In this document: positions 1-64,000 of the stretch, one piece after another
How the letters are laid out: each line of letters begins with the position of its first letter
Numbering within the stretch: position 1 is the stretch's first letter
NCBI GenBank assembly: GCA_965248195.1
Contig: CBDFIQ010000002.1
Coordinates: 192,001-256,000 of the forward strand
Direction: 5' to 3'
DNA length: 64,000 bases
Source: Longimicrobiales bacterium
Lineage (GTDB): Bacteria > Gemmatimonadota > Gemmatimonadetes > Longimicrobiales > Gaopeijiaceae
Program-made: the position numbers and the translations under genes
The notes under the pieces: generated by a model
The model's input: the letters and a program-made list of their open reading frames with translations, nothing else
What the model was told of the DNA's origin: nothing
Database searches by the model: none

Positions 1-2
1 TG

Positions 3-1292
3 TTAGCCTGCCTTTCTCATTTCGGCAACCGGTTCATGGTCGTCGAGGTGGGCCCTGAGCATCCAGAGCTGGTCGTAGCCGATGATCCTCCGGTAGCTCT
101 TCTCGGTCTCCACGAACGAGGCCGCAGCCCAGCGCAAGGCCATCGCTCCGTTCTTCCAGTTGGTCACCCTGCGGGTCTTCTGTCTTACGCCCGAGTGGGT
201 GCTGTCGATCAGGTTGGTCGAGCCCAGGCACTTCCTCAGCCGCGGCGGGAGGCCGAGCCGGTTGATCGTGAACATCTCGCTGAGGCCTTCGCGTAGGCTG
301 GCCGAGGCCGAGGGGTGGTCGCGCTCGAGCCATCGGGCGAGCTGCTCGAGCTTCTGCTCGCCCTGCTTCGCGTCCAGCTTCATCGCCGCCCGGAACGCCG
401 CCTTCACCTGAGGATGCTGATCCTTCGGCAGATGACCCAGCACGTTGCGGAGCTTGTGGTTGCGGCAGCGCTGGATGGGGTGACGTTGGCCGAACACCTT
501 CTCGATCGCCTTCCTGAGCGCTTTCGAGCCATCGATCACGAACAGCCGCCGCCTGCCCGGGTCCAGGCCGCGCTCGACCAGATCCTCTAGGAGCGCGCTG
601 GTCACCTCGGCGTTCTCACTCGCTCCTTCCCTCACGCCCAGCACGTGCTTCTTTCCGTCTGAGTCCACGCCTACCGCAGCAAGCACGTGGTGCGAGCCCA
701 TCTGGATCCCGTCCAGGTAGATCACCAGGAGGTCCCACGCATCCAGCCGGCGCTCCATCAGCTCCTTCAGCACGCGCTCCGAGGCCTCGACCGTCTCACG
801 GCTCACCGCCGACTTGCTCACCCCGACCGTGTCGGCCATCTCACCGATCACACGGCCGTACTTCCGCGTGCTCACCCCCGCCATCAGGACCTCGAGCATC
901 CGATCCGCCACGGCGCCCGGTCTCCGCATCGCTGCGTACGCCGGCACCTCGACCTCGCCACCCTCCCCGGCGCCCCGGCGCCTGAGCCGTGGCCGCTCCA
1001 CACGCACCTTCCGGTCCGACAGGTAAACCACACCACCCTGCCGGCCATACCACACCGTGTCGTCTTCCGCTCGTGACCGACCTGCCTGCTTCACGCCTGC
1101 CACACCCTCGGCGCTCATCTCCAGCACCGCTTCGATCGTCGCTCGTCCCATCACCTGGATGACTTCGTCGATCGCGACCTCCGTCTGCTCCACGAGCTCA
1201 AGCATCGGAAGCAGAAACTGCCCCTCCCGCTTCAGGAACTCCCTGATCGCGCGCTTGTCCGCCCGATCCCTTACCTCGTACGTTCTCTTCAT
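3..1292 (-). CDS. IS256 family (Mutator-like DDE) transposase
   Basis: 429 aa. Motifs GVSTR, GVSKSAVSR, YLDG, FVIDG, QRCRNHKLRN, STNLIDS. Confidence 0.95.
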   Translation of the reverse strand: MKRTYEVRDRADKRAIREFLKREGQFLLPMLELVEQTEVAIDEVIQVMGRATIEAVLEMSAEGVAGVKQAGRSRAEDDTVWYGRQGGVVYLSDRKVRVERPRLRRRGAGEGGEVEVPAYAAMRRPGAVADRMLEVLMAGVSTRKYGRVIGEMADTVGVSKSAVSRETVEASERVLKELMERRLDAWDLLVIYLDGIQMGSHHVLAAVGVDSDGKKHVLGVREGASENAEVTSALLEDLVERGLDPGRRRLFVIDGSKALRKAIEKVFGQRHPIQRCRNHKLRNVLGHLPKDQHPQVKAAFRAAMKLDAKQGEQKLEQLARWLERDHPSASASLREGLSEMFTINRLGLPPRLRKCLGSTNLIDSTHSGVRQKTRRVTNWKNGAMALRWAAASFVETEKSYRRIIGYDQLWMLRAHLDDHEPVAEMRKAG

Positions 1293-1293
1293 C

Positions 1294-1360
1294 GTGGTGG
1301 CTCCGTGTTGGGGTTTTTGCCTACCCGAGCCTATCGGCCCGGGACCCCCGGAGCCACCAC
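1294..1360 (-). promoter_or_regulatory. 12-bp perfect inverted repeat that could sequester the transposase RBS
   Basis: GTGGTGGCTCCG (1294-1305) and CGGAGCCACCAC (1349-1360). The proximal arm contains GGAG just before the ATG at 1292. Confidence 0.6.
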
Positions 1361-1409
1361 TTTTCTTTCTCCCCTATCAGGAACCTTCAACTACGGTTGG
1401 GACAGCTTC

Positions 1410-1433
1410 AACGTCACGGTCGAAGTCAACTGA
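1410..1433 (+). pseudogene. 3' remnant of a probable OsmC-family gene interrupted by the IS256
   Basis: AAC GTC ACG GTC GAA GTC AAC TGA = NVTVEVN* directly after the IS end. This matches the ...TNPTNVTVEVN C-terminus I recall for OsmC-like proteins encoded upstream of this flavoprotein family. Confidence 0.55.
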
Positions 1434-1447
1434 CCCGGGAAAGCGGG

Positions 1448-2743
1448 ATTCGAGGACAGGGTCCCGCCCGCACAACTACGGTCGTCATCGGGGCTGGCCA
1501 CGCCGGTTTGGCCATGAGCCGCTGCCTCGCCGACCGCTCGATCGACCATGTGGTCCTCGAGCGGGGTGAGGTGGCCAACACCTGGAAGACCGAGCGGTGG
1601 GACTCGCTGCGGCTACTGACGCCCAACTGGCAGAGTCGATTGCCGGGCTACGGATACGAGGGCGACGATCCTGACGGCTTCCGCACCATGCCCGAGACGA
1701 TCGACTTCATCGAGCGGTACGCCGAGGTGATTTCGGCCCCGGTCCACGCCGGAACCACCGTGACCGCGGTGCGCGGTAGCGGCGAGGGCTACATCGTCGC
1801 CACCGACCAGGGCGATTGGCGATGCCGGACGGTCGTTATCGCTAGCGGAGCGTTTGCCATCCCGCGAATCCCGGCGGTCGCGGAGGCGGTGCCGTTCTCG
1901 ATCGCGACGCTCACGCCGAAGGAGTACCACAACCCGGACCAGCTCGAGCAGGGTGGCGTGCTGATCGTCGGCGCCTCGGCAAGCGGCACACAGATTGCCT
2001 CAGAGATCCACCGCTCGGGTCGGCCCGTGACACTCGCCCTGGGCGAGCACATCCGGGCGCCCCGCGTCTATCGGGGAAAAGACATCAAATGGTGGATGGA
2101 CGGAGCCGGGGTGCTGGACGAGTTCTATACCGAGGTCGACAACATCGACCGGGTTCGGAACGTGCCATCGCTTCAGCTCACGGGCTCCGACGACCGTCGC
2201 ACCCTCGATCTCAACTCCCTGACGGACATCGGCGTGAAGCTCATAGGTCGTCTTGCCGGCATCAACGACGGTATGGCCCAGTTTTCGGGTGCGCTGCGGA
2301 ACCTGTGCGAGATGTCGGACCTCAAAATGAACAGGTTGCTCGACAGGATCGACGATTGGGCGACCGAAAACTCCCTCGACGACGCGGTCGATCCACCGCA
2401 CCGCCTCGAACCCACCAGGGTCGAGGCTTCGCCGCCGCTCGGTATGGACCTCACGAGCGGCGAGATCCGGACCATCCTTTGGGCGACCGGGTTCCGCCCC
2501 GACCACTCCTGGCTCGACGTCCCAGTTCTCGACCGCAAGGGCCGCATCCGGCACGACGGTGGCGTGGTTGAGGCTGCCGGGATGTATTTGATGGGCGTTC
2601 CGTTCCTCCGGCGTCGCAAATCGAGTCTCATCGACGGCGCCAGCGACGATGCCCGTGACTTGAGCGCCCACCTGGCGGCCTACCTCGATGGGAAATCTCC
2701 AGGCGCCGCTGTGCCTGAAGACAGAGTCTCGGCCGTCGGCTAG
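1448..2743 (+). CDS. FAD/NAD(P)-binding flavoprotein (FMO/CzcO-like oxidoreductase); start uncertain
   Basis: VVIGAGHAG, W..RWDSLRL, second Rossmann motif VGASASG, WATGF. The track start (TTG 1397) lies in the IS end. No in-frame ATG/GTG precedes the Rossmann motif; ATT at 1448 is a placeholder. Confidence 0.85.
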   Translation: MRGQGPARTTTVVIGAGHAGLAMSRCLADRSIDHVVLERGEVANTWKTERWDSLRLLTPNWQSRLPGYGYEGDDPDGFRTMPETIDFIERYAEVISAPVHAGTTVTAVRGSGEGYIVATDQGDWRCRTVVIASGAFAIPRIPAVAEAVPFSIATLTPKEYHNPDQLEQGGVLIVGASASGTQIASEIHRSGRPVTLALGEHIRAPRVYRGKDIKWWMDGAGVLDEFYTEVDNIDRVRNVPSLQLTGSDDRRTLDLNSLTDIGVKLIGRLAGINDGMAQFSGALRNLCEMSDLKMNRLLDRIDDWATENSLDDAVDPPHRLEPTRVEASPPLGMDLTSGEIRTILWATGFRPDHSWLDVPVLDRKGRIRHDGGVVEAAGMYLMGVPFLRRRKSSLIDGASDDARDLSAHLAAYLDGKSPGAAVPEDRVSAVG

Positions 2744-2757
2744 GCCACGGCGGGCGG

Positions 2758-3946
2758 CTACACCACAGCGGGCGGGGCCACGAACTCCTGGTCCAAGGTG
2801 CGCAGCAGGCCGACCTCGGCGTTCATCTCTCGGCTTAGGACCAGATGGTCCTCCTTGGCTTCATCCAGATCCCACTCGAACGAGGCGATGTGGTCCGTGA
2901 CGTCGAGCAGACCCTTCACCAGGCCGTCCCGGGTTTCTTGATAACCGGCTAACGCGCCCTCACCGCCGTCCACCACGGCCCGGGCTAGAAGCTCGGCGTC
3001 ACGCAGGGCATCGGTGATCCCGTGCGCGGTAATGGGATCCTTGAAGTAGCCTGCGTCACCGACCAGAGTCCATCCAGGTCCGGAAGCGCGTCGGAGGAAG
3101 CCGGTCGTGCCCGCGAAAGCTCGCAGCTTGCCGGAGGCCTCGCTTGCGTTGACGCTGCGCGCCAGTTCGCGAGACTTCGCTCAGCACGGCGTGGTAAAGG
3201 GCGTCGAGGCCATTCCTTCGCTCCTCTTCGAAGCGAGTCGGCGGAAGCGAAGCGAAGACGCACGTATCCCCATCATTCGTCGGGATGGATCCCACGGCGC
3301 CGCCTATGTTGTAGAGCCAGTGGAATCCCTCCCACCCCAGATCTTTCCAGTAGCCGTAGATGGAGGCGGTCGTGTGGAGGACGGTGTAGTCGAGCTCGGC
3401 TTCCAGAATCCGTGCGACGCGCGATCGGACACCGTCGGCCCCGATGACGAGATCGGCGGCCACATCGATCACGTGTTGGTCGGCTCCGGCGATGTTCGCA
3501 CCGCGGATGCGGCCGTGGGAATCCCGAAGGACATCGACGACGGAGTAGCCGTAGATCACCTCGGCACCGGCTGCCAGAGCGGCGTCGCAAAGTATCGTGT
3601 CCAGGACGGTCCGACGCGGAGCATACAACCCGTCTACATCGTCCCGCTCCTTGATCGAGACTTCGATGGCCTCCTCACCGTAATGGAAGGTGGTCGTCCG
3701 GATGGTGGGGGTCTCGGCCGCCCGGATCGCATCCAGCAGGCCCCAGCGGTGCAGTTGGAGCACGCCGCCCCGCATGAGCGCGTGGGTCGACAAGGTGTCG
3801 CTGCCTCGGCTGGTAGGGTCGACCACGAGGACCCGCATCCCCTGACGGGCGAGGAGCATCGCGGTGGACGCGCCCGCGCATCGCGCGCCGGCGATGACAA
3901 CGTCATAGCGGTTCCGCGTGATCGGCGACTGCACGGTGGAGGCCAT
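2758..3946 (-). CDS. NAD(P)/FAD-dependent oxidoreductase (geranylgeranyl reductase/monooxygenase-like), frameshifted near 3170
   Basis: N-part has YDVVIAGARCAG and VIGADG. Another frame continues ELARSVNASEASGKLRAFAGTTGFLRRASGPGWTLVGDAGYFKDPITAHGITDALRDAELL to a stop at 2758. Confidence 0.85.
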
Positions 3947-4002
3947 AGGCCGCAACATGCGGGTCGGCTACACGGGCATCAAGCTCCGTCCACCGCCTGA
4001 TC

Positions 4003-4722
4003 TCAGCCCGGCGTCCTGTCCCGAGTCGGGTCGGATCCCTGGGGAACGGGCCGCGCATTGGGCCGTCGGTCGGGACCCCCGGGTCTCCCGTCGTGGCGCA
4101 CGCGGCGGAGTGACACACCATCCCTCATGGCCCGGAGCATTTGTCCTGCGGCGTCCGGGGCCAGAGCCCCCTCACGCACCAGTCGGCGCAGTGCGGTGGG
4201 TACGTCGAGCAAGCCCTCCTCGCCGGTGGTCCTCACGAACGCTTCCCGCATCACCTCCATGGCCCGTCCCGCGGAAACCCCGGCATCCAGCAGATCGCCC
4301 ATGACCACGAGCGCCATGGGTGTCCGTGTGCCCGCTTCTCGCCCGATCGACGTCAGGGCGTCCGCCGCGACTCCGCGACGCAGGGCGTCGGCCCCGGCCA
4401 CGACCCATGCCGCATCAGGGGTGCCGCCCAGGAGGCCCTGAGCCCGCTGCATCCGTCCCGAAAACTCTCGGAGCGCCGGCATGACCCGTGCGGCGGGGAC
4501 CCGCTTCGCGGCCCCTTCGAGCGCCTTGTCGTACAGAGGGCCGACCGGAACTCCGTTGCGCCCGGCCTGCTCCACGACAGCTTCGATCTGTGCCGCCGCC
4601 TCGAGGGAGTAGGCCTGCCGGAGGCGGGCCACCTGATCCTGTGCGAGCAGAGCGTTCGCCGAGCTAGCGGCCAAAACCGCCGCCAGGATGAGGCTTCTCT
4701 TTACCGTCATTTCGTAAATCAT
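4003..4722 (-). CDS. Exported all-helical hypothetical protein, last gene of the ECF operon
   Basis: RBS AAGGGGG before ATG 4722. Signal peptide (KRSLILAAVLAASSANALLA-Q). Motif PLYDKALEGAAKRVP. Basic Pro-rich tail. Confidence 0.8.
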   Translation of the reverse strand: MIYEMTVKRSLILAAVLAASSANALLAQDQVARLRQAYSLEAAAQIEAVVEQAGRNGVPVGPLYDKALEGAAKRVPAARVMPALREFSGRMQRAQGLLGGTPDAAWVVAGADALRRGVAADALTSIGREAGTRTPMALVVMGDLLDAGVSAGRAMEVMREAFVRTTGEEGLLDVPTALRRLVREGALAPDAAGQMLRAMRDGVSLRRVRHDGRPGGPDRRPNARPVPQGSDPTRDRTPG

Positions 4723-4736
4723 CTTGAGTCCCCCCT

Positions 4737-5919
4737 TCACGGGACAACGATTGTAGCGTTCATCTGTCCCCAGTCGTCGCTCACTTGACCCGGGGCCCCC
4801 TCCGGCACGAACCACTCACCGTCGACCAGGAAGCCGAAGTGGTACGTACCGGCCGCCAACGGAATCTCCAGGACCCACGCCCGACCATCTTGGACCATGG
4901 CTTGGGGCTCCCAGCCCGAGAAATCACCTAGGACCTCTATGCGTTGAAGCAGGCCGGTCTTCCACACGGAATTGGGCCGCGGCTCCTCCTGACGTCGACC
5001 GTAACGCCACCACCGGTGTCGCCCCGCGCGGACCGAACCGGACCAGACGGCGACCGATGACCAGGCCTCCCTGTCCACCGGGCTCGCTTCGCACCAGCGG
5101 ATCCGGGTCGGTGCGGCCGCCCACCAACCGGGCGAACCAGTTGGGACCACCCAGCGGCAACGTCACCGAGATGATTCCCGTGGTTTCGCTTCCCAGCGGC
5201 GTGTCCCACACGCTGAGGGTGGCTGTGATGAGGGAACGGTCCGTGCCGGCGCGGACCTGGAGCTCGCTCCTTCGATACGTCCCGGTCTCCGTCTCCAGGA
5301 CGCCATAGGACGCCGACGTCAGCGTCCTTCCGAGCCGTAACTGCAGCTCGGGCCCCCAACCGTGGTGCCAGAGGTCTTGTGAGAACACCCTCACCGCATC
5401 AAGCCGTCGCAGCTCGACCGTGGACGTTCCCTTGCCTCCCTCGCCATAAAGGACGATGGCGACCGGTCCCACGGGAATGCGCACTTCTGGCCGCGCCACC
5501 ATGGTCAGAGCCTGATAGGTGTACGGCTCGCCGACGGCAAAGCCGTACATGGACGCCGACAAGCTGAGCTGGACCGGTCCACCCGCACCGGTCACCGCCT
5601 CTCCGCCGAGAGCGAAGCTCCCCCAATCCCCGCCTATGGCGCCGGTGGTCATCCCTCCGAAGACGCCCGCGAAGACCCCACTTCCCGAGGGCGTCCAGCG
5701 ATCCACCTGCAGCCCGGCCGTGAGGTAGGTCGCGGCCGGGATGTCGGTGCCCGACGGGGCAAATGCTCGGGAGCCCCCGACCTCGATGCGCACCTCACCC
5801 CCCTGGCCGAACGCACCGGCAGGGCGCAATGCGAGCGCCAGGAGAATCGCTCCCGCCGTCCGGCTGAAACATGCCCCGAGGGCGAGGCGGGCTCCGCGGG
5901 CGGAGGGTCGGGTACGCAT
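4737..5919 (-). CDS. Exported beta-strand-rich (putative outer-membrane) protein with C-terminal CBM48/AMPK-type glycogen-binding domain; 1-nt frameshift at ~4947
   Basis: Signal peptide and alternating beta-strand pattern in ORF 4924..6015. Removing one T from GCT-T-CAA joins it to QRIEVLGDFSGWEP...YHFGFLVDGEWFVP...DDWGQMNATIVVP. Confidence 0.8.
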
Positions 5920-5921
5920 GC

Positions 5922-6536
5922 TCACAGCGTCGTCGGCGGAGCGACGGCCAAGACGGCGTTTTGGTTGCCGAAGCCGTCGTCCGCGTAGCGCTGGGCTCCG
6001 GGATCGGTGACCCAATCGGTGCCGTCGATGACGAACATGTACTTGTGGAGGCCGGGCGTGATCGGGACTCGTCCGGTCCAGATCCCATCGCCATCAGCGT
6101 CCTCGAGGACGAAGTCGCTCTCCCATCCACTGAAGTCACCGGCCACGGCAACCGTCGTGGCTCCGGGGGCTTCGAGGGAAAACTCCACCAGGATCTCGGT
6201 GACGGCGACGGGCCCGAGCTGCTGCTCGACCGGTGTTCTGTTCGGTAACAGCACGACCACGGCTACGGCCGCAGCGGCCATGGCCAGGCTCGTCAGCGGG
6301 GAGAGACGGATGTTGCGCGGCCTGAGCAGCCAGTCGAAAACGCTCTCCCTGGGTGCGCTGGCCAACGCGATCTCGCTCATGACCGCATTCTCCATCCATG
6401 GCGGGGCCTGTTTCGGCTCGTCGGCCTTCATCTCTCCGGTGAGCCTTCGCCAGGCTTCAGCCTCGGCCTGAGCTTCGGGGCTGAGCTCTTCAAGCTCCCG
6501 TTCCCCGTCCATGTAGTCATTCAGTTCATTGTTCAT
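5922..6536 (-). CDS. Putative anti-sigma factor: N-terminal cytoplasmic domain, one TM helix, C-terminal CBM48/AMPK-type glycogen-binding domain
   Basis: Start overlaps the sigma stop (ATGA). N-terminal LNDYMDGE is anti-sigma-like. TM LAMAAAAVAVVVLL. CBM48 motifs VAVAGDFSGW, YMFVIDGTDWVTDP, DDGFGNQNAVL. Confidence 0.85.
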   Translation of the reverse strand: MNNELNDYMDGERELEELSPEAQAEAEAWRRLTGEMKADEPKQAPPWMENAVMSEIALASAPRESVFDWLLRPRNIRLSPLTSLAMAAAAVAVVVLLPNRTPVEQQLGPVAVTEILVEFSLEAPGATTVAVAGDFSGWESDFVLEDADGDGIWTGRVPITPGLHKYMFVIDGTDWVTDPGAQRYADDGFGNQNAVLAVAPPTTL

Positions 6537-7097
6537 TGGTACACCTTCAACAATGTCTGCAGCTCGTCTCGAGCGCGTAGCACCCTCATTTTCAGAGCCG
6601 ACTTAGAGGCGCCCAGCAGGGTGGCCATCTCGCCGTACGATCGGCCTTCCAAGTGCTTCAACACAAAGGCCTCACGCTGTTCAGGGCTCAGCCTCTCCAA
6701 CGCCTGCTGAACCCGGTCCCTCAACTCCTCTCGCTCCAGGTCCGCGTCCGGCCTCGACCCTTTTCGCCTCTCGAGGGCCAATGCCAGCTTTGCCGACGCT
6801 CCCTCTAGCGAGAGGTCGGCCCTGCGTGGACTCTTCAAGAAATCCTTACAGAGGTTCGCGGCGATCCGGAAGAGCCAGCCACCCACCCACCCGTTCGGGG
6901 TCACGGCAGCGATTCAGCTTCTGAAAGCCGCTCACCAGGGTCTTCTGCACGATGTCGGACGCGTCGTCCGGCTGGCCCACCATCCGGTAGGCGTGTCTGT
7001 ACAGAACATCCTGATACCGGCGGACCAGCACGCGATACATCTCGTGCCGCCCACCCAGGACCTCCCGGACCACCTCGCCGTCGCTGAGTTCTTCCAT
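6533..7097 (-). CDS. ECF (sigma-70 group 4) sigma factor, interrupted by a 4-nt repeat-unit frameshift at 6881-6892
   Basis: Region 2 (LVRRYQDVLYRHAYRMVG..DASDIVQ...WLFRIAANLCKD) is split over two frames. Region 4 LSPEQREAFVLKHLEGRSYGEMA..LKMRVLRAR. Confidence 0.9.
6873..6892 (-). repeat. (GGGT)3(GGCT)2 tetranucleotide microsatellite in the ECF sigma gene
   Basis: Plus strand reads agccagcc acccacccaccc. Loss of one GGGT unit restores ...R V G G W L F R I... Confidence 0.8.
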
Positions 7098-7133
7098 TGA
7101 CATTAAGAGAAAGTTACCGGGACCTCATACGTA

Positions 7134-7163
7134 AGACGAGGGAAACGTGCCGGGGGTCACATT
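7134..7163 (-). promoter_or_regulatory. Predicted autoregulatory ECF promoter (GTGACC-N16-CGTC) of the sigma operon
   Basis: Minus strand AATGTGACCC-ccg-GCAC-gtt-TCCCTCGTCT, 24/30 identical to 8454-8483. Confidence 0.75.
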
Positions 7164-7216
7164 CGTTTTCGGGGCGGGAGACGGACGGTGCACCCGAACG
7201 CCCCTGGGGAGGTTGG

Positions 7217-7262
7217 GAAACGGCGAACGCCGGAGGGGCTTTTCGCCCCCCCGGCGCTGCCG
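7217..7262 (-). terminator. GC-rich hairpin, probable terminator of the lipoprotein gene
   Basis: Minus strand CGGCAGCGCCGGGGGGCG-AAAA-GCCCCTCCGGCGTTCGCCG followed by TTT, ~50 bp after the stop at 7313. Confidence 0.65.
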
Positions 7263-7312
7263 GTGGCGTCGGATGGTCGACGACACTGTGCCGCTCTCGG
7301 CGATATGCGGCT

Positions 7313-8404
7313 TCAGCCGACGATTACCGCTCCAACGACTGCGGCTCTCCAGATCAGCTGGATGCCTCTCGGATGGCCGTTCTCTATGTGCTTGACACCG
7401 GTTTCGAATGCGGCTACGGCCCGTGTCAGCAACTTCTCGAAGAACTCGTTGGGGTTGAGCTCCAACGCAGCCCTGGCGGCCTCGAGCTCGGTTTTGGCCA
7501 GGTCGATGAGGACCTGGAACTCTGAGCTGGCCACATCGGTGAGGGCACGGATTCTGTCATCCGTCACCCGATCAGGCCGGATCACCGCAGTCAGCGACAC
7601 GCTCACGGCCTTGTGGCCGAAGATGATGGCCCGTCGGAAGTGACCGTTCTGGAAGGCTTCCGCAGACGCCGCAGCCAGGCGCGCGGCCGTGTCCAAGAGG
7701 TGCTGCTGGCGCTCGCTGATGTCCGTCCCGCTCAGGAGACGGTTCGCGAGCTCGACCGCCTTGTCGGCCATAGCTACCACCAACCGGGCCCCCTTCTCCG
7801 GATCGGCGTCATGACGCCTGACACGGCTCCGGTCGGTGCGCCGATGCGCATCGATGACCCGCTTACCCGCGGTCACGTCGTCGCCGCGATCGCGTGCGTC
7901 CGTCGCGTCGTCCAAGAACCGATCGACGTCTCTCGCCAAATCACTGGGTCGATCGAAGTCGTCAGTATCACCCGCCGCGAGCAGCCGGCGCACGTCCCGT
8001 ACACGATCGATGAAGTCGTCCAGGCTGGAGCGGTCCCGTCCCTTCGCAAGAGCCCGGCCCAGCGCGTCCCGCGCCCGGTCGCCGAGCGAACGAACCCGCT
8101 CATAATCGCCCCGCGTCAGCTCGACGCGGGCCTCGTTGAATAAGCTATCGGCCGTAAAGATCTCGACGGAGGCCGCGGCCGTCATGTTGGCACTCATGGA
8201 GCTGGATACGTCTTGGATGAGGGCCGCGGTCAGATCGGGATCTGTAGCCATCTCGATCTGCACGTCCTCCATCGGAGGTATTTCGTCGAAGCCCAGATCG
8301 CTGGGCGTATCGGTGCACCCGCTGACGAAGAGTGCTCCCCATAAGAGGAAGATCAACATCAGGAATCCGGTGGCTCCGTTGCTGGAAGCTGGCGCTCTGT
8401 ACAT
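7313..8404 (-). CDS. Hypothetical alpha-helical lipoprotein, probable target of the ECF sigma
   Basis: RBS AAGGAGAG. Hydrophobic leader with lipobox FVSG-C. Repeated helical-hairpin-like segments. Same promoter motif as the sigma gene. Confidence 0.8.
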   Translation of the reverse strand: MYRAPASSNGATGFLMLIFLLWGALFVSGCTDTPSDLGFDEIPPMEDVQIEMATDPDLTAALIQDVSSSMSANMTAAASVEIFTADSLFNEARVELTRGDYERVRSLGDRARDALGRALAKGRDRSSLDDFIDRVRDVRRLLAAGDTDDFDRPSDLARDVDRFLDDATDARDRGDDVTAGKRVIDAHRRTDRSRVRRHDADPEKGARLVVAMADKAVELANRLLSGTDISERQQHLLDTAARLAAASAEAFQNGHFRRAIIFGHKAVSVSLTAVIRPDRVTDDRIRALTDVASSEFQVLIDLAKTELEAARAALELNPNEFFEKLLTRAVAAFETGVKHIENGHPRGIQLIWRAAVVGAVIVG

Positions 8405-8453
8405 GGTTCTCTCCTTAAAAAAGCAGTGTGTTTCCGAATCGAGGCTGGGAACT

Positions 8454-8483
8454 AGACGAGGGAGGGGTGCTAAGGGTCACATT
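8454..8483 (-). promoter_or_regulatory. Second copy of the GTGACC-N16-CGTC ECF promoter
   Basis: Minus strand AATGTGACCC-tta-GCAC-ccc-TCCCTCGTCT, ~50 bp upstream of ATG 8404. Confidence 0.75.
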
Positions 8484-8516
8484 AGGGCAGCGCGGAACGC
8501 GGGCCTGGGCCCTAAC

Positions 8517-8563
8517 GTTGAGCGGTGCTCGGATCCTCCATGTTGAGCGGTGCTGGGATCCTC
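8517..8563. repeat. 22-bp direct repeat x2 (period 25) in a divergent intergenic region
   Basis: GTTGAGCGGTGCTCGGATCCTC at 8517-8538 and GTTGAGCGGTGCTGGGATCCTC at 8542-8563 (1 mismatch). Confidence 0.85.
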
Positions 8564-8632
8564 AGCCCCCGTCGGGGTATTGGCTTATCGCGGCGACACG
8601 CTTCTTCACCCACTGATACGTACAGGCCGATC

Positions 8633-11038
8633 ATGTCCACGCCTTCACCGATAGAAGAGTTTCCGTTCGGGACCCGCCTGAGCCTGGCGCACCTCGTCGA
8701 TTTCTGGGAGCGCCAGGACGGGGACCCGAGCTCATTACATGCGCCCCTGGCCCGGGTGATCGTCGAGCAGCTCGAAGAAGCTTCGGAGCTCAGAGGGATC
8801 ATCGACGACGACGCGGTGCTGGACAAACACCGGGAGCTCATCGACCTCATGATGACCGCCATGGTCCCGGCGGGTCGGCGCGAGGACTATTACGCCGCGG
8901 CCGGCGAACCCTTCAAGACACTCTCCCGCTGTTTCTACGAGACGCCGGCGTGGCGGCGGCTAGGGCTTGGCGAGGCCGAGCGCGTCAAGCATCAGCTCAA
9001 CATGGCGCCGGAGCAGTTCGCCTTTGGAAAGCTCATGTGGGCCTACGAGTTTCTGCTCCAGGAGTGGGTGGGCGTCGAGGCGAATCTACAGCCCGGCCTC
9101 GTCATGACCGTACACGACGAGGAGGTCGGGCTGGACAGGCACTTCTCGTTGGACGTCGACCCTCGCTTCACGTCCGTGAGGCTCGTTCGGGACATCGAGA
9201 AGCCGTCCTCGGAGGATGTCGCACGCCTGCTGGCCGAGCCCACTGACATCGACCTCTGGACCGAGGTGCTCCCTCCGGATGCCTTCGAGTTCGATGGCAT
9301 GACGGTGATCACGGCAGTGGACGTCACGCCCCACGAGGTGATCTCGCGACTCAAGAACGACCTCATCGAGAAGGATTCGATGGCGTCACCCGAGAAGATC
9401 GATCGGCTCCAGCATCAGCTCCGTAATCTCCTGGGTTGCCCCGAGCTCAGCCTCGGGCTGATCGCCTTCGACCGGCGGGCCGACGTCGAGGCGATCGAGG
9501 GGGCGAGGGCCGTGGGCAAGAGCCTGCTCCTCTGCGACGAGTGCGCCCCCACCTGCCCGAACCGGGCCAACTCCAGCTATGCGGGAATCTTCGAAGGCAC
9601 GGACCCCGTCATCGTTCAAGACCTTAAGACGTCGGAGTTACGCACCGGCTACGAACACCATCTGCGGAAGCACAGGCACCGTAGTCTCCTTCTCTACCCG
9701 CTCCACGCCGGCGACCAACTGGTCGGGCTCATGGAGCTCGCGTCGCCCAGGCCGGGAGACCTCAACGCCTTCAACGCCCGGCGACTGGCGGATGTCGTTC
9801 CGCTCTTCGCCACCACACTCAAGCACAACCAGGACGAGCTCGAGGATCATGTGCAGGCGGTCATCAAGCGGAAGTACACGGCGATCCACTCGTCTGTCGA
9901 GTGGCGTTTCCGCGATGCCGCCTTGCGTTACCTGGAGGAAAAGGAGAGCGGTGAGGTGAGCCCCGAGCTCGAGCAGATCGTCTTCCATGACGTGTACCCG
10001 CTCTACGGGCTGGTCGACATGCGCGACTCGTCGCGGATACGGAACGAAGCGATTCGGGGGGACCTCAGCGAACAACTCCAACTGGCTCTGGACGTGATCA
10101 ATGCCGCCGGGCAGATACGACCGCTTCTCGCGCTGGAAGAGGTGGGATACCGACTGGCGCAGCATCTCGACCGGATCGAATCCGAGCTCCGCTCAGACGA
10201 CGAATCAGGCATCTTGGAGCTCCTCCGGCGTGACGTGGAGCCGCTATTTGGGCAACTCGACACCTATGGGAGTGATGTGGCGGAGCGCGTGACCTCCTAT
10301 CGCGGGGCGCTCGACGCGGAACTGCAGCTCGTCTATCGCCGCCGCAAGGAATTCGAGCAGAGCGTGGCGGCTTTGAACGACGCCATTTCGATGACGCTGG
10401 ACGCGGAGGAGGAGCGGGCCCAGACCATGTTCCCCCACTTCTTCGAGAAGTTCAGGACGGATGGGGTGGACCACAGTATCTACATCGGCGCTGAGCTCCA
10501 CGAGGACGGGCTGTTCGATGAGCTCTATCTGCGTAATCTCCGGATCTGGCAACTCATGACGACCTGCCGGATCGAGTGGGAGCTCGCCCGGGTCAAGACC
10601 GACATGCCCGTTCCCCTCGAAGCGACCCACCTGATCCTCGTCCAGCATCAGCCGCTCTCGATCCGCTTCCGCATCGACGAGAAGCGCTTCGACGTGGACG
10701 GGGCGTACGACATCCGCTACGAGATCGTCAAGAAGCGCATCGACAAGGCGCGGGTCCGAGGGTCGAGCGAACGCATAACCCAGCCGGGGCAGCTCGCCAT
10801 CGTGTACTCGACGGCCGGTGAGGCTGCCGAGTACAGGAGATACATCGAGTTCCTTCAAAGCAGGGGCTACTTCTCCCCAGGGCTGGAGGAGCTCGAGCTG
10901 GAGGACCTCCCGGGCATCTCCGGGCTCAGGGCGCTGCGAGTCACCATCGCGAGCAGGGGCAAGGCCGACCAGTCGGCCCTGCCGGCTCGACCCTCAGAGG
11001 GCGAGATCGAGGCGGTCCTCACCGGAGAGCAGGCCTAA
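8633..11038 (+). CDS. Large GAF-domain protein of unknown function
   Basis: Central GAF (RSLLLYPLHAGDQLVGLMELAS). Conserved-looking blocks TAIHSSVEWRF, VYPLYG..D, FPHFFEKFRTDGV, FRIDEKRFDVDGAYDIRYEIVKKRIDKA. Confidence 0.8.
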   Translation: MSTPSPIEEFPFGTRLSLAHLVDFWERQDGDPSSLHAPLARVIVEQLEEASELRGIIDDDAVLDKHRELIDLMMTAMVPAGRREDYYAAAGEPFKTLSRCFYETPAWRRLGLGEAERVKHQLNMAPEQFAFGKLMWAYEFLLQEWVGVEANLQPGLVMTVHDEEVGLDRHFSLDVDPRFTSVRLVRDIEKPSSEDVARLLAEPTDIDLWTEVLPPDAFEFDGMTVITAVDVTPHEVISRLKNDLIEKDSMASPEKIDRLQHQLRNLLGCPELSLGLIAFDRRADVEAIEGARAVGKSLLLCDECAPTCPNRANSSYAGIFEGTDPVIVQDLKTSELRTGYEHHLRKHRHRSLLLYPLHAGDQLVGLMELASPRPGDLNAFNARRLADVVPLFATTLKHNQDELEDHVQAVIKRKYTAIHSSVEWRFRDAALRYLEEKESGEVSPELEQIVFHDVYPLYGLVDMRDSSRIRNEAIRGDLSEQLQLALDVINAAGQIRPLLALEEVGYRLAQHLDRIESELRSDDESGILELLRRDVEPLFGQLDTYGSDVAERVTSYRGALDAELQLVYRRRKEFEQSVAALNDAISMTLDAEEERAQTMFPHFFEKFRTDGVDHSIYIGAELHEDGLFDELYLRNLRIWQLMTTCRIEWELARVKTDMPVPLEATHLILVQHQPLSIRFRIDEKRFDVDGAYDIRYEIVKKRIDKARVRGSSERITQPGQLAIVYSTAGEAAEYRRYIEFLQSRGYFSPGLEELELEDLPGISGLRALRVTIASRGKADQSALPARPSEGEIEAVLTGEQA

Positions 11039-11058
11039 GCGATCCGAGCGTCGCGCGG

Positions 11059-12546
11059 TCAGTCCCCGCCGGTCCAGTGCCCTCGCAGTCCCTCGCGGTC
11101 AACCTCGCGGCCTCGGAGGTAGACTCGAGAGATGGTACGCGTGTTTCGGATGTCTTCGAGTGGGTTCGCGTCGAGAATTACGAAATCTGCGGTCTTTCCG
11201 GGGGCGATCGTGCCCATCTCGAACAGTCCGAGTCGTTGCGCGGGGCGGCTGGTGGCCGCAACGATCGCCTGCATCGGCGTCATGCCCAGCCGAACGAAGA
11301 TCTCCAGCTCCCGGTGGCCCGTGTAGCCGAAGAAGTGGTCCGGAACAGCGCCCGCGTCGGTTCCGAGCACGATGTCCACGTCTGCCGCCAAGAGGCGGGA
11401 AAAGGCCTCACTCAACTCCCGTTCCCGTTCCGAAGCCCTCGCGGCCACTCCTTGTGCGGCGGTGCCCCCCTGCACGGTGGCGCCCGCTGGCTGCCGTGCG
11501 TCGTAGGCTTCGCCGAGCCGAGCGGCCACCTCCGGAAGAGTCGCCTCCTGCAGGAATGGATCGTCCCCCACTCGCTCGCGGCGCAGTTCACCCAGGCCGA
11601 GATTGGGGACCAGGAAGGCTCCGGAGTCGCGGATCTGGGCGGCTAAACCGTCGTCCATCGCCGGACCGAGACGCCCGTGAAGGAACCCGGCCACGCCCGC
11701 CTCGAGCAGATCCGGCATGTCCTCAGCGTTCTGCTGGTGGACAATGACCTCGATGCCATGCGCCTGCGCTTCGTCGATGATCGCACGATAGACGTCCCGC
11801 GGCAGTTTCTTCTGGCTCCCCCCCCGATCGTCGACCCAGATCTTGATGAAGGGGATCTCCTTTGCCGAAACTTCGCGGACCGCCGTGCGACCCTCTTCCT
11901 CGGAGGCGACCCCCCTCAGAACGGTCATCCCGGTCTCCTCGGCGATGGCCAATGCATGGCCCAGGAACTGGTTGTTCGGCCCCTGCCCGGGCGGCGCCAT
12001 ACCGGCGCCGAAGAGGAAACGGGCGCCCTCGACCTCCCCCTCCCGCTGCGCTCGTTGGATCTTGATCGCGAGGTCTTCGGGGTCGCTACCGGCCGAGAAG
12101 ACCGCGCCGAACCCGTAGTAGGCATAGCGCTCGAGGTGTTCGATCAGATTCTCGCGCGAGTAGTTTTCGGATCCCCAGCTTGTGTACCCCTCGTAACCCA
12201 GGTGCGCGTGGGCATCGATCAAGGCCGGAATGACCGTCTTTCCAGCAAGGTCGATCGAGGTGGCTCCCGGAGGCGCCGCGACCCCTCCGGTGCGCCCGAC
12301 CTCGAGGATCCGGTCGCCCTCCACGAGGAGGGCCCCGTTCTCGATCATGCCGCCGTCTCCGAGGATCAGCCTGGCTCTCTCGAAGAGGAGCGTCGCGCCG
12401 GGCTGGGTGGGCACCGAAGATGCCGGGGATGCGGCCGTTCCTTCAGGGCCTGGACCGGAATCGGAGGGGGTACATCCTGCCGCAACGCACGCTGCGAGGC
12501 CGATCCCAACCAACAGGTCCCAGTTCGCCGGATTCTTACGTCTCAT
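11059..12546 (-). CDS. Metal-dependent amidohydrolase (imidazolonepropionase-like), lipoprotein
   Basis: Lipobox VAAG-C; PALIDAHAH; GTDAG; GMTPMQAI..AT; GTIAPGKTADFVIL. Confidence 0.9.
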   Translation of the reverse strand: MRRKNPANWDLLVGIGLAACVAAGCTPSDSGPGPEGTAASPASSVPTQPGATLLFERARLILGDGGMIENGALLVEGDRILEVGRTGGVAAPPGATSIDLAGKTVIPALIDAHAHLGYEGYTSWGSENYSRENLIEHLERYAYYGFGAVFSAGSDPEDLAIKIQRAQREGEVEGARFLFGAGMAPPGQGPNNQFLGHALAIAEETGMTVLRGVASEEEGRTAVREVSAKEIPFIKIWVDDRGGSQKKLPRDVYRAIIDEAQAHGIEVIVHQQNAEDMPDLLEAGVAGFLHGRLGPAMDDGLAAQIRDSGAFLVPNLGLGELRRERVGDDPFLQEATLPEVAARLGEAYDARQPAGATVQGGTAAQGVAARASERERELSEAFSRLLAADVDIVLGTDAGAVPDHFFGYTGHRELEIFVRLGMTPMQAIVAATSRPAQRLGLFEMGTIAPGKTADFVILDANPLEDIRNTRTISRVYLRGREVDREGLRGHWTGGD

Positions 12547-12747
12547 GCTGGGCTCCCCCTTGCGCGCTATACCGTGGACCACGTGCCGCCACTACTGCAT
12601 CCCTTCACGCCCACCCTATGCCACGGTCTCGCGTGGAGCAATCCCGCCTCATTTTACACGAAGGCGCTTGCCAGCCACCAAGCATCTTCTCCTGAGCCGC
12701 CCTCCATCTTATACTGTCTCTGCGTAATTCCAATCCAGGAGAGAGTC

Positions 12748-13380
12748 ATGATCCGTCGAATCCCTCTATTCGCCCTCGCGTTCTTCATCGCCGCGCCGCT
12801 GGCAGCTCAGACGCCCGTCGGGCTCCAGCTGCGTCTCGACCACAGCCTGAATGCGGAGGATCCGGACGACGTTCCAAACGTGACCGTGACCAGGTCGGGC
12901 GATGGTTTCCAAGTACGCACTGGACCTGCGGTCACGGCATGGATTTCCGACAACACGGCCATGGGCGCGTACACCCTCTCGGGTACCTTCACTCTCCTGG
13001 AGCCGAGCGGCCATGTAAATTACTACGGCCTCCTCTACGGTGGCGGTGACCTGGAGGGTTCGGGACAGAACTATCTGTACTTCCTGGTCGCGCAGGACGG
13101 AAGCTATCTGGTCAAGCACCGTGCCGGGAATGAAACCACGCACGACATCCAGGGACGTACGACCCACTCGGCCGTTGTGGTGCCGGACGCCAACGGGCGC
13201 TCCGTCAACGCCCTCGAGGTGCGCGTCGGCACGGACACTACCGATTTCGTTGTGAACGGCGTCGTGGTGCATTCGGCTGCCCAGAGCGGGATGGCCGGGC
13301 GCACCGACGGGATCTGGGGTGTACGGGTCAACCACGTGCTTCCTGGCATCCTCGTGGAAGGGCTGGGCATCACGCAGTAG
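12748..13380 (+). CDS. Secreted beta-sandwich protein (ConA/DUF1080-like)
   Basis: RBS AGGAGAG, signal peptide ending PLAA-Q, beta-rich with YGL..GG, YLYFLV..DG.YLVKHR, G.WGVRVNH. Confidence 0.7.
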   Translation: MIRRIPLFALAFFIAAPLAAQTPVGLQLRLDHSLNAEDPDDVPNVTVTRSGDGFQVRTGPAVTAWISDNTAMGAYTLSGTFTLLEPSGHVNYYGLLYGGGDLEGSGQNYLYFLVAQDGSYLVKHRAGNETTHDIQGRTTHSAVVVPDANGRSVNALEVRVGTDTTDFVVNGVVVHSAAQSGMAGRTDGIWGVRVNHVLPGILVEGLGITQ

Positions 13381-13483
13381 CGCGGTTCTCGCCCCTGGCT
13401 CGTAGGTCGACGGCACACCGGAGATAGCCCCAGGCACGAAGGGGATTAGCGGAGAAGGTCCCTCGGGCCATTCTCCCACCGCC

Positions 13484-15982
13484 CTACTCGTACCGCAGCG
13501 CCTCCATTGGATCGATCCTGGACGTGCGCTGAGCCGGGACGTAGCCCGCTGCCAGCGCCACCCCGACGAGCAACACCGCCACCGCGATGGAGACGAAGGG
13601 ATCGGATCCGTCTAGCCCGAACAGAAGAGATTCCGCCGCTCTCCCCAGGAACGACGCCGCTACCAGACCGAGCGCCCCTCCTACGAGGGTCATACGGCCT
13701 ACTTGTTTGAGCACCATCCCCCTCACTCGGGGCCCGCCGGCCCCCAGTGCCATGCGGAGACCGATTTCCCTGGTGCGCTGCGTTACGGTGTAGGCCAGGA
13801 CGCCGTAGAGGCCGACCGTGGCCAGCAGCGTGGCGAGGACCGCGAATGCCGCGGACAAGATGCTGATGAACCGGTCCAAGACCACGCTCTCCTTCACCTG
13901 CCGCTCGAGGGTCTTCAAGCCCTCCACCGGCAGATTCGGATCGAGTCGGCCCATCAAAGGAGGGATCGCGGCGAGGATCTGATTGGGCTCGAGCGACGTT
14001 CGCACATAGAAATTGATCGAACCCAACCCGTCGTCCTGGCGGTAGGGCCTGAAGAAGACCGGGGGCACCTCGCGTTTCACGTCCGCGTATTTGGCGTCCT
14101 GGACCACGCCCACGATCTGGGTGTCGAGCTCATCGCCCCGTCCGGACCCCATGAAACGGCCGACCGCGTCGCGGCTGTCCAGTCCGAACTTCCGGGTAAA
14201 CGCCTCGTTTACGATGGCGACCTTAGGGGCGTTAGCCCCGTCCGATACCGTAAACTCCCGACCTGCCAGAAGCGGCATCCCTAGCGTGCTGAAGTAGCTC
14301 GGCCCGATCTCGTTGAGGCGCGAGCTAGCGTCGATGTCGGGGCCCGACTCGAAACCCTCCACCCGCACTCCGCTGCCCCAACTGCTGCCGGCCAGGACAG
14401 GCACGAGCGCGGCCGAGACACCCGCCACCCCCGGGATCGCCGCCAACTCTTCCTCGGTTCTTTCGAAAAAAGCCAGCGAACGCTCGGGCTCGTAGCCGTT
14501 GAGCTCCGGTGAGATCGCGAAGGTGACTACGTTCCCCGTGCGGAGCCCGAGATCGATCTGGCTAACGTTCACGAGGCTCTTGATGAACAACCCCGCCGAC
14601 GCGAGGAGCGTCATTGAAAGGGCGAGTTGAGCCGTTACCAACGCGCTCCGGAATCGGGCTGCGCCGCGGGCGCCGGAGGGCTGGCCGGTGTTGGCCTTCA
14701 GCATCGTCACGAGATCGGGGCGCGTGCTGTGTAGCGCGGGATAGAGGCCGAAGAGGAGGCCGGTACCCAACGACAGGACCCCGGTGAAGACCAGCACCGC
14801 CGGACTCAACTCCAGGGCCAACATGTTGGCGCCTTCCGGAGGAAGGAGGGTGCCGATAAGCGCGAGCGTGGCTTGAGCCACAAATAGGCTGGCCACACCT
14901 CCAAGCATGGCGAGCAGGAGCGACTCCGTAAGAAGCTGCGCCAAAAGGTGACGGCGTCCGGCACCGAGTGAGCCGCGAATCGCCATCTCCTGGCCGCGGG
15001 CAGCCCCCCGGGCCAGCAATAGGTTCGCGATGTTCGCACACGCGATCAGGAGCACGACGCCGGTGATGGCCAGGAGCAGATTGAGGGGGGTCCCCGCCTC
15101 ACCTTGGATCTGGCTCTGCCCCCGGGCCCCCGGTGCCAGCGTGATCTGTTTGGCCCGGAAACGCTCAAGCGTCGGAGCACTCATGCCGTCCTGGAGGGGT
15201 GCCTCGACCTCATCGAGGATGGCCGAATAGGTGGTGTTGATCTCCGTGGCCGCACGCTCGATCGTGACCCCGGGATTCAACCTGGCGAAGAGGTATGCCC
15301 AATAACTGCGCCGGTTGTCGAAGCCGGTGAAGCCCGGGTTCATGAGTCCCCGCATCGAAATCGGTACGAACACGTCCGATTCCAAGCCGAGCGTCGTCCC
15401 GTCGAATCCACGAGGGGCCACACCGACGATCGTCATCGCGTGTCCGTTAATGATGATCGATTGGTTGAGCACTCCCGGATCGGAGCCGAGCCGATTCACC
15501 CAATAATCGTGGCTCAGAACCGTCACGAAGTTCTCGCCGACGGTCTCGTCGTCTCCTGGATCGAGCAGGCGGCCCAACGCCGCTCGAAGGCCGAGCACCG
15601 GAAAGTAGGATCCGGACACGAGCATTCCCTGTCCGCTCGAGGTCTGACTCGAATGCGCCAGGTTCGCGTCGAAATCTCGATGGGCCGCGATCCCCGAGAA
15701 TCCGCTCTGGGCGCGCTCGAGGTCACGGAACATCTCGTAGCTGAAGATCTCCTCGCAGGCGCCTGCCTGGCTACACGAGGTCATGCCCGGGTTGGGGCCG
15801 GGGGCGGCCAGGTTGACGAGCTGCCCCGGTGCTTCGACGGGCAGGGGCCTCAGCAGAATCTGATCAAAGAGCGAGAAGATCGCCGCGTTCGCGCCAATTC
15901 CCAAAGCGAGCGACAGTACCGCCACGGCCGTGACGAAGGGCGTCTTGGTGACCGAGCGCAGAGCGAGCTTCAGCTGAGACAT
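13484..15982 (-). CDS. ADOP-type duplicated MacB/FtsX-family ABC permease (no ATPase adjacent)
   Basis: LALGIGANAAIFS, LLIACANIANLLLAR, second repeat GLYGVLAYTVTQRTREIGLRMALGA, C-terminal IDPMEALRYE. Confidence 0.92.
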   Translation of the reverse strand: MSQLKLALRSVTKTPFVTAVAVLSLALGIGANAAIFSLFDQILLRPLPVEAPGQLVNLAAPGPNPGMTSCSQAGACEEIFSYEMFRDLERAQSGFSGIAAHRDFDANLAHSSQTSSGQGMLVSGSYFPVLGLRAALGRLLDPGDDETVGENFVTVLSHDYWVNRLGSDPGVLNQSIIINGHAMTIVGVAPRGFDGTTLGLESDVFVPISMRGLMNPGFTGFDNRRSYWAYLFARLNPGVTIERAATEINTTYSAILDEVEAPLQDGMSAPTLERFRAKQITLAPGARGQSQIQGEAGTPLNLLLAITGVVLLIACANIANLLLARGAARGQEMAIRGSLGAGRRHLLAQLLTESLLLAMLGGVASLFVAQATLALIGTLLPPEGANMLALELSPAVLVFTGVLSLGTGLLFGLYPALHSTRPDLVTMLKANTGQPSGARGAARFRSALVTAQLALSMTLLASAGLFIKSLVNVSQIDLGLRTGNVVTFAISPELNGYEPERSLAFFERTEEELAAIPGVAGVSAALVPVLAGSSWGSGVRVEGFESGPDIDASSRLNEIGPSYFSTLGMPLLAGREFTVSDGANAPKVAIVNEAFTRKFGLDSRDAVGRFMGSGRGDELDTQIVGVVQDAKYADVKREVPPVFFRPYRQDDGLGSINFYVRTSLEPNQILAAIPPLMGRLDPNLPVEGLKTLERQVKESVVLDRFISILSAAFAVLATLLATVGLYGVLAYTVTQRTREIGLRMALGAGGPRVRGMVLKQVGRMTLVGGALGLVAASFLGRAAESLLFGLDGSDPFVSIAVAVLLVGVALAAGYVPAQRTSRIDPMEALRYE

Positions 15983-16026
15983 CAAGAACCTCTTGGAGCG
16001 TTGGGAATCGGAGCGCGCTAACAGGT

Positions 16027-16055
16027 TAGACGGGTAAGTAGCTCGGAGGGTTTCA
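16027..16055 (-). promoter_or_regulatory. Predicted ECF promoter (TGAAACC-N16-CGTCTA) for the ADOP permease
   Basis: Minus strand TGAAACC-ctccgagctacttacc-CGTCTA, ~45 bp upstream of the start. Confidence 0.55.
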
Positions 16056-16181
16056 AGTGTACTTCGGACTGCGGGCTGCTAACGCTGCCGAAAATGACAT
16101 TCACCGCCGGACGGCGTACAACGGTTCTATGATCTGTGGATTTCGCGAAGGTGGCGTCTGGCAAATGGCTCTTTCTAACGT

Positions 16182-19004
16182 CTACAAGTTCAGCCAGTAA
16201 TTCATCTTGATCAGGAAGATGTCGTCGGAGGGGAGCCCGAAAAGCTCCCGGGCGTCGTAGCCGAGGTCGAAGAGCCCGACGTCGAGGGCGCCCGTTTCGT
16301 CGAATTCGGATGCCCGGACCCTGACCGCCCGGCTCTGTTGCCAGACCAGGAAGAGCGTCGAGCCCGGGCTCCACTCCCAGCGCAGGACGGCGTTTCCGAG
16401 AAGGCTTCTGAAGTTGAAACTCCGGTCGCTGACCGTGAACGGCGGGGCCGCGCCCGGGCCGTCGGGGTCGATCAGGTAGTCCCCGTCGGGCTGACGGACG
16501 CTGGTGCCGATTTCCTCACCGTACGTCGAGAATCTATACGTGTCGGGCTCACGGAATTCTGCCAGGTCCCCATAGTCACCGCTGGAGATGAGCGGCTGTA
16601 CGTATATCTGCAGGGTCAGCCTCGGTGAGAACGTGACGTTCATGCGGGTCTCCAGTGCGACCGTCGTTTGATCGAGGGGCGCGAAGACGTAGCGCTCTCC
16701 GAAGGTGCTCGTGGCCAGGGGATCGCTTGTCGAGGTGACGTACTGCGCCTGCGTACGACTGCGCGTCAAGGAGGGACCCAGCCGTAGCTCCAGCTTCTCA
16801 CCGGACCTGTAGGTGAAGTCGATCGATCCCCTGTGCTGCCAGGAACCCGCGGCGCCGCTCGACCCGTCGTATCGCGTCCGGACGCTCAACGCCTTGCGGG
16901 AATCCGAGTTGAGACTCGCTCTCCACGCGCCTGAAGCGGGCCTCCGGGCCATCGGCCCTCCCCTGGTGAGGCGATCGTCATGCGTCGCTGGCTGGTAATC
17001 CCCGCGCACGGATCCGCCCCAGTAATTGAGCCAACGCCAATTGGCCAGGAGATTGAAATTACTGAAGACCCGGTCGCCTGATGTGTTCCACTTGTTGTCG
17101 GGACCACCAGCCACGCTCCAGTTCCGGAAGTAGCTGCCGGGTCGAGGCTGGGTCCACTGAAAATGTGTATCCAGAATCAGCCGTTCGGTCTCGGTCTGGA
17201 ACCCGAGGTCGTTCACCTCGTAGCCGGGGCTCAGATAGGCCGTGCCGATCCTACCCGTAAACGAGCCGGCCTGCTTGTTGAGCTCCCCCATGGCGTACAA
17301 TCCACCCATCGATGTAGCGGACGGGTCGACACTCAGGTGGGTCGCGTCCGGCCGTTGCAGGTATCGGGCCGAAGACTCCTGGGCACTCAGGATCGCAGCG
17401 GCGTCTCCCTGGATGTAACTCGACGCAAACGCGCCGCTGACCTTCCAGCCTCGATTGGCCCACTCGTGTACGAGATCGACTCCCGTGACGTAGGCCGCCG
17501 AGCGAAGCTGCCTGACGAGCTCCGGGTCTTCGAGGTCGCGGTGCACGGCGGTGGCGATCATGCCGAGCTGCGTTTCCCCTGCGCGCGTATCCCTGCGAAC
17601 TCTCCCAGCCAGGTAGTTCGTGGCGGGCTCCAAGACGCTCCGGCCGTCCACTTCAGCTGCGTCCACATAGGGAGCGTACTCCCGGCCCGTCACCGCGTCG
17701 AGAAAACCGACCGACCAACCGTCTCCCACCCTTCCGGTGATTTTCGCGGCGCCAAGGATGGTGGTGGACACGGGCGCATCGGAAAACACGGCTGCCGACG
17801 ACACGCTGCCCTGAGGCCTACGACCCACTCGCCGCGAGTACAGGACCTGGGGTGGCGGTCCCGAGCTGCCCCTGGGACCGCCCCGGCCGTACGCGAAGAT
17901 CTCGGCTCCCTCCACGAAGAACGGACGTCGCTCTTCGAAGCGCGTCTCGAAGGCGGTCAGGTTGATGACGGCCGGATCCACCTCGACCTGCCCGAAGTCC
18001 GGGTTCACCGCGCCGTCCAGGGTGAGGTTCGAGCCGAGGCGATACTTGAGATCCACGCCCATGCGGCCGAAGTAGTCGGAGCCCGACCGAAAGGGATTGT
18101 TGAACGACACCTCCGAGCTGGGTTCCTGAAAAATGTACTCCGCGCTCATTCCGACGTAAGGAAGCACCTCCAGCTTCTGTCCCCCACCGATGCCGCGGAG
18201 CCCCGTGAGATGCCCGTACCGCGCGACACCACCCCGCTCCAGTTTGGGGGTAAAGGAAAAGACCGCCGTCTCCTCGATGCGCCGAATGTTCCGCTCCACC
18301 TGAATGCCCCAGAGCATCTCGTCTCCGGGGCTGAACCGAAGCTGACTGAAGGGGATGCGCATCTCGGTGAACCATCCCTCCTCCGTGATCACCGAGGCCA
18401 CGTCCCATATTGGGTCCCAGGAGGAATCCCCGCGGCCACCGCCGCCACCAAAACCAAAACTCCGTCCACTCGTCACCGTCGCGTCCCGCTTCAACCCCGA
18501 CGGGTTGGTCGTGAAGCGATATGAAGTCTGATGGTCGTGGTAGCTGTCGATGGAAATCGTGAAGAGGTCCGAGTCGGAGACGCCGGCGTCCCGACGCGCC
18601 AAGCGGGTCATGATGGGGCCGGAGTCGTAGAACCGTCCTCCGATGTAGAGGGCGTCGTCGTCAAATAGAAAGCGAACGTCTGTAGGCTGGCTGACCGGTT
18701 CGCCTTCATTAGGGTCGATCTGTGTGAAGACCGTCATGGGCATCGCCGACGCCCAAGCGGCCTCATCGGGCATTCCGTCGATCTGGATGCTCGAGGAGGT
18801 CCGGACCGCACCGACCACGGGGGTTTCGGAGTGGGGGAGGATCGCGGTGCTCGAATCGGAAACGAGGCGATCAGCCTCCTGTGCGGAGATAGACGGAGCC
18901 CACAGCAGCAGGGTTCCCAGCACGGTGGCTGAGGAGCGGGCGAGAGCACGGTATACGGTCGGCGTCGTCACCCGGGAGGGTGGACCCGATCGGAGAATAC
19001 GCAT
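16182..19004 (-). CDS. CBM9-like/DUF5916 outer-membrane protein
   Basis: Signal peptide. N-terminal I.IDG..DE..W, FTQ..P..G.P, D.YHD, W..EMRIPFSQLRF. NPDFGQVE.D...NLTAFETRFEERRPFF. C-terminal ..IKMNYWL. Confidence 0.88.
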   Translation of the reverse strand: MRILRSGPPSRVTTPTVYRALARSSATVLGTLLLWAPSISAQEADRLVSDSSTAILPHSETPVVGAVRTSSSIQIDGMPDEAAWASAMPMTVFTQIDPNEGEPVSQPTDVRFLFDDDALYIGGRFYDSGPIMTRLARRDAGVSDSDLFTISIDSYHDHQTSYRFTTNPSGLKRDATVTSGRSFGFGGGGGRGDSSWDPIWDVASVITEEGWFTEMRIPFSQLRFSPGDEMLWGIQVERNIRRIEETAVFSFTPKLERGGVARYGHLTGLRGIGGGQKLEVLPYVGMSAEYIFQEPSSEVSFNNPFRSGSDYFGRMGVDLKYRLGSNLTLDGAVNPDFGQVEVDPAVINLTAFETRFEERRPFFVEGAEIFAYGRGGPRGSSGPPPQVLYSRRVGRRPQGSVSSAAVFSDAPVSTTILGAAKITGRVGDGWSVGFLDAVTGREYAPYVDAAEVDGRSVLEPATNYLAGRVRRDTRAGETQLGMIATAVHRDLEDPELVRQLRSAAYVTGVDLVHEWANRGWKVSGAFASSYIQGDAAAILSAQESSARYLQRPDATHLSVDPSATSMGGLYAMGELNKQAGSFTGRIGTAYLSPGYEVNDLGFQTETERLILDTHFQWTQPRPGSYFRNWSVAGGPDNKWNTSGDRVFSNFNLLANWRWLNYWGGSVRGDYQPATHDDRLTRGGPMARRPASGAWRASLNSDSRKALSVRTRYDGSSGAAGSWQHRGSIDFTYRSGEKLELRLGPSLTRSRTQAQYVTSTSDPLATSTFGERYVFAPLDQTTVALETRMNVTFSPRLTLQIYVQPLISSGDYGDLAEFREPDTYRFSTYGEEIGTSVRQPDGDYLIDPDGPGAAPPFTVSDRSFNFRSLLGNAVLRWEWSPGSTLFLVWQQSRAVRVRASEFDETGALDVGLFDLGYDARELFGLPSDDIFLIKMNYWLNL

Positions 19005-19069
19005 CGTCAAAATTTCAGCACGATGGCTACCGGTTTGCAAGAATTTTCAGGGAATCCACGACACCCACA

Positions 19070-20029
19070 CTACCCGGGGAATAACCCGGTCACGGCGGGA
19101 AGCGAATCGTTCTTGCTCCACTCGTTCCAGGAGCCGTCGTAGAGCCGCACGTCATACCCGAGATGTTTGGCGATGAGATACGTATAACTGGAACGCATTC
19201 CTACGTAGCAGTAGTTCACCACGATCGCCCCGTAATCTGCCCCGGCTCCCAGGAACTGGAGCTGGATATCCGTGAAATCACGCAAGACCGGGTTCGCCGA
19301 CGACACGAGAAGGTCTTCCCAGTAGAGATTGCGAGCGCCGGGGATGTGACCCGCCCGTCCTCCAATCCGAGTCGGGATACGTCCGGTGTATTCACCCTCG
19401 GGCCGTGAGTCGATGAGTGCGATGCCGGGGCCGTAGAGCCGCTCTTCGATCCATTCGGCCGAGACGAGCACATCGTCTCGGACCCTCGGTATGAACAGCC
19501 CTCGAGGGCCCTGCGTCGGGCTGGCTTCGACCGCATGGTCGGCCGCCTTCCATGCGTCCAGACCGCCGTCCAACACCACCGTGCGGGCACCATGCCCGAG
19601 ATAGTCGAGCGTGACATATGCCCGTGCAGGGAGGTGGGCGGGAGAGCCGTAGAGTACGACCAGCGCTTCGTCCGAGACCCCGGCCACCTCCAAGCGCTCG
19701 ATCAGTTCATCGATCGGGGGCACCTCCACGATCAGGCTGTCCCTAACTTGGACGATCTCCTGATAATTCAGGAACCGGGCGCCCGGAATGAACTCACCGG
19801 AGGAACGCGCCGTCGCCATACCGACATGAAGCAGAACCATCGAAGAATCCTGGAGGTGCTCGGCGAGCCAATCTACGGAGACGAGGACCCCGGGTGCGTC
19901 CTGGGCTGGGGTGGTTGGCTGCAGTGAGATCGACCCCCGGGCCGGCCGGGCTGCCAGGATCAGACAGGCCGTCAGGGCCAGGGTCATCCAAGGCGGGGGG
20001 CGGTGCGTCCATCGCGGCCCGAGCGTCAT
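19070..20029 (-). CDS. Secreted two-domain rhodanese/thiosulfate sulfurtransferase (SseA-like)
   Basis: LVSVDWL, LDGGLDAW, IDSR, GHIPGA, active-site YCYVGMRS, LYDGSWNEWS. N-terminal signal-like segment. Confidence 0.9.
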   Translation of the reverse strand: MTLGPRWTHRPPPWMTLALTACLILAARPARGSISLQPTTPAQDAPGVLVSVDWLAEHLQDSSMVLLHVGMATARSSGEFIPGARFLNYQEIVQVRDSLIVEVPPIDELIERLEVAGVSDEALVVLYGSPAHLPARAYVTLDYLGHGARTVVLDGGLDAWKAADHAVEASPTQGPRGLFIPRVRDDVLVSAEWIEERLYGPGIALIDSRPEGEYTGRIPTRIGGRAGHIPGARNLYWEDLLVSSANPVLRDFTDIQLQFLGAGADYGAIVVNYCYVGMRSSYTYLIAKHLGYDVRLYDGSWNEWSKNDSLPAVTGLFPG

Positions 20030-20156
20030 CTTCCGTGCTTCATCCTGAATTCTGCTCTTCCTTTGCTTACGCGTGCCGGCTACATGTGCCCGCCGGAGCT
20101 ACGATGTGCCTGGCCCGGCCATGATGTCCCCGAATGACCAAACAGAACTATCATAG

Positions 20157-21344
<1,188 letters not shown>

Positions 21345-21368
21345 TGCAACAGAGATCGGAGACCGGTT

Positions 21369-21719
21369 TTGGCTGAAGCCCTACTGGCAGTTGTAATGGC
21401 CCCCCGACAGGGGGCGAATGGCACGTTCGTGTTCTTCCTGAACATGACCGCCGTGGTCCTCATCTTCTACTTCTTGCTCATTCGCCCGCAGCGAAAGGAG
21501 CAAGAACGACAGAAACAGATGATCGCGGCTATCACAAAGGGTGATGAGATCGTGACCACGGGCGGGATCATCGGCACCGTGATCCGAGCCGAGGAAGACC
21601 GCCTGATCATCAAGACTGGTGGCGAGACCAAGATCACCGTCGAGCGGACCCGGGTCGCCCACAAGGTCTCGGCGGACGGAAAGGGAGCATCAGCCCGGTC
21701 GGGTGCGGCGGCGAAGTAG
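21369..21719 (+). CDS. yajC: Preprotein translocase subunit YajC
   Basis: FYFLLIRPQRK, KGDEIVTTGGIIG; follows tgt. Confidence 0.95.
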   Translation: MAEALLAVVMAPRQGANGTFVFFLNMTAVVLIFYFLLIRPQRKEQERQKQMIAAITKGDEIVTTGGIIGTVIRAEEDRLIIKTGGETKITVERTRVAHKVSADGKGASARSGAAAK

Positions 21720-21721
21720 CA

Positions 21722-22243
21722 ATGGCGGTTCGTAGGATCTTGCTGCTCGGCGAAAAGGTTCTTCGCGTGCCGGGTGTGGAGGTGGTTGAGTTCGACGACG
21801 AGTTGCGCGCACTGGTCGCGGACATGCTCGAGACCATGTACTACGCTGAGGGAATCGGCCTGGCGGCTCCACAGATCGGCGTCTCGCTCCGGGTGTGCGT
21901 GCTCGACCTCCATGACGAAGACGACCCCGACGGCGGGCGTTGGGTCTTCGTCAATCCGGTCATCGTCGAGTCCAGCGACGAAGAGGAAAAGGCGGCCGAG
22001 GGTTGCCTGAGCATCCCCGAGATGGAGGATGTCGTCACGAGGCCGGCGCGTGTCACGGTCCGCGGCTTCGACGCCGAGGGGGAGGCCATCGAGGTCGAGG
22101 CGGAAGGGTTGTTGGCCCGAGCGCTCCAGCACGAGATCGACCACCTTGACGGGGTTCTGTTCATCGACCGGCTGAGCGCGTTCAAACGGCGCGCGCTGCT
22201 CAAGAAGTGGAAGAAAAGCCAACAGGAGGGGGCGAAGAGGTGA
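21722..22243 (+). CDS. def: Peptide deformylase
   Basis: GIGLAAPQIG, EGCLS, QHEIDHLDG. Confidence 0.98.
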   Translation: MAVRRILLLGEKVLRVPGVEVVEFDDELRALVADMLETMYYAEGIGLAAPQIGVSLRVCVLDLHDEDDPDGGRWVFVNPVIVESSDEEEKAAEGCLSIPEMEDVVTRPARVTVRGFDAEGEAIEVEAEGLLARALQHEIDHLDGVLFIDRLSAFKRRALLKKWKKSQQEGAKR

Positions 22244-23175
22244 GGATCCTCTTCTGGGGAACGCCGGCCTTTGCGGTCCCTTCTCTTCGCGCGCTCGACG
22301 AGGAGGGCCACGAGATCGTGGGCGTCGTGACCCAGCCGGACCGGCCCGCTGGGAGGGGCAGGGAGCTTCGAGCGGCGGCGGTCAAGGAGGAGGCTCTCGA
22401 CCAAAGCTTCAGAATCCTCGAGCCCGAGTCCGCACGCTCTGATGACTTTGTCGAGGAGATCGCAACCCTCGGGGCGGAGCTGTCGGTCGTCGTCGCGTAC
22501 GGACAGATCCTGTCTCTCGAAGTCTTGAGCATCCCCCCCAAGGGTTCGGTGAATCTGCACGCCTCGCTTCTCCCTGCGCTGCGTGGGGCGGCACCCATCA
22601 ATTGGTCCATCGTCGGGGGCGACACGGTGACGGGTGTCACGGTCATGCGGATGGTCGAGCAGATGGATGCGGGACCGATCCTCTTCCAGGCGGAGGAGCC
22701 GATCGCACGGGAAGAGACGGCCAGCGACCTCAGGATACGGCTTTCTGAGATTGGCGCCGAGGCCCTGGTGGAGGCGCTCGTGCTCTTGGAGGCGGGCTTG
22801 ATCGAGGAGCGGGAACAGGACGAATCGCGGGCTACCTACGCGCCCAAGGTCGATCGCGCCACGGCCCGGATCGAGTGGTCCCGCCCATCGGTCGTCGTGG
22901 AGAACTTCATTCGAGGTATGGATGCCGTACCGGGTGCGTGGTCGGAGCTCGAGGGCCAACCGGTCAAGCTCTTCCGGCCAGTGGCCGGCGCGGAGATCAT
23001 CCCCGAGGGTCGACCGGGAACCATCGTGGAGGCCGACCGCGACACGGGGCTGCTGGTGGCGACGGCCGAGGGAGCCGTGTGCATACGCGAGGTCCAACCA
23101 CAGGGGAAGCGACGGATGGACGCGGGCGCGTGGATTCTGGGGCGCGGCGCCACTACCGGACAACGCTTCGAGTGA
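22240..23175 (+). CDS. fmt: Methionyl-tRNA formyltransferase
   Basis: FWGTP.FA, VVTQPDRPAGRG, NLHASLLP..RGAAPI. GTG start overlaps the def stop. Confidence 0.97.
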   Translation: MRILFWGTPAFAVPSLRALDEEGHEIVGVVTQPDRPAGRGRELRAAAVKEEALDQSFRILEPESARSDDFVEEIATLGAELSVVVAYGQILSLEVLSIPPKGSVNLHASLLPALRGAAPINWSIVGGDTVTGVTVMRMVEQMDAGPILFQAEEPIAREETASDLRIRLSEIGAEALVEALVLLEAGLIEEREQDESRATYAPKVDRATARIEWSRPSVVVENFIRGMDAVPGAWSELEGQPVKLFRPVAGAEIIPEGRPGTIVEADRDTGLLVATAEGAVCIREVQPQGKRRMDAGAWILGRGATTGQRFE

Positions 23176-23876
23176 TCCCGCGGTTACACGTCGTCACCGA
23201 CGACGAGATCCTGGCCCGGCCCGATTTCGAGACCCGCGCTCGCGAGCTGTGCGAAAATCTTGGGATACGCGAGTCGGCCGATGGGAGTGTAGTGGGTGGC
23301 TCGTTGGCGTTCCATATCCGGGGGGCCCGCACGACGGGGCGGAGGCTCACTCGATTGGCGCGGACTCTGTGTGAGCCCGCGGCCGCGTCGGGGATCACGC
23401 TTCTAGTGAACGATCGCCTGGACATTGCCCTGGCTGTCGGAGCGGCGGGGGTCCACCTCGGCACCCGCTCGATGCCGCCCTCCGAGGCACGACGATTGTT
23501 GGGAGGGGGTCGACTCTTGGGTGTGTCGGTGCACAGCGCCGGCGCGGCGGTGGAGGCGGCCGAGTCGGGAGCGGACTATCTGTTCGTGGGCAGGCTCTTC
23601 GAGACGCTCTCGCACCCTGGAGCGGCCCCGAGGGGACTTGAATTCATGCGCTTAGTGGCGTCGCGAGCCGCCCTGCCTCTGGTTGGAATCGGCGGGGTGA
23701 CCCCGGAGCGGGCGGCCGAGGTCCTCGCCTCCGGCGGACACGGGGTGGCAGCCATAAGAGGCATCTGGGACGCCCCCTCTCCGCCGGACGCCGTCCAGGC
23801 TTATCTTGATGCCGTGAAGGCCGGCGATCCGGGAGAAACGGACGATCCGGGAAAACGAGCGCACCGGGAGGCATAA
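23172..23876 (+). CDS. thiE: Thiamine-phosphate synthase
   Basis: LLVNDRLDIALA, GVHLG, GVSVHS, GADYLFVG, PLVGIGG. GTG overlaps the fmt stop. Lies next to thiS-thiG. Confidence 0.85.
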   Translation: MIPRLHVVTDDEILARPDFETRARELCENLGIRESADGSVVGGSLAFHIRGARTTGRRLTRLARTLCEPAAASGITLLVNDRLDIALAVGAAGVHLGTRSMPPSEARRLLGGGRLLGVSVHSAGAAVEAAESGADYLFVGRLFETLSHPGAAPRGLEFMRLVASRAALPLVGIGGVTPERAAEVLASGGHGVAAIRGIWDAPSPPDAVQAYLDAVKAGDPGETDDPGKRAHREA

Positions 23877-23886
23877 TCGGATTGCC

Positions 23887-24105
23887 ATGAGTGAGCGAGG
23901 CAGTATTCAGGTACACGTGAATGGGACGGAGCGGGAAGTCCAGTCTGGGCTCTCGGTCCATGAACTCGTGGAATCCTTCGACCTCGACCCCATGCTCATA
24001 GTGGTCGAGCTCAATCGGGAGATTCTCACCCGCGACCAGTTCAAGGAGATCCGGGTCTCGGATGGGGACGCGGTTGAATTGGTCCACTTCGTCGGAGGAG
24101 GCTGA
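23887..24105 (+). CDS. thiS: Sulfur carrier protein ThiS
   Basis: 72 aa ubiquitin-like protein ending VELVHFVGGG. Confidence 0.95.
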   Translation: MSERGSIQVHVNGTEREVQSGLSVHELVESFDLDPMLIVVELNREILTRDQFKEIRVSDGDAVELVHFVGGG

Positions 24106-24106
24106 A

Positions 24107-24925
24107 ATGGGAAGTAGCGAAGTCGCTGTCGGAGGCGCCGTCGAAGGGGCGCTGACTGAGCCTCTGCGCATCGCCGATCAGGAGTTCGATTCCCGCCTCT
24201 TCGTCGGCACGGGGAAGTATCCCGATAACGAGACGATGGTCGAGGCTATCCGGGCTTCTGGCACGGCGATGGTCACGGTGGCGGTGCGTAGGGTCGACTT
24301 GGACCGTACCCAGAGCGAGGGTATCCTCTTCCACCTCGACCCCGAGGAGTTCTTTCTGCTTCCCAACACAGCCGGGTGTTACACGGCCGAGGACGCAATC
24401 CGATACGCCCGGCTCGCCCGCGCTGCAGGCTTCAACGAGTGGCTCAAGCTCGAGGTCATCGGCGACGAGACCACGCTCGTACCAGACACACAGGCCACCC
24501 TTGAAGCCGCGGAGACGCTGGTGGCGGAGGGCTTCAACGTGATGGCCTATACGAACGATGATCTCGTGACCGCCCTCCGTCTGGAGGACGCAGGCTGTGT
24601 AGCCGTCATGCCCCTCGCGAGTCCGATCGGCAGTGGGCTCGGGATCGTGAACCCCTACTTCATCCGCGAGATCAAGCGGCGGTGCGACGTGCCGATCATA
24701 GTGGACGCGGGGGTCGGGACCGCCTCCGATGCGTGTGTCGCGATGGAACAGGGTGTGGACGGAGTGCTCATGAATACCGCCATCGCCACCGCTACCGATC
24801 CGGTGGCGATGGCTCACGCGATGCGGCTTGCGACCCAGTCCGGACGGCTCGCGTACTTGGCCGGCCGCATGGAGGCCCGAGAGATCGGGATTCCATCGTC
24901 GCCCATGCGAGGGATGTTGGACTGA
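24107..24925 (+). CDS. thiG: Thiazole synthase
   Basis: SRLFVGTGKY, LLPNTAGC, WLKLEVI, MPLASPIGSG, VDAGVGTASDA. Confidence 0.97.
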   Translation: MGSSEVAVGGAVEGALTEPLRIADQEFDSRLFVGTGKYPDNETMVEAIRASGTAMVTVAVRRVDLDRTQSEGILFHLDPEEFFLLPNTAGCYTAEDAIRYARLARAAGFNEWLKLEVIGDETTLVPDTQATLEAAETLVAEGFNVMAYTNDDLVTALRLEDAGCVAVMPLASPIGSGLGIVNPYFIREIKRRCDVPIIVDAGVGTASDACVAMEQGVDGVLMNTAIATATDPVAMAHAMRLATQSGRLAYLAGRMEAREIGIPSSPMRGMLD

Positions 24926-26247
24926 GCGCCGCGTCCGCCACGGGGGGGCGACTCGCCGCTTCGGATGTTCTCGCGGCGGTGGCCCGCGGGCGGAGGCTCG
25001 ACCGGGCCTTTGCGGCCGCTACTCGTTCACTCGACGCCCGTGATCGTGCGTGGTGCCGAGAGTTGGTGTTCGGCATTCAGCGACTCCGGGGTCGGCTCGA
25101 TTACCTGCTCGATCGGAGGGTGAAGCGGGGTCTCGAAAGCGTAAAGCCCGGCGTGCGGGACTCACTTCGGATCGGCCTTTACGAGATGCTTTATATGGGC
25201 GGCGTGCCCGAGTACGCTAGTGTGTCCCAGGCGGTCGATCTCGCCCAGTCCAAGGGCGGCCGGGGTGTCGCCGGATTCGCGAACGCTGTACTTCGAGGCA
25301 TTGCGCGGGATGGCGGTGGCCCGGAGAACTTTCCCGACCCCGAAACCCATCCGGTGGAGTTCTTGTCCTCGTGGGGTTCGCATCCCAGGTGGCTGGTGGA
25401 GCGGTGGCTCACACGTTGGTCCTTCGTAGATGTGCGGAAGCTGGTCGAAGCGAACAACAGCGTCCCTCCCATATCCCTTCGGTGCCTCTGGGACCGCCCG
25501 GAGGAGGCTGTGGAGGCGCTGGAAGCCGAGCAGATTACTGCCGCCGTTGTCGGTTCTGGCACGGGATGTGTAATGATTCATGGGCATGCGTCACTGGAAG
25601 AGGCGATGAGGGTGGTTCCAGCCGTGGTACAGGACCCCGCGGCCGCCTTGGTGGTCTCGTATTCCGATCCTGACGCCGATGCCCGCATCGCGGACCTTTG
25701 TGCGGCGCCGGGCGGCAAGACGTTGGCGCTCGCGGCGCGAGGCAATCTGGTCTTGGCGGCGGATCGGTCGATCGAGCGCCTGCGCCTCGTTCGGGAGAAC
25801 GTAAACAGGGTGAGAGAACAGGGTGAACGCCGGATTCGGGTAAGTACGGTGCAGGCGGATGCGCTCACACCACCGGTCAGCCGGCCCGACATGCTGTTGT
25901 TGGACGTTCCCTGCACAGGTACGGGGACACTGAGGCGGAACCCGGATATACGCTGGAGGCTCACGCCGGATCGGCTGGATGAGATGGTGGCCTTTCAAGG
26001 CCGTCTTCTGGACGTGTGCGCCGACGTAGTACCGAAGGGAGGTGTGTTGGTGTACGCAACGTGCAGCCTCGAGCCCGAAGAAAACGAGGAACAGATCGAG
26101 GCCTTCACGGCCCGACGGCCGGAGTTCCATATGGATCACGGCGAAGGGGTGAACGGAGAGTTCTTGGACGATCGGGGTTATCTCTATGTCCTGCCGCAGG
26201 CATTCGGCTTCGACGGAGCGTTCGCAGCCCGTCTGAGGAGGGTGTAA
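24922..26247 (+). CDS. rsmB: 16S rRNA m5C967 methyltransferase RsmB (Sun); start uncertain, possibly CTG 24922
   Basis: NusB-like N-domain (FANAVLR), SHPRWL, DLCAAPGGKT, DVPCTGTG, YATCS. Confidence 0.93.
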   Translation: MSAASATGGRLAASDVLAAVARGRRLDRAFAAATRSLDARDRAWCRELVFGIQRLRGRLDYLLDRRVKRGLESVKPGVRDSLRIGLYEMLYMGGVPEYASVSQAVDLAQSKGGRGVAGFANAVLRGIARDGGGPENFPDPETHPVEFLSSWGSHPRWLVERWLTRWSFVDVRKLVEANNSVPPISLRCLWDRPEEAVEALEAEQITAAVVGSGTGCVMIHGHASLEEAMRVVPAVVQDPAAALVVSYSDPDADARIADLCAAPGGKTLALAARGNLVLAADRSIERLRLVRENVNRVREQGERRIRVSTVQADALTPPVSRPDMLLLDVPCTGTGTLRRNPDIRWRLTPDRLDEMVAFQGRLLDVCADVVPKGGVLVYATCSLEPEENEEQIEAFTARRPEFHMDHGEGVNGEFLDDRGYLYVLPQAFGFDGAFAARLRRV

Positions 26248-26309
26248 CAGTGTGGTTCCGACGGACGTGAGCGAGGAGCGCACGTGGAGACGAGGCGAGA
26301 GACGTTGAC

Positions 26310-27149
26310 ATGAGACTGGGAAGCTCGATTCGGCGGCGCCGATTCCGCAGTGACGGGCGCTTCGAGTGGCCGAAGGCGTGGCGGCCGTTGAGTCTCGGCT
26401 CGCTCAACCCTTCCAGAGATGCCGTTGTCGTGGCGGGGGGGGTTCTGGTCTTCGGCTTGGTCTTCGGCTACCTGGTGACCACTCGTCTACTCTTTCCGAT
26501 GCCGGCGCGGCCACAAGATCTCTTCGAGGTGCCCGATGTCCGGGGACTCGACCGTGCGGCGGCTCTGGACATGATGGAGAGGGCCGGAATTCCCGCCGTC
26601 GTGACGGATTCGTTTCGGCATCCCACAGCGTTGAGGGATGAAGTTTTGGGTCAGGCGCCCCTCGCCGGGCAACTTTCTACGGCGACGAACACAGTCGCCT
26701 TGACCGTGAGCTTGGGCCCGGTGCGGAGGCCAGTGCCGGATGTGGTCCGGCTCGGCCTGAACTCAGCCAGGACGGTTCTCGAAGCGAGCGGCTTCACAGT
26801 CGTCGTGGACACGCTGTTAGCTGAGCTACCGGCAGGCCAGGTGGTGGAGATAATCCCTGAGGCTGGTACCGACGTGGATCTTCCTATGGAGGTCATAGTT
26901 CTTGTGAGCATCGGGCCTCCGTTGGTCCCTATGCCGCTCCTTCTCGGGATCGAACAGGCGAATGCCGAAGTCCTGCTCGATTCCCTCCAGTTCGAGCTAG
27001 CCGAAATCGAGTATCGGTTCCGGTTCGGGCGGGATCAGGGGCGGGTCGTTGAGCAGTTTCCGCCGGCGGACAGCCTCGTGGCCCCCGGGAGTCGGGTGAG
27101 CTTGGTCGTCGGGAGGCGATCCTCGGCCCGGCGCGGCGGCAGAAACTAG
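26310..27149 (+). CDS. Single-TM protein with three PASTA domains
   Basis: TM helix, then repeats VPDVRG, VPDVVRL, MPLLLG; Q.P...V...V.L.V motifs. Confidence 0.88.
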   Translation: MRLGSSIRRRRFRSDGRFEWPKAWRPLSLGSLNPSRDAVVVAGGVLVFGLVFGYLVTTRLLFPMPARPQDLFEVPDVRGLDRAAALDMMERAGIPAVVTDSFRHPTALRDEVLGQAPLAGQLSTATNTVALTVSLGPVRRPVPDVVRLGLNSARTVLEASGFTVVVDTLLAELPAGQVVEIIPEAGTDVDLPMEVIVLVSIGPPLVPMPLLLGIEQANAEVLLDSLQFELAEIEYRFRFGRDQGRVVEQFPPADSLVAPGSRVSLVVGRRSSARRGGRN

Positions 27150-27215
27150 CTCATATCCGGATACATAAGTTAAATTAGAGTCCGATCCTCTAGTTCTACA
27201 CAGGCTTTTTGGCAC

Positions 27216-27797
27216 ATGACGGTTGAACCGACACCGAGTACCCGATATTCGAATCGACCTTACGCGTATGCCTTGGTTGGGGTCGTTCTGCTCATCATTT
27301 TCGCCTGGTCGAACCAAGATCGCGTTCAGCCGGTGACCGTGGGAACCGTCGCTCCCGAATTCGAGGTCAATGATCTCGATGGCGGTCTCGCTCGCCTCAG
27401 CGACCACAACGGTGAGGTCGTATTGGTCAACATCTGGGCAACGTGGTGCCTCCCCTGCCGGGTTGAAATGCCCTCTATGGAGCGCCTCTATCAGGAAATC
27501 GGTGAGGACGGGTTCGAGATCATGGCGGTCAGCATCGATGCCGAACTGGGCGGATTCGACCTTGCCGGCCGTCCTGGAGGGGACATTCAGGTCTTCGCTG
27601 ACTCGCTCGGGCTGACGTTTCCGATGCTCCACGATCCCTCAGGGGGGATCGAGCGTCTGTATCGCACCACGGGCGTACCGGAGACGTTTCTGATCGGTCG
27701 GGACGGAATCATTTACAAGAAGGTGGCGGGCGGGACCGAGTGGCACGCGCCGCAGCACAAGGCTCTCATCCAGCGTCTACTGGCTGCTCCCAAGTGA
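27216..27797 (+). CDS. TlpA/ResA-like membrane-anchored thioredoxin
   Basis: N-terminal TM, VNIWATWCLPCRVEMP, GVPETFLI. Confidence 0.93.
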   Translation: MTVEPTPSTRYSNRPYAYALVGVVLLIIFAWSNQDRVQPVTVGTVAPEFEVNDLDGGLARLSDHNGEVVLVNIWATWCLPCRVEMPSMERLYQEIGEDGFEIMAVSIDAELGGFDLAGRPGGDIQVFADSLGLTFPMLHDPSGGIERLYRTTGVPETFLIGRDGIIYKKVAGGTEWHAPQHKALIQRLLAAPK

Positions 27798-27827
27798 TTC
27801 CGCGTCCCTTGCGCAAGACTGGTTGAA

Positions 27828-28787
27828 ATGCCCCCCCAGCCTTTGTTGGGCCGCCTGGCCCGCGACGGCCGACTCAAGGTGGCGTCCTTAGGGCTGGCTC
27901 TTTTCCTCTGGGTTCTGGTCCGGCTTGGTGCCCCGGGCGAGCGTGATCTCATGGTTCCGATCAATATCCGGCTGGACGATCCGGCCTGGGTCGTGCGGGG
28001 GGATCCGGTTCCGGCCACCGTGCTCGTCCGCTTCCGCGGCCCTCCAACCGAGATCTTCCGTCTCACCGGGTTGGCCGGTATGTCGGTGGCCGTGCCTATC
28101 ACGGAAGTGTCGGGGGAGGAGATGGTGATCCCGCTCCAACCGGGGTGGGTGCCGGTGGACGGATACCGGGGTGTGCAGGTGGAGGACATCGTTCCCAGCG
28201 CGATCAACCTTTCTCTCGATCGGTTGGTAACGAGGAACATTCCGGTTCGCGTCAGCACCCGCGGAAGATTGCCGGAGCACCTTGCTCTGGCCCGTGCGCC
28301 CTCCTTGACGCCCAGCCTTGTTCGGGTGAACGGACCGGCGAGACTCGTAGAGAACCTCGACACTTTGGACATTGTCCCCGTGGCCCTCGGCGAGCTCGAC
28401 GAGCAGGCCACCGTGGAGACCGTCGTGGATACGGCGGGAATGGGCCGAGTGACGGTCGAGCCCTACGTCCTCACACTGAGAATCCCGGCGGAGGAAACCA
28501 TTGAGCGGGTGTTTGCCGGAGTTCCGGTCATCACCGACCGGCTCTTGGGATATGGGCCGATCGAGGTTTTCCCCGAGTCCGTACAGGTCACCGTGACGGG
28601 TGCGCGCAGCCGCGTGTTAGCGACAGAGCCAAATTTCTTGAGAGCCGTGGTACCGGCCTCCGCGATTCAGGATCTCACTGAGGTTGAAATGCGCCGGGTT
28701 CCGATCGTGGTGGAGGGGGTTCCCCCCTACGTGTCTGTGGTGACGGGAGTCGACACGGTTGCGGTTCGCAGGCGGCTCGGGCTGTGA
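27828..28787 (+). CDS. YbbR/CdaR-like protein
   Basis: LKVASLGLALFLW TM followed by YbbR-like repeats (P..V.V...GP). Confidence 0.7.
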   Translation: MPPQPLLGRLARDGRLKVASLGLALFLWVLVRLGAPGERDLMVPINIRLDDPAWVVRGDPVPATVLVRFRGPPTEIFRLTGLAGMSVAVPITEVSGEEMVIPLQPGWVPVDGYRGVQVEDIVPSAINLSLDRLVTRNIPVRVSTRGRLPEHLALARAPSLTPSLVRVNGPARLVENLDTLDIVPVALGELDEQATVETVVDTAGMGRVTVEPYVLTLRIPAEETIERVFAGVPVITDRLLGYGPIEVFPESVQVTVTGARSRVLATEPNFLRAVVPASAIQDLTEVEMRRVPIVVEGVPPYVSVVTGVDTVAVRRRLGL

Positions 28788-29836
28788 GCGGTCCGCTCAT
28801 TCTGGGCCTTGAGACCAGTTGTGACGAAACCTCCGCAGCGGTCTTGAAGGCCCCCGACACCCTCAAGGGCCATGTGATCTACTCTCAGGACGAGCACGCC
28901 TTGTATGGCGGTGTCGTTCCGGAGATTGCGGCGCGTGCCCACGTGCAGCGTATCGACGATGTGGTCGATCGGGCGCTGAGGGAGGCGGGTTGCGTCATGA
29001 GCGACTTAGACGCTGTGGCCGTCACGGCGGGCCCCGGGCTCATCGGCGCACTCTTGGTGGGTGTCTGCTGGGCGAAGGCTGCCGCCTTCGCTCTGGCGAG
29101 GCCACTCGTGACCGTCCACCACATGGAGGCCCATCTCTTCGCCCCCTCCCTTGAAAACCCTGAAGCTGTGCCGCCGTTCGTGGCGTTGCTCGTCTCGGGG
29201 GGTCATACCTTACTCCTTTACGTGCCGGAGTGGGGCACCTACCACTTGTTGGGGGAAACCCGGGATGACGCGGCCGGTGAGGCTTTCGACAAGGTCGCGA
29301 GGCTTCTCGGCATGCCGTACCCCGGTGGACCGGCCATAGAAGCAGCGGCATCCGGGGGTGACCAGGCACGCTACCACCTTCCTCGGCCGATGCTACGACG
29401 GAATCAGAGTCCCGGCGACGACGATTTCTACGATTTCTCGTTCAGTGGGTTGAAGACGGCCGTGGTGACCCTGGTCGGTGAGATCGAGGCAGATCGGCCG
29501 CTCGACCCTGAGAGGGACGACGTTGCGGCGTCATTCCAGGAGGCGGTAGCAGATGTCCTGACCGAGAAGACCATGCGTGCGGTGGAAGAAAAGGACTGCG
29601 CACGCGTACTTCTCGGGGGTGGGGTGGCAGCCAACGGGAGACTGCGTGAAGCGTTGGCAAGGCGGCTCGAGCCAGATGGCTTGCTCCTAAATGCGTCTCC
29701 ACGGCTTTCACTGGACAATGGTGCGATGGTGGCGAAGGCAGGGGCGTTTCGCCTGGAGCGAGGAGAGGTGGCGTCGCTGGACGCCTCGGCGGATCCTAAC
29801 TTGCCCTTCCCCGGATTGATGAAGGCTTCCGCCTGA
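28784..29836 (+). CDS. tsaD: tRNA N6-threonylcarbamoyladenosine transferase TsaD
   Basis: LGLETSCDET, YGGVVPEIAAR.H, HHMEAH, VSGGHT, DDAAGEAFDK, DNGAMVA. Confidence 0.97.
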   Translation: MSGPLILGLETSCDETSAAVLKAPDTLKGHVIYSQDEHALYGGVVPEIAARAHVQRIDDVVDRALREAGCVMSDLDAVAVTAGPGLIGALLVGVCWAKAAAFALARPLVTVHHMEAHLFAPSLENPEAVPPFVALLVSGGHTLLLYVPEWGTYHLLGETRDDAAGEAFDKVARLLGMPYPGGPAIEAAASGGDQARYHLPRPMLRRNQSPGDDDFYDFSFSGLKTAVVTLVGEIEADRPLDPERDDVAASFQEAVADVLTEKTMRAVEEKDCARVLLGGGVAANGRLREALARRLEPDGLLLNASPRLSLDNGAMVAKAGAFRLERGEVASLDASADPNLPFPGLMKASA

Positions 29837-29883
29837 GCGTGCCCTCGGACCCGAACCCCGAACCCTGAACTAGGACGCTGAGC

Positions 29884-30741
29884 TTGTATCCGATCTTCTT
29901 CCGTCTCCCGAGTTGGCTGCCCTTCATGGGCGGGGAGCCGATCACATCCTTCGGCGTGTTCATGTTCCTTTCCTTCCTTACAGGGGGCGTGCTGCTGCGA
30001 TCCGAGATGGAGCGCACAGGACATGATCCGGAGCGAGCCTGGGATCTGGTGTTCATGGCGGTCCTGGGGGGCGTCATTGGAGCCAAGATCTACTACGTGC
30101 TCCTCAACTACGAGGCGCTTCTGGCCAATCCGTTTTCGGCCATTTTTTCACGGGGTGGAATGGTGTGGTACGGGGGATTCGCGGGGGCGCTTCTTCTCAT
30201 CGTCTACGAGATCAAGCGGAGGGCTTTGCCACTCGGAAAGATGGCGGACCTCTGTTCCCCGACACTCGCCATCGGGTATGCCGTTGGCCGGATGGGTTGT
30301 TTCCTGGTCGGAGACGACTACGGGCGTCCCACCGCCTCCTGGTTCGGGATCGCGTTTCCGCGCGGCACGCCACCCACACGAGTGGAGGAGTTCGAGAGCC
30401 ACTTCGGTGTTCAAGTCGATCCGACCATCGTTGAACGCTTCGGGCAGGTCGTTCCGGTGCACCCCACCCAACTTTACGAGATTGCGATGGCCTCCCTCAT
30501 CTTTCTCGTTCTCTGGAAGCTCCGGGTCCACAACCACGGAGCGGGATGGCTCTGGTGGATTTGTTTGACGCTGCTCAGCGCCGAGCGCTTCCTTGTGGAG
30601 TTCGTTCGGGTCAAGGACGACCGCTTTCTCGGTCCCCTCACTCTTGCTCAGGGCATCGCGTTTATGCTCGCGCTCCTCGGTCTATGGGGGGTCGGCCGAA
30701 CCTGGTCCGCAGGAGGAAAGTCCAAAGGAGTCGAAGCCTGA
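29884..30741 (+). CDS. lgt: Prolipoprotein diacylglyceryl transferase
   Basis: MYP start (TTG), GGMVWYGG, GRMGCF..GDDYG, HPTQLYE, RFLVEFVR. Confidence 0.93.
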   Translation: MYPIFFRLPSWLPFMGGEPITSFGVFMFLSFLTGGVLLRSEMERTGHDPERAWDLVFMAVLGGVIGAKIYYVLLNYEALLANPFSAIFSRGGMVWYGGFAGALLLIVYEIKRRALPLGKMADLCSPTLAIGYAVGRMGCFLVGDDYGRPTASWFGIAFPRGTPPTRVEEFESHFGVQVDPTIVERFGQVVPVHPTQLYEIAMASLIFLVLWKLRVHNHGAGWLWWICLTLLSAERFLVEFVRVKDDRFLGPLTLAQGIAFMLALLGLWGVGRTWSAGGKSKGVEA

Positions 30742-30765
30742 CGAATCGGGCAGGATGAGGCAAGA

Positions 30766-31581
30766 ATGCTGACGGTCCTACACGGGTCGGACGTACACTT
30801 TGGCAAACCTCATCGCCCGAGCGTAGCCACCGCCTTTCTCGAGATGGCGCGCACTGTGGCGCCCGATGTGATCGTCTTGGCGGGAGACTTCACGCAGCGG
30901 GCGAAGGTGCGAGAGTATGAGCAGGCCCGAACCTTCCTCCGGCAGGTTCAGGATGTGCCCGTTGTCGTCACGCCGGGGAACCACGACATCCCGCTCTACC
31001 GGGTCCTCGAGCGCCTTTTTGCTCCATTTCGGAATTACCGGGCGTTCATCTCGGAGGAACTCGATACCGCCACCCGGGTCGGCGCAGCGGTTCTCGTGGC
31101 GTTGAACTCCGCGGAACCTCACCGAAGACTCGTCAACGGACGCATCGAGGATCGTCAACTTCGATTTCTCGCACGCATCTTTCGGGAAACATTTGATGCG
31201 GATGTCCGTATCGTAGTGACGCACCATGCGTTTGCCCCTCCGCCGGACGGTGGATGGGACGCGCCCCTCCCGGGAGGCGGCGCCATCCTGGACCGGTTCC
31301 GGGAGTTGGGAGTGGATTTGGTTCTCAGTGGGCATTTTCATCGCGGCTTTGTGACGCGTTCGTCCGATGTGAGGCCGGGCCATCGGGGCCACGGCGATAT
31401 CGCGATCGTCCACAGCGGAACCGCTGCCTCTAGCCGGGGCCGAGCGGCCGAGAAAGGGGAAAACAGTGTGAACGTGTTGAAGGTCGACCGAGAAAAAATC
31501 GAAGTGATTCCTCACTGGTTCGAGAAAGACAGATCGGGGTTCGCGGCGCGCGAGCCCATCACCATCTGGCGCATCGAATGA
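30766..31581 (+). CDS. Calcineurin-like metallophosphoesterase (CpdA-like)
   Basis: SDVHFG, GDFTQ, PGNHD, THH, SGHFH. Confidence 0.92.
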   Translation: MLTVLHGSDVHFGKPHRPSVATAFLEMARTVAPDVIVLAGDFTQRAKVREYEQARTFLRQVQDVPVVVTPGNHDIPLYRVLERLFAPFRNYRAFISEELDTATRVGAAVLVALNSAEPHRRLVNGRIEDRQLRFLARIFRETFDADVRIVVTHHAFAPPPDGGWDAPLPGGGAILDRFRELGVDLVLSGHFHRGFVTRSSDVRPGHRGHGDIAIVHSGTAASSRGRAAEKGENSVNVLKVDREKIEVIPHWFEKDRSGFAAREPITIWRIE

Positions 31582-31778
31582 CCAGATTCTTCGTGCGGAG
31601 GGAGGCGGGAATCCACGAAACGGTGGGGGCGCTGGCCGTCGCCTTGGGTATCGGCGGCTTGTCTTTCTATCTGGCCCGGATGCTTCTCGCTCGCGATGAT
31701 TTGGAATCCAAAGCTCCGCCGCACGTGGCCGGGGACTCCGAACGTCTCCGGCCCGCTGGAAGCGAGGGGGCTAGGTAA
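31578..31778 (+). CDS. Small single-TM hypothetical protein
   Basis: ATGA overlap with the previous stop. Hydrophobic segment ALAVALGIGGLSFYLARMLL. Fills the operon gap before tamA. Confidence 0.6.
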   Translation: MTRFFVRREAGIHETVGALAVALGIGGLSFYLARMLLARDDLESKAPPHVAGDSERLRPAGSEGAR

Positions 31779-31785
31779 AGAGCGC

Positions 31786-34011
31786 ATGCGGATCTCGTTC
31801 GCCCGCATCTTGTTGATCCTGCTGGTGGCTCGGGCACCCCTCCTCGGCCAGGCGCCCCCCCTCGAGGTCTTGAGCATCGACTTTCTGGGTAACGAGGCGT
31901 TTCCGGCGGATTCGCTCGCGCGCACGATCGTCAATCGTGAGACGAGGTGCCGTTCCTTCTCGGTGTTCGGGCTCTTCTGTCCCTTTGGTGCCCAGCGCGA
32001 AGTGCTGAATGAGCCGGAGTTGGCGCGGGATGTCCTACGGCTCACCAACTTCTACAGCATCCGTGGGTTTCGAGATACCCGGATCGATACATTGATCGTG
32101 CGTCCCTCGGAGGAGGCCGTGGAGCTGTCCTTTCAGATCGATGAAGGGCCACCTGTGCGAATTGCGAGCCTCACGGTAGAGGGCGCGGACGTTTTCGAGG
32201 AGTTCGACCCAACCGCTGGACTCCCGATCCAGGTGGGGGGCTTACTCAATGCGATCGATCTCGGGGCGACCCGAGATTCTCTGATCCAGCGGTTCCGAAA
32301 CCGCGGCTACCCCCGTGCGGACGTATCCCGTTCGTGGCGCCTGCCCGCGGTGAGTCCATACCAGGCGCATGTGACCTTCGAGGTCGATACGGGGCCGCAT
32401 TCCGTTTTCGGACCCATCACCCTCGTCGGCAACGAAGAGCTCGACGATGATGTGATTCGCCAGTTACTCCCATTCGAGGAGGGACAGGAATATTCCGAGG
32501 TGCGTACGCTCGACGCGCAACGGAACCTGTTCTCCATCGAGATGGTCCGGCGCGCATCGATCGTCGAGGTGGTGGATCCGGCGGGCGTCGTGCCTGACAG
32601 TGTGATCCCACTCCAGGTACGGATCACAGAGGCGGAGATTCACAATGTGCGCTTTGGTGGGGGATGGAGCACTCTGGAGTGCGGGAACCTGGAAGGACGT
32701 TGGACGAGCCGAAACTTCTATGGCGGAGCGAGACGATTCCAGCTCCGAGGGCGTGTGTCCAACCTGGCGGCCGAGCCACTCGAGGAAAGCGTTTGTCGCC
32801 AAGCCGGCATCGACGAGTTCGGAGGGCTGAACTGGCTGCTGGCGGCGGAATTTTCACAACCACTGATCCGTCGGAGCGTGGCCTTCGGGCTCAACCTGTT
32901 CTGGGAGCGCCAGAGCGTCCAGAACGTGTTCGTTCGCGAGGCCGTGGGTGTGGACCTCTCTCTCTATCAGGCGGTTGCCGCGAACACGTCCGTCACCTTC
33001 GCGTACCGCCCTGAACTCACCAAACTGGAGGCGGCCTCGGTCTTCTTTTGCACGTCAGTCCAAGTCTGTACGCCCGAGGACATCGCCAGCCTCCAGGAAT
33101 CGAACTGGTTGGCCCCGCTCTCCGTCAACATCGTACATTCGAACACGAACAACGTTCTGAACCCCACTCGCGGATACCAAGTCGTGCTCAACTTCGAGCA
33201 CTCATCCACCCTGACCGGTTCCGACTTTCAGTACAATCGGGCGTTGGGCGAGGCGACGGCCTACCTAACAACAGGGCGTGGCAAAGTCCTGGCAGCTCGG
33301 GTCCGGGCGGGATGGGTCGGCGCGGGCACGTTCACCTTGTTCGTGGCACGAGCCAATGTCATACACCCCCAGAAGAGGTTCTTCTCGGGGGGGGGGGATA
33401 GTGTCCGGGGGTTCGCGCAGAACCAACTCGGCCCGAGAGTGCTCACCGTAGATCCTTCTCGGCTCCTGTTCCCGAAGGATGGCACAGGGGAGGTGCCCTG
33501 CACTCCCGCCGAGGTCATGCACCTCACGTGTAACGCCAACACGTTGCGGGACGTGGCCTTCGGAACACCGCGGCCCATCGGCGGCGGCGTCGTGCTCGAG
33601 GGTGGCGTCGAGTACCGGATGGCGTTGGAACGGAATCTGGAAGCCGCCATCTTTACCGACTTCGGACGGATCTGGACGGCACCAGGGTCGGGTAAGGTGA
33701 GCGGACTCGAGATTTCCCCGGGAGTTGGGATCCGGTATCTGAGTCCTGCCGGGCCCATTCGTGTGGACTTGGGGTACCGATTCCGTGGCATCGAGCCGTT
33801 GCAGGTCGTAACCACCCAGATCCGTCCGTTCGAGGCAGGCGACGATCCCACCGACAGGGTCAGCGGCATTGTAGGCGACCAAGAAGAGGTGATCGATTAC
33901 GTGGCCACGGAGGACCTCGCGGTGCTCGATCCGAGAATCTTCTATGGTCCGCGGGCTGGCTTCTCCCTCAAGCGTTTTCAGATCCATCTCAGCATCGGAC
34001 AGGCGTTCTAG
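31786..34011 (+). CDS. tamA: Omp85-family outer-membrane insertase (TamA-like)
   Basis: Signal peptide, POTRA-like repeats, SVRGF, GIRY.SP.GPIRVDLGY, C-terminal HLSIGQAF. Confidence 0.88.
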   Translation: MRISFARILLILLVARAPLLGQAPPLEVLSIDFLGNEAFPADSLARTIVNRETRCRSFSVFGLFCPFGAQREVLNEPELARDVLRLTNFYSIRGFRDTRIDTLIVRPSEEAVELSFQIDEGPPVRIASLTVEGADVFEEFDPTAGLPIQVGGLLNAIDLGATRDSLIQRFRNRGYPRADVSRSWRLPAVSPYQAHVTFEVDTGPHSVFGPITLVGNEELDDDVIRQLLPFEEGQEYSEVRTLDAQRNLFSIEMVRRASIVEVVDPAGVVPDSVIPLQVRITEAEIHNVRFGGGWSTLECGNLEGRWTSRNFYGGARRFQLRGRVSNLAAEPLEESVCRQAGIDEFGGLNWLLAAEFSQPLIRRSVAFGLNLFWERQSVQNVFVREAVGVDLSLYQAVAANTSVTFAYRPELTKLEAASVFFCTSVQVCTPEDIASLQESNWLAPLSVNIVHSNTNNVLNPTRGYQVVLNFEHSSTLTGSDFQYNRALGEATAYLTTGRGKVLAARVRAGWVGAGTFTLFVARANVIHPQKRFFSGGGDSVRGFAQNQLGPRVLTVDPSRLLFPKDGTGEVPCTPAEVMHLTCNANTLRDVAFGTPRPIGGGVVLEGGVEYRMALERNLEAAIFTDFGRIWTAPGSGKVSGLEISPGVGIRYLSPAGPIRVDLGYRFRGIEPLQVVTTQIRPFEAGDDPTDRVSGIVGDQEEVIDYVATEDLAVLDPRIFYGPRAGFSLKRFQIHLSIGQAF

Positions 34012-37000
34012 TGTCCAAGACGCGACGGCTTCGGGCGAGGAAGGTGTTGAAGATGGTGGCCGGTGTTCTGATGACGCTCGGTGTAGGAGCGATCGCCGGC
34101 GTGGTTATCCTCACCCTCACGAGCGCCGGGCAGACGTTCGTGATGGAGCAGGCGCTCAGGCGAATCGAGGGGACCCTCAATGGCGAGATCACGGTTTCCG
34201 GCTTGCGGTCTCCGGGACTCCACAGAGGAGTCCGTCTGCTCGGGCTTCGGTTAACGGCGCCGGACGGGAGTTCACTATTGGCAGTGGACTCGGTCGACGC
34301 CGAATACTCCCTCCGGACGATACTGAGCGGCGAGCTCGCTCTTGCCGGCGTCACCCTCTGGCGGCCCAGACTCACCATCACGAAGCAGGCTCCGGATCAG
34401 CCGGTCAATCTTGCGGCCTTCCTGTACGGCGATGGGTCGCCGGCGCAGAAGCTTGGTGCCGGAGGGGGGCCGGCCGAGGCTGCGGTGAGGTTCCTTCTCG
34501 ACGTGGTCGAGATCCAGGACGGCAGCGTCGAGGTACGTTATCCAGTCCCGGCCTCACGAGATCCTTCTTCGCGCTTGATGACGGAGCCCGGACCGGCCGG
34601 ACAGGGTGTCCAGCGGGTCTTCAGTTTCCATGGAATCGACGGTCGCTTCGACGGGGTGGTGGTGGCTGATCCGGCCGTGGAGGGTATCCGGATGAACGTG
34701 ACCGGTCTCAGCTTCGTAGGTGAGGTCTTTGAAGAGCCGGTCCAGGTCCAGGATTTTGATGGAACATTCGCCTGGTCCGGGAACCGGATCTTGGTCGAAG
34801 CTGAAACGGTGAGCCTCCTAAGTGGCACCGCCAGCGGATCTGCGGCCATCGAGTTGGTCGAGGGTAGTGTGCCCGATCTCACCGTCGACGCGCTCCTGGA
34901 CGGCGTGGATCTACCCGAGTTGCGGTGGCTCGAACCTCGCTTGCCCGATGCTCGCGCCAGTGGGCGGCTTGCGGTGGGGTTCGGATCTCAGGGTCTGCGT
35001 GCGAGCTGGTCGGGTGCGAGGCTTGCGATCGGCGGAGGCGAAATCGAGGCGGACGGTGCGCTGAGCCAGGCCTCGGGCGGAGAGTTGGCCCTCGAGGACG
35101 TCACCCTGGAGGTTTCCGCGGTACGGGTGTCCGCCCTGGAGAAGTTCATATCGGTCACACTACCCCCGGAGGGACGGCTGTCCGGAAACCTAGAGATCTC
35201 CGGCACGATGGACTCTGTGGCCGTGTCCGGTCGAATGGACTTATTGGAACCAGGCGTGAGTCCGACGAGCGGAGAGATCGATGGCGTGCTTCACCTTCGG
35301 CGTCCGCGGGGCGTCACCGGAATGACGGCTCGGCTGACGGCCCTGGATCTAGGTCTCGTCAATCGGATGGCCGAAGGGCTGATGGTGGATGGCGCCGTGA
35401 ATCTCGAGATTCGGGCGGATGGTTGGCTGGAAACCGGCGTTCGGGTGGTCGTGGTGACCACCTTTCCGGAACCCGACCCGGAGGAATCCTACGTTTCGCT
35501 CGAGGGAAGCCTCACGGAGGTCGATGGGGAACTTCAAATCGCGCTCGATGGCGAGCTCGATCCTTTCTCGATTGCGGATGTCGTTAGCGACGATTCGCCC
35601 CTCTCCCGGCTCGGATTAATACGCGGAACGGTTCATGCCGAGGGGTCTCTGTCGGACCTCATGCTCCGGAGCGACCTGACGACCGAGGAAGGCCGGCTCA
35701 CTCTGGAGAGCCGCTTCGATGCCCGATCCCCGTTCGCATCCTATCGGCTTCGGGGCGAAGCCGACGATTTCGATCCCCTGGAGGTGGCTCCCTGGCTCGC
35801 CGGAGGCACCCTACTGTCCGGCTCCTTCGATCTCTTGGGTGAGGGTGGTGATCTGAGGATGGCAGAACTGGTCGGGACCCTTTGGCTCCAGGAGTCACGT
35901 TTCGCGAACCTGCCGGTCGACAGCGTTTCGATCGAGCTGCGGATCTTGAACGGAATCGTCACCGTGGACGACGTTCAGGGTCGGATCGGGGGCGTGGTGG
36001 TGGAGGGGGGCGGCCAACTTGCGGTAGCAGGGAATGCCGGCCTCGAGGCTGTTCGACTGAGCTTCGAGACAGGAAGCCTCGAAGGCCTTCGTCCGCTTCT
36101 GCGCGGTGGCGACGTGATCGCGGGCGATACGCTCACGGTGCTGGAGCGCCAGATTCTCGAGTTCGAGGGCATCGATCCGGACACGCTCCGGACGCTCGCC
36201 GAGGTGATGGTCTCAGGGAGGATGGCAGGTGAGCTGACGATGACGGGTTCAGTCGAAAACCTCTCGATCATCGGGCGAGCAGCGGTGGACGACGCCCTTT
36301 ATGTGGGGAATCGCGTGGGGCAAGCCGAGGTCTCTTTTTCGGCGACGAACCTTTTTTCTCCCGAGCGCGAGGTGTCTGCTCAGATCGATGCGGGTGCGAT
36401 ACGCGTTCTTCAGAGAGAGTTCGATTCGGTTTCGGTGAACGTCCGCTATCGAGAGCCGAGCGGGAACGTGAATGTGTTCCTGGTCCGATCCCCGGAAGAG
36501 AGCTATTCGGGCCTCCTCACCTTTGACGAGGAGGGTGACGTACGCACGCTACACTTGGATGAATTGGTGTTCCGCTTCCCGGAGGAGCGCTGGAATCTCG
36601 GTGCACCCGCTACCATCTCGTGGGATCCGGACGGCCTCACGTTCAGAGATTTCCGGCTGAGGCGTCCCGGAGTGGGCGGCATGCGGCTGCGGGCTCAAGG
36701 GCGGATTCCGTTCTATGGAGAGGCCGATTTTGGGCTGGAGGCCGAGGCTCTCGACATCCGTCTCATCGCTCATGCCCTTCAGTTGGATGAGGTGCTCGAG
36801 GGCGTCGTCGATCTGGAATTTAATGTGATGGGCACGGATGACGAGCCTGTGATGGACCTGGCCCTCTCGACCGATGGCTTTCGTTTCCGGGACTACGCGC
36901 TCGACCGGATCGAAGCTGAAGTGGCCTACACAGGCCGAAGGGCGGAAGGGGATGTGGTACTGTGGAAGGATTCGCTCCAAGTACTCACCTTGGACGGAGA

Positions 37001-38528
37001 ACTTCCTCTGGATCTGTCGTTCAACGCCGTCGAGGACCGCTTTCCCGAAGAGGTGATCGATCTCGTGGTCGTGTCGGACCGGTTGCCGCTTTCACTGTTG
37101 ATGGCGCCGTTCCGGGGCTATCAGGAGGTGGAGGGGACGATGTCCGGGCGCATCGAGGTGGTGGGCACGTCGAGAAGCCTCGCTCCCCGAGGCCAGATTA
37201 CTGTGGAGGGAGGCAGAGCCTTTTTGAGTGGCCTCGGCGTACAGCAGGAGGACGTGAGCGGCACGCTCGACTGGTTCCCGGATGGGCGGCTGGAGGTTGA
37301 CATGAGTGCCCGGGCAGTTGGGACGGCCGCCATTGAGGGCACGGTGACGCTCACGACCGCATTGGATCCTGGATTCGCGTTGGCCATCCGCCTTGACGAT
37401 TTCCAGGCCTTGGACCGCCGTGACGCGACGGGCCGTTTGAGCGGTGATCTGCGCCTTGATGGATCCTTCTCGCGGCCGGTGGTCTCCGGCGATCTCTTTC
37501 TGGATGACGGAACCCTGTTTTACGAGGAGTTCCAGAGGGCAGCCGAGGTGGCCGATCTCTTCTTCGAGCGTGCCGCCGGGGTGGCGGATCTGCCAGCGCT
37601 CGACGCGTTGGATTCGGGTTTACGTCCGATCATCGCCGGTGGAAATCCTTTCCTCCAGAACATCCGGATGGAAAACACGACGTTGACGGCCCGGCGCGAC
37701 AATTGGATCCGCAGCGAGCAGATGAATGTCGAGTTAGAAGGCGAGGTCGACCTACTCTACGACCGGCAGACTCAGGACCTTGCCCTCGTCGGCGATCTAC
37801 AGGCCGTACGTGGATCGTTGGGGTTTGGCCCTCGGGGCCTCCGGAAGCAGTTTCAGGTGGACGGGGGCACGGTGCGGTTTCTGGGGACGCCGGGGCTCAA
37901 CCCCGACCTGGACCTCACCGCAAGCGAACCCGTCAGGACGCCGGAGGGGGACCGGCTCACGATCATCGCTGAAGTTACCGGAACGCTCGTATCACCTAGA
38001 GTCGCACTCCGGAGTGACGAGGCGGGGTTCACCGAGGACGATCTGCTGAGTTACCTCTGGTTCGGTCGCCCGACGTACGCCCTGACTTCGGACCAGAGTG
38101 AAGCGGTGGGAGCAGGTTTGGCCGTTGGCCTAAATACCCTCAGTAGCGGGCTCGGGACGGTGATGACACAGGGCTTGGGGCTGGATTTCTTGGATTACCT
38201 TTCCATCACCCAGCAGGATCTGGGGTCGTTGGGGTCGCTCAGCGCCAACAACGTGCAAGGGGCTCTGGGTACGACGGTGGTCGAGACCGGCTTCTACGTG
38301 GCCGACGATATCTTCCTGACGCTGCTGTTCCGGCCCGCCTCGGCGCAGGGAGGTGGCGTGGAAAGCTTCCCCGGAATCCGTTTCGAGTGGGTGGCGTCCC
38401 GAGGGTACACGCTACAATCCTACTTTGAGGACCAGTTCTTCAGGGGTCGTTCCGTGGGCTTCGGCGAGTTCGGAGTGCAGACCAAGAAGGGGCTGGGACT
38501 CTCGATCTTCCGAGACTGGAGCTACTGA
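34011..38528 (+). CDS. tamB: Translocation and assembly module subunit TamB (AsmA-like)
   Basis: 1505 aa, N-terminal TM, beta-taco-like repeats, C-terminal GTPGLNPDLDL..A...GTL.SP...DLLSYL.FG. Directly follows tamA. Confidence 0.88.
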   Translation: MSKTRRLRARKVLKMVAGVLMTLGVGAIAGVVILTLTSAGQTFVMEQALRRIEGTLNGEITVSGLRSPGLHRGVRLLGLRLTAPDGSSLLAVDSVDAEYSLRTILSGELALAGVTLWRPRLTITKQAPDQPVNLAAFLYGDGSPAQKLGAGGGPAEAAVRFLLDVVEIQDGSVEVRYPVPASRDPSSRLMTEPGPAGQGVQRVFSFHGIDGRFDGVVVADPAVEGIRMNVTGLSFVGEVFEEPVQVQDFDGTFAWSGNRILVEAETVSLLSGTASGSAAIELVEGSVPDLTVDALLDGVDLPELRWLEPRLPDARASGRLAVGFGSQGLRASWSGARLAIGGGEIEADGALSQASGGELALEDVTLEVSAVRVSALEKFISVTLPPEGRLSGNLEISGTMDSVAVSGRMDLLEPGVSPTSGEIDGVLHLRRPRGVTGMTARLTALDLGLVNRMAEGLMVDGAVNLEIRADGWLETGVRVVVVTTFPEPDPEESYVSLEGSLTEVDGELQIALDGELDPFSIADVVSDDSPLSRLGLIRGTVHAEGSLSDLMLRSDLTTEEGRLTLESRFDARSPFASYRLRGEADDFDPLEVAPWLAGGTLLSGSFDLLGEGGDLRMAELVGTLWLQESRFANLPVDSVSIELRILNGIVTVDDVQGRIGGVVVEGGGQLAVAGNAGLEAVRLSFETGSLEGLRPLLRGGDVIAGDTLTVLERQILEFEGIDPDTLRTLAEVMVSGRMAGELTMTGSVENLSIIGRAAVDDALYVGNRVGQAEVSFSATNLFSPEREVSAQIDAGAIRVLQREFDSVSVNVRYREPSGNVNVFLVRSPEESYSGLLTFDEEGDVRTLHLDELVFRFPEERWNLGAPATISWDPDGLTFRDFRLRRPGVGGMRLRAQGRIPFYGEADFGLEAEALDIRLIAHALQLDEVLEGVVDLEFNVMGTDDEPVMDLALSTDGFRFRDYALDRIEAEVAYTGRRAEGDVVLWKDSLQVLTLDGELPLDLSFNAVEDRFPEEVIDLVVVSDRLPLSLLMAPFRGYQEVEGTMSGRIEVVGTSRSLAPRGQITVEGGRAFLSGLGVQQEDVSGTLDWFPDGRLEVDMSARAVGTAAIEGTVTLTTALDPGFALAIRLDDFQALDRRDATGRLSGDLRLDGSFSRPVVSGDLFLDDGTLFYEEFQRAAEVADLFFERAAGVADLPALDALDSGLRPIIAGGNPFLQNIRMENTTLTARRDNWIRSEQMNVELEGEVDLLYDRQTQDLALVGDLQAVRGSLGFGPRGLRKQFQVDGGTVRFLGTPGLNPDLDLTASEPVRTPEGDRLTIIAEVTGTLVSPRVALRSDEAGFTEDDLLSYLWFGRPTYALTSDQSEAVGAGLAVGLNTLSSGLGTVMTQGLGLDFLDYLSITQQDLGSLGSLSANNVQGALGTTVVETGFYVADDIFLTLLFRPASAQGGGVESFPGIRFEWVASRGYTLQSYFEDQFFRGRSVGFGEFGVQTKKGLGLSIFRDWSY

Positions 38529-38668
38529 TTTAACCGCGGTTTGGACCGATACGCCGACACCGCGCTCCCCCGGGCCTCTCCCTGCAAGTGAATCCCCGAG
38601 GCGGCCCTCTCCTTTACGTTTGGCCGCCCCTTTGAAGCAAGACGCCGTCTTCGATATTCTACAGGGCT

Positions 38669-41563
38669 ATGGCCCAAGAATTTCTTGTCGTGCGCGGTGC
38701 AAGGGAGCACAACCTCCGTAACGTCGACGTCGAGCTCCCCCGGGGGGGCTTGATCGTGATCACGGGACTGTCCGGGTCCGGTAAGTCTTCCCTCGCTTTC
38801 GACACTATCTACGCAGAGGGCCAACGCCGCTACGTGGAGTCCCTCTCGGCGTATGCCCGCCAGTTCCTGGGGCTCATGGAGAAGCCCGACGTCGACTCGA
38901 TCGAGGGCCTCTCTCCGGCCATCTCCATCGAACAGAAGACGGTGAGCCGAAATCCGCGGTCGACCGTGGGGACCGTGACGGAGGTCTACGACTATCTACG
39001 GCTCCTCTGGGCTCGCGTGGGCGTCCCGCACTGCACTGAGTGCGGCAGGCCGGTTCTTCGGCAGTCGGTGTCCCAGATCGTGGAGCGGCTGCTGCTTCTC
39101 GACGAGGGGGCCAAAATTCAGGTGCTGGCGCCTCTGGTTCGAGGCAGGAAGGGTGAGTTCCGCGATCTCTTCGAGAAGGCTCGAAAGGAGGGGTTCGTGC
39201 GGGCCGTTGTCGACGGCGAGATGATCGATCTCTCTGACCCGCCCGCGCTCAACCGATATGAGAACCACGACATCGCGATCGTGGTGGACCGACTGGTCCT
39301 TCGGCCGGAGGATCGGGAGCGGCTGGCCGACTCCGTGGAGACGGCGCTCCGGTCCGCCGAGGGTACGGTGGAGGTCCGGGAGGCGAAGGGGCGTTCACGC
39401 GTGTCGCACTTCTTCAGCGAGTCCTACGCCTGTGCGCACTGCGGCACCAGCCTGCCCGAGATCGAGCCTCGGCAATTCTCCTTCAACTCGCCCTACGGGG
39501 CGTGCCAAGAATGTGGTGGGCTCGGGACCAGCAAGCACGTCAATCCGGACCTGCTCCTCGCGGACGGGAGCATCTCTCTCCTCGAAGGGGTCGTGCTACC
39601 GTGGGGCGAGCCCTCGGGACACCTTCGGACCTCGGTGATCGCGGGACTGGCCGAGGCCTACGAGTTCGACCCCCGGAGTCCTTGGAAAAAAATTCCGGAG
39701 GAGGCGCGTCACGCCATCATGCACGGTTCGGACCGGATGAAGATCCGTTTTCCGTACCGCGCTGGGTCCGGAAGCGCTCAGGGCCACTATGAAGACACTT
39801 GGGACGGGGTGATCGACAACGTTGAGCGTCGCTATAAGGAGACCAAGTCCGATTCGGTACGCACCCAGCTTCACGATTACATGTCGACGCTCACATGCAC
39901 GGCGTGTGGCGGGAGCCGGCTGAGGGCGGAGTCTTTGGCCGTGACGATCGCGAGCCGATCCCTCGGCGAGATCGTCGATCTTTCCATCGCCGAGGCACTC
40001 GAGTTCTTCCGGGGCCTTCCGGTGGACGAGCCGATAGGCTCGGGGGTGGACCGCCATGCACTGCACGGAGAGATCGCGACGCCGATCCTGAAGGAGATTC
40101 AGGAGAGGCTCGGCTTTCTCAACGATGTGGGCTTGAATTACCTGACACTTGGCCGTTCCGCGGACTCCCTCTCCGGGGGCGAGTCTCAGCGGATTCGCCT
40201 GGCCACCCAGATCGGGAGCCGCTTGGTGGGCGTGCTCTACATCCTGGACGAGCCCTCCGTGGGACTCCATCAGAAGGACAACCGGCGTCTTCTGGAGACC
40301 CTTCAGGCGCTCCGCGACTTGGGCAACACCGTGATTGTGGTCGAACACGACGAGGAGACGATCCGGGTCGCCGACCACATTGTGGACCTGGGACCCGGAG
40401 CCGGACGTGCGGGTGGAGAGGTCGTGGTTCAGGGGTCCCTGGCCGATGTGCTCGCGGAAGAGGCGTCCCTCACGGGAGCGTATCTGGAGGGTCGGCGGCG
40501 GATTCCGATCCCGGATCGGCGCAGGGAGGGCGATGGGGATCGCGCGCTCCATCTGCGAGGCGCGAGCGAGCACAATTTGTGTGATCTAGACGTGGCCATC
40601 CCCCTCGGCTGCTTCGTTGCGGTGACCGGCGTAAGTGGATCGGGTAAGTCTACGCTCATCAACCAGACACTCTATCGGGCGCTGGCCCGGCACCTGTATC
40701 GGAGCAAGGTGGTCCCCGGGCGCCACGATGGGATCGACGGGATCGAATGGATCGACAAGGTGATCGAGGTCGACCAGTCGCCGATCGGCCGTACACCGAG
40801 GTCGAACCCCGCGACCTATACAGGCCTGTTTACGCCGATCAGGGAGCTGTTCTCCAGCCTTCCCGAGTCCCAGATAAGGGGGTACGGACCCGGCCGTTTC
40901 TCCTTCAACGTGAAGGGGGGCCGCTGCGAGGCTTGCCAGGGGGACGGCCTGGTGAAGATCGAAATGCATTTTCTCCCCGACGTCTACGTGCCGTGCGATG
41001 TATGCCGTGGAAGGCGCTATAACCGGGAAACTCTGGACGTTTTCTACAAGGGGAAGAACATCGCCGACGTGCTGGACATGACGGTCGACGAGGCCCTCGG
41101 ATTCTTCGAAGCCGTGCCACGGCTCAGGGCGAAGCTCGCGACGCTTTCGAACGTGGGATTGGGATACATTCACCTCGGGCAGTCGGCGACCACGCTTTCC
41201 GGTGGAGAGGCGCAACGCGTGAAGCTATCCAGCGAGCTGTCGAAGCGGGCCACCGGGAGCACACTGTACATTCTCGACGAGCCGACGACCGGCCTCCACT
41301 TCGAAGACATCCGCGTTCTCTTGGAAGTGCTCCACAGGCTAGTAGAGAAGGGCAACACGGTGCTCGTGATCGAGCACAACCTGGAGGTCATCAAAACGGC
41401 GGACTGGATCATCGACCTCGGCCCCGAAGGGGGAGGCGCCGGCGGACGGATCGTGGCCGAAGGGACACCCGAGATGATTGCCGAGGAGCGGAGTTCCCAC
41501 ACTGGTCGATACCTCGGACCTCTTCTGGGCGTGGAGTCGCGGGGGGCTACTCGTTCATGTTAG
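38669..41563 (+). CDS. uvrA: Excinuclease ABC subunit A
   Basis: GAREHNL, TGLSGSGKSSLAFDTIYAEGQRRY, two ABC cassettes, zinc fingers. Confidence 0.99.
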   Translation: MAQEFLVVRGAREHNLRNVDVELPRGGLIVITGLSGSGKSSLAFDTIYAEGQRRYVESLSAYARQFLGLMEKPDVDSIEGLSPAISIEQKTVSRNPRSTVGTVTEVYDYLRLLWARVGVPHCTECGRPVLRQSVSQIVERLLLLDEGAKIQVLAPLVRGRKGEFRDLFEKARKEGFVRAVVDGEMIDLSDPPALNRYENHDIAIVVDRLVLRPEDRERLADSVETALRSAEGTVEVREAKGRSRVSHFFSESYACAHCGTSLPEIEPRQFSFNSPYGACQECGGLGTSKHVNPDLLLADGSISLLEGVVLPWGEPSGHLRTSVIAGLAEAYEFDPRSPWKKIPEEARHAIMHGSDRMKIRFPYRAGSGSAQGHYEDTWDGVIDNVERRYKETKSDSVRTQLHDYMSTLTCTACGGSRLRAESLAVTIASRSLGEIVDLSIAEALEFFRGLPVDEPIGSGVDRHALHGEIATPILKEIQERLGFLNDVGLNYLTLGRSADSLSGGESQRIRLATQIGSRLVGVLYILDEPSVGLHQKDNRRLLETLQALRDLGNTVIVVEHDEETIRVADHIVDLGPGAGRAGGEVVVQGSLADVLAEEASLTGAYLEGRRRIPIPDRRREGDGDRALHLRGASEHNLCDLDVAIPLGCFVAVTGVSGSGKSTLINQTLYRALARHLYRSKVVPGRHDGIDGIEWIDKVIEVDQSPIGRTPRSNPATYTGLFTPIRELFSSLPESQIRGYGPGRFSFNVKGGRCEACQGDGLVKIEMHFLPDVYVPCDVCRGRRYNRETLDVFYKGKNIADVLDMTVDEALGFFEAVPRLRAKLATLSNVGLGYIHLGQSATTLSGGEAQRVKLSSELSKRATGSTLYILDEPTTGLHFEDIRVLLEVLHRLVEKGNTVLVIEHNLEVIKTADWIIDLGPEGGGAGGRIVAEGTPEMIAEERSSHTGRYLGPLLGVESRGATRSC

Positions 41564-41610
41564 AATTAGAACCACATCCTGAGGATTTCGGTGGGCATCC
41601 TAGACGGCGC

Positions 41611-41637
41611 GGAAACCGCGTCCCTTCGATGTCCGTA
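41611..41637 (+). promoter_or_regulatory. Predicted ECF promoter (GGAAACC-N16-CGTA) for the CesT-like/pspA operon
   Basis: GGAAACC-gcgtcccttcgatgtc-CGTA, ~87 bp upstream of ATG 41724. Confidence 0.55.
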
Positions 41638-41723
41638 GGGAAGGAGCCCGCTGGATTCGGGTCTGTCGTCGAACTGTCTGCCCGCGGCCGCAAAAACGAG
41701 CCGCACAGAGTACGGAGTCGATC

Positions 41724-42134
41724 ATGGTAACTCGAGAGGATCTCGAGAGCTTCCTCATTCGCATGGATATGGACTGGAATGAGGTCGATGAGGGAATGTT
41801 TCTGGTGCAGAGTCCGAGTGGCGGCGTGGTCGTCCACTTCTCCGATCCCGTGCTGCTGGTGCGCCTGAAGGTAATGGACCTTCCGAACAGCGACTCGGAG
41901 CTAGCGGAGCTCTACCGGGCCCTGCTCGAGCTGAACGCCACCGACATCGTGCACGGGGCGTACGGCATCGAAGACGGAGAGTTGATCCTGACCGACACCT
42001 TGGAGTTGCAGAATTTGGATTTCGAAGAACTACAGGCGTCGGTGGAGAGCCTCCAGTTTGCGGCCGCGAGTCACCTCGGGCGAATCAAGGTTCTCGCCGG
42101 GGCGGACGACGGCGGTTCGGAAGGAGAGGACTGA
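41724..42134 (+). CDS. CesT/YbjN-like (T3SS-chaperone fold) protein
   Basis: Acidic 136 aa, LLELNATDIVHGAYGIE, ENLD-like QNLDFEELQAS; directly upstream of pspA. Confidence 0.75.
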   Translation: MVTREDLESFLIRMDMDWNEVDEGMFLVQSPSGGVVVHFSDPVLLVRLKVMDLPNSDSELAELYRALLELNATDIVHGAYGIEDGELILTDTLELQNLDFEELQASVESLQFAAASHLGRIKVLAGADDGGSEGED

Positions 42135-42139
42135 GGCAA

Positions 42140-43012
42140 ATGAGCATTTTTTCAAAGCTTTCTACGGTCATCAAGTCGAATATCAACGATCTCATCTCCC
42201 GGGCAGAAAACCCGGAGAAGATGTTGAACCAAATCATTCTGGACATGCGGGACCAGCTTGCGAAGGCCAAGCGGGAAGTGGCGGCGGCCATCGCGGATGA
42301 ACGGAAGCTCCGCTCGTCGCTGGACGCCGAGGTCAAGCAGATGCGTCAATGGGAGCACCGCGCCATGCTGGCCGTCAAGGAGGGCAGGGACGACCTGGCA
42401 AAGCAGGCCTTGCTGAGGCAGCAGGAGCACGCGGACCGCGCCGGCTCGCTCGACGGAACGTGGAAGGCCCAGGCCGCAGAGACCGACAAGCTCAAGGGGT
42501 CGCTTCGGCAGTTGAATGACAAGATCGAAGAGGCCAAGCGGAAGAGAAATCTTCTGGTTGCGAAGCAGCGTCGGGCTCAAGCCCAGCGGCGCATCCACGA
42601 AACCATGTCGGGGCTCTCCAACACGTCTGCGTTCGACGCGTTCAACCGTATGGCCGAGAAGATCGAGGAGCAGGAGCGCGAGAGCCTGGCCCACCAGGAG
42701 GTAACGGAGGCGCTCGGCCCCGGAACGCTGGAAGAGGATTTCAAGACGCTGGAGAGCGGTAGTGAGGGGGGTGACGTCGAGGATCGTCTCCTGGCCTTGA
42801 AGCACGAGATGGGATTGATCGCAGCCCCTGAGGCGGAAGCGCCGAGGCGACTCGAGTCCGGCGACGACGATGTCGACACCGCCGATTCGGCGGGGGCAGC
42901 TGAAAGCTCAGACGGCCCATCCGATGCCGCCGGGCCCGCCACGCCACCGGAGCCCGTCGTTCACGAAGCCCAGCTCATCGAAGAGTTCGACAAACTAGAA
43001 AAAAGCGACTAG
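42140..43012 (+). CDS. pspA: PspA/IM30 family protein
   Basis: MSIFSKL..IKSNINDLISRAENPEKML, GRDDLAKQAL, coiled coil, F.RM.EKI; acidic C-terminal tail. Confidence 0.95.
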   Translation: MSIFSKLSTVIKSNINDLISRAENPEKMLNQIILDMRDQLAKAKREVAAAIADERKLRSSLDAEVKQMRQWEHRAMLAVKEGRDDLAKQALLRQQEHADRAGSLDGTWKAQAAETDKLKGSLRQLNDKIEEAKRKRNLLVAKQRRAQAQRRIHETMSGLSNTSAFDAFNRMAEKIEEQERESLAHQEVTEALGPGTLEEDFKTLESGSEGGDVEDRLLALKHEMGLIAAPEAEAPRRLESGDDDVDTADSAGAAESSDGPSDAAGPATPPEPVVHEAQLIEEFDKLEKSD

Positions 43013-43071
43013 ATATTCGCCTCGGCCCGACTTTTCCGGGGTACCAAGAGTTTCCTAAAACTCCGGAGACG

Positions 43072-43917
43072 ATGAGCACGGTTTACCTGAACGGCGAATA
43101 CCTTCCCAAGGATCGGGCGACGATCTCCGTGGACGACCGGGGATTTCTGCTATCGGATGGCGTTTATGAGGTGACCCCTGCCTATCGAGGGCGTCTTTTC
43201 CGCGTGGAGCAGCATATGCGCCGGCTTCAGAACGGTCTCGGCGCCCTCCGTATCGAATTCGATCCAAAAGGGCTGCCGGAGGTGCACTCACGCCTGATCG
43301 CGGCCAACACCCTCGATGCGGAAGACGTCGCGATCGTCTATCTGCAGATCACTCGAGGAGTTGCACCAAGAACCCACTACTTCCCGCCGGAGGGGACTCC
43401 GCCCACCGTGTATGCCTTCGCCCAAGCGTACCACCGGCCGGAATCGGCCCGTTGGGAGCGGGGTTACGAGGCCATCACGGTTCCAGATCATCGCTGGGCC
43501 CGGGTCGACATCAAGTCGATCAGCCTCTTGCCGAACGTGCTGGCGCAGCAAGCCGCGGTGGACGCGGGGGTGGCGGACGCTCTTTTGGTAAAGGACGACG
43601 TCGCGCTCGAGGGGTCCCACAACAACGTGTTTGCGGTCCTCGATGGAGTGGTGACGACGCACCCTGCCACGCAGCGGATCCTGCACGGTATCGCTCGTGA
43701 GTATGTGATGGAACTGGCGCGGGCGCAGGGCCTGCCGGTAGAGGAGAGGCCCGTTCTCCTGGAGGAGATGCGGGGGGCGGAGGAAATCTTCTTTACCGGT
43801 ACGACCACGGAAGTACGACCCACGGTACGACTCGACGGCGAGCCGGTCGGGGACGGTAAGGTGGGGCCGGTCGCGAAGGCGCTTTACGAGGCCTTCAAAG
43901 CGGGGACTCGGTCTTAG
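43072..43917 (+). CDS. dat: D-amino-acid aminotransferase (class IV PLP)
   Basis: DRGF..SDGVYE, YLQITRG..PRTH.FP, RW..VDIKSISLLPNVLA, TGTT.EV.P. Confidence 0.85.
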   Translation: MSTVYLNGEYLPKDRATISVDDRGFLLSDGVYEVTPAYRGRLFRVEQHMRRLQNGLGALRIEFDPKGLPEVHSRLIAANTLDAEDVAIVYLQITRGVAPRTHYFPPEGTPPTVYAFAQAYHRPESARWERGYEAITVPDHRWARVDIKSISLLPNVLAQQAAVDAGVADALLVKDDVALEGSHNNVFAVLDGVVTTHPATQRILHGIAREYVMELARAQGLPVEERPVLLEEMRGAEEIFFTGTTTEVRPTVRLDGEPVGDGKVGPVAKALYEAFKAGTRS

Positions 43918-43950
43918 TCACCCGTCGAAAGTCCGATAGACCTCCAGAGC

Positions 43951-45207
43951 TCACGGATAGATCAAATACCGCTCCCGGACCCGCTTGAAGTTCTCCAGGT
44001 CCTCTTCCCACCCGCTCACGATTTCCTCGACACCCGCCCCCGCGTCAATCGCCTGCCGCAGACGGTCGGTTCCGGCAAGGCGATCGAAATGAGCTTGGAG
44101 CCACCCCCACCGGCTACCGGACATTCGGTGCGTCTCGACCAGGAGTGCGACCGCCGCGTGGGTCGGATCGTACTCCGGCGATGTGGCCACCAGACGGACA
44201 CCCTCCACCTCCACTCCGTCGAACTTGCCATCGGAGGGCGCCCTCGGGACGAATCTGACCGGCTCGAAGCGAACGCCGGTCAGCCCGTACCCGTTCATGG
44301 CTTCGGCGAGGGACTCACCGTCCAACCACGGCGCACCGATTTGCTGGAAAGGCGCCTCGGTGCCCCTCGCCACGGATAGAGCAGTACCCTCGAAGAGGCA
44401 CGTCCCGGGATAGTGTGTGGCACTTTCGACGTTGGGCATGTTGGGCGACGGTGGGATCCACGGCAGGCCGGTCTCGGCGAAGGGCATGTCCCGAAGCCAT
44501 CCCTCGGCGGGCACGGTGTGGAGCTCCACCTCGATGCCGAACTCCCCTCGATAGTAGCTGGCCAACTCGGCAGGGGTCATGCCGTGGCGCATCGCCACGG
44601 GATACCTGCCCACGAAGGTGGCGAACGTGGGATCGAGCACGTTGCCCTGCACGGCACCGCCAATCGGATTCGGGCGGTCGAGAACGACCACCGGAATTCC
44701 CTGTTCGGCGGTGGCTTCCATCGCGAGCGTGGTCGTGGACATGTAAGTCCAGTAACGTGCGCCGATATCCTGATAGTCCATCAACAGGATGTCGATTCCC
44801 TCGAGCATCCGCGGCGTGGGTTTGCGCACCGCGCCGTACAGCGAGTAGATCGGCAGCCCTGTTTTCAGGTCGACGTCGTCTTCCACACGTGCCCCGGGAT
44901 CGGCCGTCCCTCGAATTCCGTGCTCAGGCGCGAAGAGCGCCACGAGCTCCACGTCCGGGTGCTCGTGAATCCGATCGATCGAGGATCGGCCCGAGGCGTC
45001 AACCCCGGTTTGATTGGTGATCAGCCCCACTCTGCGTCCCGCCACCAGATGGAGCGAGTCCTCCAGGAGGACCTCAATCCCCGGGCGAATTCCGCCGAAC
45101 CCCTGGTCGTCAGCTTGGTATAACGAACGATCCGGGGGCGCGTCCGGCCGGGAGCAAACGAGGAGAAGCAGGATGAAACAGGATTGTGGCACCCTCCATA
45201 ACGCCAT
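43951..45207 (-). CDS. namZ: Exo-beta-N-acetylmuramidase NamZ (DUF1343/YbbC)
   Basis: GLITNQTG, LFAPEHGIRG, SLYG, QDIGARYWTY, VLDRPNP, RHGMT, PSPNMP, RYLIY. Confidence 0.92.
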   Translation of the reverse strand: MALWRVPQSCFILLLLVCSRPDAPPDRSLYQADDQGFGGIRPGIEVLLEDSLHLVAGRRVGLITNQTGVDASGRSSIDRIHEHPDVELVALFAPEHGIRGTADPGARVEDDVDLKTGLPIYSLYGAVRKPTPRMLEGIDILLMDYQDIGARYWTYMSTTTLAMEATAEQGIPVVVLDRPNPIGGAVQGNVLDPTFATFVGRYPVAMRHGMTPAELASYYRGEFGIEVELHTVPAEGWLRDMPFAETGLPWIPPSPNMPNVESATHYPGTCLFEGTALSVARGTEAPFQQIGAPWLDGESLAEAMNGYGLTGVRFEPVRFVPRAPSDGKFDGVEVEGVRLVATSPEYDPTHAAVALLVETHRMSGSRWGWLQAHFDRLAGTDRLRQAIDAGAGVEEIVSGWEEDLENFKRVRERYLIYP

Positions 45208-45273
45208 AACTTGAACTCTGAAAGACACTTGGGCCGTTCTCCGTCTTGACACAGAGGATTTTTAGTTCACTTG

Positions 45274-47199
45274 ATGACAACCCAGAACATTTCCCGACTC
45301 CCCAAGAGTAACCCTGCGGGAAGCTTCTGGATCCTGGTGCTTCTGGTTTCCGCGTGCCACCAGCAGGCCGTCACGACCGCATCGGCCCCTCCAACGGAGA
45401 CTCCGGCGGAGGTCGCTCAGGCGGAAGGCGGCCCATCGGCGAACGTCCCACCCGCACCGGTCCCAGAGCCCGTAGCCTCTCCGCAGGCCCCCCCGGCGAC
45501 CCGGCGTCCTCCCCTCACTTGGGCGCAAAGGACGCTCGCACGGATGACGCTCCGCGAAAAAGTCGGGCAGCTGATGATGCCCTTCGTGCTCGGCAATTTC
45601 GCACCCGAAGGCAGTGAGACGCACGACCGCATCGTCAATGTGATTGAGCAAGAGAACGTCGGAGCGGTGATCATGTCGGTTGGGTCACCGAGCGAGGTGG
45701 CGGTCAAGCTCAACGACCTCCAGAATCACTCCAAGTATCCACTGTTGGTGGCCGCGGACCTGGAGACGGGGGCCGGATTCCGCTTCAGGGGAGCCGTTCA
45801 TATCCCGACGAACATCGCGCTGGGTGGGGCGACCACGTTCCCGTCGCTGATGGCGTTCGGTGCTACAGGCGACCCCCGGCATGCGTACCAATTGGGAAGA
45901 ATAACGGCGCTGGAGGCCCGCACCATGGGTGTCCACGTGCCTTTCGCTCCGGTCCTGGACGTCAACAACAACCCCGATAATCCGATCATCAACATTCGCT
46001 CCTTCGGGGAAGATCCGAATGCGGTCGCGGCCTTGGGCGCAGCCTTCGTTCGGGGCCTTCAGGATTATGGCGCTGTGGCGACCGGTAAACATTTCCCTGG
46101 CCACGGAGATACGGGAACCGACTCCCACCTGGATTTGCCCGTAATTCGAGTCGGGCGTGAGCGCCTCGATGCCGTCGAGTTGGTGCCCTTCCGCGCGGCC
46201 ATCGCTGCCGGCATGCAAGGTATCATGACGGCGCATATAGCGGTGCCGGAGATCAGTGGGGAGACGATTCCGGCGACCGTGTCCAAGCCGATGCTCACCG
46301 ACCTACTTCGGTCCGACCTGGGATTCGATGGGATCGTTTTTACCGATGCGATGGACATGGCCGCCGTAAACCGGCTCTTTCCCAGGGGCGAGGCCGCAGT
46401 GCGTGCCGTGCTGGCGGGAGCGGATGTCATTGTCATGCCACGAGACGTGAAGCAGGCCATCGATGCGATCATCGAAGCAATCGATGAAGGGCGACTGACC
46501 GAAGCCCGTCTCGATGAGTCGGTCGGCAGGTTGTTGCGCCTCAAGGAGGACTTGGACCTCGACGAAGAGCGCGCGGTACCCCTCGAGATGATTCCGCAAG
46601 TCGTGGGGGTGCCCGAGCACATGGAAATGGCGCGCGAGGTTGCTGAACGCTCGATCACACTGATCCAGAACGAGCGCAACTTGTTGCCTCTCCTGGGGAC
46701 GCGCAGGGCCCGCGTGATGTCCGTGAGCTTCCGTAATCCCGGGGACGTTCTGTCGGGGCGGTATTTCGACGGGCGGCTCCGCGAGACCTATCCCCGGCTC
46801 GTGACGAGATCTGTGGATGAGGGTACTAATTCAGAGGGCTACGAGGCGCTCCTCAATCGGGCGGGACGGTCCGACCTCGTGGTCGTGTCGGTCTATTCGA
46901 ACTACGCCGGCCGGGTCGAGCTTCCCGACGCCACCGTGGAGTTCGTGAACGAGCTCGCCAGAAGGAGAATCACACACGTCGTGATCTCGTTCGGGAATCC
47001 TTACCTGATCTCGCTGTTTCCGGATGCTCAGGTGTATCTGTTGGCGTGGAGTTCGGCTCAGGTCAGCCAGCAGGCGGCGGCGGACGCTTTGTTTGGGGAC
47101 GTCGCGATCACCGGCCGCAGCCCCATTCGAATGGACCCGTTCTTCGAAGTGGGTGACGGTATCCAGGTACCGCTGAAGGTGAGTGTCGGTGGGAGGTAG
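45274..47199 (+). CDS. nagZ: GH3 beta-N-acetylglucosaminidase (NagZ-type), lipoprotein
   Basis: Lipobox VSA-C, APVLDVNNNPDNP.I..RSFGED, KHFPGHGDTGTDSH, nucleophile TDAM, SFGNPY. Confidence 0.92.
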   Translation: MTTQNISRLPKSNPAGSFWILVLLVSACHQQAVTTASAPPTETPAEVAQAEGGPSANVPPAPVPEPVASPQAPPATRRPPLTWAQRTLARMTLREKVGQLMMPFVLGNFAPEGSETHDRIVNVIEQENVGAVIMSVGSPSEVAVKLNDLQNHSKYPLLVAADLETGAGFRFRGAVHIPTNIALGGATTFPSLMAFGATGDPRHAYQLGRITALEARTMGVHVPFAPVLDVNNNPDNPIINIRSFGEDPNAVAALGAAFVRGLQDYGAVATGKHFPGHGDTGTDSHLDLPVIRVGRERLDAVELVPFRAAIAAGMQGIMTAHIAVPEISGETIPATVSKPMLTDLLRSDLGFDGIVFTDAMDMAAVNRLFPRGEAAVRAVLAGADVIVMPRDVKQAIDAIIEAIDEGRLTEARLDESVGRLLRLKEDLDLDEERAVPLEMIPQVVGVPEHMEMAREVAERSITLIQNERNLLPLLGTRRARVMSVSFRNPGDVLSGRYFDGRLRETYPRLVTRSVDEGTNSEGYEALLNRAGRSDLVVVSVYSNYAGRVELPDATVEFVNELARRRITHVVISFGNPYLISLFPDAQVYLLAWSSAQVSQQAAADALFGDVAITGRSPIRMDPFFEVGDGIQVPLKVSVGGR

Positions 47200-50100
47200 G
47201 ACGTTCGCTTGCGCGGCTGTTCTGATAGTCCTGTGGTCGAGTGGGTGTGGGGGGATGGGCGGATCCACGTCGATCGGTGCCTCGAGCGCGTTCGGTGGGG
47301 GGTCCTTTGCGGCCGCCGGTCCAGTGACTCCCGGCCGGGCGTCGCTGGGCGCGGACGGCCGACGGTGGGTCGATGAGACCCTGTCTTCGCTGACCCTCCG
47401 GCAACAGGTCGCCCAACTCGTAATCCAATGGCTTCCCGGCTCATTCGCGTCGACCAGTAGCCCCGAATTTCAAGAATGGGCGCGGTGGGTGGAGGACGAC
47501 GAGATCGGTGGCATCTATCTGTCGATAGGGCTTCCGCATTCGTACGCTGCCAAGATCAACGAGTTACAGGCTCGGTCCAGGATCCCGCTGTTGGTGACCT
47601 CCGATTTCGAGAACGGTGGGCCCGGTATGCGGATCAACCATTCGTATGCGCTGCCGTCGCTTCTTCCGCTGGGTGGCGGAACGAGCTTCCCGCCCACGAT
47701 GGCCTTCGGGGCCATCGGGCATGAACGCTTCGCTCGCGAGTACGGCCGGATTACCGCGGTGGAGGCGAAGGCCGTGGGGCTGCATCTCAATTTCGCGCCG
47801 GTTCTGGACGTGAACTCGAATCCGGAAAACCCGGTGATCAACACCCGTTCCTTCGGGGAGGACCCGGAGACGGTGGCCCGTCTCGGAGCCGCCTTCATCG
47901 AGGGCTCTCACGAAGGCGGAGTCCTGGCGACCGCGAAGCATTTCCCCGGGCATGGTGACACCCAGACGGATTCTCATGTGGCGCTTCCGGTGGTACCGGC
48001 GGATTTGGCCCGGCTCAACTCCTTGGAGCTCGTGCCCTTCCGGAAGGCCATCGATCAGGGCGTGGATGCGGTTATGACCGCCCACGTGGTGGTGGCCGGA
48101 GTGCAAGGGTTGGAAGGAGCGCCGGCCACGTTCGATGCACGAATCATGACCGACCTGCTGCGGGACGACCTGGGTTTCGACGGGCTCCTCTTCACGGACG
48201 CGCTCGTCATGGGCGCTCTCGCGGAACGGTATGGCACCGGAGACGTTGCGGTCCTGGCTCTCCAGGCCGGCAGTGATGTGCTCCTGATGCCAACCGATGT
48301 GACGGAGGCCATCGATGCCGTGATGACCGCCGTGGACCAAGGACGGCTCGAACCCGATCGAATCCGCACGTCCGCACGTCGGGTCCTCGAGACGAAGGCT
48401 CGGGCCGGCCTGCACATGGGTCGGATGGTCGATCTGGACGCTGTCGACGACGTGGTGGGGACGGCGGCCCATTTGGCGTTCGCGGACACGGTCGCGACCC
48501 GATCCATCACGCTTCTCAGGGATCGGGACGCCGTCCTGCCAGTGGATGCACGCTGGACGAGGAGGGTCCTCAGCCTGACATACGGACGCCCGGACGATCT
48601 CATCGCCGGCAGCACGTTCGATGCGGCGCTCGCGAGCATAGTCGAGGTGACGGAGCGGGTAAGGGTCGGACCCGACACGCCTGCGGAGGTCTACGACTCG
48701 CTCAAGGGTTTGGCTGGGGAGGCCGACCTGGTGATCGTAAGTGTGTACGCACCCCCAAGGTCGGGGACGGGGGAGGTCTCTGTGTCCGAGGAGATGGCGG
48801 ACTTTATCGCAGCGGTCGGTCCAGAGCGCCCGATGATGGTGATCTCCTTCGGCAATCCCTATCTGCTGGCGGCTTTGCCGGGATCACCCGGGTATCTGAT
48901 CGCCTGGGGAGCGCACGAGGTTTCGCAAAAGGCCGCGGTGAGGGTGCTCTTCGGTCAGGCGGCCATCAGCGGGCGCCTGCCTGTGTCCATCCCGCCCTAT
49001 CACGGAATCGGGGATGGGCTCACGCGTTCGGCGCTGCCGGATCCGGTCGACGTGCCCCGGTCCCCGGTGGAGGTCGATCCGGAGACCGTGGGCATGGACG
49101 CCGATCGCCTCGCGGAAATCGACACCCTGGTGGTCCGAGCGCTGGCCGACTCGGCGGCACCGGGAGCGGTTCTTGCGATCGGGCGGCACGGGCGGTTCGT
49201 ACGCCTTCGCGGCTATGGGAAGCTGGATTGGGCCGAGTCAGCTCGCCCCGCCGACACCCGTTCCATCTACGATCTCGCATCGCTCACCAAGGTGGTGGGA
49301 ACCACCACGGCGGCCATGCTGTTGGTGGATGAGGGGAGTCTGGATCTGGATGCTCCGGTGGTCGATTATCTTCCGTGGTGGGCGGCTGGTGACCCGGCCA
49401 AGGAGAGCGTGACGGTCCGCCATCTCTTGCTTCACAGGGCCGGGCTGCCTCCGTTTCGACGGTTTTATCTCGAGATGGAAGGAAGACCCGCCTATTTGAG
49501 CGCCATCGCCGGTTTGGAATTGGATTACGAACCCGGTACCCGGACGGTCTATTCCGACATCGGTCTCATGACCCTGGCCTTCATCATCGAGAGGATGAGC
49601 GGCCAGGGACTCGATGAGTTTCTGGAACAAAGAGTGTGGGGCCGCCTAGGGATGCGCGATACGAGATTTCGGCCCGCTCGAGCGCTCAGAGACCGCATCG
49701 CGCCCACGGAGGTCGACACGGTTCTCCGGAACACGCATGTGCATGGGGTCGTCCACGACGAGAACGCCTATGCGATCGGTGGGGTCGCCGGGCACGCGGG
49801 CCTTTTCTCCACCGCCTCCGACCTTGCGGTCATTGCCCAGGTGCTCCTAGAGGGGGGGCGAGTGGTCGGATGTGAGCGGGAGGATTCGGATGGTCTCGGA
49901 GTGGGTGGCAATGGCGGGGGGAGGATTTGTGCCGCCGGCAGTGCGGGTAGCGTGCGATTGGTGTCAGAGGAGACCGTGCGAGCGTTCACGAGGCGGTTCG
50001 ATTCGCAAGCCTCCCGCGCAATGGGCTGGGACACGCCCGGCGATCGATCTTCGGCCGGCGATTATTTTACATGGAGCGCGTTCGGGCACACAGGCTTCAC

Positions 50101-50269
50101 CGGAACCTCGATCTGGATCGATCCCGAGCTCGACATGTTCGTCGTGCTGTTGACCAACCGAGTGAACCCCACGAGGAACAATGACAAGCACGTACCGCTC
50201 CGCCGCGCCCTCCACGATCTGGCTGCACTGGCGATCACCGACCTGCAGGTTTCACTCCGTGGAGGCTGA
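47183..50269 (+). CDS. GH3 NagZ fused to a C-terminal class-C beta-lactamase-fold serine hydrolase (AmiE-like), lipoprotein
   Basis: Lipobox SSG-C, KHFPGHGDTQTDSH, TDAL. Then ASLTK (SxxK), YSD, GVVHDENA..IGGVAGHAGLFS, FGHTGFTG, LLTNRV. Confidence 0.92.
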   Translation: MSVGGRTFACAAVLIVLWSSGCGGMGGSTSIGASSAFGGGSFAAAGPVTPGRASLGADGRRWVDETLSSLTLRQQVAQLVIQWLPGSFASTSSPEFQEWARWVEDDEIGGIYLSIGLPHSYAAKINELQARSRIPLLVTSDFENGGPGMRINHSYALPSLLPLGGGTSFPPTMAFGAIGHERFAREYGRITAVEAKAVGLHLNFAPVLDVNSNPENPVINTRSFGEDPETVARLGAAFIEGSHEGGVLATAKHFPGHGDTQTDSHVALPVVPADLARLNSLELVPFRKAIDQGVDAVMTAHVVVAGVQGLEGAPATFDARIMTDLLRDDLGFDGLLFTDALVMGALAERYGTGDVAVLALQAGSDVLLMPTDVTEAIDAVMTAVDQGRLEPDRIRTSARRVLETKARAGLHMGRMVDLDAVDDVVGTAAHLAFADTVATRSITLLRDRDAVLPVDARWTRRVLSLTYGRPDDLIAGSTFDAALASIVEVTERVRVGPDTPAEVYDSLKGLAGEADLVIVSVYAPPRSGTGEVSVSEEMADFIAAVGPERPMMVISFGNPYLLAALPGSPGYLIAWGAHEVSQKAAVRVLFGQAAISGRLPVSIPPYHGIGDGLTRSALPDPVDVPRSPVEVDPETVGMDADRLAEIDTLVVRALADSAAPGAVLAIGRHGRFVRLRGYGKLDWAESARPADTRSIYDLASLTKVVGTTTAAMLLVDEGSLDLDAPVVDYLPWWAAGDPAKESVTVRHLLLHRAGLPPFRRFYLEMEGRPAYLSAIAGLELDYEPGTRTVYSDIGLMTLAFIIERMSGQGLDEFLEQRVWGRLGMRDTRFRPARALRDRIAPTEVDTVLRNTHVHGVVHDENAYAIGGVAGHAGLFSTASDLAVIAQVLLEGGRVVGCEREDSDGLGVGGNGGGRICAAGSAGSVRLVSEETVRAFTRRFDSQASRAMGWDTPGDRSSAGDYFTWSAFGHTGFTGTSIWIDPELDMFVVLLTNRVNPTRNNDKHVPLRRALHDLAALAITDLQVSLRGG

Positions 50270-50311
50270 CCCGACCGGATACCCTGACTCGTCGACACCC
50301 CGGGGGGGCGC

Positions 50312-51793
50312 CTGAACGCCTTCACCCCGCTCGACTTCGGCGTACTCCTGGTCTACCTCGCGGGGGTGACGGCGTGGGGGGCGTGGCTGGGACGCGGGCA
50401 GACCGGCGGGCAGGACTACTTCCTCGGGAACAGGGAGCTTCCATGGGTCGCAGTAATGCTGTCCGTGGTCGCCACTGAGACCAGCACCCTCACTTTCTTG
50501 AGTATCCCTGGTGTTTCGTACCTGGGAACGCTCGCGTTTCTCCAACTGACGTTCGGGTATCTGGCTGGCCGGGTGGTGGTGTCGATGTTCCTGCTTCCGG
50601 CCTACTACCGCGGCGACCTGGCCACTGCCTACGCGCTTCTCGAACAACGTTTTGGGCAGAGGGCCCGGCGGTTCGCCTCGGCAGTCTTCATGGTCACACG
50701 GCTGCTGGCCGACTCCGTGAGGCTTTTCGCCACTGCGATCCCTCTGGCCCTGGTTACGGGGTGGGATTATCCGGTGTCGATCGTCGTGATTGGGGCGATC
50801 ACGGTCGTGTATACCTATTTCGGGGGAATCAAGGCCGTCGTCTGGGTGGATGCCGTTCAGATGGGCCTTTACCTCTTGGGCGCCCTCGTGGCGATCGGGG
50901 CGCTTCAGGTGCTCACGCCGGAGGGGTGGGCGGGCATTCTGAGTAGTGCGGGTGCGGCCGGCAAGTTGGCCGTCCTGGACTTGTCCCTCGACTTCGCGGT
51001 GCCGTATACGCTCTGGGCGGGGGTCCTGGGGGGTGGGTTTCTCACGATGGCGTCGCATGGGACCGATCAACTCATCGTCCAGCGGTTGCTCACATGTCGG
51101 AATCTTGCGGCCAGCAAGAAGGCGCTGGTGGGAAGCGGCGTCGTAGTGATCGGTCAGTTTCTGCTGTTCCTGGTCGTGGGTCTCGGGCTATGGGTGTATT
51201 ACGGAGGCAGAGCCTTCAATACCAGCGACGAAATTTTTGCCCGGTTTGTGGTAGAGGTGCTCCCTCCGGGCATTAGCGGGTTACTCGTCGCTGGGGTCTT
51301 CGCCGCAGCGATGTCTTCGCTCTCTTCGTCGATCAACTCGCTCGCGTCGGCCGCGGCATACGATTTTTGGGCTCCCCTGGCCGGCGCCGAGGACGATGAG
51401 GTCCGTACGCTGCGAGCGGGGAAGGTGTTCACACTCGTGTGGGCCACCCTTCTGGTCGGTGGGGGCGTGTTGTTCATCCCGCTCAGCGAGGGAAACGCGG
51501 CGGTGGAGGTAGCCCTAGCCATCGCCTCCATGGTTTATGGAGGTCTGCTGGGGATGTTCATCCTGGCGGTTCGTTCGCGGAGGGCCGACCAACGCAGTGC
51601 CATCGTTGGGATGATCGCGGGCATTGGCGTGGTCACGATCATTTGGATCTTCGCCCGTGCCGATGTGGCGTGGCCCTGGTTCGTGCCGATCGGCACGGCT
51701 GTCACCGCGAGTGTCGGCTGGGTGCTGGGGCGGGGCAACGGATCGGCTCCAGGATCACGCTCTGCCACCGCGAGTCCTGCGGCTTCGGGCTGA
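50312..51793 (+). CDS. Sodium:solute symporter (SSS), predicted amino-sugar importer; probable CTG start at 50312
   Basis: DYFLG.R.LPW, SVVATETS, GGIKAVVW.D, GTDQ..VQR.L, AAAMSSLSSS.NSLA. The frame extends upstream to CTG-NAFTPLDFGVLLVYL after a G-rich RBS. Confidence 0.92.
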   Translation: MNAFTPLDFGVLLVYLAGVTAWGAWLGRGQTGGQDYFLGNRELPWVAVMLSVVATETSTLTFLSIPGVSYLGTLAFLQLTFGYLAGRVVVSMFLLPAYYRGDLATAYALLEQRFGQRARRFASAVFMVTRLLADSVRLFATAIPLALVTGWDYPVSIVVIGAITVVYTYFGGIKAVVWVDAVQMGLYLLGALVAIGALQVLTPEGWAGILSSAGAAGKLAVLDLSLDFAVPYTLWAGVLGGGFLTMASHGTDQLIVQRLLTCRNLAASKKALVGSGVVVIGQFLLFLVVGLGLWVYYGGRAFNTSDEIFARFVVEVLPPGISGLLVAGVFAAAMSSLSSSINSLASAAAYDFWAPLAGAEDDEVRTLRAGKVFTLVWATLLVGGGVLFIPLSEGNAAVEVALAIASMVYGGLLGMFILAVRSRRADQRSAIVGMIAGIGVVTIIWIFARADVAWPWFVPIGTAVTASVGWVLGRGNGSAPGSRSATASPAASG

Positions 51794-51800
51794 CCGTCGC

Positions 51801-52706
51801 GTGAGCTTTTTTTTGGGCATCGACGGGGGAGGAACTCGCACCCGGGTGGCGCTCGCCGACGGAGAGGGCCGGGAATCCGCCCGCGCCGAGGGGCCGCCCA
51901 CGCTGATCGATCCCGCCGACCCGAAGGCGACCATCGGTGTGATCGTGGACCTGTGCCGCGAGGTGGCGGCAAAAGGCGGAGCGGATCTGCCGGTGGCGGG
52001 CCTTTGGGCGGGGATCGCAGGGGCAGGCACCGAGCCCATGAAGGGTGTCGTGGAAACGGCGCTTCGGGAGGCGGGGCTGTCGTCGCGCACGTCGGTGGGA
52101 GCCGACGCCGAGGCGACCTTTCACGACGCCTTCCCGTCCGGTCCCGGGATCTTGCTGATCTCGGGCACGGGATCCATCGCCCTGGCGAGGGGAGGCGATG
52201 GCTCGAGGGTTCGGGTGGGGGGGTGGGGTGTGCATCTGGGGGACGAGGGAAGCGGCTATCAAATCGGGATGGCCGCTCTACGAGCACTCACTCGGGGCGA
52301 GGACGGCCGTGGCGTGCCCACCAAGCTTCGGGATCCGGTCCTCGAGGCCTTGGGAGTGGCCGGTCCACCAGAGCTGATCAAGTGGACGGCAACGTCGCGG
52401 AAGGCCGACGTGGCTGCCCTGGTCCCACTCATCTGCGAGGTGGCGGAGGCCGGGGACCAAGCCGCCACGACTGTCATCGAGAAGGCAGTGGACGAACTCG
52501 TCGAGCATGTCCGGACGCTGGTGCGGCGCCTCGAACCCTGGCCGGCCACTCCCGAGGTTGCCCTCGCGGGGGGGCTGATCGAACAGGCCGGGCCGCTTCG
52601 GCTCCGAGTAATCCGGGCTTTCGAAGGACTCCCCTGCCGGCATCGAGATCGTGCCGTGGATGGCGCGAGGGGAGCCTGCTCGCTGGCGGCGGGCTTGTTC
52701 GCCTAA
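51801..52706 (+). CDS. BadF/BadG/BcrA/BcrD-family N-acetylglucosamine/N-acetylmuramate kinase (MurK-like)
   Basis: LGIDGGGT.TR, GIAGAG, ISGTGS, RVGGWG..LGDEGSGY.IG. Confidence 0.88.
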   Translation: MSFFLGIDGGGTRTRVALADGEGRESARAEGPPTLIDPADPKATIGVIVDLCREVAAKGGADLPVAGLWAGIAGAGTEPMKGVVETALREAGLSSRTSVGADAEATFHDAFPSGPGILLISGTGSIALARGGDGSRVRVGGWGVHLGDEGSGYQIGMAALRALTRGEDGRGVPTKLRDPVLEALGVAGPPELIKWTATSRKADVAALVPLICEVAEAGDQAATTVIEKAVDELVEHVRTLVRRLEPWPATPEVALAGGLIEQAGPLRLRVIRAFEGLPCRHRDRAVDGARGACSLAAGLFA

Positions 52707-52722
52707 TCCACTACGTTCGGGT

Positions 52723-54024
52723 TCACGAGTTGGCCACGTACTCGTCAATCGCGTCGCGGAGCGACTTTAGGATCCACGCCCGCTTTCTGTCATCGGATTC
52801 GAGGAGCGTGGCGCGGAAGCCGTGGTGCTCGCACTGAAAGCCCGTCAGGGGGACTACCACGATGCCGGTGGCTCCCATCAGGTAGTAGACGAAGCGCTTA
52901 TCGGGCTCCACGCCCTCCGTCAATCGCTCGGTGGCTTCCCTGATCTTCGGATTCTCGATGCGCAGAGACTGACTGTCGTCGAGGAGCCCGTCCTTGAACA
53001 TGATCGTGTAGTAGAAGGCGCCCCCCGGTTTGTTGAAGACGATATGCTCGCAATCGGTGAACACGTCGCTCACCTCGTCAGCCCGTTCGGAGAACTGTTT
53101 CGCCCGAGCGTCGAGATGCCCGGGATAACGAGGGTCTCCCATGATGCGGGGGATGGACATCTGAGGGAGCGTCGTGGAGGACACTTCCAGGCGTTTCGCG
53201 GCGAGCAGGCTGTCCACATAATGTGCGAACTTGCTGTCCTTGTCCTTGTTGAGGATCTCCAGCCAGCCACAGCGCGCACCGGGCCACGGGAACTCCTTGC
53301 TGATCCCCCGCATCGCAATACCGGGCACGTCCCCGATCCATTCGCTCATGTGGAGGCGGCCTGTGCCGTTGTAAACGATGTTGGCGTAGATCTCGTCCGC
53401 GATCAAAAACACATCGTATTCATGGGCGATGGCCGCGATTTTCTCCACGATCTCGCGAGGGTAGACGGCCCCCGTCGGGTTGTCCGGCGTAAGCAGTAGA
53501 ATGCCGGCGATGGAATCGTTGTATTTGACCTTTTTTCGGATGTCATCGACATCCGGCATCCACCCGTTGTAGGGGTCCAGGTCGTAGGTCACGTGGCTGT
53601 ACCCGGAGTGGGCCGCTTCGGCCGAGGAGTGTGTGCTGTACGCCGGCGAGGGGCCCAGGATGCGGGCCTCACGGTTGAGGAAGCCGTAGACCTTCGCCAC
53701 GGCGTCGCCCAGACCGTTGAAGAACATGATCTCGTCCGGCGAAACCCGAACGCCGTCTCGCCCGTTGACCTCCTCCGCAAGGAATTCGCGGGTCTCGGGC
53801 ACACCCTGAGTATCGCAGTAGGCCCAGGACGGCCCCTCATGCACGAGGTCCGAGATCGTGTCACGGATCCATTTCGGGGGAACCTCTCCCTTCTGCACCG
53901 GATCTCCGATGTTCTCCCACGTGAGCTTCACGCCCAAGCGTTCGAGATCGTGGGCCGCCACGACGATCTCGCGGATTTCGTACTTGAGGTTCGCCGCGCC
54001 GTCGTGAAGCAGGTTTCTACGCAC
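52723..54024 (-). CDS. Class I PLP aminotransferase (AlaA-like family), last gene of the dap operon
   Basis: YEIR, ENIGDP, PDNPTGAVY, DEIY, GISKEFPWPGARCGW. Starts 6 bp after the dapD stop. Confidence 0.9.
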   Translation of the reverse strand: MRRNLLHDGAANLKYEIREIVVAAHDLERLGVKLTWENIGDPVQKGEVPPKWIRDTISDLVHEGPSWAYCDTQGVPETREFLAEEVNGRDGVRVSPDEIMFFNGLGDAVAKVYGFLNREARILGPSPAYSTHSSAEAAHSGYSHVTYDLDPYNGWMPDVDDIRKKVKYNDSIAGILLLTPDNPTGAVYPREIVEKIAAIAHEYDVFLIADEIYANIVYNGTGRLHMSEWIGDVPGIAMRGISKEFPWPGARCGWLEILNKDKDSKFAHYVDSLLAAKRLEVSSTTLPQMSIPRIMGDPRYPGHLDARAKQFSERADEVSDVFTDCEHIVFNKPGGAFYYTIMFKDGLLDDSQSLRIENPKIREATERLTEGVEPDKRFVYYLMGATGIVVVPLTGFQCEHHGFRATLLESDDRKRAWILKSLRDAIDEYVANS

Positions 54025-54030
54025 TGTGTA

Positions 54031-54963
54031 TTAGCGAAGCGCCTCTTCGAGCGCGGTGGCGGCGTCTGTCGAGGCGTCGCGGTATTTGACGATGATCGGA
54101 GCGTATAGATGGATCCCGTGTTCGTGGGCGAACGGCCCCGACGCCTCGCGCGCGCCGGGCACGACCACGGCTCCGGGGGGGATCGTGAGGGGTCGTCCGG
54201 GAGTGGCGCGGTAGGTCGCTGCCCGTACCAGATCGTACACCGTGGTCGACGAGGTGAGTTGGACACCCGGCGCCAGCACGGCCCGCTCTCCGACCAACGT
54301 CCCCTCGAATACGCCCACGTTACCACCGATCATTGCGTCGTCCTCCACGATCACCGGGCGAAGCCCCACCGGCTCCAGGACGCCACCGAGCTGCGCCCCG
54401 GCGCTCAGATGCACGCGCTCGCCCACCTGGGCGCACGATCCCACCAGGGCGTGGGAATCGATCATCGTGCCCTGGCCTACATACGCCCCGACGTTCACGA
54501 ATGCCGGCGGCATGATGATCACGTTCTTGCCGAGGAAGGCGCCGGAGCGGACCGACGTACCGCCCGGAACGAGGCGGATGTTCTCTTCGACGCCTCGGGT
54601 ATCCCGGAGAGGCAACGTGTCTTTGTCGAAATAGGGAGCTGAAGCGCCCGAGAACTCGCGGACCCGGCCAATGCGGAATGCGAGGAGAATCCCGACCTTG
54701 ACCCACTCCACGGCCTGCCATTCCTCGCCGACCTTCCGTGCCGAGCGCACCGCGCCCAGCGTGAGCGCGTCCATGAGGGCGTTGACCGCGGTCCGTGCCT
54801 CATCCGGGTCCGTGTCTCGCCCGTCCTGGGAGCAGCGAAGGATCCGAGCTTCGAGCTCCTTCAGATCTTCCTGCGTGCCCTGATTCCCCTCGGTGCCCGG
54901 ACCTCCTTGGCCGTCTGTGGCGCCGTCGGTCCCGGATTCGCTACGCACCCCTGCTCGGGTCAC
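54031..54963 (-). CDS. dapD: Tetrahydrodipicolinate N-succinyltransferase
   Basis: W....WVK.GILL.F, FVNVGAYVG.GTMIDSHALVGSCAQVG, GGVLEP. Confidence 0.95.
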   Translation of the reverse strand: MTRAGVRSESGTDGATDGQGGPGTEGNQGTQEDLKELEARILRCSQDGRDTDPDEARTAVNALMDALTLGAVRSARKVGEEWQAVEWVKVGILLAFRIGRVREFSGASAPYFDKDTLPLRDTRGVEENIRLVPGGTSVRSGAFLGKNVIIMPPAFVNVGAYVGQGTMIDSHALVGSCAQVGERVHLSAGAQLGGVLEPVGLRPVIVEDDAMIGGNVGVFEGTLVGERAVLAPGVQLTSSTTVYDLVRAATYRATPGRPLTIPPGAVVVPGAREASGPFAHEHGIHLYAPIIVKYRDASTDAATALEEALR

Positions 54964-55865
54964 GTCGCGCCCTCTGCGTCAAACAGACCCGCGTCAGTAA
55001 GGGCACCCCGCAGGAAGGCCTCTACCTCGGACGTCGGCGGAACGAGCGGCAGGCGGTAATGGGCCTGCGCATGCCCCAAGATCTCGAGGGCGGCCTTGAC
55101 GGGGATCGGATTCGTTTCGACGAAGAGCGCATGCATCAAAGGCAGCAGCCTGTAGTGCACCTTCCGAGCTTCTTCGTAGTCCCCGCCGAGCGCTTTCTCC
55201 ACCATCTGAGACATCAAAGCCGGTGCCACGTTCGCCACCACGGAGATCACGCCGTCGCCACCTGCCGCGATGAGCGGAAAAGTGAGCCAGTCATCGCCGG
55301 AAAGAATGGTAAACCCGTCTGGGCGTTCCCGGATGAGCGTCATGATTTGTTTGAGATCGCCGGAGGCCTCCTTCACGCCCGCGATGTTTTCGATCTCCGC
55401 CAGAGCGAGCACGGTTTCAGGCAGCACGTTGGATGCCGTACGGCCTGGGACGTTGTAGATGATCACGGGACAGTCCACGGCACCCGCGACCGCCCGATAG
55501 TGCTCGATGAGTCCGCGCTGGGTGGGTTTGTTGTACGCGGGACTGACCGAGAGAATGCCGTCCGCGCCCGCCTCGTGCGCCGTGCGAGCCCTTCGCACTA
55601 CGTCAGCCGTATCGCTTCCGCCGGCTCCGGCAAAGACCGGCGCCCTCCCCTGGGCCGCCTCGACGGTCGTACTGATCACGAGTCGTTGCTCGTCGGCCGA
55701 TTGTGTCGCGCCCTCTCCCGTCGTGCCGCCGGGGACCATCACGCCGACACCGTTCCCAATCTGGAATTCCACGTGCTTTCGGAGGGCCTCCACGTCGATC
55801 GAGCCATCGTTGCGGAAGGGTGTGACCAGGGCCACGCCAGTGCCTGAAAACTGTGTGTTTTCCAT
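54960..55865 (-). CDS. dapA: 4-hydroxy-tetrahydrodipicolinate synthase
   Basis: ALVTPF, GTTGE, YNKP, YNVPGRT, VKEASG, ETNPIPVK. Confidence 0.97.
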   Translation of the reverse strand: MENTQFSGTGVALVTPFRNDGSIDVEALRKHVEFQIGNGVGVMVPGGTTGEGATQSADEQRLVISTTVEAAQGRAPVFAGAGGSDTADVVRRARTAHEAGADGILSVSPAYNKPTQRGLIEHYRAVAGAVDCPVIIYNVPGRTASNVLPETVLALAEIENIAGVKEASGDLKQIMTLIRERPDGFTILSGDDWLTFPLIAAGGDGVISVVANVAPALMSQMVEKALGGDYEEARKVHYRLLPLMHALFVETNPIPVKAALEILGHAQAHYRLPLVPPTSEVEAFLRGALTDAGLFDAEGAT

Positions 55866-55899
55866 GTTTCTAACGGATTAGAGGCCTGAGGCCTCTGCG

Positions 55900-56640
55900 T
55901 CAAGATGTGAACGTTTCGGCTAACATGTCGTCCAAAGTAAAAACGCCCGACCTCCCTTGAATCCACTCGGCCGCGGCGACCGCGCCTCTAGCGAACCCCG
56001 CTCGGGTCCGGGCCTCGTGGCGTAGCTCGATCCGATCGTCGGGTCCCTCCAGGCCGACGACGTGCGATCCCGCCGTTTCCCCGACCCGCTCACTGGCTAC
56101 ATAAAGAACCTGGGGATGCGGCGCACCGTCGGGTAGGGTGGCCGACCAACTCTCCTTCTGGGCCAACTCCTCGATGAGGATATCCGCGAGCGTAATGGCC
56201 GTTCCACTCGGGTGGTCGACCTTATGGCGATGGTGGGCCTCCCGGATGTGAACGTCGTACTCGCTCAGCGCGTCGGCCATTTTGGCGGCCATTCGGGCCA
56301 AGCGAAGAAAAAGGTTTACGCCCAGTGAGAAGTTGGCCGCGTGAACCATTCCGGTTCCGGCGCCGTTCACGGCCGCCGCCGCTTCGTCCAGGCGTTCGTG
56401 CCAGCCCGTCGTCCCCACTACCGCATCGACCCCGGCGGTTGCGAGCGCTGTGATATTGTCCACGGCGGCGTCCGGAACGGTGAACTCGATAGCCACGTCG
56501 GCACCCCCCAACGTTTCGGCGCCGAGGTCGCGGGTGTCCAGGACGGGATCAATCCTGGCGACCACCTCGTGCCCTCTTTCTATAGCCACGTTCTCGACGA
56601 CGCGACCCATTTTTCCGTATCCCACCAGCGCCAGCTTCAT
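55900..56640 (-). CDS. dapB: 4-hydroxy-tetrahydrodipicolinate reductase
   Basis: GYGKMG, VVGTTG, NFSLGV, EAHHRHKVDHPSGTA, FARGA. Confidence 0.96.
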   Translation of the reverse strand: MKLALVGYGKMGRVVENVAIERGHEVVARIDPVLDTRDLGAETLGGADVAIEFTVPDAAVDNITALATAGVDAVVGTTGWHERLDEAAAAVNGAGTGMVHAANFSLGVNLFLRLARMAAKMADALSEYDVHIREAHHRHKVDHPSGTAITLADILIEELAQKESWSATLPDGAPHPQVLYVASERVGETAGSHVVGLEGPDDRIELRHEARTRAGFARGAVAAAEWIQGRSGVFTLDDMLAETFTS

Positions 56641-58166
56641 CGCCGATCCCCCTCCTTCTCCTTTCCCTTCGACGCTTCCTTCTCGCTCGCCTCTTCCCCT
56701 CGTGCCTCGTCCTCCCGGGCCGCTTCCTTCAACTCGATGAGGGAGAGATGGAGTCGGCGCACAAGCTCCGGAGCCTCGGCCTCGTCGACCACGAAGCTGA
56801 TGCTGACATCGGAGGCCTGGGAGATCAGATAGACCGGCGTCTTCTCGACGGCCCAGAAGACGAGGGCATCCATCCCGGGCTCTCTGAGCATGCCTCGTCC
56901 GACCACTGTGACCGTGGCTACGTCCTTCACAACGTCCACCTCCGAGAAGACCGACAGCGCCCGTCGGACCTCGCTGAGATCCTCGTCCCGGTCTACGGTA
57001 AACACGGTGCTGCTATGGGAGGTGGCCACCAGATCGACGGGCACAGCGTGGCGGCCCAAGACACCGAAGACCCTCGCCAAAAAGCCGTATGCCAACGCCG
57101 TTGGGAACGCCCGGACGCGAATGAGGGTCACGTCGGCCTTGTGTGCGACGGCCGCGAAGGCTGCCGCCGCCCCCCGATCGGAGTGGACCAACGTACCCGA
57201 CCGCTCCGGCGCGAAGGAGTTCTTGATCCGGAGCGGCAGGTCGCTCGCGATGGCGTGCTTTGCGGCAGCCGGGTGAATGACGCGTGCTCCGAAATAGGAG
57301 AGCTCGACCACCTCTTCCGACCCGACGTCCGGGACCACCCTGGAATCTCCGACCAAGCGGGGATCTCCCGAGAGAATGCCGTCCACGTCGGTCCAGATGA
57401 CCACCTCGGGGGAGCCCAAGGCCGCGCCCAGCAGAGTTGCCGTGAAGTCGGATCCGCCCCTTCCAAGCGTTGTCGTCGCCCCGCTGGCTTCACTTCCGAT
57501 GAATCCTTGAACCACGGGTACGCAGCCGCCTTCCACGAGGGGAAGGATGTTGCTGGGGGCCAGCTTTCGGATGGACTCGAGGTCTGGTACGGCTGCGCCG
57601 AACTCCGAATTCGTCCAAACAACTTCTCTTGCGTTCAGGACGGCGGCTGGAATGCCTTCGGCTTTCAGGGCGGCCACGGTCAGCTCCACCGTCAGGTCCT
57701 CGCCGATGGCCATGAGCTGGTCCCCGAAACGTTCGGTCCCTTGGCCGGAGCCTTCGTTGAGAAGCCGGGTGGCCCCCTCGAAGATCTCATCGATGCGAGC
57801 CGCCACGGACGCGTGGGCAGCGTCTTCCTTCACGATCACATCGAGAGCTTCTAGATGCCTCTGCTTCATCGCCGCAAGAGTCGTCGATGGATCGGGCACT
57901 CCGGGCGCATCGTCGCCGGTGGTCGCAGCGTCCGCCAGCTGACTCAACTCGTTGCTGACGCCCGCCATGGCGGAAACGACGACCACGCAAGGGTCCCTCT
58001 CATCACGAATGATCGCTGCGAGGGCCTGGAGCCTTTCGGCGCCGTCCACGGAGGTTCCGCCGAACTTATGGACCCGCGGCATCACCACGGCGCTCCCGTC
58101 CGGTTCGCGCTCTCCGGGCGCTGTGCTGGCGCACACTTCGGTGAGGAGCGGTCGATCCGTCATCAC
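56637..58166 (-). CDS. lysC: Aspartate kinase
   Basis: KFGGTSV, VVSAM.G, TTLGRGGSDFTA, IWTDVDG, ACT domains. Confidence 0.95.
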   Translation of the reverse strand: MMTDRPLLTEVCASTAPGEREPDGSAVVMPRVHKFGGTSVDGAERLQALAAIIRDERDPCVVVVSAMAGVSNELSQLADAATTGDDAPGVPDPSTTLAAMKQRHLEALDVIVKEDAAHASVAARIDEIFEGATRLLNEGSGQGTERFGDQLMAIGEDLTVELTVAALKAEGIPAAVLNAREVVWTNSEFGAAVPDLESIRKLAPSNILPLVEGGCVPVVQGFIGSEASGATTTLGRGGSDFTATLLGAALGSPEVVIWTDVDGILSGDPRLVGDSRVVPDVGSEEVVELSYFGARVIHPAAAKHAIASDLPLRIKNSFAPERSGTLVHSDRGAAAAFAAVAHKADVTLIRVRAFPTALAYGFLARVFGVLGRHAVPVDLVATSHSSTVFTVDRDEDLSEVRRALSVFSEVDVVKDVATVTVVGRGMLREPGMDALVFWAVEKTPVYLISQASDVSISFVVDEAEAPELVRRLHLSLIELKEAAREDEARGEEASEKEASKGKEKEGDRR

Positions 58167-59206
58167 CCGCTCCCGAGGACCCCCTGGGCGTGGCAGAGCT
58201 CGGCGTTGAGGAGTGCGGCCCCGGCCGCACCGCGGACGAGGTTGTGACTCAGCACGAAAAACTTGATATCCAAAACCTCACAGGGGCGGATCCGGCCGAC
58301 CGACACGGTCATTCCCTCGCCGAGGTCGCGGTCGAGACGCGGCTGTGGGCGGTCGTCTCCAGGCAAGACCACCAACAAGCGCTCGGGCGCGCTCGGGAGA
58401 TCACCACAGGCATCCGAACCGCGGTATTGCTCGAAGGCCGCGGTTACATCTTCGACCGACGGCTGGCCGGCCAGGGCCACCGACACGGCCATTAGATGGC
58501 CGTCCAGCACGGCAACCCTGGTGCAGGATGCGCTCACCGGGAAGGCCGCCGGCTCCAGGCCCTCCGGCGTGAGCGTCCCGAGAATCTTTTGCGGCTCACA
58601 GGTGAGCTTGTGCTCCTCTCCGCCGATGAAGGGGATGACGTTGTCCACGAGGCTCGCTGCGGGAGGGCCCGGCAGACCGGCTCCGGAGATCGCCTGGAAC
58701 GACGTCGTGACCACGCTCTCGACCCCAAAGATCTCGTGGAGAGGGGCCAGACCCACGGCGAGGCCGACCGCGGCGCAGTTGGGGTTGGTTACGAGGGCGC
58801 CGCTCCACGGCTGGCGGGCGACGAGGTCGAGGTGGTGGGCGTTGACCTCCGGGATGATCAGTGGGACCAGTTCTCCCATCCGATGCGCAGCGGCGTTACT
58901 GACCACCAGGTGCCCCGCCTCCGCCAGCTGGACTTCCAGCTCCTGAGCAGGTTCGGAGGGCAGTGCCGACAGCAGGATGGACGAGGTCCAAGGACCGTCG
59001 GGTGCTTGCAAACGGAGCTCCGCCGTCTCTGAAGAAAGCCCGTCCGCGCCGGCTCCTAAACGGTCGGCGAGGGTTCTCCCTGCTGAGGTCCCGGAACCAC
59101 AGACTTCGCCCAGGCGGAAACAGGGATGCTTCTCCAGTAACCGGATGAGCCTTTGGCCCACAGCGCCGGTTGCGCCGAGCACCCCAACATCAACACGATC
59201 GTCCAA
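58163..59206 (-). CDS. asd: Aspartate-semialdehyde dehydrogenase
   Basis: LGATGAVGQR, TNPNC, QAISGAG, RPQPRLDR, HNLVRGAAG. Confidence 0.96.
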   Translation of the reverse strand: MDDRVDVGVLGATGAVGQRLIRLLEKHPCFRLGEVCGSGTSAGRTLADRLGAGADGLSSETAELRLQAPDGPWTSSILLSALPSEPAQELEVQLAEAGHLVVSNAAAHRMGELVPLIIPEVNAHHLDLVARQPWSGALVTNPNCAAVGLAVGLAPLHEIFGVESVVTTSFQAISGAGLPGPPAASLVDNVIPFIGGEEHKLTCEPQKILGTLTPEGLEPAAFPVSASCTRVAVLDGHLMAVSVALAGQPSVEDVTAAFEQYRGSDACGDLPSAPERLLVVLPGDDRPQPRLDRDLGEGMTVSVGRIRPCEVLDIKFFVLSHNLVRGAAGAALLNAELCHAQGVLGSG

Positions 59207-59351
59207 CTTCCTCTCGCTCCTCTACGGTAGGTATGCTTCTGAATACGCCAAAGCGACAGGCCCCCGCCTGGGCGAGGCGCCATTTCGGCACCTGCAAGCC
59301 GATGTAAGTCGTTGTCCTATGACAATTTGGCACGTTATGACCTTTCCTACA

Positions 59352-59367
59352 TGGCACGGCTTGTGCA
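59352..59367 (+). promoter_or_regulatory. Predicted sigma-54 (-24/-12) promoter for hsp20
   Basis: TGGCACGGCTTGTGCA versus consensus TGGCACG-N4-TTGCW, ~45 bp before ATG 59413. Confidence 0.65.
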
Positions 59368-59412
59368 CCCTCTGAAGATGATTTCTAACCCACCAGCTCA
59401 AGGAGCGGTCCC

Positions 59413-59873
59413 ATGGCACTCGTGAGATATATACCAAAAACGACCTTCGCATCGTGGCCCGAACTCAACCTGTTTTCCAACCGCTTGTCCCGCGTTTTCG
59501 GTGACGTTTGGGATACACCAGAGCCCACCGGTGCTTGGATCCCTGCCGTAAATGTGGAAGAAGCCGCCGACGAGCTGCTGCTTACCGCAGAACTCCCGGG
59601 AATGCGTGAAGAGGACGTCAACGTCGATATAGAGAACAATATCCTAACCATCCGTGGGGAGAAGCGGGAGTCGCGCGAGGAGGGAGACGAAGGGCACAGG
59701 TACCACGTATGGGAGCGCCGGTATGGAAGCTTCCAGCGGGCCTTCACCCTGCCGAGTTCAGTCCAGGCCGATGCGATTCAGGCGGGCTTCGATGCCGGAA
59801 TTCTCACTGTGCGGATGCCGAAGGCCCCCGAGGCGAAGCCCGCACCATCGAGATCGCCGGGAAAAAGAAATAA
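59413..59873 (+). CDS. Small heat-shock protein (Hsp20); apparent 1-nt deletion at ~59840 (track ORF runs to 59898)
   Basis: WIPAVNVEE, AELPG, LTIRGEK, ERRYGSFQRAF.LP, GILTV.MPK. Adding one C restores ...AKPRTIEIAGKKK* with the IxI motif. Confidence 0.95.
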
Positions 59874-59911
59874 GAATCAAGTAAAGAGAAGCAAATGAAG
59901 CACAGAAGGAG

Positions 59912-59942
59912 GTAGTGGGCTCGGTCGGGTCCGAGCCCCTAC
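59912..59942. terminator. Hairpin between convergent hsp20 and suhB
   Basis: GTAG-T-GGGCTCGG loop CCGAGCCC-CTAC; no clear U-tract. Confidence 0.45.
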
Positions 59943-59984
59943 GTCCGTTCTCCGCCCGCCCGGGTCTCGACGCGACGCGGTCGG

Positions 59985-60773
59985 CTATGCGATCAACTCG
60001 TGGAGAGCCTCCTTCATGGCTGGCGAGTTGGCCCCGATGATCGTTCCGGAGGAGAGTCGCAGTGCGCCCCCTTCGACCCGGCCCACCACACCACCGGCTT
60101 CTTCGACGATCACCCATCCCGCCGCGAAGTCCCATGGGTTCAAGAAAAGCTCCCAGAAGGCGTCGAACCGTCCCTCGGCCAGATAGCAAAGATCGATGGC
60201 GGCCGCCCCACCGCGGCGGACGCCGCCGGTGCCGCTGAGTACGCGGACGAGCTGGGCGGAGTGTTCCTCGAGGAGATGTTCCGTCTTGAAAGGAAATCCC
60301 GTCCCGATCAGCGCACGCCGAGTCCCCTCGACTTGGGACACCTCGATGGACGCGCCATTCTTCCAGGCGCCGTGGCCCCGGGCCGCCCACCAGCGTTCCC
60401 CCGTGGGTGCGCATGAAACGGCTCCGACCACCGGAATCCCGTCCATCGCCAACGCCACGGAAGAGGCATGCATCGGATGGCCATGCAGAAAATTCGTGGT
60501 CCCGTCGAGTGGATCGATGATCCAGGCCGGCCCCGAGGGCGGTGTGGCGTCCGGATCCCCGTCGTGGCTTTCCTCCGCTACGATCGTGTGGTCCGGATGG
60601 CTCTCACGGATGACTGCGACGCAGGCCTCCTGGGCGGCGAGGTCCGTCGCCGACACATAGTCGGCTCGGCCTTTTTCTCGGGCGTCGGCGATCCCCACCG
60701 CGGTGGCTTGCTCCTTGTGCACGGCCGCGGCCGCGTCGGCAGCTCTTCGGGCCGTGTCGAGCGGGCTGTTCAA
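59985..60773 (-). CDS. suhB: Inositol monophosphatase family (SuhB)
   Basis: WIIDPLDGTTNF, TGFPF, RR.GAAAIDL, PWDFAAG. Confidence 0.92.
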   Translation of the reverse strand: MNSPLDTARRAADAAAAVHKEQATAVGIADAREKGRADYVSATDLAAQEACVAVIRESHPDHTIVAEESHDGDPDATPPSGPAWIIDPLDGTTNFLHGHPMHASSVALAMDGIPVVGAVSCAPTGERWWAARGHGAWKNGASIEVSQVEGTRRALIGTGFPFKTEHLLEEHSAQLVRVLSGTGGVRRGGAAAIDLCYLAEGRFDAFWELFLNPWDFAAGWVIVEEAGGVVGRVEGGALRLSSGTIIGANSPAMKEALHELIA

Positions 60774-60904
60774 GGAACACAGCCGTCAAGCGCGGAGCTG
60801 AGAAGATTCGTCATCGCCCGAGGGTAGCGGATCGGCCCACCTGCGTCGACTCAGGCTTGGACCGGGAACATTCACATCGTCTCAGGCGGCAGGTAAGTTA
60901 CTCG

Positions 60905-61960
60905 ATGAACGAGACCAGCGAGGGGACGGCGCAGACCAGCGAGGGGACGGCGCAGACCAGCGAGGGGACGGTGCAGAAGCGGGTGCTCAGCGGCATCCAG
61001 CCCACGGGAGAGGTCCACCTGGGCAACTACCTGGGAGCCCTCCGGCAGTGGGTCCACATGCAGGACGAATACGAGTGCTTCTACTCGATTGTGGATTACC
61101 ACGCGATTCTCGGGGAGGACGACCCCGCCGACCTTCCGTCTCGGACCCTGGACATGGCGATCAGCATCTTGGCCGTGGGCGTCGATCCCGAGCGATGCAC
61201 ACTCTTCGTTCAGTCCGACGTGCCCGAACACGTCGAGTTGGCCTGGCTCTTCAATACGGTGGCCCCGGTCGGCGACCTCGAACGGATGACGCAGTACAAG
61301 GACAAGTCGCAGCGGTACGATTCGATCCCCGTAGGCCTGCTCAACTACCCGGTTCTTCAGGCGGCCGACATTCTCATCTATCGGGCGGATGCTGTGCCGG
61401 TGGGTGAGGACCAGAGACAGCATCTGGAGCTCACGCGGGATATCGCCCGGAAGTGGAACGCCCGCTACGGCGAGTTTTTCCCTGAGCCCGGCGCCATCAT
61501 CCCCGAAGTCGGCCGGATCAAGGGGCTCGATGGGGAGGCCAAGATGAGTAAATCGCTGGGGAACACGGTCCCTATTCTGGCGGACGAGGAAGCAGTGTGG
61601 GAGCGCGTCAGGAAGGCCGTGACCGACTCGCAGCGTGTCCGTCGTGACGACCCCGGCCGGCCCGAGGTTTGCAACGTGTTCACGCTCCACAAACTGGTTA
61701 CGGATGCGTCCCTGATTCCGGACATCGAGGCGCAGTGTAGAGCCGGGACCCGGGGGTGCGTCGACTGTAAGCGAATCTTCGCCGACAGCCTCGTGCGTGA
61801 GTTCGCCCCCTTCCGAGAGCGTGCAGAGGACCTGCGAGCGCACCCCGAAGAGGTGCGTGGCGTGCTGGAGGCCGGAGCCGATCGGGCGCGCGCCGTGGCC
61901 CGAGAGACGCTGGCTGAAGCTCGCAGCCGCATGGGAATCAGTTGGCGTTCCGCACTGTGA
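60905..61960 (+). CDS. trpS: Tryptophanyl-tRNA synthetase
   Basis: SGIQPTG..HLGNYLGA, YPVLQAADIL, VPVGEDQ..HLE, KMSKS. Confidence 0.98.
   Translation: MNETSEGTAQTSEGTAQTSEGTVQKRVLSGIQPTGEVHLGNYLGALRQWVHMQDEYECFYSIVDYHAILGEDDPADLPSRTLDMAISILAVGVDPERCTLFVQSDVPEHVELAWLFNTVAPVGDLERMTQYKDKSQRYDSIPVGLLNYPVLQAADILIYRADAVPVGEDQRQHLELTRDIARKWNARYGEFFPEPGAIIPEVGRIKGLDGEAKMSKSLGNTVPILADEEAVWERVRKAVTDSQRVRRDDPGRPEVCNVFTLHKLVTDASLIPDIEAQCRAGTRGCVDCKRIFADSLVREFAPFRERAEDLRAHPEEVRGVLEAGADRARAVARETLAEARSRMGISWRSAL
60914..60976 (+). repeat. 21-bp in-frame tandem repeat x3 (TSEGTAQ) at the trpS 5' end
   Basis: ACCAGCGAGGGGACGGCGCAG x2 followed by ACCAGCGAGGGGACGGTGCAG. Confidence 0.95.
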
Positions 61961-62024
61961 TTGCACAACTTTGGAGTAAGGTGCCTCACGAACTCGATGC
62001 CGAATGTTGGAGGGTGCGACGCTG

Positions 62025-63161
62025 ATGAATGAGATGTTCAAGAAGGCGATCCAGGATGGGGCCAGTGATATCCATATCAAGGCCGGAGACTTCGTCCGAG
62101 CCCGGTTGCATGGGGAACTTATTCCGCTCACCGACCAGAAGCTCTCCCACGAGCAGGTCCGTCAATTGGCCGTGAAGCTGATTCCCTACGAAAAGGACCG
62201 GGATCGCATCGACGAGCTCCAGGACTACGACTGTTCCTGGGGCCTTCCGGGGCTTGGACGCTTCCGCGTCAGTATCCTGAAGCAGCGCGGCGTTCTCGGA
62301 ATCGTCATGAGGATCATCACGATCGACATTCCGACCTTCGAGGACCTCAGGCTCCCGCCCGTGCTCGAGAAGATTTCCCAGAACGAGCGGGGGTTGATCT
62401 TGGTCACGGGGGTGACGGGCAGCGGGAAGAGTTCGACGATGGCGGCCATGATTGGGTACATCAACCGAAACATGCGAAAGCACATCATCACGCTCGAGGA
62501 TCCCATCGAATTTCTGCATCGGGATCTCAACTCTTCAGTCACACAACGCGACGTGGGTTGGGATACCGAGTCGTTTTCGTCGGGCCTCCGCTCGTCCCTC
62601 CGCCAGGACCCCGATGTCATACTCATCGGTGAGATGCGCGACAGGGACACGATCGACACGGCGCTCAAGGCCGCCGAAACAGGCCATCTGGTCATTACCA
62701 CCGTTCACACGAAGAACGCGGTCCAGTCCCTCACGCGCATCATCGGTGTGTTCCGTGCGGAGGAGCAGGAGATGATCCGTACTCGCCTTGCGGATTCGCT
62801 TCAAGCGGTGATCAGCCAGCGCCTCCTTCCGACCGCGAAGGGGGACGGACTCGTGGTGGCTGCCGAGATCATGCTCGTCACGGGGACGATTCGGGATTGT
62901 ATTGTCGACGTGGAGCGCATGGCAGAGATCATCGATCTGGTCCGTGACGGAAGGGAGCAGTACGGATCGCAGACGTTCGATCAGCACCTCATGGAGTTGG
63001 TAAACGCCGAATCGGTGACGTTCGAGGCGGCGAAGAGGGCGGCCAACAGCCCGAACGACTTCGACCTCCAGATGAACATGCTCGGCGCAACCCGTGGCGT
63101 CGGAGCGAGAAGTGCCGTCTTTGAGGATTCTGGAGATGCGATGGGCGACTTCACCGTATGA
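62025..63161 (+). CDS. pilT: PilT/PilU-family type IV pilus retraction ATPase
   Basis: GASDIHI, GRFRV, GLILVTG.TGSGKSST, ITLEDPIE, LRQDPDVILIGEMRD, ETGHLV..T.HT, QTFDQ. Confidence 0.88.
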   Translation: MNEMFKKAIQDGASDIHIKAGDFVRARLHGELIPLTDQKLSHEQVRQLAVKLIPYEKDRDRIDELQDYDCSWGLPGLGRFRVSILKQRGVLGIVMRIITIDIPTFEDLRLPPVLEKISQNERGLILVTGVTGSGKSSTMAAMIGYINRNMRKHIITLEDPIEFLHRDLNSSVTQRDVGWDTESFSSGLRSSLRQDPDVILIGEMRDRDTIDTALKAAETGHLVITTVHTKNAVQSLTRIIGVFRAEEQEMIRTRLADSLQAVISQRLLPTAKGDGLVVAAEIMLVTGTIRDCIVDVERMAEIIDLVRDGREQYGSQTFDQHLMELVNAESVTFEAAKRAANSPNDFDLQMNMLGATRGVGARSAVFEDSGDAMGDFTV

Positions 63162-64000
63162 GCGTCGACCTCTCCGGCGTTCTCGTACCCTGCACGACAC
63201 CTTTCGACCCGGTGACGGGAGACGTGGATCTGGTGGGCTTCCGCGCGAACGTGCGGAGCTTCATGGCACATCCGATCCGAGGGATCGTCGTCGGAGGATC
63301 CACCGGAGAGGCTGTGCTGTTGGACGAGGAGGAGCGGGTGCTGCTGCTCGAAGGCGCCCGTGATCTGGTTCCGGATGACCGCCTGGTGATTGCCGGGACC
63401 GGGGCGGAGTCTACGAGGGCGACGATCCGCCGCTGTGAGGTGTCCGCTGGGAAGGGTGCGGACGCCGTACTCGTCCAGCCGCCCGCGTTTTATCGGGGAG
63501 CCATGACGGACGCCGCATTGTTGGACCATTACGGGGCAGTCGCAGCCGCATCCCCGATTCCGGTCATCCTCTATCAGGTGCCGCTGCGCATGAGCACCCT
63601 GGAGCTCTCCACCGACCTCGTGGCGGGGCTCGCCAAGATCGCCAACGTCGTGGGGATCAAGGATTCGAGGGGCAGCGTTGAAGTCGTGGCGGAGCTGGTG
63701 GACCATACGCCCGATGCGTTCCAGGTCCTGGTCGGGAGTGGTGCCGCCCTTTACGGGGGCCTCGAGTTGGGCGCCGTGGGAGGGATCCTCGGTGTCGCCA
63801 ACCTGGCGCCTGGGCCGGCTGCCGCGATCCACGTGGCCCACAAAGCCGGGGATTCGGCCGAGGCCGGGAGAATCCAGGAAACCGTGGCTCCGATGCATAC
63901 CGAGATCGTAGCCGCGATGGGTGTCCCGGGGGTGAAAGTAGCGCTGGATCTGCTCGGCCTCCGGGGGGGAGATCCCCGGCTTCCTCTTCGGCCGCTGCCC
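63158..64000 (+). CDS. DapA-family aldolase (second copy, HOGA-like), truncated by the window end
   Basis: Not in the ORF track. Read directly: MSVDLSGVLVPCTTPFDPVTG...GGSTGE...AGTGAEST...PP.FY...LYQVP...GIKDS. ATGA overlap with the pilT stop. Confidence 0.88.
   Translation, partial: MSVDLSGVLVPCTTPFDPVTGDVDLVGFRANVRSFMAHPIRGIVVGGSTGEAVLLDEEERVLLLEGARDLVPDDRLVIAGTGAESTRATIRRCEVSAGKGADAVLVQPPAFYRGAMTDAALLDHYGAVAAASPIPVILYQVPLRMSTLELSTDLVAGLAKIANVVGIKDSRGSVEVVAELVDHTPDAFQVLVGSGAALYGGLELGAVGGILGVANLAPGPAAAIHVAHKAGDSAEAGRIQETVAPMHTEIVAAMGVPGVKVALDLLGLRGGDPRLPLRPLP

What the first reader, a model, noticed from the sequence alone, without database searches (positions are those of the whole stretch)
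4003..8483. Candidate glucan-sensing ECF system: sigma, CBM48 anti-sigma, CBM48-bearing outer-membrane-like protein and co-regulated lipoprotein
Seen: a tightly coupled minus-strand operon. It encodes an ECF sigma (7097-6533), a one-TM protein with an outward-facing AMPK-beta-type CBM48 (6536-5922), an exported beta-strand protein with a second CBM48 (5919-4737) and an exported helical protein (4722-4003). Both CBMs keep the GDFxxW, DG.W and DD.G..N residues. A helical lipoprotein gene upstream shares the promoter motif. Known: CBM48/AMPK domains bind alpha-glucans, and ECF anti-sigmas sense through their extracytoplasmic domain. Inference: an envelope signalling relay with no TonB receptor and no glycosidase in the operon, in which two glycogen-binding modules sense periplasmic maltodextrin or glucan (or pair with each other) to release the sigma. 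I know of no characterised anti-sigma with a CBM48 sensor.
Basis: partly seen in the sequence, partly recalled or inferred. Interest (0 to 1): 0.85.

Follow-up and report, generated by a model that had tools for sequence, protein, structure and literature searches.

The report
ECF switch with protein-gripping CBM48 domains
This is a real, widespread bacterial envelope-signalling operon whose membrane sensor carries a glycogen-binding-type domain that is predicted to grip a dedicated secreted protein rather than a sugar, but the copy in this genome is likely broken.

Summary
The genes, both CBM48-like domains and the shared promoter motif are real. The module is disrupted in 7 of the 10 closest genomes, so this copy is probably decaying.

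The helical protein occurs in 189 of 301 genomes of the phylum, and a CBM48 gene lay beside it in 100 of 100 loci checked. The second CBM hangs on a predicted 14-stranded outer-membrane barrel.

Glucan sensing is weakly supported. The AMPK Lys126 equivalent is missing in 111 of 111 anti-sigma and 32 of 32 barrel domains, and 31 of 50 module-bearing family genomes, this one included, show no GH13 domain. A complex prediction (0.90, best control 0.00) puts the helical protein's conserved EGxxK motif on the sugar-binding face.

Best reading: an RseA/RseB-like cap, with an outer-membrane decoy site, switching on lipoprotein genes. A glycogen-site anti-sigma was already noted computationally as ECF278s1; membership could not be tested. 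The scan found this module before on other DNA (at least 11 notes, one with this reading).

The parts
8454..8481 (-). Predicted ECF promoter 1 (GTGAC, 17 nt, CGTCT) in front of the lipoprotein gene
   Evidence: (matrix score 26.4); same place in G011, G006, G004, G019, G022 and G005
7313..8404 (-). 363-aa lipoprotein, probably helical, family-restricted; likely output of the sigma
   Evidence: Signal-like segment ending VSGC; Cys30 invariant in 7 homologs; 32 of 121 family genomes, 31 of them with the helical protein; no family at cut-off
7134..7161 (-). Predicted ECF promoter 2 in front of the sigma operon (autoregulation)
   Evidence: (score 26.9, best in the genome)
6533..7103 (-). ECF sigma factor gene, frameshifted by 4 extra bases near 6879-6890 (85-aa product, region 2 only)
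   Evidence: Pfam r2 and r4 in different frames; intact in G011 and G004; no second sigma of this clade in the genome
5922..6536 (-). 204-aa one-pass anti-sigma-like protein: N-terminal anti-sigma-like domain, membrane helix 78-96, outward AMPK1_CBM/CBM48 domain
   Evidence: aligns end to end (probability 99.9) with an Atribacteria protein that has zf-HC2 plus AMPK1_CBM; 1028 homologs at E<=0.001
4737..5919 (-). Predicted 14-stranded outer-membrane beta-barrel with a C-terminal CBM48-like domain; 1 extra base near 4947 cuts off the CBM in this copy
   Evidence: AlphaFold2 model of the intact G004 copy, pLDDT 92.5; closest folds CymA Z 19.0 and OmpG Z 17.5; frameshift
4003..4722 (-). 239-aa secreted all-helical protein with a conserved EGxxK motif (E69, G70, K73) and a low-complexity tail; predicted to clamp the CBM
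   Evidence: Model pLDDT 93.7; complex prediction; motif counts; 189 of 301 phylum genomes

Best explanation
This is a five-gene ECF sigma module in which a secreted helical protein is predicted to cap the outward CBM48-like domain of a one-pass anti-sigma factor and likely keeps the sigma off, while a second CBM anchored in the outer membrane likely competes for that cap; the copy in this genome carries two frameshifts and is probably inactive.

Shown: the genes, domains, frameshifts, co-occurrence and promoter motif.

Predicted: the barrel fold; binding of the helical protein to the anti-sigma CBM, with its Lys73 against Trp138, Trp175, Asp187 and Phe189, the surface that binds sugar in AMPK.

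Inferred (my odds):
- The 204-aa protein holds the sigma (0.9).
- The barrel CBM binds the same helical protein (0.7).
- The cap is inhibitory, as RseB is on RseA (0.6).
- The trigger is the state of the envelope, that is how much cap the outer-membrane site takes up or how much is lost, and not alpha-glucan (0.6).
- Uncapping leads to membrane proteolysis of the anti-sigma; the freed sigma then transcribes its own operon, the cap (feedback) and a variable secreted lipoprotein.
For: Complex prediction: score 0.90, best of 3 controls 0.00. That mark was reached by 116 of 157 solved complexes and 2 of 215 mismatched pairs (the counts hold only roughly, as my own alignments were used); runs agree in at least 95% of contacts; partner pLDDT 93. 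The helical protein has no Foldseek match at E<=0.001, so a pass from memory of a solved complex is unlikely.
The predicted contact residues are conserved: E69 172 of 183, G70 179 of 183, K73 173 of 183; CBM Trp138 339 of 339, Asp187 289 of 332.
The Lys126 equivalent, whose mutation abolishes glycogen binding in AMPK (PMC6274970, passage), is Lys in 0 of 111 anti-sigma and 0 of 32 barrel CBMs.
Co-occurrence: 100 of 100 loci picked by the helical gene hold a CBM, 99 a sigma, 86 two CBMs; 11 have one helical gene after each CBM. 24 of 24 long-enough metagenome loci picked by the anti-sigma hold the helical gene.
The anchor of the second CBM varies: this barrel, other long secreted proteins, or a small lipoprotein-like protein in Nitrospira. 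The barrel lumen is no more conserved than its lipid face (entropy 2.72 against 2.70; CBM 1.76).
The promoter motif follows the genes through rearrangements: 137 hits in 201 loci against 42 in reversed sequence, 78 leading into module genes, 18 of them straight into the helical gene; the largest group of other targets (11 hits) are DUF4382-type lipoproteins.
None of 121 flanking ORFs hit a GH13, SusC/D or TonB family at E<=1e-8. No PF00128 match in this genome, 13 of 14 controls ring. An RseP homolog is present.
Decay: 7 of the 10 closest genomes are disrupted by different lesions, against 2 of 19 more distant family members.
Against: No binding, cleavage or transcription was measured. Only one pair could be modelled, so barrel-CBM binding and sigma binding are untested. 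The aromatic clamp (W100, W133 equivalents) and often the N150 equivalent (96 of 111 anti-sigmas) are kept, so weak glucan binding remains possible. GH13 domains are commoner in module-bearing family genomes (19 of 50) than in the rest (11 of 71), though kin are not independent. The predicted interface as a whole is only slightly more conserved than the rest (entropy 1.69 against 1.81; 2.15 against 2.34). The nearest barrel fold is the cyclodextrin channel CymA (9% identity). 14 of 100 loci show no second CBM, so the decoy is not obligatory. Nothing here fixes the sign of the cap's effect.
Confidence: 0.48

Rival explanations
1. Glucan sensor by displacement: alpha-glucan enters through the barrel, competes with the helical cap for the CBM groove, and frees the sigma.
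For: W100, W133, G147 and mostly N150 equivalents are kept; the cap is predicted on the sugar face, so competition would follow; CymA and OmpG are the nearest barrel folds; GH13 in 19 of 50 module genomes against 11 of 71.
Against: Lys126 equivalent lost in all 143 anti-sigma and barrel CBMs; intact modules in near-complete genomes with no GH13 match, e.g. G349, G405 and G004; no glucan genes among flanks or promoter targets; up to six helical-gene copies per genome, nearly all checked ones with their own sigma and CBM; some CBM48 domains bind no starch (PMC8040265, passages).
Confidence: 0.22
2. The helical protein is an activator or a bridge: it is parked on the outer-membrane CBM and switches the sigma on when it reaches the anti-sigma CBM, or an oligomer of it links the two membranes.
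For: The same co-occurrence and complex prediction; both CBMs keep the contact residues.
Against: A separate sigma-type promoter before the helical gene in 18 hits fits negative feedback better; the model shows one binding face per molecule; modules without a second CBM exist.
Confidence: 0.2
3. The two CBMs pair with each other across the periplasm, and the helical protein is only an output.
For: Two CBMs in 86 of 100 loci; CBM48 domains contact each other in a CE1 dimer (PMC8040265, passage).
Against: The helical gene, not the second CBM, is the constant partner; complex prediction. CBM-CBM pairing was not modelled.
Confidence: 0.05
4. On the state of this copy only: the two frameshifts are assembly errors and the module works in this organism.
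For: The sigma insertion is in a short repeat; no contig of the window's own strain was laid across it; contigs of related strains lack both insertions.
Against: Background disruption is about 2-5 of 172 orthologs, so two hits in five genes is unlikely (p about 0.001-0.008). The neighbouring oxidoreductase shift is spanned by zero-difference contigs in runs X1 and X2, and the depth left at 4947 (about 8 and 10) matches the own strain. Close relatives carry different stops, shifts and deletions.
Confidence: 0.3

Closest known systems
ECF278 subgroup s1 (Casas-Pastor et al. 2021, PMC7826278; supplement passages read)
   Same: Putative one-pass anti-sigma at +1 with the AMPK glycogen recognition site in the periplasm; -35 element GTGAC.
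   Different: Described from Desulfovibrio and Syntrophobacter, by prediction only, with -10 GTATA (here CGTCT). The paragraph mentions no second CBM, barrel, helical partner or lipoprotein, and proposes glycogen sensing.
E. coli sigmaE-RseA-RseB (recalled, no call)
   Same: Works like it in my best reading: one-pass anti-sigma, a secreted partner from the same operon that caps its periplasmic part, autoregulation, and an RseP homolog in the genome.
   Different: The sensor domain is a folded CBM48 and the cap is an all-helical protein with no close solved fold; a second docking site sits on an outer-membrane protein.
SigI/RsgI of Clostridium thermocellum (search listing and abstract starts only)
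   Same: Membrane anti-sigma factors with outward polysaccharide-sensing modules.
   Different: Those use SigI-type sigmas, control cellulosome genes and depend on an autoproteolytic periplasmic domain. Here no carbohydrate enzymes are among the flanks or predicted targets.
AMPK beta-subunit CBM48 (PDB 2f15, 1z0m; PMC2642990 and PMC6274970, passages)
   Same: Same fold and the W100, W133 and G147 positions.
   Different: K126 is replaced by A/M/S/V/G, L146 by F/W/M, T148 is not kept, and an Asp precedes the hairpin tip.
CymA and OmpG, 14-stranded monomeric porins
   Same: Barrel size and fold (Z 19.0, rmsd 3.7, 244 aligned; Z 17.5, rmsd 4.1, 228 aligned).
   Different: 7-9% identity, no conserved lumen, and a C-terminal CBM; channel activity untested.

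Membership tests
ECF278 (s1) | Sigma scores best against the ECF278 group model | not testable with these tools
   The group models are not held and no Desulfovibrio or Syntrophobacter locus was obtained.
ECF278 (s1) | One-pass anti-sigma in position +1 | tested here: met
ECF278 (s1) | AMPK glycogen recognition site outside the membrane | tested here: met
   PF16561 over cut-off after the membrane helix.
ECF278 (s1) | Promoter -35 GTGAC | tested here: met
ECF278 (s1) | Promoter -10 GTATA | tested here: not met
   Here CGTCT(A/T); GTCTA differs from GTATA at one place.
ECF25 (holds Gemmatimonadetes and Nitrospirae subgroups) | Promoter GGAAC / GTC; anti-sigma with zinc domain, DUF4384 or DUF4349 | tested here: not met
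   The motif is GTGAC / CGTC and the anti-sigma ends in AMPK1_CBM; group model not available.
ECF sigma factor | Regions 2 and 4 only | tested here: met
   In two frames in this copy; one frame in G011 and G004.
Class I anti-sigma factor | N-terminal anti-sigma domain that binds the sigma | tested here: inconclusive
   Homologous end to end to a zf-HC2 protein but without its Cys/His; NF052375 far below cut-off; binding not modelled.
Glycogen-binding CBM48 (AMPK type) | Fold and profile match | tested here: met
Glycogen-binding CBM48 (AMPK type) | Binding residues W100, K126, W133, L146, T148 | tested here: not met
   W100 and W133 kept; K126 absent in 111 of 111 and 32 of 32; T148 mostly absent.
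Glycogen-binding CBM48 (AMPK type) | Measured alpha-glucan binding | not testable with these tools
   Needs a binding assay.
FecI/FecR/TonB cell-surface signalling | FecR anti-sigma and TonB-dependent receptor in the locus | tested here: not met
   No FecR match; barrel has 14 strands and no plug domain; none in 121 flanking ORFs.

The most novel reading that the evidence does not exclude
A multi-phylum envelope-monitoring switch in which a starch-binding fold has become a lysine-binding dock. A secreted helical clamp shuttles between an inner-membrane anti-sigma and an outer-membrane decoy (barrel or lipoprotein), so the cell reads outer-membrane assembly as a partner switch and answers with lipoprotein production.
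Probability: 0.3. Interest if true: 0.82.

Novelty: new variant of a known kind. Interest (0 to 1): 0.6.

Why it matters
The helical protein that marks the module is in about 6 of 10 genomes of the phylum sampled (labelled Gemmatimonadota by the named homologs), often in several copies, and related loci occur in Nitrospira, Atribacteria and Balneolaceae. Its parts are annotated as 'glycoside hydrolase family 13' or 'isoamylase early set domain' proteins, which misleads carbohydrate-use predictions. If the model holds, it is a new way to cap an anti-sigma factor, a case of a sugar-binding fold turned into a protein dock, and a revision of the glycogen-sensing proposal for ECF278-like groups. 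The central prediction needs only two small soluble proteins to test. This genome's copy is a poor choice for the bench; the intact G004 or G011 copies or a cultured Nitrospira are better.

Tried and rejected
Covariation between 157 paired CBM and helical sequences (effective number 128): 0 of the top 10, 1 of 20 and 5 of 50 pairs fell in the predicted interface (base rate 5%; shuffles 0-2 of 50). Inconclusive.

Anchoring to ECF278: the genome scan gave 1 locus, plasmids none, and 80 metagenome loci, 20 cluster look-ups and a homolog search gave no Desulfovibrio or Syntrophobacter name.

Fold of the helical protein: no Foldseek match at E<=0.001; best VIA Z 9.3 to a designed protein, which is within the range common for helical repeats. 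This is not proof of a new fold.

Lipoprotein: no Pfam or NCBIfam family at cut-off, no solved homolog at E<0.01, Atlas hits below 0.9, and no relation to the helical protein (probability 0.4). It was not folded.

Wider regulon in this genome: rejected. Only two sites score above 20.0; the third lies inside a coding region. The matrix was trained on sites from relatives, including close ones. No sigma-70 promoter was found. NF052375 is not specific.

Reads: no own-strain contig covered the sigma insertion, so that lesion is unconfirmed.

Literature: 'anti-sigma + ECF + CBM48' gave 1 unrelated paper; 'ECF278' (19), 'anti-sigma + glycogen recognition site' (38), 'anti-sigma factor + AMPK1_CBM' (85), 'Gemmatimonadota + ECF sigma + anti-sigma' (86) and a four-term search gave 0. 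Subscription papers are not covered. The ECF supplement was cut when stored and I saw passages only; its tables could bear on group membership.
Full report
OBSERVATION. Pfam confirms sigma regions 2 and 4 and two AMPK1_CBM domains over cut-off; the helical protein and lipoprotein match nothing at cut-off. The promoter-like motif TGTGACC-N14-CTCGTCT occurs exactly twice in the window, before the lipoprotein and before the sigma; no shuffle of 100 gave two. Two of the genes are not open frames. The sigma has four extra bases in a GGGT repeat near 6879-6890 and stops after 85 residues; the barrel gene has one extra base near 4947 and loses its CBM.

IS THIS COPY ALIVE? Probably not (about 0.7). 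Of 172 orthologs compared with G005, 3 were flagged as shifted and 16 as holding stops; on inspection most stops were shadow frames or extensions, leaving about 2-5 real lesions. Two hits in five genes is unlikely at that rate (p about 0.001-0.008). In runs X1 and X2 (one sample, possibly the source) zero-difference contigs span the shift in the neighbouring oxidoreductase, and the depth that keeps the extra base at 4947 matches the own strain; the sigma insertion was not covered by own-strain contigs. Among the ten closest genomes, seven are disrupted in different ways: G000, G006 (stop in sigma, shift in lipoprotein), G356 (stop in anti-sigma), G381 (stop in barrel), G389 (shift in barrel), G343 and G005 (deletions). 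G004, G011 and G404 are intact. Only 2 of 19 more distant family members show lesions. Some of these may be assembly errors; G006 has several shifts nearby. No second sigma of this clade and no second copy of the other genes exists in the genome.

CONSERVATION. The anti-sigma query matched in 27 of 41 related genomes, a few of them only through other CBM48 domains. The helical protein is in 189 of 301 phylum genomes (the tally includes one unpublished genome, G191) and 50 of 121 family genomes. I fetched 100 loci around listed helical-gene matches, chosen from the best-scoring rows: all 100 hold a CBM gene, 99 a sigma (the exception ends at a contig edge), 86 two CBMs, and 11 have a helical gene after each CBM. 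Of 80 metagenome loci found with the anti-sigma, 52 show the helical gene, and all 24 that were long enough do. Named members include Nitrospira, Atribacteria and Balneolaceae. In a tree of 62 of 149 module sigmas and 18 other ECF sigmas of this genome, the module sigmas form one side of a branch (93/85, just under the tool's starred level). The second CBM sits on this barrel, on other long secreted proteins, or on a small lipoprotein-like protein.

STRUCTURE. The intact G004 barrel protein folds with pLDDT 92.5 into 14 long strands and a C-terminal CBM; an even strand count puts the CBM in the periplasm (inference). The nearest folds are CymA (Z 19.0, rmsd 3.7, 244 aligned, 9% identity) and OmpG (Z 17.5); the CBM is closest to that of the feruloyl esterase wtsFae1B (Z 14.0), a CBM48 type reported to lack starch binding (PMC8040265, passages). 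The lumen is rich in Gly, Ser, Arg and Ala and no more conserved than the lipid face. The helical protein folds with pLDDT 93.7 into nine helices with no close solved relative.

SUGAR OR PROTEIN? AMPK binds glycogen through W100, K126, W133, L146 and T148 (PMC2642990, passage); W100G and K126Q abolish binding (PMC6274970, passage). By the alignment and the spacing of those residues, they map to W138, M167, W175, F189 and N191. W138 is invariant, but the K126 position is Lys in 0 of 111 anti-sigma and 0 of 32 barrel domains, whereas the four solved structures aligned keep Lys or Arg there. The one complex job, anti-sigma CBM with mature helical protein, scored 0.90 against a best control of 0.00; the mark was reached by 116 of 157 solved complexes and 2 of 215 mismatched pairs (rough here, own alignments), runs agree in at least 95% of contacts, partner pLDDT 93. 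The best contacts join W138, W175, D187 and F189 to the EGxxK motif (E69, G70, K73), which is nearly invariant. A lysine entering an aromatic groove next to an Asp would explain why K126 is lost; that reading is my inference. The barrel CBM keeps the same surface (W332 134 of 134, D377 133 of 133). Covariation analysis neither supported nor opposed the contact. I chose this pair after seeing earlier scan notes that stressed the helical partner.

GENOMIC CONTEXT. None of 121 flanking ORFs from 40 loci hit a GH13, SusC/D or TonB family at E<=1e-8; DUF4382 recurred eight times. This genome has no PF00128 match (91.8% complete). In the family, 31 of 50 module genomes have none at E<=1e-10, including intact modules in G349 and G405; GH13 is still commoner with the module (19 of 50) than without (11 of 71). 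The promoter motif moves with the genes when their order changes and stays in loci whose sigma is not nearby. Over 201 loci it gave 137 hits against 42 in reversed sequence; 78 lead into module genes and the largest group of other targets are lipoproteins. Nitrospirota-type loci use GTAAC / CGTCT. In this genome only the two local sites stand out.

MECHANISM. Most likely (0.48 for the whole chain) the helical protein caps the anti-sigma CBM and keeps the sigma off; the outer-membrane CBM competes for the cap; uncapping allows proteolysis (an RseP homolog is present); the sigma then transcribes its operon, more cap, and a lineage-specific lipoprotein. Rivals: glucan displaces the cap (0.22); the helical protein activates or bridges (0.2); CBM-CBM pairing (0.05). 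The signal and the sign are inferred, not shown.

KNOWN SYSTEMS AND NOVELTY. The supplement of Casas-Pastor et al. 2021 describes ECF278s1 with the same anti-sigma design and -35 element and proposes glycogen sensing; I read passages only, and the main text has no 'glycogen'. The -10 element differs and the group model could not be run, so I do not file it as a member; it works like, and may be related to, ECF278s1. The RseA/RseB comparison is recalled. Six searches found no paper on this module. The cap, the decoy and the loss of the sugar lysine appear undescribed.

VERDICT. A real, widespread, uncharacterised variant of the one-pass anti-sigma scheme, with a sharp and cheap test; glucan sensing is the weaker reading, and this copy is probably decaying. 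Interest 0.6.

Noticed in passing
window 3958 to about 2750, minus strand: FAD-dependent oxidoreductase gene right after the module is frameshifted near 3150; the shift is present in zero-difference contigs of runs X1 and X2, and G011 appears to have a different 2-base loss a few bases away.
   Followed up: partly
window 3-1292, minus strand: 429-aa ORF that looks like an IS256-type transposase (label recalled, not scanned); it interrupts synteny with G005.
   Followed up: no
window about 6800-6770, minus strand: The sigma has an in-frame 6-residue insertion between regions 2 and 4, shared with G006 but not G011 or G004.
   Followed up: no
L032, L033, L035, L038, L133: Modules with no sigma gene in the locus that still keep the promoter motif before the anti-sigma and before the helical gene; the sigma may lie elsewhere.
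   Followed up: no
L039, L069, L082, L158, L165, L171, L177: DUF4382 lipoproteins sit next to the module, several behind the same promoter motif, in the slot that the helical lipoprotein fills here.
   Followed up: partly
L062 (G005:C1 about 1955000-1956500): G005 keeps both promoters and an intact lipoprotein gene but has lost sigma through the oxidoreductase in one 4.8-kb deletion.
   Followed up: yes
G000:C2:2402782-2403900: A gene that looks like a PilT-type ATPase (label recalled) has an in-frame stop in this genome.
   Followed up: no
G000:C2 277229, 279463, 2713418, 2994744: Four identical 32-base sites scored weakly on the promoter matrix; probably the ends of a repeated element.
   Followed up: no
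window 8525-11038, plus strand: 837-aa GAF-domain protein transcribed away from the lipoprotein promoter; a neighbour in G005 and G006 only among the loci checked.
   Followed up: no
L086 and L088: Variant in which the barrel gene is short or damaged and small secreted Gly-rich proteins follow the promoter motif.
   Followed up: no
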